DNA of 64,000 bases, taken from positions 1 to 64,000 of the forward strand of contig CAWDVP010000003.1 of NCBI GenBank assembly GCA_963805945.1, in the 5' to 3' direction. Of the stretch, positions 1 to 64,000 are shown in pieces (the stretch's first letter is position 1; every line of letters begins with the position of its first letter). A program made the translations under genes and the position numbers. The notes beneath the pieces are model-generated. The model saw only the letters and a program-made list of their open reading frames with translations. It did not search any database and had not been told where the DNA came from. The DNA comes from Vulcanimicrobiota bacterium (lineage in GTDB: Bacteria > Vulcanimicrobiota > Vulcanimicrobiia > Eremiobacterales > Eremiobacteraceae).

Positions 1-723
1 GCGCGCCGCGCCGGGGTGCTTCGGCGCATGCTCGAGCAGGCTCGCGAAGGTGAGCCTCGCTCCGGCGGGGACCACCTCGTCAGGCGGCGGGAACGCGCGC
101 TCATCGATCGCCAGTATCTCCCAGCGCCGGGTCTGGCGCAGATCGCGGACGCTCTGGCCGGCGCAGTCCGCCTGCTCGGACGTGATGTGACCGAAGATGA
201 GCAGCTGCTCCGAATAGCGTGGGAACTCAATCGCCTGGTAGACGTCCGGATTGAGGATCGACGCGGCGAACGTCGCCGCCGCGAACGTCTCGGGGCTGAC
301 GGCTTCGCTGTTCTGAAGATTGGAGACGATCTTGCGCCCGAGCCAGCGATTGAACTGGCGCAGGATGATCCTGATGCCGGGGTTGAGATCGCGCGCCGCC
401 AGCGCGACGCGCAGATTGAGCTGGTCGTCGGTGCTGATCGCGAGAATGGTCGTCGCCGTCCCCACGCCGGCGCGCGCGAGCACCGCCGGACTGCGCGGGT
501 CGGCGATCAAATGGCTGACGAGCACATGATCGATATCGACGTCGTGCGGACCGCCGACCCAGATGGCAGCGAGGCGTTTGCCGGCGCGCGCGAGGGCGCG
601 GCAGACCTCGATGCCGAGCTCGTCGTGGCTGAGGGCGAGGACGATATCGACAGCCAGCTCATGCGAGCCAGGCTGATGGGCCGAGTCGACCGCGCCGGCC
701 GAAAAGGCCGCTTCGCTTGCCAT
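1..723 (-). CDS. TrkA-N/RCK (NAD-binding) domain protein of the potassium channel/transport family; 3' end runs off the window
   Basis: My own translation (absent from the ORF track): ATG at 723 after GGAGGGAG, giving MASEAAFS...DPRSPAVLARAGVGTATTILAISTDDQLNLRVALAARDLNPGIRIILRQFN...EAVSPETFAA, a typical RCK-N signature. Open to position 1. Confidence 0.8.
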   Translation of the reverse strand, partial: MASEAAFSAGAVDSAHQPGSHELAVDIVLALSHDELGIEVCRALARAGKRLAAIWVGGPHDVDIDHVLVSHLIADPRSPAVLARAGVGTATTILAISTDDQLNLRVALAARDLNPGIRIILRQFNRWLGRKIVSNLQNSEAVSPETFAAATFAASILNPDVYQAIEFPRYSEQLLIFGHITSEQADCAGQSVRDLRQTRRWEILAIDERAFPPPDEVVPAGARLTFASLLEHAPKHPGAAR

Positions 724-782
724 AGGCTCCCTCCGACGAGGCGATTCGGCACTGCCGTCCCCCGCCTGGTGCGCGTCGCCCT

Positions 783-810
783 GGGCCGATCTGAAGATCG
801 GCCCCTACAT
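783..810 (-). repeat. REP-like palindrome, family A (ATGTAG-GGGCCGATC-TTCA-GATCGGCCC)
   Basis: 9-bp perfect stem, 4-nt loop and GTAG foot on the minus strand; 28 bp identical to 50004-50031. Confidence 0.85.
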
Positions 811-884
811 TGAGGTTTCGATAATGCCGATACAACGCATAGGGACCAGGATTGGTCATGGGATGACCGGGGGTGCTTTGTAAA

Positions 885-1334
885 GTGCCAAGATCTAGGC
901 GCTGGACCACGGATATCGGTCCGCAGGAAACCGCCTCGCAGTTCAGCCGCGGCACCACTAAGTGGGAGCCGACGCTCGCGTTTCCCAAGACCGGCGCGCA
1001 TCGCGCCACCATCGGCGACCGCCTCTTCGCCGAAGTCCACATCGACGTGAAGATCCAGCAAGAACGCGGCATGAGCCATGACGGCTTCGAGGGCACGAGC
1101 GCCCGCTCGGTCCAGCCGTTCATCGAGAGCATCGTCTACGATTACTTGGGCGTCGAGGACGGAAACACGCTGCTCGTGCGCGAGACCTCGCGCCAGGGCG
1201 AGCGCATCGACCGCGCCACGCTCTACGTCCGGCTCGCGGCCGAAGGTCCTACCAAGATCCGCTTCGCGTCCGGCGTCGTCAGCGTGAACATCGACGACGA
1301 ACAGGTCGCCATCGTGCGCTGGCTCGGCCCCTAG
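885..1334 (+). CDS. Hypothetical protein (start uncertain: GTG 873/885 or ATG 1071)
   Basis: Open frame with strong GC3 codon bias, convergent with ETF-QO; no recognisable motif. Confidence 0.6.
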   Translation: MPRSRRWTTDIGPQETASQFSRGTTKWEPTLAFPKTGAHRATIGDRLFAEVHIDVKIQQERGMSHDGFEGTSARSVQPFIESIVYDYLGVEDGNTLLVRETSRQGERIDRATLYVRLAAEGPTKIRFASGVVSVNIDDEQVAIVRWLGP

Positions 1335-1346
1335 CCTAGCCCCTCT

Positions 1347-3083
1347 CTAGAGGCCCGTGTAGACCGGGCCGCCCCCGCCCTCCGGCGGCACCCAATCGAT
1401 GATCTGATACGGATCCATGATGTCGCACGTCTTGCAGTGGACGCAGTTGGCGAAATTGATCCGCAGCCGCTTGCCGGAATCTTGGAAACCGTCCTTGGTG
1501 ATCGGCGGTGCGCCGACCGCGGCCGGGATCATCTCGTAGACCGCCGCCGGGCAGAAGTACTGGCACGGGTTGCCGAACTCGGTGGCGCAGCGCGTCGCGC
1601 AGATGTCCGTGTCGGCGACGAGGAGATGGCACGGCGAATCTTCGTCGTGCTTCGTGCCGCTGCGGAACACATCGTCGAGCTTGGAGAAGGTGAGCGTGTT
1701 GTCGTACACCGGCCGTTCGAAACCGGGCACGTCGCGGCCGAAGTAGTCGACGAGTTTCTCCATGCGCTCGTAGCCGGCTTTGCCGGGCAGGCGATCGTGG
1801 ATGAGGAAGCCGCGCCCGCCGCTGATCATGCCGAGCGAGGTATTGACAAGTCCAGCCCAGCGACCGTGATCGAAACCCTGGTGGAAGTTACGCGCCTCAC
1901 GCAGGTCGTTGCGGATCCACGACACATCAATGCGCCGTTGATACGCCGAGAGCGTCTGCGCAGACGTATCGCCTTTGACGAGCGCGTCGTAGATGGTCTC
2001 GGCGGCGAGCATGCCCGACTTCATCCCCAGGTGGATGCCTTTGAGTTTCATCGGGTTGAGCATGCCGGCGGTGTCGCCGACGAGCAGCACGCCGTCGGCG
2101 TATGGCCGCGGCATCGCGAACCAGCCGCCCTCGGGGATCGCCTTGGCGCCGTAGCGGAACATCTGGCCGCCGGCGAGCAGCTTGGCGACGTCCGGATGCG
2201 TCTTGAACTTCTGGAACTCGGCGTGCGGCTCGAGCCTCGGGTTCTTGTAATCGAGTCCGACGACAAGGCCGATATCCCAGATGTCGTCGGCCATCGAGTA
2301 CAGGAAGCCGCCGCCGAAGGTGTCGTTGTCGAGCGGCCAGCCGAGCGTGTGGACGAGCTGGCCGGCGGGCGTCGAGCCCTTCGGCATCTGCCACAGCTCT
2401 TTGATGCCGATCGAATAGACTTGCGGATTGCGGCCCTCGTCGAGCGGCAATGTGCGTAACAGCTGCTTGGCAAGCGTGCCGCGCGGCCCTTCGCCGAGCA
2501 CGGTCACTTTGGCGATGAGATCCGGACCGGGCTCGTAGTTGCTCTTGGGCTGACGGTTCTTATCCAAGCCCTTGTCGCCGACGCGCACGCCGAGCACGCG
2601 CTGCCCGTCCATGAGCAGCTCCTGGCCGGGAAACTCGGGGAAGACCTGGACGCCGAGCGCTTCGGCCTGCGCGGCCAGCCACTTCACGATCTTGTTGAGG
2701 CTGGCGACGTACTTGCCCGAGTTGTTCATCGGGGGCGGTTGCATCGGGGACTTGAGATACCCGGTCTTGTTGATGAACCACAGCGCGTCGGAGGTCACCG
2801 GGCTTTCGACCGGGCAGCCGGCGGCGAGAAAATCGCCGAACAGCTCTTTCATGGCGCGCGGGTCCATCACCGCACCGGAAATGCCATGATCGCCGATAGC
2901 ACGCGCCTTGTCGATGACGAGGATATTGTCGGTGGAGAGCTCTGGGCCGGGCTTCGTGCCGGCCTTCACCGCGGCGTTATGCGCCTGATAGAGCTGCGCG
3001 AGACGGATAGCGCCCGCGAGGCTCGCCGGGCCTGCGCCGACAAACACGACGTCGAGCTCGAGCAGATCCCGTTCTTGCGCCAT
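1347..3083 (-). CDS. Electron transfer flavoprotein-quinone oxidoreductase (ETF-QO)
   Basis: FAD motif VFVGAGPAS, LGEGPRG, GIKELW, PEGGW, KGIHLGMKSG, 4Fe-4S motifs CQYFCPAAVYE and NCVHCKTCDIMDP, C-terminal WVPPEGGGGP. Confidence 0.95.
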   Translation of the reverse strand: MAQERDLLELDVVFVGAGPASLAGAIRLAQLYQAHNAAVKAGTKPGPELSTDNILVIDKARAIGDHGISGAVMDPRAMKELFGDFLAAGCPVESPVTSDALWFINKTGYLKSPMQPPPMNNSGKYVASLNKIVKWLAAQAEALGVQVFPEFPGQELLMDGQRVLGVRVGDKGLDKNRQPKSNYEPGPDLIAKVTVLGEGPRGTLAKQLLRTLPLDEGRNPQVYSIGIKELWQMPKGSTPAGQLVHTLGWPLDNDTFGGGFLYSMADDIWDIGLVVGLDYKNPRLEPHAEFQKFKTHPDVAKLLAGGQMFRYGAKAIPEGGWFAMPRPYADGVLLVGDTAGMLNPMKLKGIHLGMKSGMLAAETIYDALVKGDTSAQTLSAYQRRIDVSWIRNDLREARNFHQGFDHGRWAGLVNTSLGMISGGRGFLIHDRLPGKAGYERMEKLVDYFGRDVPGFERPVYDNTLTFSKLDDVFRSGTKHDEDSPCHLLVADTDICATRCATEFGNPCQYFCPAAVYEMIPAAVGAPPITKDGFQDSGKRLRINFANCVHCKTCDIMDPYQIIDWVPPEGGGGPVYTGL

Positions 3084-3094
3084 GGATGCGCGGT

Positions 3095-3979
3095 CTACAG
3101 CAGCGCGCCGGTGGACTTCGCTAGCGTGCCGCTCGCGTTGACGGCGTTGACCGTGTAGTCGCCGTCGGGCAGCGCTTTGCCCTTGAACGGCACGATAATG
3201 CTGATGAAGCCGGTCGTCGTGCGCGCCGGGATGGTCATCGGGATGGCCACTTTGATCGGCGCGCTCTTCGGCGCGATGATCGAGAAGCTGTCCACGTCCA
3301 CCTTTGCCGCGCCCGCGTTGGTCATCGCCAGCGTGATCTCATAGTGCGGGCCTGCGCCGGCGACCGAGACCGCGGAGATCTCGACGCCGTCGACCGAGAG
3401 CGCGCCTTTGGGATCCTTCTCGTCGAGCGGCACGAACGGCAGGTCGGTGGGCGGCAGATCGGCGGTGCCGGTGACGATCGTCTTGCCGGCGCTGTCGAGG
3501 AACGTCATGGTGATCGTCTTGGCGTATGCATCTTCTTTCTTCGATTTGAAGGCGACGAGCTTGACGTCGGTCGTCGTATCGGGCGGGATGGTGAGATCGA
3601 GTTTCGTGTCGCCGACAGCCACGCCGGCGTCCGCGCCGACGGAAAGTTTCGAGACGGTGACCGCTTTGGTCGTCGCGTTCTTGAGCGCGTAGGCGAGCTC
3701 GATCAAGCGCGGCGCTTTGACCGGATCGTCTTCGGCGCCGTCGTACGCGAAGCGCGCGGTGGTGCTCACGATGGTGAGCAGTGAATCCGAAGGTGCGCCG
3801 GGCGACGCCGACGAGTTAGCGCCCTGCGGGCCGGTGCCGTTCGCTTGAGGCTGGCCGGCGGCTGGTGCAGGCGGGCCAGGCACGGGCGGCGCCCCGAAGC
3901 CGGCGTTCTGGCTGCAGGCGGCGACAAGGGCGGCGGCGACCAAAGCTCCAGCCGCTCGGAGCATAACACGGGTGGGCAT
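3095..3979 (-). CDS. Hypothetical lipoprotein with a Pro-rich linker and two beta-rich domains
   Basis: Lipobox LVAAC after a hydrophobic stretch; internal repeat (YALKNA.. / LAMTNAG..). Confidence 0.7.
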   Translation of the reverse strand: MPTRVMLRAAGALVAAALVAACSQNAGFGAPPVPGPPAPAAGQPQANGTGPQGANSSASPGAPSDSLLTIVSTTARFAYDGAEDDPVKAPRLIELAYALKNATTKAVTVSKLSVGADAGVAVGDTKLDLTIPPDTTTDVKLVAFKSKKEDAYAKTITMTFLDSAGKTIVTGTADLPPTDLPFVPLDEKDPKGALSVDGVEISAVSVAGAGPHYEITLAMTNAGAAKVDVDSFSIIAPKSAPIKVAIPMTIPARTTTGFISIIVPFKGKALPDGDYTVNAVNASGTLAKSTGALL

Positions 3980-3991
3980 AGGACGAGCGCT

Positions 3992-4019
3992 ATTCGGCAC
4001 CGGGAAGCGGGACGCCTCC
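3992..4019 (-). promoter_or_regulatory. Putative SigH-like promoter AGGC-N18-GAAT
   Basis: GGAGGC-gtcccgcttcccggtgcc-GAAT, 12 nt before ATG 3979; same geometry recurs upstream of several genes. Confidence 0.45.
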
Positions 4020-4022
4020 GGC

Positions 4023-4856
4023 TTAGAAGAAGGGGTTGTGGGCCCGCTCTTCGCCGATGGTGGACGGCGGTCCGTGGCCCGGCAGCACCACCGTGTCGTC
4101 GGGCAAGGTGAAGATCTTGGCGCGCGAGCTGTGCAGCAGATCCTCGTAGCCGGTCGTGTCGCCGAAGATGCCGCCGACCGAGCCCGCGAACAGCGTGTCG
4201 CCGCTGAAGATCGAGCCTGAATAGATGAAGCAGATCGAGCCGTCGGTGTGGCCGGGCGTGTGCACCACGCGGATCGAGCCGTCGCCGAACGGCAGCGAAT
4301 CGCCGTCGCTCACCGCGAGCGCGCCATTGGCGAGGTCGCCGAGTGCGGGCGCGTCGAGCCGGTGCACGGCGATGCGCGCGCTGGGGAACGCGTGGCGCAG
4401 ATCGGGCACGCCGTCGATGTGGTCGGCGTGCTTGTGTGTCACCAGGATGTAGTCGAGCTTCACGGGCGAGCGGCGCAGCGTCGCGACGATGTTGGGCACG
4501 CTGCCGCCCGGGTCCACGAATGCCGCGAGCCGCTGCTTCTCCAAGATGACGAAGTAGCCGTTGCTCGGGTGCGGCTTGTTCACCTGATGGCCGATGTGAT
4601 GCGGCAGCGGCTTCTCGGCGGGCCGCCAGCGGGCGAGCGCGATGTCGGCGAGCTTGCCCGGATCGAGTCCGAGCTGGGAAGCGAGCGAACGCGCCTCGCT
4701 CTCGGTCGGCGCCGCTTCGTCGCGCGTGAACTGGACGACACGCGCTTCGTCGACGCCCGCGCGCGCCGCGAGCTCCGGAAGTTCGATACGCGTGCCGCGC
4801 GCCGCTTTGCGCACGATATCGCCGAAGGTGTCCTCGAGGTCGAGTTTGACGATCAT
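4023..4856 (-). CDS. MBL-fold metallo-hydrolase (glyoxalase II-like) with N-terminal XRE-like HTH
   Basis: THKHADH (HxHxDH), HTPGHT, SGDTLF, PGHGP; N-terminal LEDTFGDIVRKAARG...ELAARAGV helix-turn-helix. Confidence 0.9.
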   Translation of the reverse strand: MIVKLDLEDTFGDIVRKAARGTRIELPELAARAGVDEARVVQFTRDEAAPTESEARSLASQLGLDPGKLADIALARWRPAEKPLPHHIGHQVNKPHPSNGYFVILEKQRLAAFVDPGGSVPNIVATLRRSPVKLDYILVTHKHADHIDGVPDLRHAFPSARIAVHRLDAPALGDLANGALAVSDGDSLPFGDGSIRVVHTPGHTDGSICFIYSGSIFSGDTLFAGSVGGIFGDTTGYEDLLHSSRAKIFTLPDDTVVLPGHGPPSTIGEERAHNPFF

Positions 4857-4863
4857 GCCGCCG

Positions 4864-6429
4864 CTATTCGGCGGCGACCGGGGCCGCCGCCTTGCCGATC
4901 GGCGTCCCCCGCAAGAACGGGATGACGACCATGGTGACGATGAGCGACGCGGCGAGCGCGAGCGCGCAGTCCTGGAACGCGGCCACGTAGGATTGCTGCG
5001 TCAGTTTGCCGGCGATCGACGCGAGCGCCTGTTGCGCCGCGGTGGTCGCGTCGAAGCCGCCGCGCGCGATGAAGCCGTTGGTGATGGCCGTGATCTGGGC
5101 TTGGGCGGCGGCGGAGAACTGCGTGACCGCCTCGCCGTAGCGCTCGAAGTGGAAGCGCTGCCGGTGGACGAGCAGCGAGGCGAGGATGGCGATGCCGAAC
5201 GAGCCGCCCAACGTGCGCGTGAGATTGAAGAGCGACGAACCGTCGGCGCGCTCCTGCGGCTTCAGGCCGGTGAGCGCGATCGCGCCGATCGAGGTGAACA
5301 TGAGAGGCAGCGAGGCGCCGCGTATCATCTGGATCTCCATCATCTGGGTGAAGGTGTACTGCAGATCGATGCGGCTCTGCAGCCACAGCGCGAGCGCGAA
5401 CGTGAACAGTCCGGCGAAGATGAGGATGCGGGCGTCCACGAACGACGCCAGCCGGCCGACGATCGGGAACATCACCAGGCTGACGAGCGCGGCGGGCATG
5501 AGCAGCAGGCCGATCTCGAGCGCGGTGTAGTCGAGGATGTTACCGGTGAACAGCGGCACCAAGAAGAGCGAGCCGAAGAGCGACGCGCCGAGCATCGCGC
5601 CGGCGAACGAGCCGATGGAGAAATTGCGGTTCTTGAAGATGCGGATGTTGATGAGCGGGTGCTTGTCGGTCAGCTCCACGTAGATGAAGGCGACGAACGC
5701 TGCCGCCGAGATGAAACTCAGCCAGAAGATGTAGGGCGACTGGAACCAGTCGTTCTTCTGCCCCTCTTGCAGGACGACTTGGAGCGTGCCGAGCCAGATC
5801 GCGACGAGGGCGAGCCCCCAACCGTCAATGGGCGCCGCACCGCGGCCTGCGGTCACCTCGCGATTCTCGTGGATGAACATGAAGGTGAAGAGGATCGACA
5901 GCGACACCAGCGGGATGTTGACGTAGAAGATCCAGGGCCACGAGAGCGTGTCCGTGAGGTAGCCGCCAAGCGAAGGCCCGATCGCGGGGCCAAGCGTGGC
6001 GCCGATGCCGTAGAGCGCCGAGGCCATGGCGAACTCTTGCGGCGGGAATGCCTCGAGCAGGATGGTGAGCGAGACCGGCAGGATGGCGCCGCCGCCGATG
6101 CCCTGCAGCACGCGGAAGAAGATGAGCGAGCCCAAGCTCCACGACAGGCCGCACAGCAACGAGGCCACGACGAACAGCACTTGGCTGAATATGAAGTAGC
6201 GGCGCAGCCCGAAGATGCTGGAGAGCCAGCCGGTCGCCGGGATGACGATGACGTTGCTGATGAGGTAGCCGGTGATGACCCAGTCGATCTGGTCGACCGC
6301 CGCGCCGAAGGACGCCTGCATGTTCGGCAGCGCGACGTTGACGATGCTCGCGTCGAGCACCGCCGTCAGCGCCGCGAGCATGACGGGGATGGAGATCAGC
6401 CACTTGTTGCCGATCAGTCGTGACGGCAT
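4864..6429 (-). CDS. emrB: DHA2-family 14-TMS MFS efflux permease (EmrB/QacA)
   Basis: LDASIVNVALP, WVITGY, FRVLQGIGGG, GPSLGGYLTD..WPWIFYVNIP. Confidence 0.92.
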   Translation of the reverse strand: MPSRLIGNKWLISIPVMLAALTAVLDASIVNVALPNMQASFGAAVDQIDWVITGYLISNVIVIPATGWLSSIFGLRRYFIFSQVLFVVASLLCGLSWSLGSLIFFRVLQGIGGGAILPVSLTILLEAFPPQEFAMASALYGIGATLGPAIGPSLGGYLTDTLSWPWIFYVNIPLVSLSILFTFMFIHENREVTAGRGAAPIDGWGLALVAIWLGTLQVVLQEGQKNDWFQSPYIFWLSFISAAAFVAFIYVELTDKHPLINIRIFKNRNFSIGSFAGAMLGASLFGSLFLVPLFTGNILDYTALEIGLLLMPAALVSLVMFPIVGRLASFVDARILIFAGLFTFALALWLQSRIDLQYTFTQMMEIQMIRGASLPLMFTSIGAIALTGLKPQERADGSSLFNLTRTLGGSFGIAILASLLVHRQRFHFERYGEAVTQFSAAAQAQITAITNGFIARGGFDATTAAQQALASIAGKLTQQSYVAAFQDCALALAASLIVTMVVIPFLRGTPIGKAAAPVAAE

Positions 6430-6435
6430 GGTTCG

Positions 6436-7635
6436 CTAGTGGTTGCTCGTATCGATGGTGATTTCGGCGGAGAGGCCCTGGCGCAGGAGGCGCGAGGGAT
6501 CCGACTGCTTATCGATGGCGACGCGCACCGGCACGCGCTGCACGACCTTGGTGTAGTTGCCGGTCGCATTGTCGGGCGGGATAAGCGCGAAGGTCGAGCC
6601 GGTGGCGGCGGCGATGCTCTGCACCGTGCCGCGGAACTGCGCGTGCGGATAGGCGTCCACTTTGATGGTGACCGGCTGCCCGACGCGCACGTTGGTGAGC
6701 TGCGTCTCTTTGAGGTTGGCGGTGACCCACACGTCGGACGGGTCGACGATCGCCAGCAGCGGCTGCCCGGCGACGATGTAATCCCCGACGTTAACCGAGC
6801 GCTTGCTCACCACGCCGTCGAGGGGCGCGACGATCTTGGTGTACGCGAGTTGCAGGTTGGCCGCATCGAGCGAGGCCTTGGCCGCCGAGGCTTGAGCGGC
6901 GCTCGTCGAGACTTGCGCTTCCTTTATCTTGGTGGTGTCCGTGCCGGTCTGCGCCTGCGCGAGTTCGGCGCCGTTGGCTTGGAGCTGCGCCTGCGCGCGC
7001 GCGATGCCGGCCTGCGCCTGGCGCACGCCGTCAGCGGCGGCCTGTTTCGCGGCGTTCGCTGATTCCCAGGCGGCTTTCGTCGCGTCGGCTTGTGACTGCG
7101 GGATGGCGCCTTGCGCCACGAGCATGCGGGAGCGCTGCTCATCATTGGTGGCCTTGACGAGATTGGCGTCTGCGGCCCTTAATTGCGCCTGCGCGGAGGC
7201 AAGCGCGGCGTTAGCGGTGATGATGCCGCTTTGGCCTTGGTCGACTCCGGCGCTGGCTTGCGCGACCTGAGCCGAAGCGATCGCTTGCTGTTGCGGCACG
7301 CCGACGACCGCAGCATTATGGCCGGCGAGCGCCTGCTGGTAGGCAGCCGCGGATTCGGCCGCGGCGGCTTTGAGATCGCGATCGTCGAGCTGCACGAGCA
7401 GGTCGCCCTTATGCACTGCCTTGTTGTCGTCGACGTAGACACCGGTGACCTGGCCCTTGACCCGCGCGGCGATGGTGGTGATGTTGCCGTCCACCTGCGC
7501 GTCGTCCGAGGTCACGTGGCGCGAGGCGTAGATAAGATAGGGGATGCCGACGATCAAGAGCAGCGCCACCACGCCGATGATGACCGGGATGACGATGCGC
7601 CGGCGGCCGCCGTTCTGGTTTGGAGTATCAGCCAT
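6436..7635 (-). CDS. emrA: HlyD/EmrA-family membrane fusion protein
   Basis: N-terminal TM, SDDAQV, coiled coil, ANLKETQL, FALIPPDNATGNYTKVVQRVPVRV. Confidence 0.93.
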   Translation of the reverse strand: MADTPNQNGGRRRIVIPVIIGVVALLLIVGIPYLIYASRHVTSDDAQVDGNITTIAARVKGQVTGVYVDDNKAVHKGDLLVQLDDRDLKAAAAESAAAYQQALAGHNAAVVGVPQQQAIASAQVAQASAGVDQGQSGIITANAALASAQAQLRAADANLVKATNDEQRSRMLVAQGAIPQSQADATKAAWESANAAKQAAADGVRQAQAGIARAQAQLQANGAELAQAQTGTDTTKIKEAQVSTSAAQASAAKASLDAANLQLAYTKIVAPLDGVVSKRSVNVGDYIVAGQPLLAIVDPSDVWVTANLKETQLTNVRVGQPVTIKVDAYPHAQFRGTVQSIAAATGSTFALIPPDNATGNYTKVVQRVPVRVAIDKQSDPSRLLRQGLSAEITIDTSNH

Positions 7636-7644
7636 GCCTAAGGT

Positions 7645-8196
7645 CTATTCGCGGAATGGCTCGACTTGCGGGATATCGAGCGTCTGGATGTGCTTGCGCA
7701 GGCAGTCGAGCCAGCCGGTGATCGCCACTTTTTCATCCTCGTCAAGACAGTTGCCGATCTTGTTGACGAGCTTGTGGTGGATGGGGCCAAGCCATGCGAT
7801 GAACTTCTTACCCCTTGGAGTCAGCTCGGCGAGCACCATACGCCGATCCTCGGGATGGTCGAGGCGCTGCACCAGGCCGTCCTTGACGAGGCCGTCGATC
7901 AGGCCTGTGATGTTCGCGCGGGTGACGACGAGGTGGTCGCCGAGGTCGGAGAGCTGCATGCGCTTCTCCGGGCTTGCGTCGAGCGCCATAAGGATGTTCA
8001 TGCGACCAGGGGTCACCTTGACGTCGCCGGTGTAGGCCTCAAGGACCGAGGTGAGCTCACCGACGGTGCGGCGCAGGGTGACCACGAGGTTGACGGTGGC
8101 GAAATCGCCGTGGGTCTTGGCGCAGTATTCCCCCAAACTGCGGCGGAATATGGCCATATCGTCTTTCGGGACGGTCTCTTGCGGTTGGTTCTTCAT
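7645..8196 (-). CDS. MarR-family transcriptional regulator (EmrR-like)
   Basis: VTRANITGLIDGLVKDGLVQRLDHPEDRR..LTPRG winged HTH; first gene of the emrAB operon. Confidence 0.92.
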   Translation of the reverse strand: MKNQPQETVPKDDMAIFRRSLGEYCAKTHGDFATVNLVVTLRRTVGELTSVLEAYTGDVKVTPGRMNILMALDASPEKRMQLSDLGDHLVVTRANITGLIDGLVKDGLVQRLDHPEDRRMVLAELTPRGKKFIAWLGPIHHKLVNKIGNCLDEDEKVAITGWLDCLRKHIQTLDIPQVEPFRE

Positions 8197-8207
8197 TCAG
8201 CCTTTGT

Positions 8208-8261
8208 TTAGCCCCTAATGGTTAATGGGCTTATTATATTGCCGGGAGGGATGTGAGTCAA
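8208..8261 (-). promoter_or_regulatory. Sigma70 promoter (TTGACT-N17-TATAAT) with probable MarR operator
   Basis: -35 TTGACT at 8261-8256, -10 TATAAT at 8238-8233, 17-bp spacer. Palindrome TTAG-CCC-CTAA at 8208-8218 and a degenerate copy at ~8223-8233. Confidence 0.8.
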
Positions 8262-8405
8262 GCCCAGGAGCGGCCGGGGGTATAGTGGGATGCGGGAAAA
8301 CGGACAAGTTCTGACGCCAGTTCGCGGAACGTCCTCTCGGCGGCGGTAGCGGCTAACGTCCGGTGCGATTGTGTTCGGTGGCCCTTCCCCCCGTCAACGG
8401 AACGA

Positions 8406-10784
8406 TTAGACGTTCAGCGCTTTCTTCATATGCAGTTCTTGGATCGCCCTTTGGGCCTCCTCGCTGAGGTTGGACTTTCCGAGCTGAACGGTCACCTTGT
8501 GGATCTTGCCTGTGAACTTGTTCTCGCCGATTTTGTAGTCGTCGCTGACAGGCGTGTAGAGGTTCTCGCCCACGTCGGTCGTTTCCGCGCCGAATGCGAA
8601 GGGCTGAGTGTGCTCGACGCGCCCAGCGGCGACCTTTTCACCGTTGACGAAGATCGCACCGTTACCTCCGGCGCCGGGCACACCACCATCGTAAGCGAAC
8701 TCGAAGCGCAACGTCACGCGCCCAGCCGGCAGGCGAGCGGGGCCAACGATCTTGTAAATCTCGCGACCGAGATAGTTCCAGGCGAATCGGGGTGCGCCGT
8801 CCTTGACGTAGAGGCTCCAGCCGCCCATTTCCCCGCCTTGAGCGATAACCACCCCGTTTGCGCCGGCCTTTGGGACCTCGATGTCGGCTATAACCACAAA
8901 AGAGCGGTTCTTGACGTTGATGAAGCCATTTTCGGGAATTCCTTTCATTCCCTCATAGAGCGTCATCTCGGTGCGACCTTCCATCAGGTCCGGCCGGCCC
9001 GCCATAGCGGCGTTGAAGCGCTCCCAAGCGCGGTCGTCGAGAGGAAGCACCTGATACTTAACGGCCTCCTCCAGGAACAGTCCCTTTAGCTTCTCGAGCT
9101 TGTCGGGATACTTCGCGGCAAGGTCATGCGCGCAGCTGAAATCTTCCACTACGTTGTAAAGCTCCCACTTGTCGTTCTCAAACGTAGCCCGCGACTTGGG
9201 CTCCCACGGCGGGCGGTGCACCGTGGTGGCGAACCAGCCGTCCTGGTAGATGCCCCTGTTGCCTGCCATCTCGAAGTATTGCGTCGTGTGGCGCGACTTC
9301 GCTTCTGGGTCATTCAAGGTGTCTAGCACGCTCACGCCTTCGATGGGTTTCTGCTGGACGCCGTACACGACGCCCGGCTCGGGCACGTCAGCTGCCTCCA
9401 ACACCGTCGGGGCGATGTCGATCATGTGCATCCACTGCGTGCGCAAGCCGCCTTTCTCCGTGATGCCCTTCGGCCAGTGGACCACCATGGATTGGCAGAC
9501 CCCGCCGTAGGAGGCGACCTGGTGGCCCCAACCAAACGGCGTGGCGCCGGCGAAGGCCCAGCCGTTGGGATACAAGATGTGGGACTTAGGCCCACCGATC
9601 TCGTCGAAGTTCTTCAGCGCGACTTCCAGCGGCTCTGGCAGCCCGTTGAACACGGATAACTCGTTGAAAGCGCCGAGCGGGCCGCCTTGGAAAACCGAAC
9701 CGTTGTCGCCGGTGATATAGAAGATCAGCGTATTGTCCATTTCGCCCAGGTTCTCGATCTCATCGAGAAACCGCCCGATTTCGTAGTCAGTCACCTCGCC
9801 AAAAGCCGCATAGATCTCCATGTATCTGGCGAAGACTTTTTTCTCGTCGGCCGTCAACTGATCCCATTCCTGGATTCCCGGCGGCTTGGGCGCCAGATCT
9901 GTGCCCGGTGGCACGACCCCCATCTCGATCTGCCTCGCGAGCGTTTCTTTGCGCACTTGATCCCAGCCCTGATCGAACTTGCCCTTGTAGCGGTCGCGCC
10001 ACGATTCGGGCACCTGGAACGGGCCATGTGTACCGATCGCCGAGTAGTAGACGAAGAACGGCTTGTCCGGGGCCAGCGAGCGCTGCGAACGCAGCCAGAG
10101 GATAGCCTTGTCGGTGATGTCCGTGCTGGCGTAGTAATCGGCATCGGGGCGCATATCCAACCTGGTCATGTTGTCGTAGATGACCGGATGAAAGAGGTCG
10201 GCTTCGCCGGACATGAAGCCGTAGAACTTCTCAAACCCGCTATGCACCGGCCAGCGATCGAAGGGTCCGACATCGCTGGCTTCCCAGGGGCCCAGCTCGT
10301 GACACTTTCCGAACATGGCGGTGTTATAGCCGTTGAGCCGCAAGATCTGCGGCAACATCGAGATGCTGCTCGGACGCATCGCGCTGTACCCTGGAAAACC
10401 GGTGGCGATTTCCGAGATCACGCCGAAGTTTGTGCTATGGCTGTTGCGGCCCGTAAGCAGGGCGGCGCGGCTGGGAGAACACAACGGGGGGACTTTAAGA
10501 TTGTTGTATCGCAGCCCGGTCTTAGCAAGACGGTCCAGCGTGGGCATCTGGATCGGCCCTCCGAACGTCGAATGGTCGCCGAAGCCCATGTTGTCGAGAA
10601 GGATGACTACCACATTGGGCGCGCCTTTCGGCGCCTTCACGTCGAACCGCGGCGGAGCTTTAGCGTTGTGCGCATCAAGCTCGGTGATTGGTGGGTACTT
10701 AGGCTCTGGTATGGGTAGCACGGTGCGATCCAAGGAGGCAGCTGCCTCAGGCTGGCTGCTTTGGGCCTCTGACTTATTACTCAT
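8406..10784 (-). CDS. Arylsulfatase (formylglycine-dependent, Cys-type) with C-terminal LamG-like domain
   Basis: CSPSRAALLTG (CxPxR), GKCH, GDNG, WELY..DFS, YQVLPLDDR. Confidence 0.92.
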   Translation of the reverse strand: MSNKSEAQSSQPEAAASLDRTVLPIPEPKYPPITELDAHNAKAPPRFDVKAPKGAPNVVVILLDNMGFGDHSTFGGPIQMPTLDRLAKTGLRYNNLKVPPLCSPSRAALLTGRNSHSTNFGVISEIATGFPGYSAMRPSSISMLPQILRLNGYNTAMFGKCHELGPWEASDVGPFDRWPVHSGFEKFYGFMSGEADLFHPVIYDNMTRLDMRPDADYYASTDITDKAILWLRSQRSLAPDKPFFVYYSAIGTHGPFQVPESWRDRYKGKFDQGWDQVRKETLARQIEMGVVPPGTDLAPKPPGIQEWDQLTADEKKVFARYMEIYAAFGEVTDYEIGRFLDEIENLGEMDNTLIFYITGDNGSVFQGGPLGAFNELSVFNGLPEPLEVALKNFDEIGGPKSHILYPNGWAFAGATPFGWGHQVASYGGVCQSMVVHWPKGITEKGGLRTQWMHMIDIAPTVLEAADVPEPGVVYGVQQKPIEGVSVLDTLNDPEAKSRHTTQYFEMAGNRGIYQDGWFATTVHRPPWEPKSRATFENDKWELYNVVEDFSCAHDLAAKYPDKLEKLKGLFLEEAVKYQVLPLDDRAWERFNAAMAGRPDLMEGRTEMTLYEGMKGIPENGFINVKNRSFVVIADIEVPKAGANGVVIAQGGEMGGWSLYVKDGAPRFAWNYLGREIYKIVGPARLPAGRVTLRFEFAYDGGVPGAGGNGAIFVNGEKVAAGRVEHTQPFAFGAETTDVGENLYTPVSDDYKIGENKFTGKIHKVTVQLGKSNLSEEAQRAIQELHMKKALNV

Positions 10785-10971
10785 GGTATTCTCTCCCAGT
10801 CGAATCGCTCTCGACCCGATTGTTACGCCACGCAGGGTGGGGCCTGAATTTCGCAGTCAGTGACACGGCCCCTTCGCTAAATAGCCGCGGTCGCCGCAGC
10901 CGATCACAAGACGATCAATTGGGTCGCCTTCAATTTCATTGATCCGATCTCTTATTGACCCAACATGCACC

Positions 10972-11922
10972 CTACGGCTCGAACATGAAGAGACGCTTCC
11001 AATCCTTCTTCATGCTGATGATGGACCAGCCCTGAGCCTTCGCCTTGTCATAGAGCGCCTGATCGAAGCTGCCGAAGCTCGTCGCCGGAAGCCCTTGGGC
11101 CGGACCGTAGGCATACTCGCGATCCGCGTCGTCGTGCAAGACGAGCGCCATCAGACGTGCGCCGTCGCCGGCCTGCGTGTACTCGAGCATCGCCTGATCT
11201 CCGTTGGAGTTGCCGAACGCCGCCTGCGGTGGACCGCCGAGAAAGAGATAGATGTCCTCAGGCTTGCCTGACAGGTCGTTGTTCAGCACCAATCTTGCGG
11301 ACTTCATCAGGACCGCTTTTCCGTCCTCACCAGCCGTGAATTGGGTCTCCATCGCCGAGCCTATGACGTGGGCCGGCGGAATGCCATAGACGCGGTCGGC
11401 GTACGCGCGGACGAAGACCTGCCCGCCCCCGGTCACGAAATAGGTCTTGTAGCCGTTGGCGCGCAGGTAACGCATCACTTCAAGCATGGGCAAAAAGACA
11501 AGGTCCTCGTACGGGCGGTTCCAGCGGGGATGCTTCGACGTACCCATCCAGTCTCGTACAGTCGTGCTGAATGCATCCACGGACATACCGCTATGCGTCG
11601 CCGCCACGATGGGCAAGAGGCCCTGAAGACCCAACTTCGCCACCGCGGCCATGTCGCCTGATAGCACTGTCTTGAACGGCTCGGTCGTTTTCCATTCCGG
11701 GTGTTGCGGCGCGAGCGCCGCGAGCCGCTCGAACGCAAAAACGACCTGCGTGTACGTCGGATGCTCGACCCACACGGTGCCGTCCTGGTCAAACGTGGCC
11801 ACGCGGTGGTCGGGTGCGACGTATTTCGGGTTCGAACTGTTGGTCGTGACGCGCACGAATTCGAGAATCGCTTGCTTCGCCGCGCCGTCATTCCATGACG
11901 GCAACGGATCAAGGTCTGTCAT
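10972..11922 (-). CDS. HAD-family hydrolase (non-specific acid phosphatase-like)
   Basis: DPLPSWNDG, FDQDGT motif I, VTGGG, AFGNSNGD, HDDADREYAY. Confidence 0.88.
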   Translation of the reverse strand: MTDLDPLPSWNDGAAKQAILEFVRVTTNSSNPKYVAPDHRVATFDQDGTVWVEHPTYTQVVFAFERLAALAPQHPEWKTTEPFKTVLSGDMAAVAKLGLQGLLPIVAATHSGMSVDAFSTTVRDWMGTSKHPRWNRPYEDLVFLPMLEVMRYLRANGYKTYFVTGGGQVFVRAYADRVYGIPPAHVIGSAMETQFTAGEDGKAVLMKSARLVLNNDLSGKPEDIYLFLGGPPQAAFGNSNGDQAMLEYTQAGDGARLMALVLHDDADREYAYGPAQGLPATSFGSFDQALYDKAKAQGWSIISMKKDWKRLFMFEP

Positions 11923-11958
11923 AGGGCCCCCCAGACGCGTTGTGCCGGAATGCAGCCT

Positions 11959-12505
11959 TTAGGGCTTCAACTCCCAGGCCTTGAGCTTCTTCCGAGCGGT
12001 TCCAAAGTCGCCGAGTTGGTATACAGAAGCCCCCACGGGCGAGAAAACAAACGATTCAAACGGTTGTGCGAGGAGTTGATCAAGGTAAGTGCGGGGGCCA
12101 AGGCCGGTCGTGACGTGCGGATTGAAGTGCGCGCCGCCCCAAGGCCAAGCTCTCCTGATGGGATGTAGTAATACTTGAACCCTTTAACTTCCAACTTGCC
12201 GCGTTCGAAGTGGCGAAGACTTTGCCCACGGCAGCATAGACATCCGGGAGGTCTGCCGTTGGGACAAATCGTTGCACGATTGAAATGTGCGGGTGATGTG
12301 TCGCGTCAAGCATGAAGCCCTTTGGGAAGACCTCGAGTAGCTTCGCGTTCGCCGCCTGAGCATGCTGAATCATCGTCGCATCCGGTTCCAGTGCCACGTC
12401 GATCGCCGTCACCGGGTTTTGCGCGGCTGCAGACCTCTGCGTGAGCCCAAGCAGCAATCCCAAGGCGATAACGAGTGCGGCCGAAACCGCCGTGTGTCCA
12501 AACAT
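11959..12505 (-). pseudogene. Disrupted secreted 2H phosphoesterase (2'-5' RNA ligase-like)
   Basis: Three frames join as signal peptide + ...HHPHISIVQ...WKLK / GFKYYYIPSGELGLG / GAHFNPHVTTG...VYQLGDFGTARKKLKAWELKP*. Two HxS/T motifs; frameshifts at ~12181 and ~12138. Confidence 0.75.
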
Positions 12506-12635
12506 GCGGTGCTCCTTTCGTTAACAGGCCCAGCTTTATTCGTATCAGCGATGGGTCCGTTCCCTTCCTGGGCGGACCGTTTTTCTAAGGGGGTATTCCG
12601 CTATAGAACATTTGCATTTTTCGTGCGTGAATAGA

Positions 12636-12664
12636 AAGACGGCTGCCGAAATGGCAGCCGTCTT
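12636..12664 (-). terminator. Intrinsic terminator
   Basis: AAGACGGCTGCC-gaaat-GGCAGCCGTCTT, 12-bp perfect stem with a T-rich tail on the minus strand, just after the PAP2 stop. Confidence 0.8.
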
Positions 12665-12686
12665 ATCGTGAATCGGCCTACCTGGT

Positions 12687-13931
12687 TTAGGGTTGAGGCT
12701 GAAAATGCTTCGTAAAAAGCTGCTCGCTAACCCGCTTACCTAGCGTGGCGCCGTCCTGGAGGGAATGATTGTAGTGGAAACCAGCATAGATACGCGCCCA
12801 AGATACCTCATCGTACAGGGCGTTCGTATCTTCGAAAGTGTGCGTGTGGACCGTTTCACCGAAGGCGTGACTGTCGACGACGAAGTGAACCTTAGGTGTT
12901 CCAAAATACCTTTCAATCAGGTCGGAGACGGCGGCGGTGACGCAGGCATGAGCCGCAGGGTATTCGGGATGAGGGGGCGTCGTGCCGAGTGGTGTCCATT
13001 GAGGATCAGCCGCCAGTCTAGTGTTAGCGCCGCCCGCCGGAATCGCGGTGACCGGACGCCAAAAATTGTAATGATACTTCGCATTGAAACACCCAATGGC
13101 GGCATCGGCGGAGCCGGTCCAAAGAATCGCCATAAGCCGGGCTGAATCCATGACGTCCAGTTTCTTGTTGTCGGCGAGGTAGCCGAAGGCACCAGCGTAC
13201 TGTCGGCCAGGGTGATCGGTCCAGAAAAGTGCGATTTCTGTTTGTTGGGGGGTGCGGACACTACTGTTAGCCCCACCCAGCATGCGTGTCTGATCGTAGT
13301 CGTGCACCCACTCATCACCAGTGAGCGCGCTCGGCCCACCGGGCAAGAACTGCGCAGCGCTCGTCATGGTGAAGGGGCGCATCTGACCTAGCCACGGCGT
13401 GAGCGCCGGCGCGAACTTGGGTGGTGTAGGCAGCCAAACGCCAGGACCGCTGCCAGGCGTGTAGGGTACGCTGGCCTCAAGTCCATCGCCAGCACGCGCA
13501 GCGATGAGTGCGTCGGCCGCCGCTTCACCTACGTTGATGCCGGCCGTCTTTGCGTCAGCGGCGGCCGTGATCTTCCCGAGAGAAGTGTTGAACTGGTCAT
13601 CGAGCGTTGATCGCTGCGCCGGAAAGTATTTAACCAGTATGCGGTGAGCAGCCGCGATGGCTGCCGCCTCATCGGAGGTGCCGGCTGGTGCGGCGCCGGT
13701 GTAATAAAACGGCTGGAACCTGTGATGGACAGCGTTCACTGCGTCGTAAACTGCGATACTCGTGTAGGCGAACCAGACGTTTGACGTAGGGGGCGGTTTT
13801 CCGCCATTGGCTACGATCGTGGAGGACGCAATCGAGTTCCAATCTGTGATGACGTTCGCAGCACGGGACTCAGTCGTCGCGCACAATACCGCCGCGACGC
13901 ACAGGGCGGTACGGATGTATAGGAAATTCAT
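12687..13931 (-). CDS. Secreted vanadium-dependent haloperoxidase-like / PAP2 superfamily protein
   Basis: RBS AGGAGGAG, signal peptide, KYHYNFWRP, HPEYPAAH, RIYAGFHY; N-terminal NVITDWN and AVYDAVN. Confidence 0.85.
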   Translation of the reverse strand: MNFLYIRTALCVAAVLCATTESRAANVITDWNSIASSTIVANGGKPPPTSNVWFAYTSIAVYDAVNAVHHRFQPFYYTGAAPAGTSDEAAAIAAAHRILVKYFPAQRSTLDDQFNTSLGKITAAADAKTAGINVGEAAADALIAARAGDGLEASVPYTPGSGPGVWLPTPPKFAPALTPWLGQMRPFTMTSAAQFLPGGPSALTGDEWVHDYDQTRMLGGANSSVRTPQQTEIALFWTDHPGRQYAGAFGYLADNKKLDVMDSARLMAILWTGSADAAIGCFNAKYHYNFWRPVTAIPAGGANTRLAADPQWTPLGTTPPHPEYPAAHACVTAAVSDLIERYFGTPKVHFVVDSHAFGETVHTHTFEDTNALYDEVSWARIYAGFHYNHSLQDGATLGKRVSEQLFTKHFQPQP

Positions 13932-14199
13932 GCTCCTCCTTGGTGTGTCGAATAAGCTAGTCGCAAAGACCTTACACATTTCCAGTCCCGGACCTCGCTG
14001 TTTGTGCGATCCGTCCGTGGCCGGGTGTACGTCTTCACTCCGTTCGGGTCATCGCGTGAGAAGTACTCTCCCACATTTACAGACAAGGTCTTTCCCGCAG
14101 AAAGGGTAAGATGCCGCTTCTCGACGATGGCATAATCATTGCATTTCCAAAACCGAGTTTAACCTTCTTAACCACCCCTGACCAAAGGAGCAAATAAGG

Positions 14200-15639
14200 A
14201 TGTATGGGTCTAAGAACCTTCGAGGCGATCTTACCGTTAACGCAATCGGCATGTTCCTGTTATTGTGGGCCGTGCCTATGACCTCAAATGCTGCGATGAC
14301 TCAAGCGGCGGCGAACAAAGCGGCGATCGACGCCTATACCTACGGCTTTTCCATCGTTCTCATGGACGTCACCAGAGCACAGGCCACCAACGTGGCCAAG
14401 CCGACGATTGCGAACGCAGCGCCCGTTGGTCAGTTCTCGAACATCCCCGGGTTTCCGCCACCTGACAACCACACTGTCGTGGCGCCGAACGCAGATACGC
14501 TTTACTCTGCTGCGTGGGTCGATCTGTCACAACAGCCAATGGTCCTCCATGTCCCCGATTACAAAGGCCGCTACTTCCTCATGCCGATGCTTGACATGTG
14601 GACGAACGTCTTTCAATCGCCGGGCAGCCGGACCGGATATGAGAAGGGCGGAGATTTCGCGATCGTAGGGCCAGGCTGGAGCGGAACGCTGCCGTCGGGC
14701 CTCACGAAGATCCAAGCGCCAACCTCCACGATCTGGATTATTGGGCGAAGCGCGTGCTATGGCCCCAGCGACTACGCAAACGTCAATAAGCTGCAGGCGC
14801 AACTCTCGCTGACACCGCTCTCGCAATGGGGCAAGACGTATGTGCCGCCGACAAACGGATCGGTAAGCTCTTCCATCGATATGAAGACGCCGGCGCCGCA
14901 ACAAATCGCCGCGATGGATGCCCAAGCATTCTTCAGTAGACTCGCGGCGCTCATGGGTAAATATGGCCAGCCCGCCGCAGATGCGCCGATGGTGGCGGAG
15001 CTCGCCACGCTTGGGATCGTCCCGGGCAAACCGTTCGACATGACCAAGGTTGACCCGACCGTGGCGGCGGCGTTGGAAGCCGCCGTTAAGAACGGGCAGA
15101 AAAACATCGCGGCCGACGGGACGCCAAGCGCCATCGGTGCCCGCGTTGCTAACGGCTGGGCGATCTCGACAGGGGGCGGCTCGTATGGCACTCACTACCT
15201 GCGGCGCGCGTACTATTCGCTCTTTGGTCTCGGCGCGAATATTCCTGAAGACGCTGTTTACCCGATCGGCAAAGTCGACGCTACCGGCAAGGCGATGTCC
15301 GGCGCCCACGATTACGTTATCCATTTCGCAAAGGGCGCGACGCCACCAGTTGACGGCTTCTGGTCGTTGACGATGTATGAAGGACTCGGATATTTCGTTC
15401 CAAATTCCCTCAACCGGTACAAACTTGGCAGCCTGAGCGAACCCAAACTCGACGTGAATCCGGACGGGTCCGTCGACATCTACATCTCCCACGCACAACC
15501 ACAAGCTCACGTGAACAACTGGCTGCCCGCCCCGGCCGGCGCGTTCTACATGGACTTTCGCCTGTATTGGCCAAAGACGACACCTCCATCGGTGATCGAC
15601 GGAACGTGGAACCCGCCCGCCGTGACGCAGGCCAAATAA
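14200..15639 (+). CDS. DUF1254/DUF1214 domain secreted protein
   Basis: VVAPNADTLYS, PMVLHVPD, MLDMWTNVF, EDAVYP, FWSLTMY, NWLPAP, RLYWP. Confidence 0.9.
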   Translation: MYGSKNLRGDLTVNAIGMFLLLWAVPMTSNAAMTQAAANKAAIDAYTYGFSIVLMDVTRAQATNVAKPTIANAAPVGQFSNIPGFPPPDNHTVVAPNADTLYSAAWVDLSQQPMVLHVPDYKGRYFLMPMLDMWTNVFQSPGSRTGYEKGGDFAIVGPGWSGTLPSGLTKIQAPTSTIWIIGRSACYGPSDYANVNKLQAQLSLTPLSQWGKTYVPPTNGSVSSSIDMKTPAPQQIAAMDAQAFFSRLAALMGKYGQPAADAPMVAELATLGIVPGKPFDMTKVDPTVAAALEAAVKNGQKNIAADGTPSAIGARVANGWAISTGGGSYGTHYLRRAYYSLFGLGANIPEDAVYPIGKVDATGKAMSGAHDYVIHFAKGATPPVDGFWSLTMYEGLGYFVPNSLNRYKLGSLSEPKLDVNPDGSVDIYISHAQPQAHVNNWLPAPAGAFYMDFRLYWPKTTPPSVIDGTWNPPAVTQAK

Positions 15640-15681
15640 CTAGCAAGAGCTGGCAAAGTTGCAAAGAGGTTGATTCACCCA

Positions 15682-15711
15682 AGGGCTGCCATCGGGCGGC
15701 CCTCCCTTTTT
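15682..15711 (+). terminator. Intrinsic terminator
   Basis: AGGGCTGCC-atcg-GGCGGCCCT followed by CCCTTTTT. Confidence 0.65.
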
Positions 15712-15877
15712 CTCGCCAGCCGAACTTGCGCCGAGGTGTTCCCACAAGTGCTGCATCCTAAGGGGTCTAAGTACTACCCGCCAGAACGGCCACCAAGACC
15801 TTTGGGCCGGCGAAGGAACAGCCGCATATCGTCAGAACAAGCCGCCGGTGCGAATACGAGTTTCTTCATCACAACGC

Positions 15878-16816
15878 ATGATCAGCCACAACGCGGCCCG
15901 CGTAGCGCCGATGATCTGCGCTCTGTTTGTGCTGGCGTGGCACGCGCAGGCGTCGAGCGCGACAACGACGTCGGTGCCGTTCACCTTCGTCGACAACCGC
16001 ATGATGATCCAGTGCAAGATCGACGGCCGCGGCCCGTTCGAAATGATCATCGACACCGGATCGCCCGATGTCGTCGTGGATCAGCACGTCGCCGACATGC
16101 TCGGGCTGACCGTCCGCAATGGCGGGTCCGTGTCGGGCGCGGGCAACAAACGCGTCCAAATCGGCACGACTGAGTTGCGCAGCCTTTCGATCGGTTCAGA
16201 ATCGTTCGGCGGCCTGCCCGCGTCGGTCATCGATCTCTCGGAGATACGGACAAAGCTGAGGTTCCCGCACCTCGATGGCGTGGTCGGCTACTCGATCCTG
16301 GGGCGATTTGCGGTTGCGGCGGATGTCGACACAGGCATGTTGGATTTCCTATCCTCGACACCCACGGTTCCACCATCGGCGACGACGACGACGTTCACAG
16401 GCGTCACGCCGATCGCAGCCGCGACGATCGATGGCATCAAGACGACGGTCGTCATCGACACAGGCGACCGATCGTCGCTCACGCTCTTCGGGCCGTTCGC
16501 GAAGGCGCACCACTTCTACGATCGAGTTCCGTCGATGTCGAACGTCGTGACCGGCTACGGCATTGGAGGCCCCGTCTATGCCGACGTCTTCACGCTGCCA
16601 TCGCTGGATGTCTTCAGCTGGCGCCTGGATGACCTCGTGACGCGCGCATCGCGGCAGACCGGCGGCGTGTTCACGGGAAGCCAACAAGGAGGCAGCATCG
16701 GCGAGGGTGTCCTCAGGAGATTCAATATCGTCTACGATTACCCCAAAAAACGGATAATCGCGTGGCCGAGCAAATACTTCACGGCGCCGGACCGGTTCAA
16801 TCCACCCCCAAAGTGA
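15878..16816 (+). CDS. Secreted two-domain retropepsin-like aspartyl protease
   Basis: Signal peptide; MIIDTGS...DGVVG and VVIDTGD...GSIG. Confidence 0.85.
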   Translation: MISHNAARVAPMICALFVLAWHAQASSATTTSVPFTFVDNRMMIQCKIDGRGPFEMIIDTGSPDVVVDQHVADMLGLTVRNGGSVSGAGNKRVQIGTTELRSLSIGSESFGGLPASVIDLSEIRTKLRFPHLDGVVGYSILGRFAVAADVDTGMLDFLSSTPTVPPSATTTTFTGVTPIAAATIDGIKTTVVIDTGDRSSLTLFGPFAKAHHFYDRVPSMSNVVTGYGIGGPVYADVFTLPSLDVFSWRLDDLVTRASRQTGGVFTGSQQGGSIGEGVLRRFNIVYDYPKKRIIAWPSKYFTAPDRFNPPPK

Positions 16817-16833
16817 ATGAGGGATCAAACGAA

Positions 16834-17229
16834 ATGAAAAAGATCGCAACGGCCAAGGGCGACTCGCCTTCTCGGTTGATCGACGCGCGGATCAAAGAAC
16901 TGGACGACTGGAGAGGCGAGACGCTCTCCCATGTCCGCGCTCTCATCAAAAAGGCCGACCCTGAGGTGGTGGAGGAGTGGAAGTGGAGAGGCGTGCCGGT
17001 GTGGTCTCACGATGGGATCATCTGCACCGGCGAGACGTACAAGAGCGTTGTAAAGCTGACGTTTGCCAAGGGCGCTGCGCTCAAGGACCCTTCAAAACTA
17101 TTCAACTCCAGCCTTGAAGGCAACACGAGACGCGCGATCGATATCCACGAAGGCGATGCAATAGCTGAGGCCGCCTTCAAGACGCTCGTACGCGCCGCTA
17201 CAGCCCTGAACAGTTCCAAGGCCCGCTAG
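16834..17229 (+). CDS. DUF1801 domain protein
   Basis: EEWKWRGVPVWSHDGIICTGETYK..VKLTFAKGA..DP..LFNSSLEGNTRRAID. Confidence 0.9.
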   Translation: MKKIATAKGDSPSRLIDARIKELDDWRGETLSHVRALIKKADPEVVEEWKWRGVPVWSHDGIICTGETYKSVVKLTFAKGAALKDPSKLFNSSLEGNTRRAIDIHEGDAIAEAAFKTLVRAATALNSSKAR

Positions 17230-17987
17230 TCGAATCCGACGTTTCGGCGGCCCCGGCCGAGGAAGTCCGCGACGATCCAGGCCGACCCGGCGATTCCAAG
17301 CGTCTCCACGCTTTCGCTCCAGTTCGTAAAACTATGGGGATCGGCGAAGAGCGCCGGCAGCCATACCAGCAGCCCGAACCCCACGAGCATCGCCGTGGTC
17401 AATCGAGACGCGAGCCGGGCTATGAGCCCTGTGAGCAGGGCGATGGCGGCACAACCAAACGCGGCGGTGGTCGCTATCGCCCAGAACATCTGCCCAGGCG
17501 GGATCCATTTCGGCACAAGACTTGCCGTTGCAGAGAGATAGAAGAGCTGTTCCAGCGCGAACGAGACAACACAGATCCCGAACGAGTAGTACCCGATCTG
17601 AGCCGATCGCGCCGTTCGCGCCGGGGCGATAGGGCCGGAACACGCATAGAGGATCAATGCTCCGGCGACGAATGAGAATTGTTCGAAGAAGTTGCCAAAG
17701 CTATTGTAGACGAGCGGATGCTTGATGATGGCCGGTACCCCGAGCAAGGCGAAGGTGAGGTAGAGCGCACCCAGTGCGATCGCGCCGGCTCGGGCCGTCC
17801 TCGGCCAGAGAACGGCTGCGCCTCCAAGGATTTCGATGGTGGCCACGATATAGGCGAGCATCTCGCGGTGGGAAACGTCTAACGTGTTGAGCTGCTGCCA
17901 ATTGCTGAAGTCATGCCACACCAAGGCACAGATACCGGAAGCGATCGCCGCCACGCCGAAGACGTAACGTCCCATAGAGTGCCCCAT
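17226..17987 (-). CDS. DoxX-like multi-pass membrane protein
   Basis: About 8 hydrophobic segments; LVPKWIPPGQMFWA motif. Confidence 0.7.
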   Translation of the reverse strand: MGHSMGRYVFGVAAIASGICALVWHDFSNWQQLNTLDVSHREMLAYIVATIEILGGAAVLWPRTARAGAIALGALYLTFALLGVPAIIKHPLVYNSFGNFFEQFSFVAGALILYACSGPIAPARTARSAQIGYYSFGICVVSFALEQLFYLSATASLVPKWIPPGQMFWAIATTAAFGCAAIALLTGLIARLASRLTTAMLVGFGLLVWLPALFADPHSFTNWSESVETLGIAGSAWIVADFLGRGRRNVGFD

Positions 17988-18006
17988 CGTGGACTCCTAC
18001 CTCATC

Positions 18007-18708
18007 TCACAAGAAAGTGACCTTTCCCGTTTCGAGCTGGTAGTAAGCACCGACGAGCTTGATCGTGCCGGCCTTGATCAACTCGGACAACACGTCGCTC
18101 TTTTGCAATGCGCGCATGGAGAGCAGAACATTGGCCTTGGTCGCGTTGGCCGTCCAGTCCCCGGGTTGACCCTTCGTCTGCGTAGCGGCCGGCTCGATGA
18201 TCTTCGCGAGGGTTTGGATCTGACCGGGAAAGGTCGACCCTTTGGTGAGATCGATAGCGGCCTTCACCGCGCCGCACGAGGAGTGCCCCATGACGACGAT
18301 GAGCGGCGACTTGAGCACCGCCGCGCCGTATTCCAGACTGGCCGTCTCGGTCGCCGTGGCCACGTTGCCTGCGACGCGCACGACGAAGAGGTCGCCCAGA
18401 CCCTGATTGAAGATGATCTCCGGCGCCGTCCTCGAGTCCGCGCACGACAGCAAGGACGCAAATGGCGCTTGCCCGGCGCCAAGTGCGGCGCGCTCCGCGA
18501 TGGTCTGCGAGCGCGTCTGCGATACGTTGGTGACGAAGACCGCGTTACCGGCCTTGAGCTTTGCAAGCGCCGCATCCGGACTCATCGGCGCGGTCTCATT
18601 TGCCGCGCCGGACCGGTTCGGACTTACGAGGGGCAGCGCCAGCGCGGCCGCGCCGACGACAAATGCTCTGCGCGTAAGCGAAAACGACGAATCGTGTTCA
18701 GGACTCAT
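18007..18708 (-). CDS. Beta-class carbonic anhydrase with Tat signal
   Basis: TRRAF twin-arginine leader; SCADSR, GDLFVVRVAGN, GHSSCGA zinc ligands. Confidence 0.92.
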   Translation of the reverse strand: MSPEHDSSFSLTRRAFVVGAAALALPLVSPNRSGAANETAPMSPDAALAKLKAGNAVFVTNVSQTRSQTIAERAALGAGQAPFASLLSCADSRTAPEIIFNQGLGDLFVVRVAGNVATATETASLEYGAAVLKSPLIVVMGHSSCGAVKAAIDLTKGSTFPGQIQTLAKIIEPAATQTKGQPGDWTANATKANVLLSMRALQKSDVLSELIKAGTIKLVGAYYQLETGKVTFL

Positions 18709-18821
18709 TTGTGTCTCATCCTTTCGGGGCGATCGCGGTGCGCTAGCGTTCCCCACGTGCGAGGTTTGGCTCCTCCCTCGTCGAAACGCCGGGTCCTTCT
18801 GACCCGAGACGGACGGTATCC

Positions 18822-19472
18822 ATGCCGCTGCAGAACCGAGTCACACCGTTTGGCGCAATCGTCGCAATTCCGGAGCGCGGCCTCATGATGGGTAACCGCG
18901 GGATCTTGCACGACGATGATCAGCGCGTCGTGCGGCCGTGGCAGGTGCGCCGCTGGATCGCGTGCGTCCTCGAATTCCGTGGACGCTACCGGAAGGTCAT
19001 GCAGCCGCACCGCTATACAGAGTTGTTCTTCCTCGACGAGGCGACGGCGCTCGCCGCGGGCCATCGACCGTGCGCCGAATGCCGAAACGCGGATTACCGA
19101 CGGTTCCGCGCCCTCTGGGCGGTCTGCCACGGCGAGCCGGCGAGCGCCGATCTCATCGATCTGCAGCTCCACCGCGATCGGCTCGCCGGGCGGCGCGACA
19201 AACGTGTGTACCGCGAGCAGCTCGGCGCTCTTCCGGATGGTGCCTACATCGCCGTGGATGACCGCGCGTGGTTGGTGTGGGGCGATGCGCTCTTCGCCTG
19301 GTCTGCGCTTGGATACGACGAGCGGCGTGCACGCTCAGCTCATGACGAGGTTGAGGTGCTGACACCGAGGTCCGCCGTTGCGGTATTGGCAGCCGGCTAC
19401 CGAGTGGCCATACATCCCAGCGCCGAGCGGATCGTGTCTGGACCAGAAGCGGTTAGCCCTTGGAGCCCTTAG
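18822..19472 (+). CDS. Conserved hypothetical Cys/His metal-binding protein
   Basis: QNRVTPFG, GNRGILH, WIAC, YTELFFLDEATALAAGHRPCAECR. Confidence 0.8.
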   Translation: MPLQNRVTPFGAIVAIPERGLMMGNRGILHDDDQRVVRPWQVRRWIACVLEFRGRYRKVMQPHRYTELFFLDEATALAAGHRPCAECRNADYRRFRALWAVCHGEPASADLIDLQLHRDRLAGRRDKRVYREQLGALPDGAYIAVDDRAWLVWGDALFAWSALGYDERRARSAHDEVEVLTPRSAVAVLAAGYRVAIHPSAERIVSGPEAVSPWSP

Positions 19473-19486
19473 AGCCATGGCCCAAA

Positions 19487-19520
19487 CGGGGAGGGCACCG
19501 CTCTCGCGGCACCCTCCTCG
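19487..19520 (-). terminator. Hairpin terminator between convergent genes
   Basis: Minus strand GGAGGGTGCCGC-GAGA-GCGGTGCCCTCC with G.U pairs and a GNRA loop. Confidence 0.55.
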
Positions 19521-19541
19521 CTGTGGTTGCGATCGTTCTAT

Positions 19542-19892
19542 CTAGTAGATAGCCGTGGCGTAGAAGTTGCCATCCAGCCAATAGCCGTACGCGACGACCA
19601 TGCGGCCGACTGCGACCTTGCCCGTCTGTTTGGCGTCCAAGGCGGGTTGGTCGTTGACGACCACGGCGCGCGTCGACTGCTGGAGCGTCACCATGTGGCC
19701 TTTCACGATCGTGATCGTTCCGGCGACCTGGTCGTGCCGCAGATGCTCGGCGTCCGGCGGACACGTGCCGTTGGGCATCCACTCGTCGTTCACCCAGCTT
19801 CCGCAACTCGTGTCCACGTACGGTGCATCCGCGAGTGCGGGCGCTGCCAGTGCGACCAGCGCGGCGAAGATGGCGGCGAAGATAAGTCTCAC
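19542..19892 (-). CDS. Small secreted hypothetical protein (OB-like beta domain, two Cys)
   Basis: AAAGGAG RBS before GTG 19892; signal peptide ending ALA-D. Confidence 0.75.
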   Translation of the reverse strand: MRLIFAAIFAALVALAAPALADAPYVDTSCGSWVNDEWMPNGTCPPDAEHLRHDQVAGTITIVKGHMVTLQQSTRAVVVNDQPALDAKQTGKVAVGRMVVAYGYWLDGNFYATAIY

Positions 19893-20017
19893 AGTGATTC
19901 TCCTTTCTGCGAGGATCGTACCCAAAACTACGAGCGGTTTGGCGGCAAAAACTGAGTTTTGTTCAGCCTGCGAGTGGGTACAAGAGATGACCCTCGCATA
20001 AGGAGGTAGATTCTCAG

Positions 20018-20716
20018 ATGAAACCCACAACGAGAAGCAGATACTTGATCGCAGCGCTCGCGGCCGCGGGCACGCTCGTGGCAAGCGCACAGGCGATCAA
20101 TGCCCAGCCCACGACGCAGCCGCCGTGGACCGACGTCCAGATCATCGCGCTGCAACCGGCCGATTCAACCGTCGTGACGTCAGTTCGTCCGGCCATCTCC
20201 GGGCAGTTCGGCGTGCCGGTGGACCCGACCAGCCTGCGCATAACGTTGGACGGTCGCGACATCTCGGCTCTCGCGTACGCGTCGAGCAGTGAATTCATGT
20301 TCACCGCCCCGACGGATACGCCGACGGGGTTGCACAGGGTCGAGGTCACGGGCAAGGCGACGAACGGCGCGACGTTTGACCGCACGTGGTCCTTCGTCTC
20401 AGCACCGCAAGAGGTCGCCGCGAACTTCCTCACCTTGACGCCGATGCAGGACCTGGCGACCGGCTCGTCATTCGTCATCGCGGGTTCGACGCTGCCGTTC
20501 GCGCACGTGCGGCTGGCGGCGACCGCGAACATGCCTGTGGGCGGACCCCTCGCCGCCGTGGATGGCACGTTTGTCAATGACGTTTGGGCGGACAGCGACG
20601 GTCAATTCTGGGTGCCGGTCTATATCAATAGCGCAGGCCCGGTAGCCGTGCGCGTCCTCTCGATCGATCCGACGACCGATGCCGGGGCGAGCGCCACTCT
20701 GGACGTGACCGACTAA
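20018..20716 (+). CDS. Secreted hypothetical protein with Ig-like domains
   Basis: AAGGAGG RBS, signal peptide, RPAISG..VDPTSLRITLDGRDIS..G.H.VEV..TWSF. Confidence 0.75.
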   Translation: MKPTTRSRYLIAALAAAGTLVASAQAINAQPTTQPPWTDVQIIALQPADSTVVTSVRPAISGQFGVPVDPTSLRITLDGRDISALAYASSSEFMFTAPTDTPTGLHRVEVTGKATNGATFDRTWSFVSAPQEVAANFLTLTPMQDLATGSSFVIAGSTLPFAHVRLAATANMPVGGPLAAVDGTFVNDVWADSDGQFWVPVYINSAGPVAVRVLSIDPTTDAGASATLDVTD

Positions 20717-20754
20717 GAGCAGCGTTCGCCGTAAGCGGCTGACAAGAACCACAG

Positions 20755-20784
20755 CGCAGGGCGCCGCCAAAGCGGCGCCCTGCG
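20755..20784. terminator. Bidirectional terminator hairpin
   Basis: CGCAGGGCGCCGC-caaa-GCGGCGCCCTGCG, 13-bp perfect stem between convergent genes. Confidence 0.75.
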
Positions 20785-20797
20785 TCCTTCTCACGGG

Positions 20798-21877
20798 TCA
20801 GACCGTGATGCCGACCTCGAGGATCAAGCGCGGGTTGGAGACCGAGTCATAACACGTGAACGAAGGCGGCACGACGCCGCTCTTCACAAACTCGGCTGAA
20901 TAGGCGGACCCCTCCCAGAGGAATAGCGCGAGCGGTTTTGAGCGATCCCACTTCTCGACGAGTTGATCGATGGGCTGCGAGACCGTTGACCCGCTCTTGG
21001 TCGCCTTTCCAGGCAGCGACCCGTGGCGAGGGGTGATCCACTTCGCGCTCTTCCAGCCGTCGGGTGCCTCGGTGAGAGTCCCGCACACGAAGGTATTGCC
21101 ACCTATGCCCGTGTGATTCGCAGCGTACGCCAGCGTCGCACCGAAAATGCTATTGCCGTGAAGAGACGAGAGATCGAATTCGAGGGCAGCACGCAAGAAC
21201 GTGTTCGTCTGGCTTTGACCCTGGCCGGAATTATACTGAGCGCCGACATCGGCCCAGTTATATTCCTTGGGCGTGTAGGTCTGCGTCGTTTTTGACCCGT
21301 CGGAGTAGAGATACGAGTATATCCGAGTGTACCAACGCAACTTATTCGTCTTGATGGTCACCGCTTTCTGCGTCGCGCGAACGCAGATCTTCGGACTTGG
21401 CTTGGATTCGGCAGCGGCATGGGGCGACAGCGGATACGCGGTGACGACGTAGCACGCTCCGTCCCAGCCGCCCTTCGGTGCATCCTGGACGATGAAGCGT
21501 CCGCTGGAGATTCCGACGACTTTCCCGTATCGAGCGGCGCCACTCGCACCGGCGAGCCTCAGATTGTAGCCGCCGATGGCGCAGTGCTTGCCGCTGCACT
21601 TCCACGACCAATACACGTCGATCGCCTTGTTATGGGTCAACCACGAGCACTGGCTTGGGCCGTCGCCGTGGTGGACGCACTCATCGGGATTCGTCGTGTA
21701 GTGCGGCGCAAAGGGTGCCGGCAGCGCAGGCACGGGAGTCGGACGTGGAGTCGGGCGCGGCGTGGGAAGTGTGTGGATGGTCTGGGTCGGCCCGGTCATC
21801 TGCTTCGCCGCGCACGGATACGGCGTCGCAACCGCGAGGACGAGAATAGCGAGAGCCGCGCCTATCATGTGCTTCAC
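20798..21877 (-). CDS. Secreted Cys-containing hypothetical protein (PT-rich linker, FN3-like segment)
   Basis: AGGAGG RBS before GTG, signal peptide, PTPRPTPRPTP, CYVVTAY..ESKPS. Confidence 0.7.
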   Translation of the reverse strand: MKHMIGAALAILVLAVATPYPCAAKQMTGPTQTIHTLPTPRPTPRPTPVPALPAPFAPHYTTNPDECVHHGDGPSQCSWLTHNKAIDVYWSWKCSGKHCAIGGYNLRLAGASGAARYGKVVGISSGRFIVQDAPKGGWDGACYVVTAYPLSPHAAAESKPSPKICVRATQKAVTIKTNKLRWYTRIYSYLYSDGSKTTQTYTPKEYNWADVGAQYNSGQGQSQTNTFLRAALEFDLSSLHGNSIFGATLAYAANHTGIGGNTFVCGTLTEAPDGWKSAKWITPRHGSLPGKATKSGSTVSQPIDQLVEKWDRSKPLALFLWEGSAYSAEFVKSGVVPPSFTCYDSVSNPRLILEVGITV

Positions 21878-21940
21878 AGCTACACCTCCTGCCGCTTGTG
21901 CGGGTTTCGCCGTCGCCCAAAGCGAACACTCGTAACCAGC

Positions 21941-24720
21941 GTGGATACTATCACCGCCATCCTCTTATTCACGGATATCCAAGGCAGCACCACGCGCTGG
22001 GAGCGCGATCGCGACGCCATGGCCGCGGCCCTGCGCCGTCACGACGAGCTCATGCGCGCCGCGATCGTCGCCTCACACGGACAGGTCTTCAAGACGATGG
22101 GCGATCAGTTCTGCGCGGTTTTCTCCAACGTCTCCGACTCGATCGCCGCGGCGCTACAGGCGCAGCGCGCTCTCGCAGCCGAGGATTGGAGCGCCGTCGA
22201 CGGACTCGAGGTCCGCATGGCGATCCATGCCGGCTCCGTCGAGGCGCGCGATGGAGATTATTTCGGCCGGCCGCTCAATAGAGTGGCTCGGTTGCTCCAC
22301 ATCGGCCACGGCGGTCAAGTGTTGTTGTCGGGTGCCGCAGCGGATCTGACGTCCGGCGAGCTCCCGGCTGACGTGCGACTCATCGACTTGGGAAGGCACT
22401 GGCTCAAGGATCTCGAGGGCGTCGAGCACGTGTACCAACTGCTCGCGCCCGATCTGCGCGCCGAGTTCCCACCGCTGCGGTCGCTTGAGGCGTTCCCGAA
22501 CAACCTGCCGCTGCAGCTCACGAGCTTCGTCGACCGCCAAGACGACCTCGACCGGCTGCGCGCGCAGCTCGAGACGACGCGGCTGCTGTCGCTCGTCGGC
22601 ACGGGCGGCGTCGGAAAGACGCGCTTGGCCTTGCAGCTCGCCGCCGAATCGCTCAATAGGTTTCCAGACGGCGTCCGCCTCATCGATCTGTCGCTGACCG
22701 CCAGCGCCGACGCGGTCGCGGCCGAAGCGGCGTCGATCCTCTCGGTGCGCGCAAGCGCGGGCCAAAGCGTCGCCGACTCGATCGCCGCGGCGATCCACGA
22801 GCGGCGCGTGCTGTTGATCTTCGACGGCTGCGAACATGTCTTGGCAGCCACGGCGGCGCTCGTCGACGCGATCGTGCACGCGTGTCCGAACGCGAGCATC
22901 ATCGTCACGTCGCGGCAGGCGCTCGGGGTCGGAGGCGAAGTCGTCTACAACGTGGGGACGCTTCCCGTGCCGCCCGAGAACACGGACAGCGCGACGGCGG
23001 CCCTCGGCTTTAGCGCCGCCAAGCTCTTCGCGGAGCGCGCGAGCGCTGCGTCGAGCCGCTTCTCGCTCACCGACGCCAACGCAGGCTTGGTCGCGGACAT
23101 CTGTCGCCGGCTGGACGGCATTCCGCTCGCGATCGAGCTGGCCGCCGCGAAAACGGCGGTGCTCAGCATCAAGCAGCTCTCGGAGAAGCTGGACGAACGT
23201 TTCCGGCTGCTGTCGCAGACGAGCAGCAATCGTCTGCCGCGCCAGCAGACGCTGCGCGCGCTCATCAACTGGAGCTTCGACCTGCTCGACGAGCAGGAGC
23301 GCGCGGTGTTCAGGCGGCTCTCCATCTTCGCCGGAGGATGGACGCTGCAAGCCGCAGCCGCCGTTTGCACCGACGACGACATCGACGAGTGGGAGGTCCT
23401 CGAACTGCTCTCCGCACTCGTCTCGAAGTCGCTCGTCGTCGTGGAGCCGCTCGGCGACGACCAGCGCTACCGCATGCTCAACTCGATCCGCGATTACGCG
23501 CGCGAGGCGCCTGACCGCGGCGAACGAATCCGGCAATATCGCCTCCAAGCACGCCCGCTACTACGCCGATTTCGTCTCCGGCCTCGCCCCATTGGTGGAC
23601 GCGTTGGAAGACGTGCAGTGGCAGAACGCGCTCGCGCCCGAGATCGACAACATTCGAGCGGCGCTGGAGTGGGCGATCTTCCGAGGCAACGACAGCGACA
23701 GCGGGCTTGCGGCTGCTCGCGCACTTGGAATGGCCGGAACTGCTGACGACGCCGCAGGAGGCCGTCCGCTGGTTCGATGCAGCGGCGAAGCTCGTCGCGT
23801 GACGCTCGCAGACGACGTGACCAGCGCGCGCGTGCTGCGCCATCACGTCCGGTTGGAGTGGCTCGTCGGGCGCGTCCGGTGCGCCCAACGCGTGAAGACC
23901 GCACACGACGGGGTCACCGTCGCCGCGCGGCCGCCGCAGATCCCGACGAGATCGCGCGCGCGCTCTGCGATTCTCGGCGCGTTGCTATCGCGACGCCGGA
24001 CGATTCGACGAGCGCCGACGCGCTCTTCGCAGAGGCCTATGGAGCGCCGCAGCGGCTGACCGCGATCGCCGCTGAACGCGCTGCTGCGCAACTGGGCCGT
24101 GACGGATTTGCAGCGCGGCGACGTCGAAACGGCGCGCAAGCGCTTCACCGAAGTCGCGCGGCGCGAGCGGCCCGGCAGCGAAGCGCACGCAAGCGCGCTG
24201 CTCAATCTCGGCGAACTGGAGTTCGCGGTCGGCAACATCGAGGCCGCGCGAACCGCAGCGCGGCAAGCGCGCGGAGACGTTCGCGCGTCTCAACGCCGCT
24301 CCGTCGGGTCTGGCGGTGTGCAATCTCGCGGCGTACGCCATGGCGGTCGACGATATGGACGAGGCGCGCGAGCTGCTGCGCGAGGCGCTGCAACATGCTC
24401 AAGAAATCCGGCGCGCGCTGGATGGTCGACGGCGTTCGAACATCACGCCGTGCTCGGCGGGCCTCGTCGGCGACCACGAACGCGCGGCCACTGCTCGTCG
24501 GCTTCACCGACGCGCACTACGCCGACAACGACATCCGGCAGCGGACCGAGCAGCACGGGTACGAGCGCCTGATGCGACTCCTCGCGCAGATCTACGACGA
24601 GGAAGCGAACTCGCGCGGCGGATGAGTGCCGGCGCTCGGCTGAACGACGAGCAGGCGCTCGAGCACGCCGCGGCGATAAGTCAACCACAGCGCACAGACC
24701 CCGGCGGCGACCGCCGCCGA
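21941..24720 (+). CDS. Class III adenylate/guanylate cyclase + NB-ARC/STAND ATPase + TPR protein, multiply frameshifted after ~23500; end approximate
   Basis: FTDIQGST, KTMGD, DYFGRPLNRVARL, NNLPLQLTSFV, GTGGVGKT, IFDGCEH, LDGIPLAIELAA, RQQTLRALINWS. Continuation fragments (EIDNIRAALEW, LLNLGELEF, ALEHAAA) fall in different frames. Confidence 0.85.
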
Positions 24721-24737
24721 GAAAGGAGGCGAACGTC

Positions 24738-24922
24738 ATGGCCAGCACGCGACGAACAAGCCGCCGCAGACTCTCGACGCGCACGGGAAGACGATCGACG
24801 AACTCCACCACAAACTCGCCGCGACTGCCGGCGTCGACAAGGCGACGGCTGCAGGCGGCCGTCGACAAGTTCAAAGCCGCGCACAAGCGTTCTCCGACGA
24901 CGCGCTCGGGTGCATGAACTAA
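24738..24922 (+). CDS. Small (~60 aa) helical protein ending ...AFSDDALGCMN; needs about 3 indel corrections
   Basis: AAAGGAGG RBS 8 nt before ATG 24738. Reconstruction: MAS(T)-TNKPPQTLDAHGKTIDELHHKLAATAGVDKA-RLQAAVDKFKAAHK-AFSDDALGCMN*. Confidence 0.55.
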
Positions 24923-24925
24923 GCG

Positions 24926-26459
24926 CTAACTGCCGGCTCGCAGCGCTTTCTCGATCGCGGCACCGACCGGAATGCCGAGACCCGTGCACGGATTCCATCC
25001 GGCGCCGGCTGCGAAACGGTCGTTGCCGCCCGCGGTGACGTCGACGAACGAGCGGCCGTCCGGCTTCGTATAGAGGACGGCGAGAAGAAGCCGATCGGCA
25101 CGCCCAGTCGCTGATTGATCCGCGCCGTCAGCGCCGACCACATCGGCGCGACCGCGCTCGTGCCGCCCATCGCCAATTCGACCCCATCCATGACGACGTA
25201 ATAGCCCGGGCTGCTTGCTGCGCGGCGACGTCGGGCACGCCGCGCCCGGCCGGCACGCCGTTCTGCGATGCAGCTCGCGTCACGCGGCGTCTTGCCATGC
25301 CGGCACGTCGAATCGCTCGCTGAACCCGCCGCCGGTTTTCTCCCACGCCTGTTCTCGCGCGCGCGTCGGCAGCGATCACGGTCGCTCCGCACGCGATCGC
25401 AAACGGGCTGGACGCCGGTGCCAGCACGTGCGGCGTTGCCGTCGTAGTCGAGTTCCGCGCCGTTGTCGCCCGACGCGCAGAACACGCTCACGCCGACCAG
25501 CGCCGCGGCCGTAAAGAGGTCGTCGAGAATGTCGAGCGCGACCGGCGTCCACAGATGCTCGGGCCAGCCGTAACTGATCGACAGCACCGACGGCGCGTAC
25601 TCCTCGTCGAAGATCGCCGCACGCACGGCGTCGAGAAAGCCGCGCTCGTCGTTGGGCGCTTCGTACACGACGATGCGCGCGCCCGGCGCGAGCGACGCCG
25701 ATGATCTGCACGTCGAGCGCCGCCTCGAGATCTTTGATCGTCGCCGATTCGTGCTCGACGCACCGCGTTGTCCACGCGTTCGACGATCGGCTGCGCCGGC
25801 GTCAGACCTGCTGCGCCGCATGCACTGCGTCGAAGTCGTCGGGTTTGAACAGTGCCGTTGCAGCTGCACGCACGCCGATCGTCTGCCCGCACCCGTCGGC
25901 ATCGGGAAACGCGTAGCGCGCCGCGACGTCCTGCGCGAGCAGCGGCGTCGCATGGCGCTGCAGCGACGCGAGTTTGCGCGAGCGCGGCCATTGGTGCAGG
26001 CCGAAAATGCCGCGCACGATGGCGACGATCTCGGACGGCACGTGCAACGCGTCCGAACGATGGCGAAAGCGCCGCTGGTCTTCGTCTTCGAAGATCGCGA
26101 CGGTCGCGCCGAACGCGTCGATCAAGCGGTCGATCGGCCCGCTGAACGTGACCGATCGCCAGTGCGCGTCGGCGATGCGTGATTCCGAAGCGCTCGCAGT
26201 AACGGCGCAGCAGCTCGACGTCGGCGGGATCGGCGCCCGTCTGCCGCGCGAGCGTCTTCCGGTCGGCGTACGTTCGCTGCAAGGGCGGCGTCGCCCCGAG
26301 CGCGCGCGCGCGCTGCGGCATCGAGGTCGCCGCCGCGTCGCGGGCGCAGCCACGCCGTCAGCAGGACGTCGGCGTCGAGGTCACCGGCTCGGCCTGGCGG
26401 CTTCCCGGCCAGATCCTGCGCTCGGTGCCCGGAATCGGAACGCGCTTCTCGGCCGCCAT
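24926..26459 (-). CDS. S53-family peptidase (sedolisin/kumamolisin-like) with prodomain, multiply frameshifted
   Basis: Pieces across frames: GADPADVELL prodomain, GCGQTIG, EAALDVQ, SISYG, ASGDNG, GRGVPDVAA, GGTSAVAP, GWNPCTGLG. No signal peptide. Confidence 0.85.
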
Positions 26460-26462
26460 CGT

Positions 26463-26765
26463 CTAGTTCCAGCGCCCGCGTGAGGCGTCGTTCTTCGCGT
26501 ACATGAGGAAGCTGCCCACCGCGGCGGTGAGGACGGCGCTGCATGCGAAGATCGTGGCTCCGCGCAGGGAGGTCCGTAACAAGCCGGCAGGCAGCTGCAC
26601 CTCCGCGAACATCACCACGATGACGAGCAGCGTGGTCGCCACAAGCGCGGCGGCAAATCCGCGCTCCGTCCGGCCGCCGCGCCCCGTGGGGTCGTGACGG
26701 ACGATCCAACGAGCGATCGCATAGCCGACGACCAAGCCCAGCCCGAGCGCGATATAGACCTCCAT
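26463..26765 (-). CDS. Small 3-TM membrane protein
   Basis: Three hydrophobic segments; its stop lies 3 nt before the S53 ATG. Confidence 0.6.
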   Translation of the reverse strand: MEVYIALGLGLVVGYAIARWIVRHDPTGRGGRTERGFAAALVATTLLVIVVMFAEVQLPAGLLRTSLRGATIFACSAVLTAAVGSFLMYAKNDASRGRWN

Positions 26766-26854
26766 GCCCCAAGGTTTAGTCCGGTCCGCGCTCGTGGCCT
26801 GTCGCCCGCCGGCGTTGGAAGGCGACCGTCTGGCGCGGCGACAACCTCCTACGC

Positions 26855-27391
26855 ATGAGCCTCGAGGCGTGGAGCACCGCAGCGGCAGTCGGCACGTTTG
26901 TCGTCATCACCGCGTCTGCCGTCGCCGCGCTCGTGCAGCTGCGCCATCTGCGCACGAGCAATCAGCTCAGCGGCTTCGTCACCGTCTTCAGCATGCTGCA
27001 GGATCCGAGCGTGCGCGAGCTTACGAATTTCGTCCGGCACGATCTCGCCGAACGCATGAAGGACGCCGAATTCCGCGCGAGCCTGCTGGAGATCCCGATC
27101 GACCGGCGCAAGCATCCGGAGTTCTACATGTGCGACATGTACAACCATATCGGCTCGTTCGTGCGCAGCGGCCTCATCGACGAGCAGGCATACCTGCAGA
27201 CCGATTGGTTCAACATCAACCTGTACTGGGGATTGCTGGAAGAGTCCATCAGGATCGCCAGAACGAATCGGCCCCACGTCTTCGAGAATTTCGAGTACTT
27301 GGCCGCGCGCGCGAAGACGTGGATCGAAAAGCATCCGCAGGGCGACTATCCCCCCGCGGAGCGACGGTTGCTGCCGCCTAACGGAAGGTGA
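26855..27391 (+). CDS. Hypothetical protein with N-terminal TM (DUF4760-like)
   Basis: TM followed by ALVQLRHLRTSNQL, IGSFVRSGLIDE, FENFEYLA. Confidence 0.7.
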   Translation: MSLEAWSTAAAVGTFVVITASAVAALVQLRHLRTSNQLSGFVTVFSMLQDPSVRELTNFVRHDLAERMKDAEFRASLLEIPIDRRKHPEFYMCDMYNHIGSFVRSGLIDEQAYLQTDWFNINLYWGLLEESIRIARTNRPHVFENFEYLAARAKTWIEKHPQGDYPPAERRLLPPNGR

Positions 27392-27397
27392 GCCTTC

Positions 27398-28168
27398 TCA
27401 CCGTAGCTGGAAGACGTATTCTTCCAGATAGGTCGAGAAGATGCCAGAACCGTTGACCGTGGGCGAGGTGTAGGTGCTCAGCCGCGCGGCGTCGAGCGCC
27501 GACTTATCGAGCCCGGGATAGCCCGTCGACTTGGCGATCGAGGCGCTCACCACTTGGCCGTCCGGGCCGATGGTGACGCTCACCAGCGCATTCCCTTGGT
27601 GAAAAGCCTCGCGGTCCATCATCGGATAGACGGGCTGCGCCTTGTGCACGATCTGAGAGTCGAGCCGTATGAGAAAGGGAGTGCCCGTCGCGACCACTTC
27701 CTGAGGCCAGGTCAGCCCGGTGTCGTCGAACGTCGCCTTCACCGCATCGCTCGCGTTCAAGACGGCGACAGGCGCCGCATTCGTGCACGCCATCGTGGCA
27801 CCACCGGCAGGCGTCACTTCTTCGAGCGCGATCGCCGCTAGCGTCGCGGTCGGCCATGTGAAGACGACCAACGCGTCTCGCTTGTCGCTCAAATCGATAG
27901 GCGCGACGCGGATCGAGTGCTTCATGTCGGCCGTCGAGCCGATGACGGATAGTCGCGCTGAATACTGGCCCGCGATGGCCGTGTGCATCTCCAACCTATA
28001 CTGCGCGTAATGCTGATTGGTCCCAAGCGCACCGATCCAAAACGTGCCGACGCTGATCGGGCAATCGTCCGCCATCGCTGCGGCGGGCGCGGCTACGAGC
28101 ATGAGTAGAAGAACCGCGCACCAAGAAGCCCGGAGTCTCATCATGCGCGAGGCTTCGCGGCGCAGCAT
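27398..28168 (-). CDS. Secreted protein with TonB C-terminal domain
   Basis: Signal peptide; PVYPMMD..HQGNALVSVTIGPDGQVVSASIAKSTGYPGLDKSALDAAR. Confidence 0.8.
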   Translation of the reverse strand: MLRREASRMMRLRASWCAVLLLMLVAAPAAAMADDCPISVGTFWIGALGTNQHYAQYRLEMHTAIAGQYSARLSVIGSTADMKHSIRVAPIDLSDKRDALVVFTWPTATLAAIALEEVTPAGGATMACTNAAPVAVLNASDAVKATFDDTGLTWPQEVVATGTPFLIRLDSQIVHKAQPVYPMMDREAFHQGNALVSVTIGPDGQVVSASIAKSTGYPGLDKSALDAARLSTYTSPTVNGSGIFSTYLEEYVFQLR

Positions 28169-28255
28169 CACTTCGTCCTTGTGGTGACCGTGGGACGCGC
28201 TAGACACGAACGGCTGCGATCGAGGATCGCAGCCGTTCATGATGTCGAGGCGACG

Positions 28256-28657
28256 TTACGGTGACGCCGATGGCGCCGGGGAGGGGTGCTGCTTGTGCCA
28301 AGCCGCCTTTTCCTGTTCGAGCTTGGTACGCTGCGCCGGCGTGAGGACGGCGAGAACCTGGTCGCGGAGCTGTTTGCGAGCCGCGTCATCCGGTTGGCTG
28401 CCTTTCGGATGCGCCTGCTTGTAGTTGGTCACGAGCGTCTTGATTTGGTTCTGCTGCTGCTGGCTTAGATCCAGCGTCTTGAGCATCGACATCATCCCAT
28501 GATGATGACGATGACCGGAGGGGCTACCGGGCGCTTGGCTGCTCGGCGTGCCGGTCTGGGTGGCGTCCGAGATGACGCCCTGAGCCAGCGCGAGCGCCGG
28601 CGCACCCAGCGACAGCGCGCATAGCGCTGCGACCAGTAGTGGTTTGAATGTTTTCAC
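28256..28657 (-). CDS. Spy/CpxP-family periplasmic chaperone
   Basis: Signal peptide; LDLSQQQQNQI and VLTPAQR (LTxxQ) motifs. Confidence 0.8.
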   Translation of the reverse strand: MKTFKPLLVAALCALSLGAPALALAQGVISDATQTGTPSSQAPGSPSGHRHHHGMMSMLKTLDLSQQQQNQIKTLVTNYKQAHPKGSQPDDAARKQLRDQVLAVLTPAQRTKLEQEKAAWHKQHPSPAPSASP

Positions 28658-28702
28658 GGTTGGTCAACGATCTCCTAAGGAAAGCGAGGTTGCACCTCGC
28701 GC

Positions 28703-28758
28703 ATCATAGGCTTCGCTGATGGGAACTCGCTGAGAGCCGTATGAGAGGATCGTGAAAG
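28703..28758 (-). promoter_or_regulatory. Four 11-bp-spaced hexamer direct repeats plus -10 TATGAT (OmpR/PhoB-type box)
   Basis: Minus strand CTTTCA-cgatc-CTCTCA-tacgg-CTCTCA-gcgag-TTCCCA-N11-TATGAT. Confidence 0.6.
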
Positions 28759-28763
28759 GACGT

Positions 28764-29579
28764 CTACTCCGTATAGAACATCATATAGATCCCGAGGGCC
28801 ATGGCGAACAGCGTCCACAACGTCGCTCCGAGACGTCCTTTGAGCACGCCGCCGTCCGCGAGCAGCTTCGCGGCGGCCAAGCCGAAGCCGATGATCGAGA
28901 ACCACATATGTTCGGTCTTCACCTGGTGCATCGACTTGTCCAGGGTTATCATGGTGGGATCGGTGGACATACCCGGATCGGACATGTGCGCCATCACCTG
29001 CTGCGTCCAGATCCCGCCGTGCTTGTGCATGAAGAGATAACTGGCTCCGAACACCGCGATGGCCGGCAGGGCGAATATCTGCAGGAAGCGCGGCAGGCGG
29101 TCCGCCGCGCGCAGAAATTCGACGACGGCCAACGACACGATCACGAGCAAGAAGATGCGATGTTGGAAGGCGGATGGGTCCTGGAAGCTGATCCAAAAAC
29201 CGTACGGCCCGATGGGCCATGCCTTTGGGTCGTTGCGCAAGATGAAGAACTCGATCAGCCCGAGCAGCACCACCGGCGGCACGAAGCGGAACCAGGTGCG
29301 GCGCGGCCACTGCAATCCGGCGATCAGCGCCGTCAAGCCCCATAGGAAAAGGAAGAAGCCCACTCCCCTGTGGTTGAACACGGACCACTGCGTGCCGGTG
29401 ACCGGGTTGGCGATGTCTTCCTCGGGGTTGTGCATCGGCTGGGCGTGCGGCGCAGGGGCGGTGTTCATCGGCATCGGCATGTTCATGTTCATGGGCGCGG
29501 GCGTCGCGGCTGCCAGCGCAGCAGACGACGAAAGCGATCCGCAGGCGAAGAGCGCGACGACGAAAACTATTGCCTTCAT
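28764..29579 (-). CDS. Membrane protein with Met/His-rich segments
   Basis: Signal peptide, PMNMNMPMPMN..HAQPMH, about 6 TMs with conserved-looking His (NHR, QHR, HKH, EHM). Confidence 0.75.
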   Translation of the reverse strand: MKAIVFVVALFACGSLSSSAALAAATPAPMNMNMPMPMNTAPAPHAQPMHNPEEDIANPVTGTQWSVFNHRGVGFFLFLWGLTALIAGLQWPRRTWFRFVPPVVLLGLIEFFILRNDPKAWPIGPYGFWISFQDPSAFQHRIFLLVIVSLAVVEFLRAADRLPRFLQIFALPAIAVFGASYLFMHKHGGIWTQQVMAHMSDPGMSTDPTMITLDKSMHQVKTEHMWFSIIGFGLAAAKLLADGGVLKGRLGATLWTLFAMALGIYMMFYTE

Positions 29580-29654
29580 ATGGTCCCTTCTCGCCGTCCA
29601 GGTTCATTGCGGTTGCGAGGATGCCCTCGTCTCCCACACGAACGCGACGCCATC

Positions 29655-30284
29655 ATGAAAGAGGCGTTCGTCGTCACCAAGGAGCGTTTCAACGGTTTCT
29701 CGGACGCGGTCTTCGCGATCGCGGTGACGCTGCTCGTGCTGAAATTCCAGTTGCCGGCGATGCCCGAGCATCCCACGCTCGCCCAACAGATCGGCGGCGT
29801 CATCGCGATCTGGCCCCAGTATCTGGTCTACGTCGCCGGTTTCTTGACCATCGGCATCGTGTGGATGAACCACAACGCGATGTTCCGGCACGTCGAGAGG
29901 ATATCGCACGGCATGGCGGTCGCCAACCTGCTGCTCCTCCTTTTCGTCGCGCTGTTGCCGCTGCCGACAGAAGTGATGGCGCGCTTCGGCTTGACGAGGG
30001 TGACCGTCGTCGGGTATGGACTCCTGCTTTCGGCGATCGCGTTCTCGGCGCTGTTGCTGAACCGAGAGATCTTCAGGGCGGAGGGAATACCTCCGCTCAA
30101 AGGGATGTCGGCGAGGCTCAGGCGCATCGCGCTCTACCCAGTGGCGACGGTGCTCGGCTACTTCTTCCCGATCTGGGGCCTCGCGATGATCGCCCTGCTC
30201 GCCGTGGTGGCGCTGCTGCCGCAGAGCCTCACGGAGGTCACGCTACGACCGCACGACAAGGGCGAGCCGCCGAACGTATCCTAG
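29655..30284 (+). CDS. TMEM175-family (DUF1211) potassium channel-like protein
   Basis: RFNGFSDAVFAIAVTLLVL, WMNHNAMF, NLLLL..LLPLPT. Confidence 0.9.
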   Translation: MKEAFVVTKERFNGFSDAVFAIAVTLLVLKFQLPAMPEHPTLAQQIGGVIAIWPQYLVYVAGFLTIGIVWMNHNAMFRHVERISHGMAVANLLLLLFVALLPLPTEVMARFGLTRVTVVGYGLLLSAIAFSALLLNREIFRAEGIPPLKGMSARLRRIALYPVATVLGYFFPIWGLAMIALLAVVALLPQSLTEVTLRPHDKGEPPNVS

Positions 30285-30342
30285 CGCGACGGCCACTATC
30301 CAAAGGCCTTCTGCGCGTCTCCAACGCGATGTGAGGGCGGAC

Positions 30343-30934
30343 CTATCCCATTGATCGCCTGTCTATTCCCGCGGCGACGAGCACAGCCGGATCGAGCCGA
30401 TAGTGCGCCACAGGTTCCTCTGGCGCTATCTTCGGTACGCCTATAGAGCGGTGCCACCACGACGTATCACGCCACGCGCCGAGTCTTGAATCCCACCTCG
30501 GGATAGATGCCGACGAGTTCGAATCCGAGACTGCGGTGCAACCCCACGCTCGCGTCGTTCGGCAACGTGATGCCTGCGAACGCGCGGTGAAAGCCTTGCG
30601 CTTCGAGCAACGCGAAGAGGGCGCGATACAAGGACGATGCCACGCCGCCGCGACGAGCCGCGGCGTCGACGTACGCCGACACGTTCACCGACCAGCGATA
30701 ACCGGCGCGCTCGTTATGCCGGCTCGCATACGCGTAGCCGAGCAGGCGTCCGGCCCGTTCTGCCACCAGCCATGGGAATGTCGCCGAGATATCTTCGATC
30801 CGGCTGCGCATCTCATCGGCCGACGGAGCGATCTCCTCGAACGAGATGATCGTGTCCTCGACGATGGGCGCATAGATCGCAGCGATCGCGGCGGCATCGG
30901 CTACCCCGGCCATGCGCACGGTGAAATCGCTCAC
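30343..30934 (-). CDS. GNAT acetyltransferase, phosphinothricin/ArsN-like; one +1 frameshift at ~30484
   Basis: DAAAIAAIY, ISFEE, GYAYAS, AFAGITLPNDASVGLH. Removing one base restores VGFKLGAWRDTSWW...*. Confidence 0.85.
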
Positions 30935-31026
30935 GTAGCGTGGTACGTCCCGGCACGCTTGGCCACCCTTTGTACGAATGTCGAAAGAGGAGCGGGCCGT
31001 ATGGTGCTCAATGTAGTGTCGTCACA

Positions 31027-31614
31027 ATGAAGTCGTTGCAGCTGATCCTCCTCGCCGTCGTCATCGCAGGGGCGATGGCCGCCTCGCCGGCGCCTGACGT
31101 CAATCTGCATTTCTTCGACGTGACGCACTCGAAGATGACGGTCGACGTATACAAACAGGGCCTGTTCTCGTTCGCCGCGGACAATCATGTGATCGACGCG
31201 CCCATCGCATCGGGCTCATACGAGAGCGCGACCGGCGCGGTCGAGTTCATCGTGGACGCGACCAAGATGCAGGTGCTCGATCCCTCGATGTCGCCGGGCC
31301 GTCGCGCCGACATCCAGTCGAACATGGCCGGGCCACAGGTGCTTGACGTCACGCAGTATCCGACGATCACGTTCCGCTCGACGAAGACCGAGACGGACGG
31401 CTCAGGCGCGCTCACGGTCACCGGCGATCTCACGCTGCACGGGCAGACGCATTCCATAGTGGTCCAAGCGCGCAGAGCCGATGCCACGCACTTCAACGGC
31501 TCGGTCATGCTGCGCCAGAGCTCGTTCGGCATCACGCCGATCAAGCTGGTCGGCGGCACCGTCCAGGTGAAGGACGACGTCAAGGTCGTCTTCGATATCG
31601 CGCTCGCGCAGTAG
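31027..31614 (+). CDS. YceI-family periplasmic lipid/polyisoprenoid-binding protein
   Basis: LDVTQYPTITFRS, GDLTLHG, QSSFGI..VKDDV. Confidence 0.88.
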   Translation: MKSLQLILLAVVIAGAMAASPAPDVNLHFFDVTHSKMTVDVYKQGLFSFAADNHVIDAPIASGSYESATGAVEFIVDATKMQVLDPSMSPGRRADIQSNMAGPQVLDVTQYPTITFRSTKTETDGSGALTVTGDLTLHGQTHSIVVQARRADATHFNGSVMLRQSSFGITPIKLVGGTVQVKDDVKVVFDIALAQ

Positions 31615-31623
31615 TGGCCGCGT

Positions 31624-33240
31624 TCAGGTTCCCCAGCGCGCCCGGTAGCGGTCGTTCGGAAGCAAGTAGATGCGCAAGTTCTGATAGTCCAGCCACACGT
31701 CGAAGTTGCGCAGCACGTCCTGGCCGATGATGCCGTCGTAATCCTCGCTCTCGAACGCCGGGTTGTCGTGCACGACGGAGAAGAGCCAGCGTGGGAAGGT
31801 CGTGGAGCCGATCGTCAGCGCCGGCACCTGCGTGTGCGTCACCTTGATGTCGCCGCCCACGCCGAGCATCGTGTCGAAGAATGGATACGATTCGGTGAAC
31901 TGCTCGCCCAAGCCCTGATCGGCTACGTCAGCGGGATGCGCCGCGACGAATGAGGAGAACAAGACGCTGCGATCGGCCCCGGTGTCCAGGATGAATGCGT
32001 CGGAGGGCGCGGCTGCGATCTTCGCGCCGATGATCGGCACGCGATCGTCGAGCCGGATCGGCAGAGCGATCGCCCCGGGCGGCGGTTGGAACGACGCCTG
32101 GCTCAGCGCGTCCACCTCGCCGTGGAGGTAGTCTATGTGCACGACGCAGTTGTCGATGAAATCAAAACCGAGCAGCCCGGCGACCGGCGTGGATTCATCC
32201 GCCCATTGGACAAAAGGTGCCGTCTCGACCGCGACATGGTCGAGCGAGGCCTTGCCGACTTCGATGCGCGGCACGATTGATCGGGTCGCAGTGTAGGTGC
32301 CCGCCACGGTCTCGGTCTGCCGGCCGTAGACCGGCAGCTTCAGCGCATCGGCGACCGACTTGTTGAGCAAGATCTGCGAGGCGCCGGAATCGAGTATGAG
32401 GTCGACCTTGCGGCCGCCGATCAGCGCGGTGAGGATGATCCGGTCCGCGATGATCTTACCCGGCAGCACGGCCGTCTGTGCGTCCAGCCTGAAGTTCGAT
32501 CGGTCGCTCGCCGGCATCGCGAACCGCGCGGGGTCGATCGGCGTGCCGTATTGGAGCGACTGCACGACCCAATCATCATCGTTATGTGGACGGCCGTCGG
32601 TCTGGTGCACGTGCCACGCGACCGTCCTGCCGTTGGTCGTGCGGAAATCGTCGAAACTGGTCACGATGCGCAGGCCCTCGAAGGCGCGCTCGACGCGTAC
32701 GATCAAGAACGACTCGCGGTCGTAGAAGAAGTACTCAGTGCGGCCTCCGGGTGGGGCGATCCGCACCACATATGCCGGCGGTGCCGCAGTCTGGCCGAGC
32801 AAGGTCACCACGTTGCCGGATGCAGACGCAGCCCGCAGCGCGAGCGCGCTGACGTCGTCGCGCCGGTGGACTCCGCTCACCAGCACGGTGAGCCCATTGG
32901 CGTTGCGATCCCATTGCCGGCCGTGATAGCTACCGTCGGCAGTATGGAACGGGCCGAGCACGGTGTCCTCGCGATAGTCGTCACCGGACGACACTAGCGT
33001 CTGCGTGCCGCTCAGGTCGCCTTCCATGTAAAGCCACGTCTCCGAGGTCGTGCCGAGCGACGCGCTCGTCGCGCCGACCGCCCGCTTGTGCGACGCGATG
33101 AGCTGCGCGAGCGTCATCGTCGTCGGCACGATGCCGACGGGAGGGCCGGTGTCGGACGGGGTGGGCGCCGCATCCGCAAGCGCGAAGCCGGCGAGAACGA
33201 AGCAAGCTGCGAAGAGCAACGCTAGGGTGTGCTTGCGCAT
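31624..33240 (-). CDS. Secreted retropepsin-like aspartyl protease with N-terminal beta domain; both catalytic motifs intact
   Basis: LILDSGAS...AGLLG and FILDTGAD...DGIIG. Confidence 0.85.
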   Translation of the reverse strand: MRKHTLALLFAACFVLAGFALADAAPTPSDTGPPVGIVPTTMTLAQLIASHKRAVGATSASLGTTSETWLYMEGDLSGTQTLVSSGDDYREDTVLGPFHTADGSYHGRQWDRNANGLTVLVSGVHRRDDVSALALRAASASGNVVTLLGQTAAPPAYVVRIAPPGGRTEYFFYDRESFLIVRVERAFEGLRIVTSFDDFRTTNGRTVAWHVHQTDGRPHNDDDWVVQSLQYGTPIDPARFAMPASDRSNFRLDAQTAVLPGKIIADRIILTALIGGRKVDLILDSGASQILLNKSVADALKLPVYGRQTETVAGTYTATRSIVPRIEVGKASLDHVAVETAPFVQWADESTPVAGLLGFDFIDNCVVHIDYLHGEVDALSQASFQPPPGAIALPIRLDDRVPIIGAKIAAAPSDAFILDTGADRSVLFSSFVAAHPADVADQGLGEQFTESYPFFDTMLGVGGDIKVTHTQVPALTIGSTTFPRWLFSVVHDNPAFESEDYDGIIGQDVLRNFDVWLDYQNLRIYLLPNDRYRARWGT

Positions 33241-33241
33241 C

Positions 33242-34870
33242 CTACTGCCCGATTCTGAAGGTCTTGTTGAAGAATTCGTTGTGCTTGAGCAGCACGCGCC
33301 CTCGTGCGAAGTCATACGAGACGTCGTAATATGCCAGGAACTGCGTGCCCATGACCGCGTCGACCTTATGACCGCCGGGATCCCACGCGATGTTGGTCGC
33401 GAGGATCTTATAGTTCAAGAAACGCGTCGGGCCGATGCGGATGTCGGGCACGTTCGCGACCCACACGTCGAGATCTCGGCCATAGGTGCCGCTGTCGGCG
33501 AATGGGACGACTGTATGGTGATGCTCCTCGCCCTTCGACGCGTCGACGACCGCTTCCGGATATGATTCGGTGAACGATCCAAAAACGAACGAGTACAGGA
33601 ACGAGCTGTCCAGCAGCACATTCTCGGTCTCATGTGACGAGATGACGCACGTGATGAACGGCAAACCGTCATCGAAGCGCACCGGGAGGACATAAGTATC
33701 GGCACCGACGGTGGGTGTGATTCCCAGCGGCGTCGCGGAGACGTGTTCGTTGACATAGTCCACGCTGAAGAGGGCGCTGCTGAGAAAATCGTAGCCCAAA
33801 ACGCCCACCACTCTCGTATCGGCATCGGCGTGGTAGTGGAACGGCAGTGCCTCAAGCGCGAAGTCCTTCAGGTGCAGGTCACCGATGGCCGCGTCCGCGA
33901 TCTGGGTCTCGTAGGGCTCCGGCAGTCCCTCCGCGCTGGTCACGTGGCCGAACGTGGGGAGGTGAAGTTCCGCTGCGACGCCGGCGTCGATGTACGAATG
34001 CCCGTCGCCCGACGATAGCTCGAAATCCAGACCGCGTCCACCGACGGTCATCCGCACGATCACCGTGCCGCGGACGACGCGGGCGTCGAGGTAGACGGGG
34101 CGCTCGGTCCGCATGAAGCCGATCTCATTGGGCGGTTTCTTGAACTCAGCTTCGGCGATCGAGCTTTGGAAGGCGATCGACTGCCGCCGGAAATCGTCGT
34201 CGAGCGCGGGCGTCCCCTCGGAGTCGTGGATGTGCGTGGGCTCGGTGAGACCCTGCACGGTCTGATAGTCGTCGTAGATGCTGACAAGGCGCCGCTTATC
34301 GACGACCTGCTCGGTCCGTATCACCAGCGCGGTCTGCTTGTCGAAAAAGACCCATTCCGGATGCTTGGTGTCCGGGCGTTTCACTTCAATGACGTAAGCG
34401 GGTTGCGGCGCGCTAACCTCGCCCAACAGCTTCACGTCGTTCTTGGGGTCCGAGGCGGCGTCGAGCACGCGATACATCAAGAAGCTGGTGTATTCGCTGC
34501 CGCTACTGTCGGAGGGCGCGCCGTTCTGGTTCATGTACCAGCGCGCATCGCCGGACTGGCCGTATTCCTCGGTGAACGGCCCGGTCACGATGACTGAATG
34601 ATAGTCGGTGCCGCGGCGGACGAGCCGCTCGGTGCCCTGCGAACCCGCGCTCGTGAACGCCCACATCTCCACGCGCACGGCAGCGGGGCCTTTCACGAGC
34701 CGGCCTGCCGCCGCGTCGTGCGCTTTGAGGATAGAACTCAAGCTGGCGGTCGTCGGAACGATGCCCGGCGGGGGATCGTCTTTCGTAACGTCGGCGTTGC
34801 GGGCAAACGCGACGCGCGACGCCGTCAAACACAGCGCCACGCACAGCAGCGACACGAGCGTGCGATTCAC
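33242..34870 (-). CDS. Paralogous secreted retropepsin-fold protein with degenerate catalytic motifs
   Basis: Same architecture as its neighbour (PPGIVPTT, GPF, FFD, GVLGYDF), but FELSSGDG and VLLDSSFL replace D[ST]G. Confidence 0.8.
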   Translation of the reverse strand: MNRTLVSLLCVALCLTASRVAFARNADVTKDDPPPGIVPTTASLSSILKAHDAAAGRLVKGPAAVRVEMWAFTSAGSQGTERLVRRGTDYHSVIVTGPFTEEYGQSGDARWYMNQNGAPSDSSGSEYTSFLMYRVLDAASDPKNDVKLLGEVSAPQPAYVIEVKRPDTKHPEWVFFDKQTALVIRTEQVVDKRRLVSIYDDYQTVQGLTEPTHIHDSEGTPALDDDFRRQSIAFQSSIAEAEFKKPPNEIGFMRTERPVYLDARVVRGTVIVRMTVGGRGLDFELSSGDGHSYIDAGVAAELHLPTFGHVTSAEGLPEPYETQIADAAIGDLHLKDFALEALPFHYHADADTRVVGVLGYDFLSSALFSVDYVNEHVSATPLGITPTVGADTYVLPVRFDDGLPFITCVISSHETENVLLDSSFLYSFVFGSFTESYPEAVVDASKGEEHHHTVVPFADSGTYGRDLDVWVANVPDIRIGPTRFLNYKILATNIAWDPGGHKVDAVMGTQFLAYYDVSYDFARGRVLLKHNEFFNKTFRIGQ

Positions 34871-35035
34871 CACTGACTCCTGAAAAGCAAGAGCAACGGT
34901 GTATGGTGGGGAGGCCTTGGCCAGCGGCCGCGCGGTCCCTCTGCGAACCCGCACGGGACACGAAGTGAAGTTCGATGCCTCAAAGAAGAGGGCGTTTCAC
35001 TGCAGACCGGCCCGCACGGGCCGAGGGGGAGATCC

Positions 35036-36058
35036 ATGCCGAAGATGCGCGCCGTGACCGTCACCGGGCCTAACGCTCCGTTTGCGATGCTGGAACGCGA
35101 CATCCCGCAGCCCGGCGCCGGCGAAGCACGCGTCGAGGTGCAGGCATGCGGCATCTGCCACAGCGACTCGCTCACGAAAGAAGCCCATTGGCCCGGCATC
35201 GCGTACCCGCGCGTGATCGGACACGAGATCGCGGGCGTCATCGACGCGCTTGGCGCCGGTGTCGCCGGGTGGAGCGTCGGCCAACGCGTCGGCGTCGGAT
35301 GGCACGGCGGGCACTGCGGCCACTGCGACTCATGCCGGCGCGGCGATTTCCTCACCTGTCGCGTCGCCCCGAAGATCCCCGGCATCTCATATGACGGCGG
35401 CTACGAAGACTACATGATCGCCCCCGCGGCCTGTTTGGCGCTGATCCCCGACGAGCTCTCCGCGGTCGAGGCCGCGCCGCTCATGTGCGCGGGCGTCACG
35501 ACGTACAACTCGCTGCGCCACAGCGGCGCACGTCCGGGTGACGTCGTCGCGGTGCTCGGCGTAGGCGGGCTCGGCCACCTCGGGGTCCAGTACGCGGCGA
35601 AGATGGGCTTCGACACGGTCGCGATCGCTCGCGGCGCCGATAAAGAAGCGCTGGCGAAGCAGCTCGGCGCGCATCATTACATCGACAGCACGGCCCACGA
35701 CGTCGCGGCAGAACTGCTCAAACTCGGCGGCGCCAGAGTCGTCCTCGCGACGACCACCAGCGGAAAGGCGATGGCAGCCGTGCTCGGCGGGCTGGGGGTC
35801 GACGGCAAACTGCTCGTCGTCGGCGCGGCATTCGACCCGATGGAGGTGCCGGCCGGCGCGCTTATCGGAGGGCGCCGCTCGATCGCGGGCTGGCCATCGG
35901 GCACGTCGATCGATTCGCAGGACGCGATGAATTTCTCCGCGCTCACCGGCGTGCGATCGATGAACGAGGTCTTTCCGCTGGAACGCGCGGCTGAGGCGTA
36001 CGCCCGCATGATGAGCGGCGCCGCGCGCTTCCGAGTCGTGCTCGCGACCGAACGATAG
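35036..36058 (+). CDS. Zinc-dependent alcohol dehydrogenase (MDR family)
   Basis: CGICHSD, GHEIAG, CGHCDSC..C, APLMCAGVT, GVGGLG. Confidence 0.95.
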   Translation: MPKMRAVTVTGPNAPFAMLERDIPQPGAGEARVEVQACGICHSDSLTKEAHWPGIAYPRVIGHEIAGVIDALGAGVAGWSVGQRVGVGWHGGHCGHCDSCRRGDFLTCRVAPKIPGISYDGGYEDYMIAPAACLALIPDELSAVEAAPLMCAGVTTYNSLRHSGARPGDVVAVLGVGGLGHLGVQYAAKMGFDTVAIARGADKEALAKQLGAHHYIDSTAHDVAAELLKLGGARVVLATTTSGKAMAAVLGGLGVDGKLLVVGAAFDPMEVPAGALIGGRRSIAGWPSGTSIDSQDAMNFSALTGVRSMNEVFPLERAAEAYARMMSGAARFRVVLATER

Positions 36059-36060
36059 AA

Positions 36061-36086
36061 AACGGCGGCCGACAAAGGCCGCCGTT
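36061..36086. terminator. Bidirectional terminator hairpin
   Basis: AACGGCGGCC-gacaaa-GGCCGCCGTT between convergent genes. Confidence 0.75.
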
Positions 36087-36123
36087 CTCCGTGCGATTCG
36101 CTGGGCCTGTCTGGACCGACTCG

Positions 36124-37068
36124 TCACGGTCCCCAGGTGATGGCGAAGGGCTGACTGTTAACGGCAGTCGTTATCGTCGTCACCGGCGCGCTCGCGGCGG
36201 TGAACGGCGGGCTGTAGATGGTCACGGTATTCCCACCGGCGTTCGAGGCGTAGAGGTTCCCGGAGGAGTCGAACGCGAGGGCAGATGGCTTGTTAAGGCC
36301 GCTCGTGCCGCCGCTGATCGTGGTGGCGGGCACGCTCGCGTTGGTGAACGGCGGATTGAAGATGTAGATCTTGTTGTTGGCGTAGTCGGAGACGTAGAGA
36401 TTGCCCGTCCCATCGAAGGCGATCCCCTCGGGGCCGGCACCAGCGATCGGAATGGTCGTCGCCGGAGTGCTCGCATTGGTGAATGGCGGCGTGAAGATCT
36501 GGACGCTGGCCCCACTGTAACCGACCACGTAGAGCTTGCCGGTCGCGTCGAAGATGATGTCGTGCGGCGCGTTGGAGCAGTTGAACATCACGGTCGGGGT
36601 TTCGGCCGCGGTGAACGGCGGCGTGTAGATCTGGATATTGTCGTTGAAATTATCCGCGACGAAGAGCCTGCCGGTGCCGTCGAACGCCAATCCGATGGGA
36701 TTCACCAGGTTTATGTTGGCCATGGTCAGCGTCGGTGTGCTCGCGTTGCTCAGAGGCGGCGCGAAGAGCTGGATATTGCCGTCGGAGAGGTCCGACACGT
36801 ACATCGTCTTGGCGGTGTCGAAGGCGATGCCGAAGGACCGGCTGGTGGCGCCGCTCAATGTGACCGTGATCGAAGCCGTACTCGCATTGCTCAGCGGCGG
36901 CACGAAGATGGGGACCGTGCCAGGTGCGCTGCCCGGAGCGAGGCCGACATAGAGGCGCGCCAATGATGGCGTCGGTGTCGGCGTCGGACCGGAGGTGGAC
37001 GTCGAACTGCAGGCGACGAGCACCAGCGCGACCACGACGAAAATCGCTTTGCGAATGGATCCGCCCAT
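36124..37068 (-). CDS. NHL-repeat beta-propeller lipoprotein
   Basis: Lipobox LVAC; about six ~44-aa repeats P.GIAFD..G.LYV...IF.PPF.NAS. Confidence 0.88.
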   Translation of the reverse strand: MGGSIRKAIFVVVALVLVACSSTSTSGPTPTPTPSLARLYVGLAPGSAPGTVPIFVPPLSNASTASITVTLSGATSRSFGIAFDTAKTMYVSDLSDGNIQLFAPPLSNASTPTLTMANINLVNPIGLAFDGTGRLFVADNFNDNIQIYTPPFTAAETPTVMFNCSNAPHDIIFDATGKLYVVGYSGASVQIFTPPFTNASTPATTIPIAGAGPEGIAFDGTGNLYVSDYANNKIYIFNPPFTNASVPATTISGGTSGLNKPSALAFDSSGNLYASNAGGNTVTIYSPPFTAASAPVTTITTAVNSQPFAITWGP

Positions 37069-37179
37069 ATGATCCTCCGTAAAAAAGCATGCGCCCAGGG
37101 AGAGTCTGCTCGGGCGCGTCGGGGATAGTTATCGCCTAAAGGGTAGCGCCCCTTGCGTGCGCCGTCACAAGTGCGGACT

Positions 37180-38709
37180 TTAGTGGATGGTCTGACGCGG
37201 CCGCTGCGGGTGATCCGCCTTGACGCCCGGGATAGGCCGGTCTGCCGCGGAGGTGCGACGAGCCGTGAACCCAAGCGCGAGAATGCCCGGCTTAGGCGCG
37301 TACATCCCCTCGTCGAAGATCCCAGCGACCGGCGCGTTCGCCACCGCGAAGATCCCCACCGGATGGCCCGCGCTATAGGCGGTCGCGATGTAGTCGCCCA
37401 CCATCTGGCCTTGGCTGGTCGCCGCCAGCCACGCGACGTTCATCGAGCCGGCGAGCGTGACCGGCGCTCCCCACGTCGTGCCGCCGTCTTGCGACGCGAT
37501 GAAGCCGACGAAGAGCTGGCAGGTCGCCACCGAGCAATTGGTGTTGGCGTAGTAGTAGTACGTGAGGCCGATATGCGCGCCCGCGCCGCTCGTCGCGGGA
37601 TCGATGCCGATGCCCGGGATGAAGTGATCGACGCCGCTCGTGACCAGGTCGATGGGGATGCGCGTCGGAATCGTCCACGAGGTGCCGTTCGACGACGTGC
37701 TCATGACGATGTCGTTGGCCGAGCAGCCCGCGCGAAAGCGGCAGTCCTGCCACACCGTATACACTTTGCCGGCGCCGTCGATGGCCGCAGAGGGCAGCGG
37801 GCCGCTGCGGATGCCGGCGGCGTCCAAGTGGTCTGTGATGGCCGAGACGATCACAGAGCCCGTCCAGCTCGCGCCGCCGTCCGTCGAGGTAAACGCGAGG
37901 ATGTTCGAAAGACTCGCATCGCCGATGGGCACGATGACGGTGCCGTTCGGCTGCACCAGCTGCTGTCCGCCGAGGCCGGTGGCGTTGTCCGCGGTGTTCA
38001 ACGTCGGACCCCACGTGAGGCCGCCGTCGGACGATGTGTTCATGTGGATGAGATCGCCGGCGCTCGGATCGTCCCACTCGACGTAGCAGTTGCCGTAGTG
38101 CGGGCTGCCGGGCGAATCGTCGCACGTGATCCAGTCCTTGTCGTTCGAGTTCACGATGGGCGTGACGCTCACCGGCGCGCTCCAGTTGATGCCGTCGCTC
38201 GAGCGGTTCACCAGCACCGCCGGCGTCAGCGTCGCGCTGAAGAAGATCGGCAACGATGAGGCCAGCCACACGGCGTGTTTGGCGTCGAACGCGATCCCCG
38301 GATCGCTGACGCTGTCGTATGGCCCGGGCGGCGCGACGTAGGTGGTCGTGCTCGGCAGCGAACCCGAGGTCCAGGTCGCGCCGCCGTCGAGCGACCTGGC
38401 GAAACCGATATCGGATGAACCGCCGTTGAAGAACCTGCCCTGCTGAAAGGTGGCGACGAGGGTGCTGCCAGATGCGAATATCGACGGCTCGACCTCAGTC
38501 GCGTGCTGGCTTCCCGCGTTGAGGAAAGGATCGGCACTGATGCGATTCGCGTTCGTCGTGATCGGCGGCGGCGTCGGTACCGGCGGCGTGCCGCCGCCCC
38601 CGTTCGAGCCGCCCCCGCACCCGGTCGCCAGACCGACAGCGGAGAGCAATGAGGCGATACAGGCGGTCGAATAAATTCGACCGCTCCATGGACTAGAGGC
38701 GCTTCGCAT
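37180..38709 (-). CDS. BNR/Asp-box (sialidase-like) beta-propeller lipoprotein
   Basis: ATG 38709, LATGC lipobox, repeated S.DGG.TW Asp boxes, DKDWI. Confidence 0.85.
   Translation of the reverse strand: MRSASSPWSGRIYSTACIASLLSAVGLATGCGGGSNGGGGTPPVPTPPPITTNANRISADPFLNAGSQHATEVEPSIFASGSTLVATFQQGRFFNGGSSDIGFARSLDGGATWTSGSLPSTTTYVAPPGPYDSVSDPGIAFDAKHAVWLASSLPIFFSATLTPAVLVNRSSDGINWSAPVSVTPIVNSNDKDWITCDDSPGSPHYGNCYVEWDDPSAGDLIHMNTSSDGGLTWGPTLNTADNATGLGGQQLVQPNGTVIVPIGDASLSNILAFTSTDGGASWTGSVIVSAITDHLDAAGIRSGPLPSAAIDGAGKVYTVWQDCRFRAGCSANDIVMSTSSNGTSWTIPTRIPIDLVTSGVDHFIPGIGIDPATSGAGAHIGLTYYYYANTNCSVATCQLFVGFIASQDGGTTWGAPVTLAGSMNVAWLAATSQGQMVGDYIATAYSAGHPVGIFAVANAPVAGIFDEGMYAPKPGILALGFTARRTSAADRPIPGVKADHPQRPRQTIH
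38664..38689 (-). repeat. REP-like palindrome, family B (ATGGAG-CGGTCGAA-TTTA-TTCGACCG), within the lipoprotein N-terminus
   Basis: 25/26 identical to 50045-50070; reads WSGRIYST in frame. Confidence 0.8.
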
Positions 38710-39172
38710 AGTGCGTATGCTCGGGTTCGTATCCAAGCGCTTTGTAGAAAGCGCGTGCGGGGACGTTCTGTTCCAATACATTGAGCGTCACCAGTTCGCA
38801 ACCGCGGCCGCGAGCCCATTCCTCGCATGCGGATATCAAGGCTCGGCCTACCCCGCCGCGGCTGCGGGCGACCACAACTTCAGAGATATGCGCCACCGGA
38901 CCGCCGGTGAAGAAGTCATCGACCAGCACGACCCAAGCGAAGCCGGCGCGCGAGTCCGCACGCTCCGCGATGAAGATCGCTGAACGCCCCGAACTTGGTG
39001 GACCCGAGCTGCGCTCAGGCAATACGGGCTCCGCGAGAGCGCGTTCGAGCTGCGCATTGGTCCCCGCGATCAGTTGTGCGGGCGTGCGCCACGCGGGAAC
39101 GCCGTTCTCGAAAAGCCGCGGCACGAGCCCCACGATGAAGTCGCGGTCGTCTGAGGTCGCCCGACGTATCAC
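38693..39172 (-). CDS. GNAT-family N-acetyltransferase (start uncertain: GTG 39172 or ATG 39274)
   Basis: IRRAT..D, GGVGRALI..CEEWARGRG..VTLNV..N..ARAFYKALGY. Confidence 0.85.
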   Translation of the reverse strand: MIRRATSDDRDFIVGLVPRLFENGVPAWRTPAQLIAGTNAQLERALAEPVLPERSSGPPSSGRSAIFIAERADSRAGFAWVVLVDDFFTGGPVAHISEVVVARSRGGVGRALISACEEWARGRGCELVTLNVLEQNVPARAFYKALGYEPEHTHYAKRL

Positions 39173-39386
39173 CGGATCGAGCGTTCTTAGAGGGTTCGGT
39201 GGTATCCTAGGCTCCGCCGGCTGTGCCGGATTCCGGCGATGAAGGGGGTCCGTTTCAAGAAACTGTGACGACATCGCGGACGACCTGCGCGGAGGCGAGA
39301 CTCCCGCGACGACGAAATATGCTGGCGTCGCCTGCCAGCCCACCTGGTATCGCGCACTTAGGTACAGTCAACGAGGTGGCATCGTC

Positions 39387-39647
39387 GTGCTGCAGTTAAT
39401 CGCGCTTCTTGCCGTGGCGGGTGTTGCCTATTACTACTTGGGGTGGCCCTGGGCGCTGGCGGTCGTCGTCGCGTACTTCGCCATCGGGTACTTCTATAGG
39501 ATGTGGCGCGCCAATGCGGACCGTGAGGCCGCCGTGCAGGTCCTACGCACGCCTTTGTCCGACGCCGAGAAGATCCACATGGACCTGATGAAAGAGCGCG
39601 ATCAGCGCATGGCGCAGCGACAGGCGACCAAGAACAAGTATCGCTGA
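39387..39647 (+). CDS. Small membrane protein
   Basis: GAGG RBS, hydrophobic hairpin and charged tail. Confidence 0.6.
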   Translation: MLQLIALLAVAGVAYYYLGWPWALAVVVAYFAIGYFYRMWRANADREAAVQVLRTPLSDAEKIHMDLMKERDQRMAQRQATKNKYR

Positions 39648-39656
39648 CCCAGGGGC

Positions 39657-39791
39657 TCAGCTCGCGGCGGCGCGTTTCTTCCAGGCGCCGTAGATCAAGC
39701 CCAACATCACAAGCCCGAGCAAGACGCAGCCGGCGTAGATGACCCACAGCATGAGCCGGTGTTCTTCATCATGCACGTTCTGCAGCAGCAC
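39657..39791 (-). CDS. Small single-TM protein
   Basis: GGAG before GTG 39791; MLLQNVHDEEHRLMLWVIYAGCVLLGLVMLGLIYGAWKKRAAAS. Confidence 0.45.
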   Translation of the reverse strand: MLLQNVHDEEHRLMLWVIYAGCVLLGLVMLGLIYGAWKKRAAAS

Positions 39792-39912
39792 TGCTCCTGG
39801 CGCCAACCGGACCCTTCGAAGGATGGCATCAAATCGCGGGTGAAGCGACGACGGGCCGGGACACCGCGGGACGGAGCTTCCGATCGCCCGCGCGCTCGCG
39901 ATTGCTGGGGGC

Positions 39913-40419
39913 ATGCTACAGGTCATCGAAACGGAGTTCGCCGACGCCCGCATCTTCGTCCCCGACGTGTTTCCGGATGCGCGCGGCTTCTTCAAAGAGA
40001 CATATTCGCGCAAGAAGTATGCCGCGCTCGGGCTCGACGACGAGTGGGTGCAAGACAGCGTCTCCCGCTCGCGCAAACACGTGCTGCGCGGCATGCATTA
40101 CGACGCGCGCATGGCCAAGCTCGTGCAGTGCCTCGACGGCCGCGTCTTCGACGTCATCGTCGACCTGCGCGAGCACTCGCCCACCTTCCGGCGCTGGCAA
40201 GGCTTCGAACTTTCCGCCGACAACCACCATCAGCTCTACGTGCCGGCGGGCTTCGCGCACGGTTTCCTGGCGCTCGAGGACGCGGTCGTGCACTACAAGA
40301 TGAGCGCCCACTTCGATCCGGCCCACGAGCGCGTGCTGAGCTGGAAAGACCCTGGCGTCGGCATCGCCTGGCCGCTGACCGCCGAACCGATCCTCTCGGA
40401 GAAAGACGCCAATGCCTGA
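39913..40419 (+). CDS. rfbC: dTDP-4-dehydrorhamnose 3,5-epimerase
   Basis: DARGFFKETY, VQDSVSRS, VLRGMHY, DVIVDLR..SPTF, GFAHGF, YK, W.DP..GI.WP..LS.KD. Confidence 0.95.
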   Translation: MLQVIETEFADARIFVPDVFPDARGFFKETYSRKKYAALGLDDEWVQDSVSRSRKHVLRGMHYDARMAKLVQCLDGRVFDVIVDLREHSPTFRRWQGFELSADNHHQLYVPAGFAHGFLALEDAVVHYKMSAHFDPAHERVLSWKDPGVGIAWPLTAEPILSEKDANA

Positions 40420-40618
40420 TGCGCGGACACGATTCGTCGACCTCGTCGCAGCGCTCGGCGAGCAGGTCGTCGATCTCGAACGGCGGGTGAGCGCGCTGGA
40501 GAAGGGCGCGCCGCCTCCGCGGCGCATCGCCGCCTCGGATCTGCGGCGCATCGCGAAAGCGCTGATGCGCGAATCGCTCGGCGTCGCCGCCGGCGCGAAG
40601 AGAAAGACGGACGACTGA
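40412..40618 (+). CDS. Small coiled-coil hypothetical protein
   Basis: Overlapping start/stop coupling on both sides. Confidence 0.55.
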   Translation: MPDARTRFVDLVAALGEQVVDLERRVSALEKGAPPPRRIAASDLRRIAKALMRESLGVAAGAKRKTDD

Positions 40619-42060
40619 TGGGCCTGTTCATCACCCGCTCGATCGACGCGCTCAACAAAGAGACGGAAGAAGCGCAAGGCCCTCGGCTCCGGCGCGCGCT
40701 CGGCCCGTGGGCGCTCATCGCCTTCGGCCTCGGCAGCATGGTCGGCGGCGGCATCTTCGCCACCATCGGGCTCGGCGTGCACACCTTCGCGGGACCTTCG
40801 GTCGTGCTGTCGTTCATCTTCGCCGGGCTCGCGTGCCTGTTCGCCGCGTTCGCGTATGCGGAGATCTCATCCATGGTGCCCGTCGCCGGCAGCGCGTACA
40901 CGTATACCTACGCGACGCTCGGCGAGATCGTCGCGTGGATCATCGGCTGGAACCTCATCTTGGAATACGCGCTCTCCGCGGCGCCCGATGCGAACATCCT
41001 CTCGGGCAACGTGCAGCAGTTCCTCGCCGGCTACAACGTGCATCTGCCGCTGTGGGCCACGGCGTTCTACTCGCCCGGCCAGCACACGTACTTCGACGTG
41101 TTCGCGTTCCTGGCGTGCGTGCTCGTCGGCGGGCTCGTGGCGATCGGCATCCGCGAATCGGCGGGGACGAACTCGATCCTGGTCGTCTTGAAGATGGGCG
41201 TGCTCGTGCTGTTCGTGCTCGTCGCCATCGCGTTCTTCCATCCGGCCAACCTGCACCCGTTCGCGACGCACGGCTTCCACGGCATCCTCGGCGCCGCGTT
41301 CATCGTGTTCTTCGCGTTCATCGGCTTCGACGCCATCACCACCACCGCTGAGGAAGCCAAGAACCCGCAGCGCGACATGCCGTTGGCGATCCTCGGGTCG
41401 CTCGGTCTGGGCGCCGTGTTCTACATCGCGGTCGCAATAGCGCTCACCGGCATGGTGCCGTCCTCCCAGGTGAGCGAGAACACGCCGCTCTCGAGCGCCT
41501 GGCAGGCGGTCGGGCTCGGCAAGTACGCCTTCGTGCTGGAATGGGGCGCGGTCATCGGCGCGGTGTCGATCATCCTCACCGCGTTCATCGGCCAAGCGCG
41601 CATCTTCTACGTCATGGCGCGAGACGGTCTGCTGCCGAAGAGCGTCGCCACCATCCATCCGGTCTTCCGCACGCCCGCGCGCATGACCATGATCACGTGC
41701 ACCGTCGTCGGCGTGCTCGCGGCGGTGTTCGACCTCAACACGCTGCTGGATTTCGTCAACATCGGCACGCTCACCGCATTCATCTGCGTCTGCGCGGGCG
41801 TCATCATCCTGCGCTACACCCAGCCCGACAGGCCGCGCCGCTTCAAGTCGCCGTTCGTGCCGGTGTTCCCGGCGATCGGCATCGTCTTGTGCCTGATCTT
41901 GATCTTCTATGGAACCGATTGGATCGTGTGGACGCGTTTCGGCGCGTGGCTGCTGCTCGGCTTCGTGGTGTACGCGCTGTATGGCTACAGCCATTCGGAG
42001 CAGCGCAAAGCTGAGAACGCGGCGAAGGCCGCGCAAGGGCCGGGACCGGGAAGCGGCTAG
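40618..42060 (+). CDS. APC-family amino acid permease (CAT/YfnA-like)
   Basis: GSMVGGGIF, YAEISSMVPVAGSAYTY, FFAFIGFD, MARDGLLP, IGTL. Confidence 0.93.
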   Translation: MGLFITRSIDALNKETEEAQGPRLRRALGPWALIAFGLGSMVGGGIFATIGLGVHTFAGPSVVLSFIFAGLACLFAAFAYAEISSMVPVAGSAYTYTYATLGEIVAWIIGWNLILEYALSAAPDANILSGNVQQFLAGYNVHLPLWATAFYSPGQHTYFDVFAFLACVLVGGLVAIGIRESAGTNSILVVLKMGVLVLFVLVAIAFFHPANLHPFATHGFHGILGAAFIVFFAFIGFDAITTTAEEAKNPQRDMPLAILGSLGLGAVFYIAVAIALTGMVPSSQVSENTPLSSAWQAVGLGKYAFVLEWGAVIGAVSIILTAFIGQARIFYVMARDGLLPKSVATIHPVFRTPARMTMITCTVVGVLAAVFDLNTLLDFVNIGTLTAFICVCAGVIILRYTQPDRPRRFKSPFVPVFPAIGIVLCLILIFYGTDWIVWTRFGAWLLLGFVVYALYGYSHSEQRKAENAAKAAQGPGPGSG

Positions 42061-42070
42061 GAGATCGCGG

Positions 42071-42955
42071 CTAGTGGGTGACCGGCGCCTCGACGTTCGA
42101 GTTGTCGCTCTGCAACGGTGAGGTCGCGAGCGATGCCGGGTCGAGCTCGACCGTGTATTGTTGGTGGTCGCCGACCACGCCGGCCGGATGTTTGTTCTGC
42201 CCCAGGAGCTGGAGCGAATCGGTGAGTTCGACTTCCATCGAGAGCATCCGATGGTTGGCCGGGTCGTATTCGCCGTGCATCGTGATGCGCGCGGTGCCCA
42301 TCGCGTAGCCCATCGCCGCACCGCTGTTCGAGACGACCGGCTCCTTCATAGGCGCGGTGCCCTCAGCGCTGATCTCGAAGACGTTGACGCCGAGCGCGAG
42401 ATGCTGACCGGTCACTTCGAAATTCATGGTCGGGCGGGCGGTCATGCCGAAGAGCTTCGTGCCGAGCTTGTCCGTCCAGGTCGAGCCGACTTCCAGCTTG
42501 GCGCCCGCGTCGACGGCGCTCTCGCCGAGGAACGGCAGGGGGAGCAAGAAGACGCCGCCGAGATTGCCGCTGTCGCGCGCGATCGTGCCATCGCCGCGCA
42601 CCAGCGTCCAGCCCTTGCCCGAGCTCTTGCGCGATTGGTTCGACACGGCGGCGACGATGAGTCCAGAGCGATGCAGCGTCAATCCCTGATCGGAGATCTG
42701 CTGGATGGCGACGTGCTCGCGGCCTTCCAGCGAGGTGGGCGTGCCCTGCTGCTTCACGCGCTGGCCGAGCGTGTCGTGTCCGGTGATCTCCTGGGTCATG
42801 CTGCCGCGGATCGAGTAGTCGAACGCGTCGCCTATCTTATGCTCGGCGCCCGCGGCGACCGGAGCGACCGCACTCGAGTCGGACGCATCGGCGAACGCTA
42901 GGGCGGGAGCCGCAAGCATGAGGCAGGCGATAGCTGCGCCGACGAATCGCTTCAA
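42071..42955 (-). CDS. Secreted beta-rich hypothetical protein
   Basis: TTG start at 42955, signal peptide ending AFA-D, GC3-biased frame. Confidence 0.7.
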   Translation of the reverse strand: MKRFVGAAIACLMLAAPALAFADASDSSAVAPVAAGAEHKIGDAFDYSIRGSMTQEITGHDTLGQRVKQQGTPTSLEGREHVAIQQISDQGLTLHRSGLIVAAVSNQSRKSSGKGWTLVRGDGTIARDSGNLGGVFLLPLPFLGESAVDAGAKLEVGSTWTDKLGTKLFGMTARPTMNFEVTGQHLALGVNVFEISAEGTAPMKEPVVSNSGAAMGYAMGTARITMHGEYDPANHRMLSMEVELTDSLQLLGQNKHPAGVVGDHQQYTVELDPASLATSPLQSDNSNVEAPVTH

Positions 42956-43156
42956 ATCAGGTCCTGGCCTCCGAGGGTGGCGGGATGCCGAGCACAGAAG
43001 GGTCGCGGCGGAAAAGCGCTTTCGTGTGCGACTGTATCGCAAAGCGCCACTGGATGTTCAGCGGTGGCCTTGCTTTCGGCGAACGGCCGCGCGTCCCTCG
43101 CGTCGCCCCCTGTCGTGCGGGACATATGCACCGGTATGAGTGGAGGATACATCTCA

Positions 43157-43600
43157 ATGCTTCAGCACAGACATGTGATAGGTGTCGCATCTGTGGTGCT
43201 CGCGGCCGCTCTTGCGGGGTGCGGCGGCGGCAGCCAGAGCCAGGCGCCCTCGCCCGCCCCGACCGCGACCACGGTCATCCAGGGCGAGCAGAACGCGCTG
43301 CCGCTCGCGGTCGCGGCGGCCATCCCGGCCGGTCTCAAGTGCGGCAAGCCCGACATCGTGTGGGTGAACATGCACAGGAAGTCGTTCCATGATCCCGGCG
43401 ACCCGTGGTACGGCAAGACCAAGAACGGCATGTACATGTGCCGCGCCGACGCCGTCGCCGCGGGCGATCACCCGGCAGGGCAGCGCCACTCGCACATGAA
43501 CTCGGGCAACGGTTCGGACATGAATACCGCGACAGCGGCGCCCGCAGAGACGGCCACGCCGAGCGGCAGACGGCACCACCGGAGAAACGGCTCGAACTAG
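43157..43600 (+). CDS. Lipoprotein with a small Cys-paired domain
   Basis: GGAGG RBS, LAGC lipobox, C..IVWVN..FH..WYGKTKNG.YMC. Confidence 0.8.
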   Translation: MLQHRHVIGVASVVLAAALAGCGGGSQSQAPSPAPTATTVIQGEQNALPLAVAAAIPAGLKCGKPDIVWVNMHRKSFHDPGDPWYGKTKNGMYMCRADAVAAGDHPAGQRHSHMNSGNGSDMNTATAAPAETATPSGRRHHRRNGSN

Positions 43601-43609
43601 CAGCCGACG

Positions 43610-43638
43610 CGGCGGGCGGCGCGCGGCGCCGCTCGCCG
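43610..43638. terminator. GC-rich hairpin between convergent genes
   Basis: CGGCGGGCGGCGC-gcg-GCGCCGCTCGCCG. Confidence 0.5.
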
Positions 43639-43664
43639 ACGCAGCATCGCCGCTCGGCGCGCTC

Positions 43665-46454
43665 CTACATGTTCACGTCGAGCCGGAAGCGGAAGAGCGA
43701 CGTGGTCGCGTCCATCGTCGGATCCTGATCGTAGTGCTTCTGGTAGTTGAACTCGACGCCCGGCGCGAGCTGCGGCGTGAGATGGTATGACAGCAATCCC
43801 GTGAGCAGGGCGGTGTGCGAACCGCTCGTCTGCGCGCGCACGTTCGCGTTCGTCAGCACGAACTTGACCTCGAAGTTGCGCGTCGGCGCCGCCAGCGTGC
43901 CCATGGTGTTCGGCGGCACGCGTCCGCCGAAGGTGAAACCGTAATTGACCGCCTCGGACACGCCCGCGCTCGAGCTCGCGCTGGTGGTGCTCGTCGCATT
44001 GAGGCCGGCGCCGAAGTTGTGCGGCCCGTTGGTGAATTGGTAGTTCAGCACGCCGGTGCGCGTGGTGGATGACGTCGACGGCTGCAGCGAGTCGTTCGCT
44101 GAGGCGATCGTGCCGTTGAGCGTCAAGCTTGACGGTCCCGTCTTCGAAAGCCCCAGATTGACCGTGTTCGTGACGGTGTCGGCGCCGGGCGCGAGCGCTG
44201 CGTCGCGCTCGAGACCAAAGGTGATGCCCGGATACTTCGGCGGCGTGATGCTGAAGTTCAGCGCGGTCGCCGAGGTCGACGAGAAGACCGAGCGCACGTT
44301 GTCGCGCGCGTAGGTGAGCGCCAGCGTCGAGATCGGCGACGTCATGAAGCTCAGGCTCGCCGCGCCGCCCGCGCGGTCGGAGAGCGCGGATGCGCCGCTG
44401 AGCGTGCCGAATTGCGCGGCGGCGTTGTGGTACTCGACGTCGAGCGTCGTCGCGCCGACGTTATAGTTCAGGTCCGCCTTGTCCACGTCGTCGGCATAGG
44501 CGCCGCCGCCGCCGGTGAGCGGCTGGGTCGAAGATACGCCGCCGGTGAGCAGCGCCTTGAGGTGCGGCGTGAGCCCCTCATTCCATTCGAACACGCCGGC
44601 GGTGACGTCGAGCGGCCCGGTCGTGCCCGTCGAGACGAACTTGTTGACGTCGTCCTGGTTGCGCGAGTATGCGACGCGGAAGGTGTCGGTGTTCCCCGCC
44701 CAGCCCTTGGTGAAATCCAGGAGTTCGCCGGTGCGCTCGGTCGAGCTGTTGCTCGGCAGTTGGAAGTAGCCGCCGCCGCCGTGCAGCGCCCAGCCGGACG
44801 GCAGATCGTACGTCAGATCCAGGCCGCGCAGCGTCTCCTTGTTGCCGATCACCGCGGGCAGCGCGGCGTCCGTGCGTCCGATGACGTCCTTGAACTGCAA
44901 AGGCGGCGCAGGCGTCGGCGTGGGCGCAGGCGGGGGAGCCGGCGCGGGCGCTGGCGTGGCCGTCTGCGGCGCAGGCGCTGGACTCGCGGCAGTATCCGCG
45001 ACCGTGAGCGACGCCATTTCGAGATCGGTGAGCGCCGTCTTCGGCGTGGGCACAGGCGCGGGCGTCGGCGAGCCTGAGCTCGACGGCGGTGTGGGTCCGA
45101 CCGTGTGCCCTGGCTGCGGACTGGGCACGGGTGCTGCGGCGTTGGGTATCGGTGTGCCGGTGTTCGTCGGCGGCGGCGTCACCGTGCCGCTGTCGGCGGA
45201 CGTGGTCGAGGAGTTCGGCGCCGGCGTCGCGTTGGGCGCCGTGACCGGGGCCGGCGTGGCCGACTGGAACGTGAAGAGCGGATCGACCTTCTTCGAGACA
45301 GGGTCGAAAAGGCCGGTGAGCAGCACTTCGTCGGTCGACCATTGCAAGGCCGTGGTCAGGCCCAAGTTGACGTTATATCCGCCGCGGTTGGTGCCCGAGT
45401 TGGTGAGGATGGCGCCGCTCGCGTGGAACTGGTTGTTGACGATCGGCGCCGGGTCAGGTCCGCCGATGATCTGCAGCGGCAGGGCGCGTCCGACCGCGAC
45501 CGTGCCTCCTTGATTGACGCGCACGTACAGCCGGACGAGATAATCGCCGCCGGCGTCCGCGGGCACCGTGTAGGGGATGAGCACCGTCTGCACGTCGTTG
45601 GGCGCGTTCGGGTTGTACGGCGGCACGAACGGGTCGCTGCGCTGCACGACATGGCCTTTGTGGTCAGCCAACTCGACGATCACCTGCAGCGGTGAGACGC
45701 CGCCTGCGCCGGCGATGTACGGCGTGATGATGCGATAGGTGAGCGCGATCGACGTGTCTGTCCCCGCGAGCACCGGCGAACCGACCAAGAAGGAAGAGTA
45801 CACCTGGCCGATCGGGACCTGCACCGGATTGGTGGCGACGTTCACCTGCGCTTGCGCGTAGCTCACGCCCTGGCCCGTGATCAGCAGCCGCGCGGTGTAG
45901 AGCAACGGGCTGTTGTAGTGATGGATGAGCACTTGGGTAGGCGCGGACAGCACTTGCAGGCTGCCGTCGCCGAAATCGACGTACGCGCCGGGGATCGCGG
46001 TCGTGCCGGTGCTCGCGGTGAAGTTGACGGCCTGGCCGGCGATGACGCTCGTCGGCGACGCCTTGAGCGAGAACATCGCGGGGTTGGCGATCGTCACGGT
46101 CGTGCGGGCGATGATCGTGAGCGGGGGGAGGTCGACGCTGAGCGTGAGATTTTCGGTGCCGGGTCGCGCGTAGACGTGCGAGACGCTCTTCGGATACGGC
46201 GGACCGAGCGCCATCATATTGCCGTCGCCGAAGTCGAGCGTGCTCGCCAGTGCCATGCACGTGTTGGTGTAGCTGATGGTGAAGTTCACCGTCTGGCCGG
46301 GCAAGGCGATCGAGGCGTTGGGCGTGATGGCCGCGGTGATGACCGGGATGCACGGCGCCGCGCGGACCACGGCCGGCGCCGCCAGAGCCAGACATGCGAA
46401 GGCCGCAACGACCAGAGGCCGTGCTATGGAGGCGCCGCTCGCAAGAGGCTTCAT
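43665..46454 (-). CDS. Large secreted protein: two PKD domains, P/T-rich linker, probable C-terminal beta-barrel
   Basis: Two DFGDG..H.Y motifs; amphipathic strands through the C-terminal half ending FRFRLDVNM. Confidence 0.75.
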   Translation of the reverse strand: MKPLASGASIARPLVVAAFACLALAAPAVVRAAPCIPVITAAITPNASIALPGQTVNFTISYTNTCMALASTLDFGDGNMMALGPPYPKSVSHVYARPGTENLTLSVDLPPLTIIARTTVTIANPAMFSLKASPTSVIAGQAVNFTASTGTTAIPGAYVDFGDGSLQVLSAPTQVLIHHYNSPLLYTARLLITGQGVSYAQAQVNVATNPVQVPIGQVYSSFLVGSPVLAGTDTSIALTYRIITPYIAGAGGVSPLQVIVELADHKGHVVQRSDPFVPPYNPNAPNDVQTVLIPYTVPADAGGDYLVRLYVRVNQGGTVAVGRALPLQIIGGPDPAPIVNNQFHASGAILTNSGTNRGGYNVNLGLTTALQWSTDEVLLTGLFDPVSKKVDPLFTFQSATPAPVTAPNATPAPNSSTTSADSGTVTPPPTNTGTPIPNAAAPVPSPQPGHTVGPTPPSSSGSPTPAPVPTPKTALTDLEMASLTVADTAASPAPAPQTATPAPAPAPPPAPTPTPAPPLQFKDVIGRTDAALPAVIGNKETLRGLDLTYDLPSGWALHGGGGYFQLPSNSSTERTGELLDFTKGWAGNTDTFRVAYSRNQDDVNKFVSTGTTGPLDVTAGVFEWNEGLTPHLKALLTGGVSSTQPLTGGGGAYADDVDKADLNYNVGATTLDVEYHNAAAQFGTLSGASALSDRAGGAASLSFMTSPISTLALTYARDNVRSVFSSTSATALNFSITPPKYPGITFGLERDAALAPGADTVTNTVNLGLSKTGPSSLTLNGTIASANDSLQPSTSSTTRTGVLNYQFTNGPHNFGAGLNATSTTSASSSAGVSEAVNYGFTFGGRVPPNTMGTLAAPTRNFEVKFVLTNANVRAQTSGSHTALLTGLLSYHLTPQLAPGVEFNYQKHYDQDPTMDATTSLFRFRLDVNM

Positions 46455-46579
46455 CACGATATTCACCCGAAGTCTCACTCGAGAAAACCAAGGATGGGCG
46501 CGCGTAGACGTGCGGACGCTCGGCTGTTCCCATGGCCGCCTCGCCTTTCCTTCACTTGGTCCGCGTGAAAGGACCGTGG

Positions 46580-49240
46580 ATGCGACTGCGCCGCTTGCTC
46601 GCCCTCATCACGTTCGCGTGCGCGATCGCGTCGCCGCTGCGCGCGTCCGCCACCGTCGATGTGACGACGGCGACGTTGAGCAACGGTCTGACGGTCGTCG
46701 TCGCGCCCGTCCACGCGGCGCCGGCAGCGACGGTCGGCGTGCTCTACAAAGCGGGCTCGCGGAACGAGAGCCCTTGGACGACCGGCGTCGCCCATCAGGT
46801 CGAGCACATGATGTTCAAAGGCACGACGGATCTGCTCAAGCCGGGTGACATCGACCGCCGCTTCATCGACAACAACGCGTCGACCGATCAGGATTCGACC
46901 TACTATTACGAGTCGTTCGGCAAAGACGGCTTGGAGAGCGCGCTGCAAATCGAGGCCGACCGCATGCGCAACGCCGCGTTCGACCCCGCGCAGCTCGCCA
47001 GCGAGAACGTCGTCGTGCTGGCGGAGCTCGAGAGCGGCGACAACGATCCGGCCACGGTGCTCGACGAGCAGGTCGAAGCCGCCGCGATGCAGGCGCATCA
47101 GTACCACTGGCCGATCATCGGCTGGAAATCCGTGGTGCAGACGTTCGCCACGCGGCGCGATCTGGTCTACGATTTCTATATCCGCCACTACGCGCCGCAG
47201 AACGCCGTGCTCGTCATCGCGGGCGACGTCGATGCCGCGGCCGCGCTCGCGCTCGTCCATCGCTATTTCGATGCGGTGCCGCAGCGCCCGGTCGCGCCGC
47301 TCGAGGTCATCGCCGAGCCGCAGCAGCGCGGCGTGCGCCGCGTCAACGTGTTCGGTCACGGGTCGTCGAACCGGCTCGAGCTCGGGTACCACGTGCCTGG
47401 CGCGTACTCCGACGATGGGTACGTCCTGGCGGTGCTCGATGCGGTGCTGGCGGGCGGGCAGTCGTCTCGACTGCAGCGTGCGCTCGTCGAAGGCGGATAC
47501 GCGACGGACGTCACCACCGCTCCGAACCAGGCGGTCGACCCCTACATCTACACCATCTCCGTGACGCTGGAACGCGATGCGACGCACGACGACGCGCGCG
47601 CGGTCATCGAAGAACAGCTGCGCGGCCTTGCGAAGACGCTCGTGCCGCCGCGCGAGCTCGCGAAAGCGAAGAAGCAGCTCGTCGCCGCGCATGTCTTCGG
47701 CCATGACGGCATCGAGGCGCTCGCGCAAGCGCTGGCGGAGTGGCAGGCGTGGACCGGCGACTGGCACAACGACGAACGCTACGTCGAGCGGATCGACGCG
47801 GTGAGCGCGGACCAGGTGCGCGCGGCGGCGCAGCGCTACCTGACCCAAGAGAACCAGACGATCGGGACGTACACCGCCACCGGCGAGGCGACGCGCGACC
47901 GCAGCGCGCCGAAGACGCACCGCGCGCTCCGCGACATGGCGCGGGTCGCGGCAGGTGCGGGGGTCATGTCAGACGGGGCAGGCGATCAGGCTGCGCAGCC
48001 GGTGCGCACGGTGCTGGCGAACGGCCTCGTGCTGATCGTGCAGGAGAACCACGCCAATCCGAGCGCGTACATCGAGGCGGACGTGCGCAAGGGCAGCGCG
48101 TACGACCCGCCGAGCGAGCCGGGGCTCGCCTCGCTCACCCTCGAGATGCTGCTGCGCGGCACGCGCAGCAGGTCGTACGACGCGCTGCAGGCGGATATGG
48201 ACGAGCTGGGCATCGACATCACGGCGTCGGTCTCGCATGCCGACAGCGAGCTCGACACGCAGACGCTGAGCGTGGACGAACCCAAGACCATGGCGCTGCT
48301 CGCCGACGTGCTCATGCACCCCGCGTTCCGCGGCGACGAGTTCGAGATGGCGCAGGAGCAACTGGTCGGGGAGCGGCGCGCGGCGCGCGACGACGCGGCC
48401 ATCGTGGCGCGCGAAGGCATGTACCGGGATCTGTATCCGGATGGCGATGTGTGGTCGCGGCCGGCCGAGGGGACGGCGCGCGGACTCGCCGCCGCCCGCC
48501 TCACAGACGCCGAAGCGTTCTATCGAGCCCACTATCTGCCGAATCAGACGGTGATCGTCGTGACCGGCGACGTGAACGCGGCTGCGGTGCGCGACCAGCT
48601 GCAGTCGCTCATGGGCGGCTGGCGCTCGGGACCCGACATACAGCCGTTGCCGTCATCCGCACAGCGGCCGAACCCGTCGCGGTTGACCAACGAGGTCATG
48701 TCCGACGAGTCGCAAGTGGATGTGTACGCCGGAGCGGCGGGCGTGCCGGCGGACGCGCCGGATCGCGACGCCGCAGAGCTGATGAACTTCATCCTCGGCG
48801 GCCGCTCGTTCGTCTCCAAGCTGTTGCATCAGGTGCGCGACGTCGACGGCTACGTCTATAGCATCGGGTCGACGTTCTCCGAGTCGTCGGTCGGCGGCGG
48901 ACCGTGGGTCATGTCGTTCGGCGCGAACCCGCACGATGTCGACGCGGCGATCAAGGAATCGATCGCCCAGATGCGGTCGCTGCAGGCGGTTGCGCTGAGC
49001 GAAAATGAGCTGGCGCAATACAGGCGCTTGGCGGTGGATGACGTGGTCACAGGTGAGCTGACCAACCAAGGCGTGGCGGACGAGCTGATGCTCGACGAGC
49101 TGCTCGGCCGCGGCTTGGACTACCCGCGCCGGCTGCCGGAGATCTTCGCGAAGATCACGCCCGCGCAGATCCAGACGGCGGCGCAGAAATACCTGCATCC
49201 CGACGATCTCGTGATCTCGACCGCCGGCCCCCGCTACTGA
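46580..49240 (+). CDS. Secreted M16-family zinc peptidase (active and inactive halves fused)
   Basis: TLSNGL, GSRNE..GVAHQVEHMMFKGT (HxxEH). Second half LANGL..GLASLTLEML lacks the motif but has the R/Y pair VRDVDGYVY. Confidence 0.92.
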   Translation: MRLRRLLALITFACAIASPLRASATVDVTTATLSNGLTVVVAPVHAAPAATVGVLYKAGSRNESPWTTGVAHQVEHMMFKGTTDLLKPGDIDRRFIDNNASTDQDSTYYYESFGKDGLESALQIEADRMRNAAFDPAQLASENVVVLAELESGDNDPATVLDEQVEAAAMQAHQYHWPIIGWKSVVQTFATRRDLVYDFYIRHYAPQNAVLVIAGDVDAAAALALVHRYFDAVPQRPVAPLEVIAEPQQRGVRRVNVFGHGSSNRLELGYHVPGAYSDDGYVLAVLDAVLAGGQSSRLQRALVEGGYATDVTTAPNQAVDPYIYTISVTLERDATHDDARAVIEEQLRGLAKTLVPPRELAKAKKQLVAAHVFGHDGIEALAQALAEWQAWTGDWHNDERYVERIDAVSADQVRAAAQRYLTQENQTIGTYTATGEATRDRSAPKTHRALRDMARVAAGAGVMSDGAGDQAAQPVRTVLANGLVLIVQENHANPSAYIEADVRKGSAYDPPSEPGLASLTLEMLLRGTRSRSYDALQADMDELGIDITASVSHADSELDTQTLSVDEPKTMALLADVLMHPAFRGDEFEMAQEQLVGERRAARDDAAIVAREGMYRDLYPDGDVWSRPAEGTARGLAAARLTDAEAFYRAHYLPNQTVIVVTGDVNAAAVRDQLQSLMGGWRSGPDIQPLPSSAQRPNPSRLTNEVMSDESQVDVYAGAAGVPADAPDRDAAELMNFILGGRSFVSKLLHQVRDVDGYVYSIGSTFSESSVGGGPWVMSFGANPHDVDAAIKESIAQMRSLQAVALSENELAQYRRLAVDDVVTGELTNQGVADELMLDELLGRGLDYPRRLPEIFAKITPAQIQTAAQKYLHPDDLVISTAGPRY

Positions 49241-49375
49241 AGACTCGCTTGGCCGCCGGACGTGCAATCAAGAAAGTTCCATTAATATCAGATGAGGACG
49301 CGCCACCTCCCAGAGTTATCCAAGTCTTGCGGTCTACGATGTGAGCATGAGCAGATCACCGATCAGAAAGAAGGC

Positions 49376-49966
49376 ATGCTCACAATGAAAACACTCAAAC
49401 TCACGCTCGCCGCGATGCTCGGAATGGCGATCCTCGGCACCACGGCGATGCAGCCGGCCAAAGCCGACGGCGCAGCTTCGACTCGCAACATCATCTTGGG
49501 CGCCGCGGCGCTCGTCACGGGTATTGCGATCGAATCGAACGTCGCGCACAAGAACCAAGTGGCGAACACCGTCGTCGGCTACTTGCCCAACGGCGGCACC
49601 GTGTACCAGAGCGGCCGGGTCGTCCTGCCGAACGGTCAGAGCTACTACCCCGGACAGTACGGGCAGACGGTCGCCTGCAATAACCAGGCGTGCTACATCA
49701 GCGGCGGCAACTCGAATGCGCCGTATTATGGCAACGCGCCATATCAGAATGGCAACACGCCGTACTACGGCAACACGCCGTACTACAATGGCAACACGCC
49801 CTACTATGGCAATAACGGTCAGCCCGCGTACAACAATACGCAGCGCGACAATGACCGCGACCGTGACGATCAGAACAACGGACAGAACAATCAGAACAAT
49901 TGGCAGAACGGAAACGTGTCGTATAGCCCTGGCCGCTCCGCCTGGGGGCACTCGCACAACCACTAG
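49376..49966 (+). CDS. Secreted hypothetical protein with a Y/N/G/Q-rich low-complexity tail
   Basis: Signal peptide ending AKA-DGAASTRNII; NTPYYG repeats. Confidence 0.75.
   Translation: MLTMKTLKLTLAAMLGMAILGTTAMQPAKADGAASTRNIILGAAALVTGIAIESNVAHKNQVANTVVGYLPNGGTVYQSGRVVLPNGQSYYPGQYGQTVACNNQACYISGGNSNAPYYGNAPYQNGNTPYYGNTPYYNGNTPYYGNNGQPAYNNTQRDNDRDRDDQNNGQNNQNNWQNGNVSYSPGRSAWGHSHNH
49715..49813 (+). repeat. In-frame 18/21-bp tandem repeat encoding N[AT]PY[YQ](N)G x5
   Basis: ggcaacacgccgtactac units. Confidence 0.85.
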
Positions 49967-50002
49967 AGACGCGCCGAGTCTGGACGTGCGTCGATAGGAA
50001 AA

Positions 50003-50031
50003 GGGGCCGATCTGAAGATCGGCCCCTACAT
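50003..50031 (-). repeat. REP-like palindrome, family A
   Basis: GGGGCCGATC-TGAA-GATCGGCCCC-TACAT; identical to 783-810. Confidence 0.85.
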
Positions 50032-50044
50032 ATATGGCGGCGTG

Positions 50045-50070
50045 ATGGAGCGGTCGAATTCATTCGACCG
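50045..50070 (+). repeat. REP-like palindrome, family B
   Basis: ATGGAG-CGGTCGAA-TTCA-TTCGACCG. Confidence 0.85.
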
Positions 50071-50077
50071 TGCAGGT

Positions 50078-51511
50078 TCAGAGCGCGGAGGAGACGAGCG
50101 ACGCGAAGATCTGCGGCAGCACGCCGAGCGCGATCACTCCGAGAACGCCGACGACGATCGGGACCCATGCCAGCGCCGATCTGCCGGTGGTCGCAGGCGC
50201 CTCGCCCTCGAGCGGCGCGAACATCTGCCACACGACCTTGAAGTACGCGTAGATCGACACGACCGAGCCGACGATCAGCGCAAGGCCAAGCGCGATGCCC
50301 CACGCTCCGGCGGCGAAGCCTTGTTCGAGCAGCAGCAGCTTGCCGAAGAACCCGGCGGTGCCGGGGATGCCCGCGAGCGAGAACAAGAACAGCGTGAGCG
50401 CGCCCGCCGCCCACGGCCGGCGGAAGAACAGGCCGCGATACGCGTCGAGATCGGCGAACGCCTCGTCGCCGTCGCCGAGCATCGCGACGACCGAGAACGC
50501 GCCAAGGTTCATGAACGCGTAGGCGAAGACGTAGAACGCGAGGCTCGACACGCCGTACGCGCCGACGCCGGCGAGCGCGACGACCATGAAACCGGCCTGC
50601 GCGATGCTCGAGTACGCGAGCAGCCGCTTGAGGTTGCGCTGCCGCAGCGCGCCGAAGCTGCCCACCAGCATCGAGAGGATGGCCAGCGCCCACAACGGGT
50701 ACAGCGCGACGCTGTCGTGCGGGAAGGCCGAATAGACGATGCGCGCCAGCGCGGCGAAGGTCGCGGCCTTGACGGCGACCGTCATGAACGCGGTGATCGC
50801 CAGCGGTGAGCCCTCGTAGACGTCGGGCGTCCACAGATGGAACGGCGACAGGGCGAGTTTGAAGGCCAGCCCCACGACGAGCAGCGCGAAGCCGATCATG
50901 AAGAGCGGTGAGAGCGCGGCCGCCGGCGCCGCCAGCGCGGACAGCGCGATGCTGCCGCACGAGCCGTAGAGCAGCGCAGAGCCGTATATAAGGAAGCCGG
51001 ACGCGAGCGAACCGAGCAAGACGTACTTGAGCGACGCCTCCTGCGAGGCCTCGCGCGGGTAGCCGCTGCCGGCGAGCACGTAGAGCGCGAGCGACAGCTG
51101 CTCGATGCCGAGGAAAATGCCGATGAGGCTCGTCGCGCCGGCCATGATCATCCCGCCGATGGTGCAGAAGATGAGCAGCGCGGCATACGAGCCGGGGCTG
51201 GCACCGTCGTCGGCATGGCGCAGTGACGAGAGCAGCAACGTGATCGTCAGCGCCAGCACGAGCACGGCCGAGAACGCCCAGGCGAACTTATCGGTGGCGA
51301 ACGCGCCGTTCACCGTCGTCGCGGTGATGCCGTATAGCGGCACCATGTACGCAAGCGACACGAGGCAGCCGGCGACGCCGATGCCGTACAACAGCGCGCG
51401 CGACGCGTTGCGGCTGAGCAGATCGGCGATCAGCACGAGCAAGCCGGTGACCGCGAGCGTGAGGATCGGCGCGAGCTGCGCGAGGTCGAAGGACACGCCC
51501 TGGATGCTCAT
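50078..51511 (-). CDS. nuoN: NADH-quinone oxidoreductase subunit N
   Basis: EASLKY, FKLALSPFHLWTPDVYEGSP, KRLLAYSSIAQ, SLAGIPGTAGFFGK. Confidence 0.95.
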   Translation of the reverse strand: MSIQGVSFDLAQLAPILTLAVTGLLVLIADLLSRNASRALLYGIGVAGCLVSLAYMVPLYGITATTVNGAFATDKFAWAFSAVLVLALTITLLLSSLRHADDGASPGSYAALLIFCTIGGMIMAGATSLIGIFLGIEQLSLALYVLAGSGYPREASQEASLKYVLLGSLASGFLIYGSALLYGSCGSIALSALAAPAAALSPLFMIGFALLVVGLAFKLALSPFHLWTPDVYEGSPLAITAFMTVAVKAATFAALARIVYSAFPHDSVALYPLWALAILSMLVGSFGALRQRNLKRLLAYSSIAQAGFMVVALAGVGAYGVSSLAFYVFAYAFMNLGAFSVVAMLGDGDEAFADLDAYRGLFFRRPWAAGALTLFLFSLAGIPGTAGFFGKLLLLEQGFAAGAWGIALGLALIVGSVVSIYAYFKVVWQMFAPLEGEAPATTGRSALAWVPIVVGVLGVIALGVLPQIFASLVSSAL

Positions 51512-53010
51512 AGGTGCGCGCTCACCGAGGCCTGCGTCGTCGCGCTGCCGGGGGAGGGCACACGGTCGTTGAGCCACGCCGGACAGATGCCGAGGAAGAA
51601 GATCGCCGCCAACAGCGGCACGACGAGCCAGAACTCACGCGGCCGCAGATCGAACATGGTGATGCTGCTGCCGCCGAGCGCGCCGACCATGATCGCCTGG
51701 CCGACGCGCGACGATTCGGGTGCGCGCGCCGGGCCGTGCATCGTGCCCTGATACAGCCGCAACATGTAGACCGCCGCCAAGACGACGGCGACGAGCGCGA
51801 GCGAGGCGTACACCGGCTGCGTCTGCCACGCGCCGATCAGGATCAAGAACTCGCCGGCGAAGCCCGACAGGCCCGGCAGGCCGAGCGCCGCCATCGCCGC
51901 GATGAGCATGAAGACCGCTAGGCGCGGCGCGCCTGCGGCCAATCCGCCGAACGCGCCGAGATCGTTCGTGCCCGCGCGCTCGGCGACGAAGCCGACGAGC
52001 AGGAACAGCGCCGCGGCGATGATGCCGTGGCTGACGATCATGAGGATGCCGGCCGGGACCGACGCGAAGTTGAACGCGAAGAGCGCGAGCAGCACGAGGC
52101 CGAGGTGCGAGAGCGACGAGAAGCCGATGAGCGTCTTGGCGTTCCGCTCGGCGATCGCCATGAGCGCGCCGTAGAGGATGCTGCACACCGCGAGCACCAG
52201 CAGCGCCGTGGCGAAATAATGCGCGCCGCCGGGGAAGAGCGGCATCGCGAAGACGATCAAGCCGTAGAGCCCGGCCTTGCTCTGCACGCCCGACACCAGC
52301 GCGACGAGCGAGGTGGGTGAGTGCGTGTACGTCGGCGGCATCCAGGCGTGGAACGGGAACACCGGCGTCTTGATGAGGAACGCCAGCGCGAACGCGGCGA
52401 ACAACCAGCGCTGCAGCTCCGGCGAGATCGCGTAGGTCTGGCCGAGCACTTCGAAGGTGTGGGTCTGCAGCACCACTCCGACGACGCCCGCGAGCAGCAC
52501 GAGTCCGCCGGCGAGATTGTAGAGCAGATAGATCCACGCGGCGCGCCGGGCTTCAGGTGTGCCCGCATAGCCGACGAGCACGAGGAATACCGGGATGAGC
52601 ATCAGGTCCCAGTAGACGTAGAACAGCAGCAGATCGCCGGCGGTGAACAGGCCGAGCAGCGTCCACTCGAAGAGCAGCAGCAGCGCCAGGTAACCGCGCA
52701 AGCGCTTGGCGTCGGCGAAGCTGAACGCCGCCCACACGGCGGGCACGGCGACGAACGTCGTGAGCAGGATGAAGAAGAGGCTGAGCCCGTCCACCCGCAC
52801 GTGATAGGCGGCGGTGAAGGCGCCGCCGACCCAGGCCGAAGAGGTCTGGACGACGCCGTTCGCGCCGATCTTCAGGAAGCTCAGCGAGACGATGAACGTC
52901 GCGAGCGCGCCGAGCAGCGACAACGCCTTGAGCACGGGCGCGTTGGTCCGGGGGACGAGCATCAGCGCCGCTGCGAAGAGCGCGGGCAGGAAGATCATGA
53001 CGTCGATCAT
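51508..53010 (-). CDS. nuoM: NADH-quinone oxidoreductase subunit M
   Basis: VDGLS, IKTPVFPFHAW, SSLSH, SHG, LGLPGLSGFAGE. Confidence 0.93.
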   Translation of the reverse strand: MIDVMIFLPALFAAALMLVPRTNAPVLKALSLLGALATFIVSLSFLKIGANGVVQTSSAWVGGAFTAAYHVRVDGLSLFFILLTTFVAVPAVWAAFSFADAKRLRGYLALLLLFEWTLLGLFTAGDLLLFYVYWDLMLIPVFLVLVGYAGTPEARRAAWIYLLYNLAGGLVLLAGVVGVVLQTHTFEVLGQTYAISPELQRWLFAAFALAFLIKTPVFPFHAWMPPTYTHSPTSLVALVSGVQSKAGLYGLIVFAMPLFPGGAHYFATALLVLAVCSILYGALMAIAERNAKTLIGFSSLSHLGLVLLALFAFNFASVPAGILMIVSHGIIAAALFLLVGFVAERAGTNDLGAFGGLAAGAPRLAVFMLIAAMAALGLPGLSGFAGEFLILIGAWQTQPVYASLALVAVVLAAVYMLRLYQGTMHGPARAPESSRVGQAIMVGALGGSSITMFDLRPREFWLVVPLLAAIFFLGICPAWLNDRVPSPGSATTQASVSAHL

Positions 53011-54943
53011 CGGCCCACCCCCGCCGGCCAGAAGCCGTGCGCGAGATAGACATACGCGATGAGCAGCAGCGCGCCGCCCACCACGAAGGTGAGCCCGTAG
53101 CGCCGCAGATAGCCGGTCTCCCATGCCATCGAGATCGAGCCGAACACCGCCGCCAAACGCACCGCCAGATCGGGCACCGCGTCGACCGCGTCAGGTTCGA
53201 AGTAGCGGGCGAGCGCATTGGCCAGCGCGTACGTCGGCCGCTCGAACAGCCAATGGTAGATGGTGTCGAAATAGTACGCGTTGGTGAGCACGGCGATTCG
53301 GACCGGCGAACGCGGTGCGCATCCACGCCGAGATCGCCGGGCGCCGCTCGTAGATGAACCACGCCAACGCGATGCTCGCGAGCGCCAGCAGCAGCACGCC
53401 GAGCGACAGCTCCGACATCGAAGTCGGCCATGCTCAGGTTCCGCGGCACGTCGGCGAAGGTGGAGGCGAGCAACGGCGTGAGCGCGTCGTGACCCGGCAG
53501 CACCAGCCAGCCGCCGATGACCGTGAGCACCGCGAGGATGCCGACCGGGATCGTCATGGAGCGACCGACATGCGTGTGGACTTCATGCTCGCCGCGGTAC
53601 GCACCGCTGAAGAACGTGATGAACAGCAGCCGGAACATGTAGAACGCGGTCAGCCCGGCGGCGGCGACGCCCATCGCGAACAAGTACGGATGATGGAGCA
53701 CGATCGTCGCATCGAGATCGGCGTCCTTGGAGAAGAAGCCCGACAGCGGGAAGATGCCCGAGATCGCGAGCGAGCCGACCAGGAAGGTCCAGAAGGCGAA
53801 GGGCAGCTTGGCCGCCAGCCCGCCCATCTTGCGGATGTCCTGTTCGCCGCCGAGCGCGTGGATCACGATGCCCGCGGCCATGAACAGCAACGCCTTGAAG
53901 AACGCGTGGGTCATGAAGTGGAAGACGCCGGCGGTGTAGGCGCCGACGCCGACCGCCATGATCATATAGCCGATCTGGCTCATCGTCGAGTACGCGAGCA
54001 CGCGCTTGATGTCGAATTGGACGCAGCCGATGGTCGCCGCGAACAGCGCGGTGACGCCGCCGACGACCGCGACGATCTCCGCCGCCGCCGGCGCGTTGTC
54101 GTAGATGGGATGCGCGCGCGCGACGAGATAGACGCCCGCGGTCACCATGGTCGCGGCGTGGATGAGCGCGCTCACCGGCGTCGGGCCTTCCATCGCGTCG
54201 GGCAGCCATGTCTGCAGGGGCAGCTGCGCCGATTTCGCCACCGCGCCGACGAGCAGCCAGATGCCGATCCAGGTGAGCGCGGACGAGCCCGCGCTCGCCG
54301 CGTGGCTGAACACGTTCTGATACGAGACGCTGCCGAAGTGCGCGTACATCAAGAAGATGGCGATCATGATGCCGACGTCGCCGATGACGTTCATGATGAG
54401 CGCTTTGCGCGCCGCGAGCACCGCGACGCTGCGCTGGTAGTAAAAGCCGATGAGCAGGTATGACGCGAGGCCGACGCCGCCCCAGCCGACGAGCAGCCAC
54501 AAGAAGTTGTCCGCCATGACGAGCAGCAGCATGGTGAACACGAACAGGTTCATGTAGGAGAAGAAGGTGCGGTAGTTCTTGTCGTCGGCCATGTAGCCGA
54601 CGGAATAGAGGTGGATGAGGAAGCCCACGCCGGTGATGATGAGCATCCATACGAGCGCGAGCGGATCGAGCAGCAGCCGGAACGAGATGATGAGGTCCGG
54701 CGGCAGATGCGCCCAATAGCCGACGAAGCGGCTGTGCTCGTACAAGCCCTGCACGCCCGGCGGCAGGCGGAAGATGACGAACGCGAGGCCGGCGCTGAGC
54801 ACGAACGAGAGCCCGATCGAGAGCGTGCCGATGTAGGCGGACGCGCTGCGATGGACGTACGGCCCGAACAGCGCGATCGTCGCCGCGCCGATGAGCGGGA
54901 AGAACAAGATGAACGGCGCCGCCGAGAAGAAGAAGTTCTCCAT
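53007..54943 (-). CDS. nuoL: NADH-quinone oxidoreductase subunit L (two apparent 1-bp insertions at ~53415 and ~53298)
   Basis: KSAQLPLQTWLPDAMEGPTPVSALIHAATMVTAG, DIKRVLAYSTMSQ, HAFFKALLF; the C-terminus continues in two other frames to ETGYLRRY. Confidence 0.93.
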
Positions 54944-55251
54944 CAGCCTCTCATCAGCGAGATGTCGTCGACGTCGACGTTCTCGCGGCGGCGGAACACC
55001 ATGACCACGATGGCGAGCGCGATGGCCGCCTCGGCAGCGGCGACCGTGATCACCAGGAAGGCGAACACCTGCCCGCTCATGTCCACGAAATTCCGCGCGA
55101 AGGTGACGAGCGCGAGATTGCCGGCGTTCCACATGAGCTCGATCGACATGAGCATGGTGAGCGGATTGCGCCGCAGCAAGAAGCCGACCGTGCCGATGAC
55201 GAACAGCGCGGCGGACAGCTCGACGTAGAGATGCATCGGGACCTGCGGCAT
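54943..55251 (-). CDS. nuoK: NADH-quinone oxidoreductase subunit K
   Basis: RRN..MSIELMWNA, VAAAEAAIALA. Confidence 0.95.
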   Translation of the reverse strand: MPQVPMHLYVELSAALFVIGTVGFLLRRNPLTMLMSIELMWNAGNLALVTFARNFVDMSGQVFAFLVITVAAAEAAIALAIVVMVFRRRENVDVDDISLMRG

Positions 55252-55252
55252 G

Positions 55253-55759
55253 CTAGAAGCGCAGCTCCTTTCTGCCCGCCATCATGATGACGCCGAGGAT
55301 GGCGATCAAAAGGATGAACGCGGTGATCTCAAAGGCGAACACATGCGTCGTGAGCAGCTGCACGCCGAAGGCGGACACGCCGCCGAAATCGCCGGTCGAG
55401 GCGGCCGAGGATTGTCCCCAGGCGACGCGGATGCCGGCGGCCATGGCCGCGAATGACGCGACGCCGGCGACGAGCGACGGCACGAGCTGGAACGAGAGCC
55501 GGCCGGGGCCTTGCTCGATCGGCTCGACGCCGAGCGTGAGCAGCGCGACGACGAAGAGGAAGAGCACGAGGATCGCGCCCGCGTAGATGATGATCTGCAT
55601 CATCGCCAAGAACTCCGCCGACAGCGTGAGATAGAGCACCGCGAGCGCGGCGAAGTTGATGATGAGCCCGACCACCGAATGCACCGGCTGGCGGCTCGCG
55701 ATGACCCAGATGCCGGTCGCGATGAGGACGACCGCGCAGATCCAGAAGAGGACCGTCAT
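55253..55759 (-). CDS. nuoJ: NADH-quinone oxidoreductase subunit J
   Basis: PVHS, AEFLAMMQIIIYAGAILVLFLFV, FEI. Confidence 0.93.
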   Translation of the reverse strand: MTVLFWICAVVLIATGIWVIASRQPVHSVVGLIINFAALAVLYLTLSAEFLAMMQIIIYAGAILVLFLFVVALLTLGVEPIEQGPGRLSFQLVPSLVAGVASFAAMAAGIRVAWGQSSAASTGDFGGVSAFGVQLLTTHVFAFEITAFILLIAILGVIMMAGRKELRF

Positions 55760-56259
55760 GCCGGCTTCACGCCCGGCTCGGTCTCCGCCGCCGATTCGGT
55801 GTTGGCGAGATGCTGCGTGTAGGGATCGCGCACCAGCAGCTTGTCCTTGCCGAAGATGAGCCGCTCGCGGGTGAAGTCCGCGATGTCGAAGCGCGGCGTG
55901 AGCACGATCGCGTCGGTCGGGCACGCCTCCTCGCACCAGCCGCAGAAGATGCAGCGCAGCATGTCGATCTCATAGCGATAGCCGTAGCGCTCGCCGGGCG
56001 AGGTCGGCTTGAGCGGGTCGTTCTCCGCCCCGATCACCGTGATGGCGTTGGCCGGGCAGGCGACGGCGCACAGCTCGCAGCCGATGCAGCGCTCCATGCC
56101 GTCGTCGTACTTGCGCAGCTCGTGCACGCCGCGGAAGCGCTCTGCATGCGGGAAGGCCTCTTTCGGATAGTCGATCGTCACTTTCTTGCGGAACAGGTAT
56201 TTCAGCGTCGTGGCAAGACCGGTGACGATGCCGATGGCGGCGCGCAGCGGGTTGATCAT
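55756..56259 (-). CDS. nuoI: NADH-quinone oxidoreductase subunit I
   Basis: CIGCELCAVACP and CIFCGWCEEACP. Confidence 0.95.
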   Translation of the reverse strand: MINPLRAAIGIVTGLATTLKYLFRKKVTIDYPKEAFPHAERFRGVHELRKYDDGMERCIGCELCAVACPANAITVIGAENDPLKPTSPGERYGYRYEIDMLRCIFCGWCEEACPTDAIVLTPRFDIADFTRERLIFGKDKLLVRDPYTQHLANTESAAETEPGVKPA

Positions 56260-56263
56260 CGCT

Positions 56264-57271
56264 TCAGGCCTTTCCGTGCAGCGCGACGATCGCGGCGGTG
56301 ACGAGCAGATTGAGGACCGCGACCGGCAGGAGCACCTTCCAGCCGAACGCCATGAGCCGGTCGTAGCGCAGGCGCGGCAGGGTGGCGCGGATCCAGATCA
56401 GGCCGAAGAGCATCGCGCCGACCTTCACGAGGAACCACAGGATCGAGAGCCACGGGACCACCGACACGAACGGGCCGTCGCCGCCGCCCAGGAACAGCAG
56501 CGTCGCGATCGCCGAGACGGTGATCATGTTGACGTACTCGGCCACGAAGAACGTGCCGAAGCGCAGGCTCGAATATTCCGTGTGGAAGCCGGCGACGAGT
56601 TCGGTCTCGGCTTCGGGCAGGTCGAACGGCGCGCGATTGGTCTCGGCCGTCGCGGTGATGCCGTAGATGAGGAAGCCGACGAACTGCGGGATGAAGAACC
56701 ACACATGGTGCGCCGACTGCGCGGACACGATGGCGTGCAGATCGGTCGTGCCCGCGAGGATGAGGACGCCGACGATCGAGAGCCCCATCGCCAACTCGTA
56801 GGAGATCAGTTGCGCCGTCGAGCGGATGGCGCCGAGCAGCGGCCACTTCGACTGCGACGACCAGCCGCCGAGCGCGATGCCGTACACGCCGATCGCGCCC
56901 ATCGCGAGCAGGAAGAGCACGCCGACGTTGGGGTTGGCGATCGAGATGGGCGTGCCGTCGGGGAACCAGCCGAGCGGGATGACGGCCCACGCCATGAGCG
57001 CGGTGAGCACGGCGAACGCCGGCGCGATCTTGTAGATGAACGGATCGGCGGTCGAGGGCGTGAGGTCTTCTTTGAAGACGAGCTTCACCGCATCGGCCGC
57101 CGGCTGCATCAACCCCCATGGGCCGCACCAGATCGGTCCGACGCGCAGCTGGAACCAGGCGAGCAGCTTGCGCTCGAAGAGCATGAGGTACGCGAAGGCC
57201 GTCACGACGACGAAGATGAGGATGCCCGACAGGATCGCGATGCGCAGCACGGTCTGTATGTCGGGGTTCAC
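56264..57271 (-). CDS. nuoH: NADH-quinone oxidoreductase subunit H
   Basis: ERK..Q.RVGP, ADAVKL..KE, AETNRAPFDLPEAETELVAGFHTEYS, PRLRYD. Confidence 0.96.
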   Translation of the reverse strand: MNPDIQTVLRIAILSGILIFVVVTAFAYLMLFERKLLAWFQLRVGPIWCGPWGLMQPAADAVKLVFKEDLTPSTADPFIYKIAPAFAVLTALMAWAVIPLGWFPDGTPISIANPNVGVLFLLAMGAIGVYGIALGGWSSQSKWPLLGAIRSTAQLISYELAMGLSIVGVLILAGTTDLHAIVSAQSAHHVWFFIPQFVGFLIYGITATAETNRAPFDLPEAETELVAGFHTEYSSLRFGTFFVAEYVNMITVSAIATLLFLGGGDGPFVSVVPWLSILWFLVKVGAMLFGLIWIRATLPRLRYDRLMAFGWKVLLPVAVLNLLVTAAIVALHGKA

Positions 57272-59655
57272 GCGGTGGCCTCGCTGCGCTGCGCCGCCAG
57301 CGCGACGGTGACGCTGCCGCTGCCCGACGCGTCGGTGAGCCGGTTGACCGGCTGCTCCGGCATGTCGGCCGGCACGAGCACGACGCCGACCGGCGCTTGC
57401 GACGAGACGCGCGCCGCGACGGTGATCGAGCCGCCGCGCCCGGTGAGCGTCGTCATGCGGCCCTCGGCGATGCCGAGCAAGAGCGCATCGTCCTCGTGGA
57501 AGATCGCGAACGGCTGCGGCCGCATCGGCGCGAGACCTGGATCGTGCGCGCTCGGTCCGCCGCCGGCGTACAGGCGCGGCACGGTCAGCACCACCATGGT
57601 CTTGCGGCGCGGATCGAGCGTGTCGGCGTGCGGCGAGGCGACGGTCTCAGCCGTCGGCCGCGGCAGTTCTTTGGACGCCGCGGTGCGCGAGGCGGCCTCC
57701 GCTTTCTCCAGCCGTGCGAGCAGCCAATCGGGATCGGCCGAGAGCGCATCAGGCTTGCCCAACGCTGCAGCGAGCGCTGCGAGCATCGCCGCATCGGTGC
57801 ACACGTGCACCGGCGCCTCGACGGCCTGGGCGAACGCCTGCCGGCGTCCTTCGAGATTGGTGACGTGTCCGCGCTTCTCGGCGAACGAGGCCGCGGCGAA
57901 CACGACGTCGGCGTACGACGCGGTCTCGGTCATCACTTGATCGGCGACCACGAGGAACGGCACGCTGTCGAGCGCCTTGCGCACGAGCGCGCCATCCGGG
58001 TAGGTGAGCGCAGGGTTGGCGCCGGCGATGATCAGCGCGTCGAGCTTGCCGGCCGCGGCCGCCTCGAGCATCTGGCCCGTGGTCATGCCGGGCTTGTCCA
58101 CAGGCGCGTAGCCCGCGTCGAGATTGGGCACGCAGCCGGTGGCCTCGGCGCCGCGAGAATTGCCCTGGCTGCCGACGATGAGGATGCCGACCTGATGATC
58201 GTTGCGCGCCAGCGCTTCCATGAGGCGCTCGAGCGCGGCGCTGGCGACGGCGTTGCGCCCGTTGTGGATCGCGATGATCTTCTCGGCTTTCACGAACGCC
58301 TGCGCGAGGTCGCCGACGAAACCGCCGCCGGTCTCCTTGCCGTGCGCCACCGCGTCGGCGAGCGAGCCCATGAGATCGCCGATCGCGCCGGGCGTGTACT
58401 CGACGTAGCGGAACGGCACCGCGAGATCCGGGCGATATGGGCCGACGAAGACGAGTTGCGCCTTGCCGCGCGCGACTGCCTTGCGGATGCGCAGGTCGAG
58501 GATCGGCGCCTGCTCGGGCGTGATCGCGCCGAACATCAAGATGAGCGAGGCGTCGTCAAGGTCGGCGATATGCGCGCCGAAACGCGCCGGCGAGGCGAAC
58601 TTCTGCAGGCGGACGCGGTGATCGATGTTATTGGTGCCCAGCACGTCGCGCGCGAAGCGCGCCAGGGCGAACGCCTCTTCGTCCGAGAGACGCCCGCCGC
58701 CGATGACGCCGACGCGGCCGGACTTAGCGGCGACTGCGAGCTTCTCCGCCGTGAACGCGACCGCTTCGTCGAAGGTCGTCTCGACGAGATCGGCGTCTTT
58801 GCGCAGCAGCGGCTTGCGCAGGCGCGACGGCTCGTACAGGTAGTTGAAGGTGTAGCGGCCACGGTCGCAGATCCAGCCGCCGTCCACGGCGTCGTTCTCG
58901 CGCGTAAAGGTGCGCATGACCCGTCCGAAGCGCGTGTCGATGCGATAGTTGCAGCCGACTGAGCATTGCGTGCACACCGAGTCCGCATGGCCGAGATCCC
59001 ACGGCCGCGCGCGGAAACGATACGCCTTGCTGGTGAGCGCGCCGACCGGGCAGATCTCCGTCGTGTTGCCCGAGAAATACGACGTGTACTCACCGCCGTC
59101 GACGGTGCCGATGAGCGAACCATGGCCTCGCTCGACCACCACCAGGTTGCGCTCTTGCGCGATCTGATCGTCGAAGCGCGTGCAGCGCCGGCACAGGATG
59201 CAGCGTTCCTCGTCCAACACGATGGTCGGGCCGAGGTCGACGCGTTTGGGCTTGTGCAGTTTGGGCTCGGTGAGCCGGCTCGCCCCCGGGCCGTACTCCA
59301 TGGTGAAATCTTGGAGATCGCATTCGCCGCCCTTGTCGCAGATCGGACAATCCAACGGGTGGTTGAGCAGCAAGAACTCGAGCACGCCGCGGCGCGCTTC
59401 CGCCACCTTGGGCGATGCGGTATGCACGACCATGCCGTCCGTGCAGCGCGTGGAGCAGGCGATCTGCAGCTTGGGCATCTTCTCGATCTCGACCAGGCAG
59501 ATGCGGCACAAGCCGGCGGGGTCCATCTTGGGATGGTAGCAGTACACCGGCACCTGCGTGCCGATGGTCTTGGCGGCCTCGACGACGAGCGTGCCGTCGG
59601 GCACCGCGACCTCTTGCCCGTCGATGACGACCTTGATGATCTTCGCGTCGCTCAT
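57268..59655 (-). CDS. nuoG: NADH-quinone oxidoreductase subunit G (includes N7 cluster motif)
   Basis: CYHP..GLCRICLV, HPLDCPICDKGGECDLQD, CILCRRC, CTQCSVGC..WICDRGR. Confidence 0.95.
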   Translation of the reverse strand: MSDAKIIKVVIDGQEVAVPDGTLVVEAAKTIGTQVPVYCYHPKMDPAGLCRICLVEIEKMPKLQIACSTRCTDGMVVHTASPKVAEARRGVLEFLLLNHPLDCPICDKGGECDLQDFTMEYGPGASRLTEPKLHKPKRVDLGPTIVLDEERCILCRRCTRFDDQIAQERNLVVVERGHGSLIGTVDGGEYTSYFSGNTTEICPVGALTSKAYRFRARPWDLGHADSVCTQCSVGCNYRIDTRFGRVMRTFTRENDAVDGGWICDRGRYTFNYLYEPSRLRKPLLRKDADLVETTFDEAVAFTAEKLAVAAKSGRVGVIGGGRLSDEEAFALARFARDVLGTNNIDHRVRLQKFASPARFGAHIADLDDASLILMFGAITPEQAPILDLRIRKAVARGKAQLVFVGPYRPDLAVPFRYVEYTPGAIGDLMGSLADAVAHGKETGGGFVGDLAQAFVKAEKIIAIHNGRNAVASAALERLMEALARNDHQVGILIVGSQGNSRGAEATGCVPNLDAGYAPVDKPGMTTGQMLEAAAAGKLDALIIAGANPALTYPDGALVRKALDSVPFLVVADQVMTETASYADVVFAAASFAEKRGHVTNLEGRRQAFAQAVEAPVHVCTDAAMLAALAAALGKPDALSADPDWLLARLEKAEAASRTAASKELPRPTAETVASPHADTLDPRRKTMVVLTVPRLYAGGGPSAHDPGLAPMRPQPFAIFHEDDALLLGIAEGRMTTLTGRGGSITVAARVSSQAPVGVVLVPADMPEQPVNRLTDASGSGSVTVALAAQRSEATA

Positions 59656-60938
59656 GCCACGCCCGCCATCGAACGCTTCAGCGGACAGCCGCCCTGCGTG
59701 ATGTGCGCCTGGAACTCTTCGGGGAAACGGCGCAGCACCGACGCGAGGAACGGCATGATCGAGTCGCCGAGCGGGCACAGGTTCGTGCCGGTGATCGTCT
59801 GGTTGATGACGCGCAGCACGCCGAGGTCTTTCTCGGAACCCTCGCCCGCTTCGAGGCGAGCCACCATGCGCGCGACCCACTGGCCGCCCTCGCGGCACGG
59901 CGTGCACTGGCCGCACGACTCGTGCTCGAAGAATCGGGTGAGCGTACTCGCGGCGCGCACCATGCACGTCGTGTCGTCCATGACCACGAACCCGCCCGAG
60001 CCGAGCATCGTGCCCTTGGCGCCCAACGAATCGAAGTCGATGTGGACGTCGAGATCGTCTTCGAACAGCGCGGCGGACGACGCGCCGCCCGGCTGGAACG
60101 CTTTGAGCCGCCGGCCCGGCGGCAGGCCGCCGGCGAGCTCGATGAGATCGCGCGCTGCGATGCCGAGCGGCACCTCGTAGTTGCCCGGTTTGCGGACGTG
60201 CCCGCTCACCGACATGATCTTCGGCCCGGGCGACTTCTCAGGTCCGATCGCGGCGAACCACGGCGCGCCGCGCTCGATGATGTGCTTCACGTAGCCGAGC
60301 GTCTCGACGTTGTTGACGACCGTCGGCATCCCATAGAGCCCCGCGACCGCGGGGAACGGCGGCTTGAGGCGCGGCTCGCCGCGCTTGCCCTCGATGGATT
60401 CGAGCTGCGCGGTCTCCTCACCGCAGATGTACGCGCCCGAGCCGCGATGGATGACGAGGTCGAGCGAGAAGTCCGTGCCGAGGATCTTGTCGCCGACGAA
60501 ATTATGCCGCAGCGACGCTTCGAGCGCGCGCTTGAAGATGCGATAGCCCTCGAGGAACTCGCCGCGGATGTAGATGAACGCGCGCCGCGCGCCGATGGCG
60601 TAGGCGCTGATCACCGTGCCCTCGATGATCTGCAGCGGCGTCTGTTCGAGCAGCATGTGGTCCTTGAACGTGCCGGGCTCCGCTTCGTCGCAGTTGACGA
60701 CCAGGTAACGCGGGCGGCCGTCTTTGGGCAAGAAGCTCCACTTGCGGCCGGTGGGGAAGCCCGCGCCGCCGCGGCCGCGCAGGTTGGACGCGCTCACCTC
60801 GCTCTGCACCGCCTCGGCGGTCATCTCGGTGAGCGCCTTTCTTAGCCCGACGAAGCCGCCGTTGCGCAGGTAGACGTCCATGTCGGCGAGATCGAGTTCG
60901 CCGATGCCCTTGGTCAAGACCGGTTCGTACGTGGCCAC
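59652..60938 (-). CDS. nuoF: NADH-quinone oxidoreductase subunit F
   Basis: LRGRGGAGFPTG.KW, DEAEPGTFKD, GAYICGEETA, ESCGQCTPCREG. Confidence 0.96.
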   Translation of the reverse strand: MATYEPVLTKGIGELDLADMDVYLRNGGFVGLRKALTEMTAEAVQSEVSASNLRGRGGAGFPTGRKWSFLPKDGRPRYLVVNCDEAEPGTFKDHMLLEQTPLQIIEGTVISAYAIGARRAFIYIRGEFLEGYRIFKRALEASLRHNFVGDKILGTDFSLDLVIHRGSGAYICGEETAQLESIEGKRGEPRLKPPFPAVAGLYGMPTVVNNVETLGYVKHIIERGAPWFAAIGPEKSPGPKIMSVSGHVRKPGNYEVPLGIAARDLIELAGGLPPGRRLKAFQPGGASSAALFEDDLDVHIDFDSLGAKGTMLGSGGFVVMDDTTCMVRAASTLTRFFEHESCGQCTPCREGGQWVARMVARLEAGEGSEKDLGVLRVINQTITGTNLCPLGDSIMPFLASVLRRFPEEFQAHITQGGCPLKRSMAGVA

Positions 60939-60942
60939 AGCG

Positions 60943-61433
<491 letters not shown>

Positions 61434-61437
<4 letters not shown>

Positions 61438-62666
61438 CGGTCGACCTCGCCGAACACCGGGTCCAGGCTGCCGATGATGGCCACGACGTCGGCGATGAGG
61501 CTGCCGATCGCCAGCCTGCGCAGCGCCTGCAGGTTGTAAAAGGAGGGCGGTCGCCAGCGCACGCGCCATGGCTTGTTGCCGCCGGCGCTCGTCAGGTACA
61601 TGCCCATCTCGCCGCGCGGGCTCTCGACCGACTGGTAGATGTGGCCCTCGGGCACGTTGAAGCCGGATGACACGAGCTTGAAGTGATGGATGAGCGCTTC
61701 CATCGAGTGCTGGATCTCGGTCTTGGGCGGCGAGATGATCTTGCGGTCGTCGATGGTGACGGGGCCGTCGGGGAACTTCTCACGCGCCTGCTTGATGATC
61801 CGCCACGCCTGATACATCTCGTCGAGCCGGACGACGAAACGGCTGTAGCAGTCGCCGGCCGTGCGCACCGGGATGTCGAAGTCATACGTCTCGTAGCCGC
61901 TGTACGGGAACGCCTTGCGCACGTCGTACGGCACGCCGCTCGCGCGCAGGATCGGCCCGGTGAGCCCCCAGTCGATCGCCTCTTGCGCGCTGATCACCCC
62001 GACGCCGACCAGGCGGTCCATGATGATGACGTTCTTCTCAAGGATGGTGCGCATGTCGGTGAGACGCTCGGGGAAGCGCCCGAGAAAGTCGTCGATCTTG
62101 GCGAGGAAGCCCACGGGCACGTCGATGCCGAGGCCGCCGATGCGGAACCACGACTGGTGCATGCGCGCGCCGGTCACGAACTCCATGATCTCGAGGATGC
62201 GCTCGCGCATCTCGAACGCGTACATGAAGATGGATTGCGCGCCCAGGTCCATCGCATGCGTGCCGAGCTGCACGAGATGGCTCGCGATGCGCGTGAGCTC
62301 GGCGAACATGACGCGCAGCACTTGCGCGCGCGGCGGGATGTCGTGAATACCGAGCAGCCGCTCGGCGCCGAGCACGTAGCACAGGCTGTTCGAGAGCGGC
62401 GCGAGATAATCGGCGCGGTCCACCACGGTGACGGCCTGCTGCCAGAAGAGGTTCTCGGCTTGCTTCTCGATGCCGGTGTGGAGAAAACCGATCTCGGGCT
62501 CGGCCGCGAGCACCGTCTCGCCGTCGAGGCGCAGCATGACGCGCAGCACGCCGTGCGTGCTCGGATGCTGCGGTCCCATCGACAGGACGAGCGTGTCGCG
62601 CTCGTCGCCGGCGACCGCGGTCATGTCCGGGCTGGTCTCGTACGCGGAGAGGTCGGTGACGCTCAC
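61434..62666 (-). CDS. nuoD: NADH-quinone oxidoreductase subunit D
   Basis: [32 protein letters not shown]; no NiFe CxxC motifs. Confidence 0.96.
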
Positions 62667-63238
62667 TTCGTCACCACCGGGGGCACATCGCCCGCTTTGC
62701 CGCCTGGGCTGAAGCGACGGTTGAGGCCGCGCAGCGGATAATCCTTACGCAGCGGATGGCCTTCCCAATCGTCGGGCATGAGGATGCGCCGCAGATCGGG
62801 GTGGCCGTCGAAACGGATGCCGAAAAGATCCCACGCCTCGCGCTCCGGCCAATCCGCGTTGGGCCACAGGCCGGTGAGCGACGGCACGACCGGGTTGAGA
62901 TCGTCGGCGAACACGCGCAGGCGGAAACGCGCGGGGACCAACGCCGCGGCGGATGGAGCGGTCGAGCGGCGGATCGTCATTCGACCGAAGGCCAGCAGAT
63001 GATACGATATCTCGAAGCGCGGCGTCAGCGGCAGATGGTCGGTGACGCCGATGTCGAGCAGGTGGTCATAGCCGCCCTCGCGCAGGATCGCGATCGCCGG
63101 CAGCAGCGAGGCCGCCGGAATGGCCGCTTCATCCATGTCCTGCGCGGAGACCGCTTCGAGCAGCGAGCTGCCAAGCGACGCGGAGAGCTTGTCGAGGACC
63201 GCGGCGTTGCCCGCTCGTCCGGCAGGCGTGTCAGGCAC
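62663..63238 (-). CDS. nuoC: NADH-quinone oxidoreductase subunit C
   Basis: [47 protein letters not shown]. Confidence 0.95.
62953..62987 (+). repeat. REP-like palindrome, family B with expanded loop, inside nuoC
   Basis: ATGGAGCGGTCGA-gcggcggatcg-TCATTCGACCG: the first 13 and last 11 nt are identical to the copy at 50045-50070. Confidence 0.75.
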
Positions 63239-63713
63239 GCGCGAGCACGTTGGCTTTGCCGCCGGCTTCGATCTCGCGGCGCAGCTGCATGAGCGCGTAG
63301 ATCAAAGCGTCAGGGCTGGGCGGGCAGCCCGGCACGTAGACGTCGACCGGCAGGATCGAATCGACGCCCGGCAAGATCGCGTAGTTGTCGAAGACGCCGC
63401 CGGAGGACGCGCACGCGCCCATCGAGATGACCCATTTCGGATCGGGCATCTGGTCGTACAGCTGGCGCAGGATGGGCGCCATCTTGTTGGCGACGCGGCC
63501 CGACACGATCATGAGATCGCTCTGGCGCGGCGACGAACGGAAGACCTCGGCGCCGAAGCGCGACGTGTCGTAGCGCGGCGAGACGATGCTCATCATCTCG
63601 ATCGCGCAGCAGGCGAGACCCATCGTCATGGGCCAGATCGCGGATGCCTGCGCCCAGCGGATGAAATCGTCGAGCTTGGTCGTGATGAACGGCTGCTGCG
63701 GGCTCATCTCCAT
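63231..63713 (-). CDS. nuoB: NADH-quinone oxidoreductase subunit B
   Basis: [31 protein letters not shown]. Confidence 0.96.
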
Positions 63714-64000
63714 GAGAAGCCGCCTTTCTTCCACACGTAGGCGTAGCCGATGCCGAGCACGACGATGAACGCGATCATCTCCACGAGACCGAACGCGCCG
63801 AGCTCGCGCAGCTTCACCGCCCAGGGATAGAACGAGGCCGCTTCGACGTCGAAGATGACGAACAGCATGGCGACCAGGTAGAAGCGCACCGGAAAACGCC
63901 CGAGCATCGACGAGGTCGGCGGGACGCCGCACTCGTAAGGCTCGAGTTTCTCCGTCGTCGGCCGCTTCTTGGTGAAAGCGCCGGGCGCGATCACGATAAG
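63704..64000 (-). CDS. nuoA: NADH-quinone oxidoreductase subunit A (5' end beyond the window)
   Basis: [29 protein letters not shown]. Confidence 0.95.

Follow-up and report, generated by a model that had tools for sequence, protein, structure and literature searches.

The gene nuoC in the stretch of DNA analysed here (the window, 64,000 nt) contains, within its reading frame, a palindromic repeat of a family that lies mostly outside genes elsewhere in the same genome. The locus raises the question of how a REP came to encode part of a core subunit of complex I, what placed it there, and whether the protein has made any use of it. An earlier note on this DNA had proposed that an active REP/RAYT-type system inserts into permissive protein loops and so provides a source of new protein sequence. 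In this study, we examine the repeat and its family, the NuoC loop that it occupies, the same loop in related genomes, and the REPs found in other genes.

The repeat belongs to a family of 24-nt units, referred to here as family B, in which a G[TG]AG tetramer is followed by a hairpin with the arms CGGTCGA and TCGACCG and a stem of 7-8 bp whose inner pairs co-vary. The genome of the window (G000; 2.3 Mb in 8 contigs, 82% complete) holds 133 strict copies and 178 profile copies of the unit; its left half is present on all 8 contigs, and the tetramer reads GGAG in 115 cases against GTAG in 20. Although 83% of the genome is coding, 117 of the 178 copies do not lie wholly inside called genes. With its tetramer-tagged hairpin, its high and dispersed copy number, and its mostly extragenic position, family B in this genome is a GTAG/GGAG-tagged REP. 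Its copies are mostly single, with 60 of the 178 having a neighbour within 90 nt, and inverted doublets, the prevailing unit of REPINs, do not predominate among them. Neighbours of mixed family are few (25 pairs within 90 nt, as a raw count). All 9 neighbour pairs of families B and C within 90 nt have the same orientation, and A-A pairs are mostly convergent (24 of 29).

Table 1. Features of the nuoC locus and REP copies in the window
Feature	Position	Strand	Remarks
nuoC, NADH-quinone oxidoreductase subunit C	62663..63238	-	191 aa, intact, between nuoB and nuoD
Predicted coil, codons 84-102	62933..62989	-	19 residues between beta-strands 75-83 and 103-110
5' flank of the nuoC REP	62946..62954	+	Probably the sequence that was duplicated in the 9-nt insert
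Left half of the family B REP in nuoC	62952..62965	+	GGAG tetramer 62955-62958, hairpin arm CGGTCGA 62959-62965
9-nt insert in the loop of the nuoC REP	62966..62974	+	Exact repeat of 62946-62954; frame kept, inner stem spoiled
Right half of the family B REP in nuoC	62977..62987	+	Arm TCGACCG 62981-62987
Intact intergenic family B REP	50046..50070	+	Convergent genes on either side; family A REP back to back with it
Family A REP	50004..50030	-	15 nt from the family B copy; family that flanks the RAYT of G000
Intact family B REP	38664..38688	-	In frame in a lipoprotein-like gene, within its probable N-terminal extension; start codon uncertain
Decayed family C copy	39004-39026	-	Outside called genes
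Further family A copy	783-809	-	Outside called genes

The nuoC reading frame is open throughout, and the operon is of the nuoA-N type, in which NuoC and NuoD are a textbook pair. The best NCBIfam match of the product is TIGR01961 (NuoC_fam; E 2e-33, 115 bits against a cut-off of 122), and its modelled fold matches the 30-kDa/Nqo5/NuoC chains of complex I. On the non-coding strand, GATGGAGCGGTCGA at 62952-62965 and TCATTCGACCG at 62977-62987 correspond to the intergenic family B copy at 50044-50070 over 14 and 11 nt, and are separated by a middle of 11 nt in place of 2 (+9). The earlier note was correct on the lengths of this match, on the longer middle, and on the preservation of the frame. 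Of the 21 extra residues that it ascribed to the repeat, residues 85-95 are REP-derived and the remainder are not, the repeat supplying codons 85-95. The upstream flank GCGGCG, put forward as a trait of the family, occurs in 3 of the 133 strict copies, and on that count a shared 5' flank was rejected as a sign of target choice. Lying in frame in an intact and conserved gene, the segment has the appearance of an intragenic palindromic repeat.

The 11-mer alone is uninformative in the window, with 6 matches at up to 1 mismatch against 4.8 expected, and one REP half alone occurs 6.8 times per codon shuffle. The strict two-part match, by comparison, was absent from all 20 codon-shuffled versions of the 1.9-Mb coding set, and a loose two-part form occurred 0.05 times per shuffle. 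The codons contributed by the repeat include GGT, CGA, GCT, and CCA, which are rare in G000 (5-9% of their synonymous sets). The two-part match in nuoC is not due to chance, and its REP origin is real. The full-length family B profile misses this copy, giving a score of -12.7 in spite of 20.1 of 23.1 and 16.1 of 23.0 for the two halves, and a two-part rule was therefore added for the count of coding copies. In 63 of 66 two-part matches the middle is 2 nt long; among single copies, a long middle is peculiar to the one in nuoC.

The nuoC copy is a single unit, not an inverted doublet, and retains the tetramer and the outer 7-bp stem, which can still pair; the inner stem is broken. A 9-nt neighbour repeat such as 62946-62954/62966-62974 has a chance of about 0.6% in an 11-nt stretch. 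The extra 9 nt probably arose by a later local duplication of the flank and, since they duplicate it, the copy is decayed.

The segment lies in a predicted coil for which the AF2 pLDDT blocks are 75 and 66, against 92-94 on both sides, and which has the lowest model confidence within the folded core. These values are consistent with the permissive loop that had been proposed. Within the genus the loop, taken from after YH[FL] to before RFRLRV, is hypervariable at 7-36 residues. Among solved homologues, the loop of the mitochondrial chains shown is 7 residues long, and that of Thermus and cyanobacterial chains 11-12; in 82 more distant homologues the median length is 15 (range 7-25), and most REP-free relatives have 13-25 residues. 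The description of this site as normally a short beta-turn thus suits the mitochondrial chains, not the others. Because the loop is long in homologues without REPs, it was permissive before any REP arrived.

Seven assemblies of the genus (G000 to G006) are 72-98% complete, and repeat-flanked loci may be missing from them. Strict family B copies number 121-149 in three of the six congeners (G002, G005, and G006) and 1-6 in the other three (G001, G003, and G004). The nuoC genes of the former carry a perfect family B copy on the same strand and in the same frame as in G000, and no family B copy is present in the main nuoC of the latter; in keeping with the earlier proposal, relatives poor in family B are without its peptide. 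In the nuoBCD tree, from which the order of genomes was taken (G010, G013, and G016 being outgroup rows on which no claim rests), G000 is sister to the other six genomes, and the three poor in family B are nested beside G002. Four-fold sites in nuoBCD are 62-75% identical across the genus, and of the A/T-ending codons only 23-37% are conserved when G002, G005, and G006 are compared with one another. The 24-nt REP, in contrast, is identical in these three at all 8 codons, 6 of which end in A or T (p roughly 1e-4 to 2e-3 for each pair, a rate having been assumed for the two codons that end in G or C). An identical REP amid near-saturated synonymous sites suggests recency or refreshing.

Beyond these genomes, a REP peptide of family B, C, or D is found in the loop of 25 of the 47 closest NuoC homologues (the best 46 by rank plus P0054, the protein of G000 being excluded) against 0 of the 82 more distant ones, where peptide patterns were fitted after the loops had been viewed and a putative 'E' peptide class was left out. 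The 25 comprise 14 B reverse, 2 B forward, 3 C reverse, and 6 D reverse, families B and C being defined from G000 DNA and D seen as DNA in G005; homologues with P numbers were compared as peptides. By their source names, the nearest homologues belong to Eremiobacterota or its vicinity. The tree of NuoC alone, with many open forks and a long branch for the G000 protein, was used for a tight 100/95 clade only. A second homologue search added 10 proteins, all distant; the metagenome nuoC matches among those listed were likewise distant homologues (34-54% identity) and were set aside. In the seven genomes, a DNA pattern guessed for other REP families was uninformative, with 2 matches where the control had 3.

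The type of REP changes between nearly identical proteins. At the peptide level, P0042 and P0044 share every residue outside the loop (135/135), yet carry family B in opposite strands, and P0020, with 133/135 identity outside the loop, has family C between nearly the same flanks. Fresh and decayed copies stand in tandem in the loops of G005, P0029, P0019, and P0007, and a second nuoC in the G004 bin contains, as seen in its DNA, an in-frame inverted REP doublet of a further family. This second gene (L279, G004:C56), whose same loop holds the complete doublet, lies at a contig end and is either a paralogue or a binning contaminant. In P0023 and P0044, which have forward-strand B and fall in different parts of the tree, the last codon of the REP supplies the invariant proline before the second strand. 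In a sister genus with 371-577 B-like copies, the loop is REP-free and 15 residues long in 2 of 3 genomes, those in which nuoC was found, which counts against a simple rule that more REPs bring more insertion.

REPs inside genes are not confined to nuoC. In G000, 83 of the 2274 called genes contain REP copies, 98 in total against 1 for each codon-shuffled set (2 sets), far above the chance level that would have undermined the earlier proposal; genes were called with our own hexamer caller (83% coding), whose uncertain starts may miscount N-terminal copies in either direction. The suggestion that two of the three family B copies in the window are coding is plausible, with the reservation that the copy at 38664-38688 falls in a likely signal-peptide N-region with an uncertain start. 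That lipoprotein-like gene (37180-38781, minus strand) is 70% identical to a gene of G005; its probable signal-peptide N-region includes the family B copy, and the N-region of the G005 orthologue is unrelated. By profile alone, 61 of 178 family B copies, 30 of 83 family C copies, and 4 of 167 family A copies are coding. These shares are far below the coding fraction of the genome, and genes are therefore avoided or purged on the whole. Family A, the sole family with a resident RAYT, is nearly absent from genes, about one third of the B and C copies being coding, and G005 has no strict family A copy. Family A may represent the most recent wave; alternatively, its length or the peptides that it encodes may be harder for proteins to tolerate.

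Of the 83 REP-bearing genes, 70 have a reciprocal best hit in G005. Both genomes have a REP in 20 of 1795 orthologue pairs, where 1.7 are expected, and 15 REP sites coincide among 72 and 46; the corresponding null has a mean of 0.25 with uniform placement, or 0.7-0.9 with placement in low-identity segments only, and reaches 6 at most in 5000 draws. The REP differs in family, strand, or frame at 10 of the 15 coinciding sites. The other 5 are of the same class, above the 17% expected under independence, so that inheritance contributes. At 3 shared sites family C in G000 faces family B in G005, a genome with 0 strict C copies. Five of the 15 sites were traced in congeners: a REP is present in 7 of 9 assessable loops of G002 and G006, with varying class, and in 0 of 14 rows from G001, G003, and G004, where the REP census covered family B only. 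The carB site shows three REP frames among congeners. At 18 lineage-specific sites compared with G005 there was no clean empty allele, length differences running from -15 to +32 residues. Among the codons that have changed within coding copies, 8 are synonymous and 11 non-synonymous, which indicates no protection of the REP peptide. The REP is thus a source of new protein sequence only in a passive sense, with no sign of selection on the peptide.

Two genes of G002 are split by a frame change. The alanine racemase gene (L273/L274, G002:C1, ~497300) is split at a loop where three congeners carry REPs, and a hairpin-like remnant lies at the G002 break, which may be a lesion or an assembly error. 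A second gene (L295/L296, G002:C1, ~1912660), presumably amidohydrolase-like, is split away from its REP. Given two such genes, G002 may have indel errors.

The transposases of these genomes do not account for family B directly. The one Y1 transposase of G000 (RAYT, L031:1519-1902) passes NF047646 and has family A repeats in inverted orientation on its flanks; no family B-flanked RAYT was found in this 82% complete genome. A tblastn search of the 2.71 Mb of G005 with six RAYT queries gave no RAYT, and G001-G004 and G006 likewise yielded none. In the sister genus, the hairpins that flank two G009 RAYTs have the tetramers and outer stem of family B and longer inner stems; the one G009 RAYT that was scanned passes NF047646. 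RAYT-like genes of related genera (L035, L036, L037, L038, L040, L041, and L044) are each flanked by their own GTAG/GGAG hairpin arrays and make up a compact REPtron set for biochemistry. An active REP/RAYT system behind family B, as the earlier note had it, is not supported in G000: the only RAYT found is associated with family A, six congeners yielded none, the nuoC copy is decayed, and neither a cognate RAYT nor, against G005, clean empty sister alleles were found.

We favour, at a probability of about 0.6, the reading that the nuoC REP is a neutral passenger in a loop that has been re-seeded repeatedly, REPs being added beside older copies and later deleted or decayed, with RAYTs as transient agents. 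Codons 85-95, in a loop predicted to be flexible, derive from a decayed GGAG-tagged hairpin that is likely neutral. Within the genus, this loop would have received new REPs next to old ones again and again, probably placed by REP-associated transposases that come and go, and the older copies would then be deleted or decay. We infer the neutrality, the transposase as agent, and the order of addition before deletion; a resident REP would presumably offer CT or CA cleavage sites to a newcomer. In the available text of PMC8266576, the tetramer guides the choice of such sites in vitro in other REPtrons, and the mechanism of REP dissemination is described as poorly understood. Because no family B transposase was found in the seven genus genomes, the agent is missing, and this counts against re-seeding.

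It is possible, though we hold it only tentatively, that in this genus existing REPs are preferred landing sites, that family and strand are swapped at the same junction inside essential genes, and that a seeded loop becomes a self-renewing hypervariable cassette, the renewal being due to passing transposases or to a transposase-free route.

Descent without new insertion is unlikely. One ancient REP doublet or mixed cluster in the ancestor of the genus, followed only by deletion, inversion, and decay in each lineage, would fit the strand and frame of family B shared by all four B-rich nuoC genes, with G000 sister to the rest, as well as the full inverted doublet in one nuoC. REP singlets are described as doublet remnants in the consulted part of PMC3116915, and co-located sites between two genomes are expected from inheritance alone. 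The ancestor would, however, have needed at least 4 families in one loop. Rare A/T-ending codons are unchanged in three species despite near-saturated neighbouring synonymous sites, and the family C copies that face B in a genome with no strict C are a further difficulty.

Slightly less probable again is the maintenance of coding REPs by selection or homogenisation at the level of DNA or RNA (as a binding site, as an mRNA hairpin, or by gene conversion), for which no transposase is needed. Coding copies are mostly perfect (21/27 and 17/25 at six fixed codons), the REP codons of one orthologous site are identical amid flanking codons that differ synonymously, and family B is abundant with no RAYT detected. 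Against such upkeep, the nuoC copy of G000 is broken and three congeners do not have it, G006 has lost the copy at that orthologous site, and the method of detection favours intact copies; conversion would have little homology to work with between 24-nt units of different families or strands.

Co-option of the REP-encoded peptide in complex I, as a new contact or an assembly step, is highly improbable. Related reverse-strand B peptides do recur in 14/47 homologues, but the peptides of other families or strands, or none, are equally tolerated, codon changes have no bias towards synonymous ones, and the loop has the lowest model confidence within the folded core. An ordinary loop sequence that resembles a REP by chance or convergence is the least credible of all, for although the loop is long and variable without REPs, the full-length profile gives the nuoC copy no score, and one half alone recurs several times per codon shuffle, this idea is refuted for practical purposes by both halves standing in order, by the rare codons, and by the perfect copies in the same loop and frame of three congeners.

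Single in-frame REP insertion in genes, NuoC included, is known; less ordinary is the turnover of a loop across families and strands. The reading frame records each REP event to the base, and a loop whose REP type changes between near-identical proteins is a natural record of target choice and replacement. In complex I, the NuoC loop is a site at which 7-36 residues are tolerated. A warning also follows, in that short recurring peptides in these proteomes are repeat-derived and not motifs.

Among known systems, Rickettsia palindromic elements (cited in PMC3733652 and PMC3184786) are alike in being palindromes translated in frame within functional genes. Unlike these elements, whose lengths are about 105-146 bp in the table of PMC3184786, the present one is 24 bp long, occurs in a high-GC bacterium, and has RAYT-linked relatives; it is not a Rickettsia palindromic element. 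With REPINs (the portions of PMC3116915 and PMC8049555 consulted) our loci share inverted doublets, one of them in frame in the second nuoC of G004. Family B, unlike REPINs, is mostly single and, where the REPIN model holds that copying into a gene destroys it, many coding copies persist here. Group 3 REPtrons (RAYT, TnpA-REP; PMC8266576 in part, NF047646) resemble family B in the 5' tetramer and perfect stem, and RAYTs flanked by inverted REP arrays are found both in G000 (family A) and in the sister genus (B-like). Family B departs from them in that its tetramer is mostly GGAG and no cognate RAYT was found in the seven genus genomes.

We found no paper on REPs in Eremiobacterota or on independent insertions into the same loop, in a literature search that lacked most subscription papers. 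REPs, classically extragenic in the earlier note, are not new inside genes, since intragenic GTAG- and CGTC-tagged REPs, hairpins of 20-40 bp with a tetramer tag that are mostly intergenic and in some cases in frame, are described in the accessible sections of PMC3733652, where neutrality in loops and linkers is proposed. Its Additional file 3 lists a REP in NuoC of Rickettsia conorii (RC0483) at residues 232-240 of 242, and others in R. conorii NuoL (RC1226) and in a complex I subunit of Opitutus (O. terrae Oter_2467). The same source reports one case, recB, in which the REPs of two Xanthomonas species differ and occupy about the same position; other genes are hit at different sites. The present repeats are like these in the tetramer-tagged hairpin and in their in-frame copies within known proteins. 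They differ, as far as those sections go, in that the nuoC REP lies inside the NuoC fold, that of R. conorii being C-terminal, in that about a third of the family B and C copies are coding, and in that REPs of different family, strand, or frame at the same site are common, as at 10 of the 15 sites shared between two genomes.
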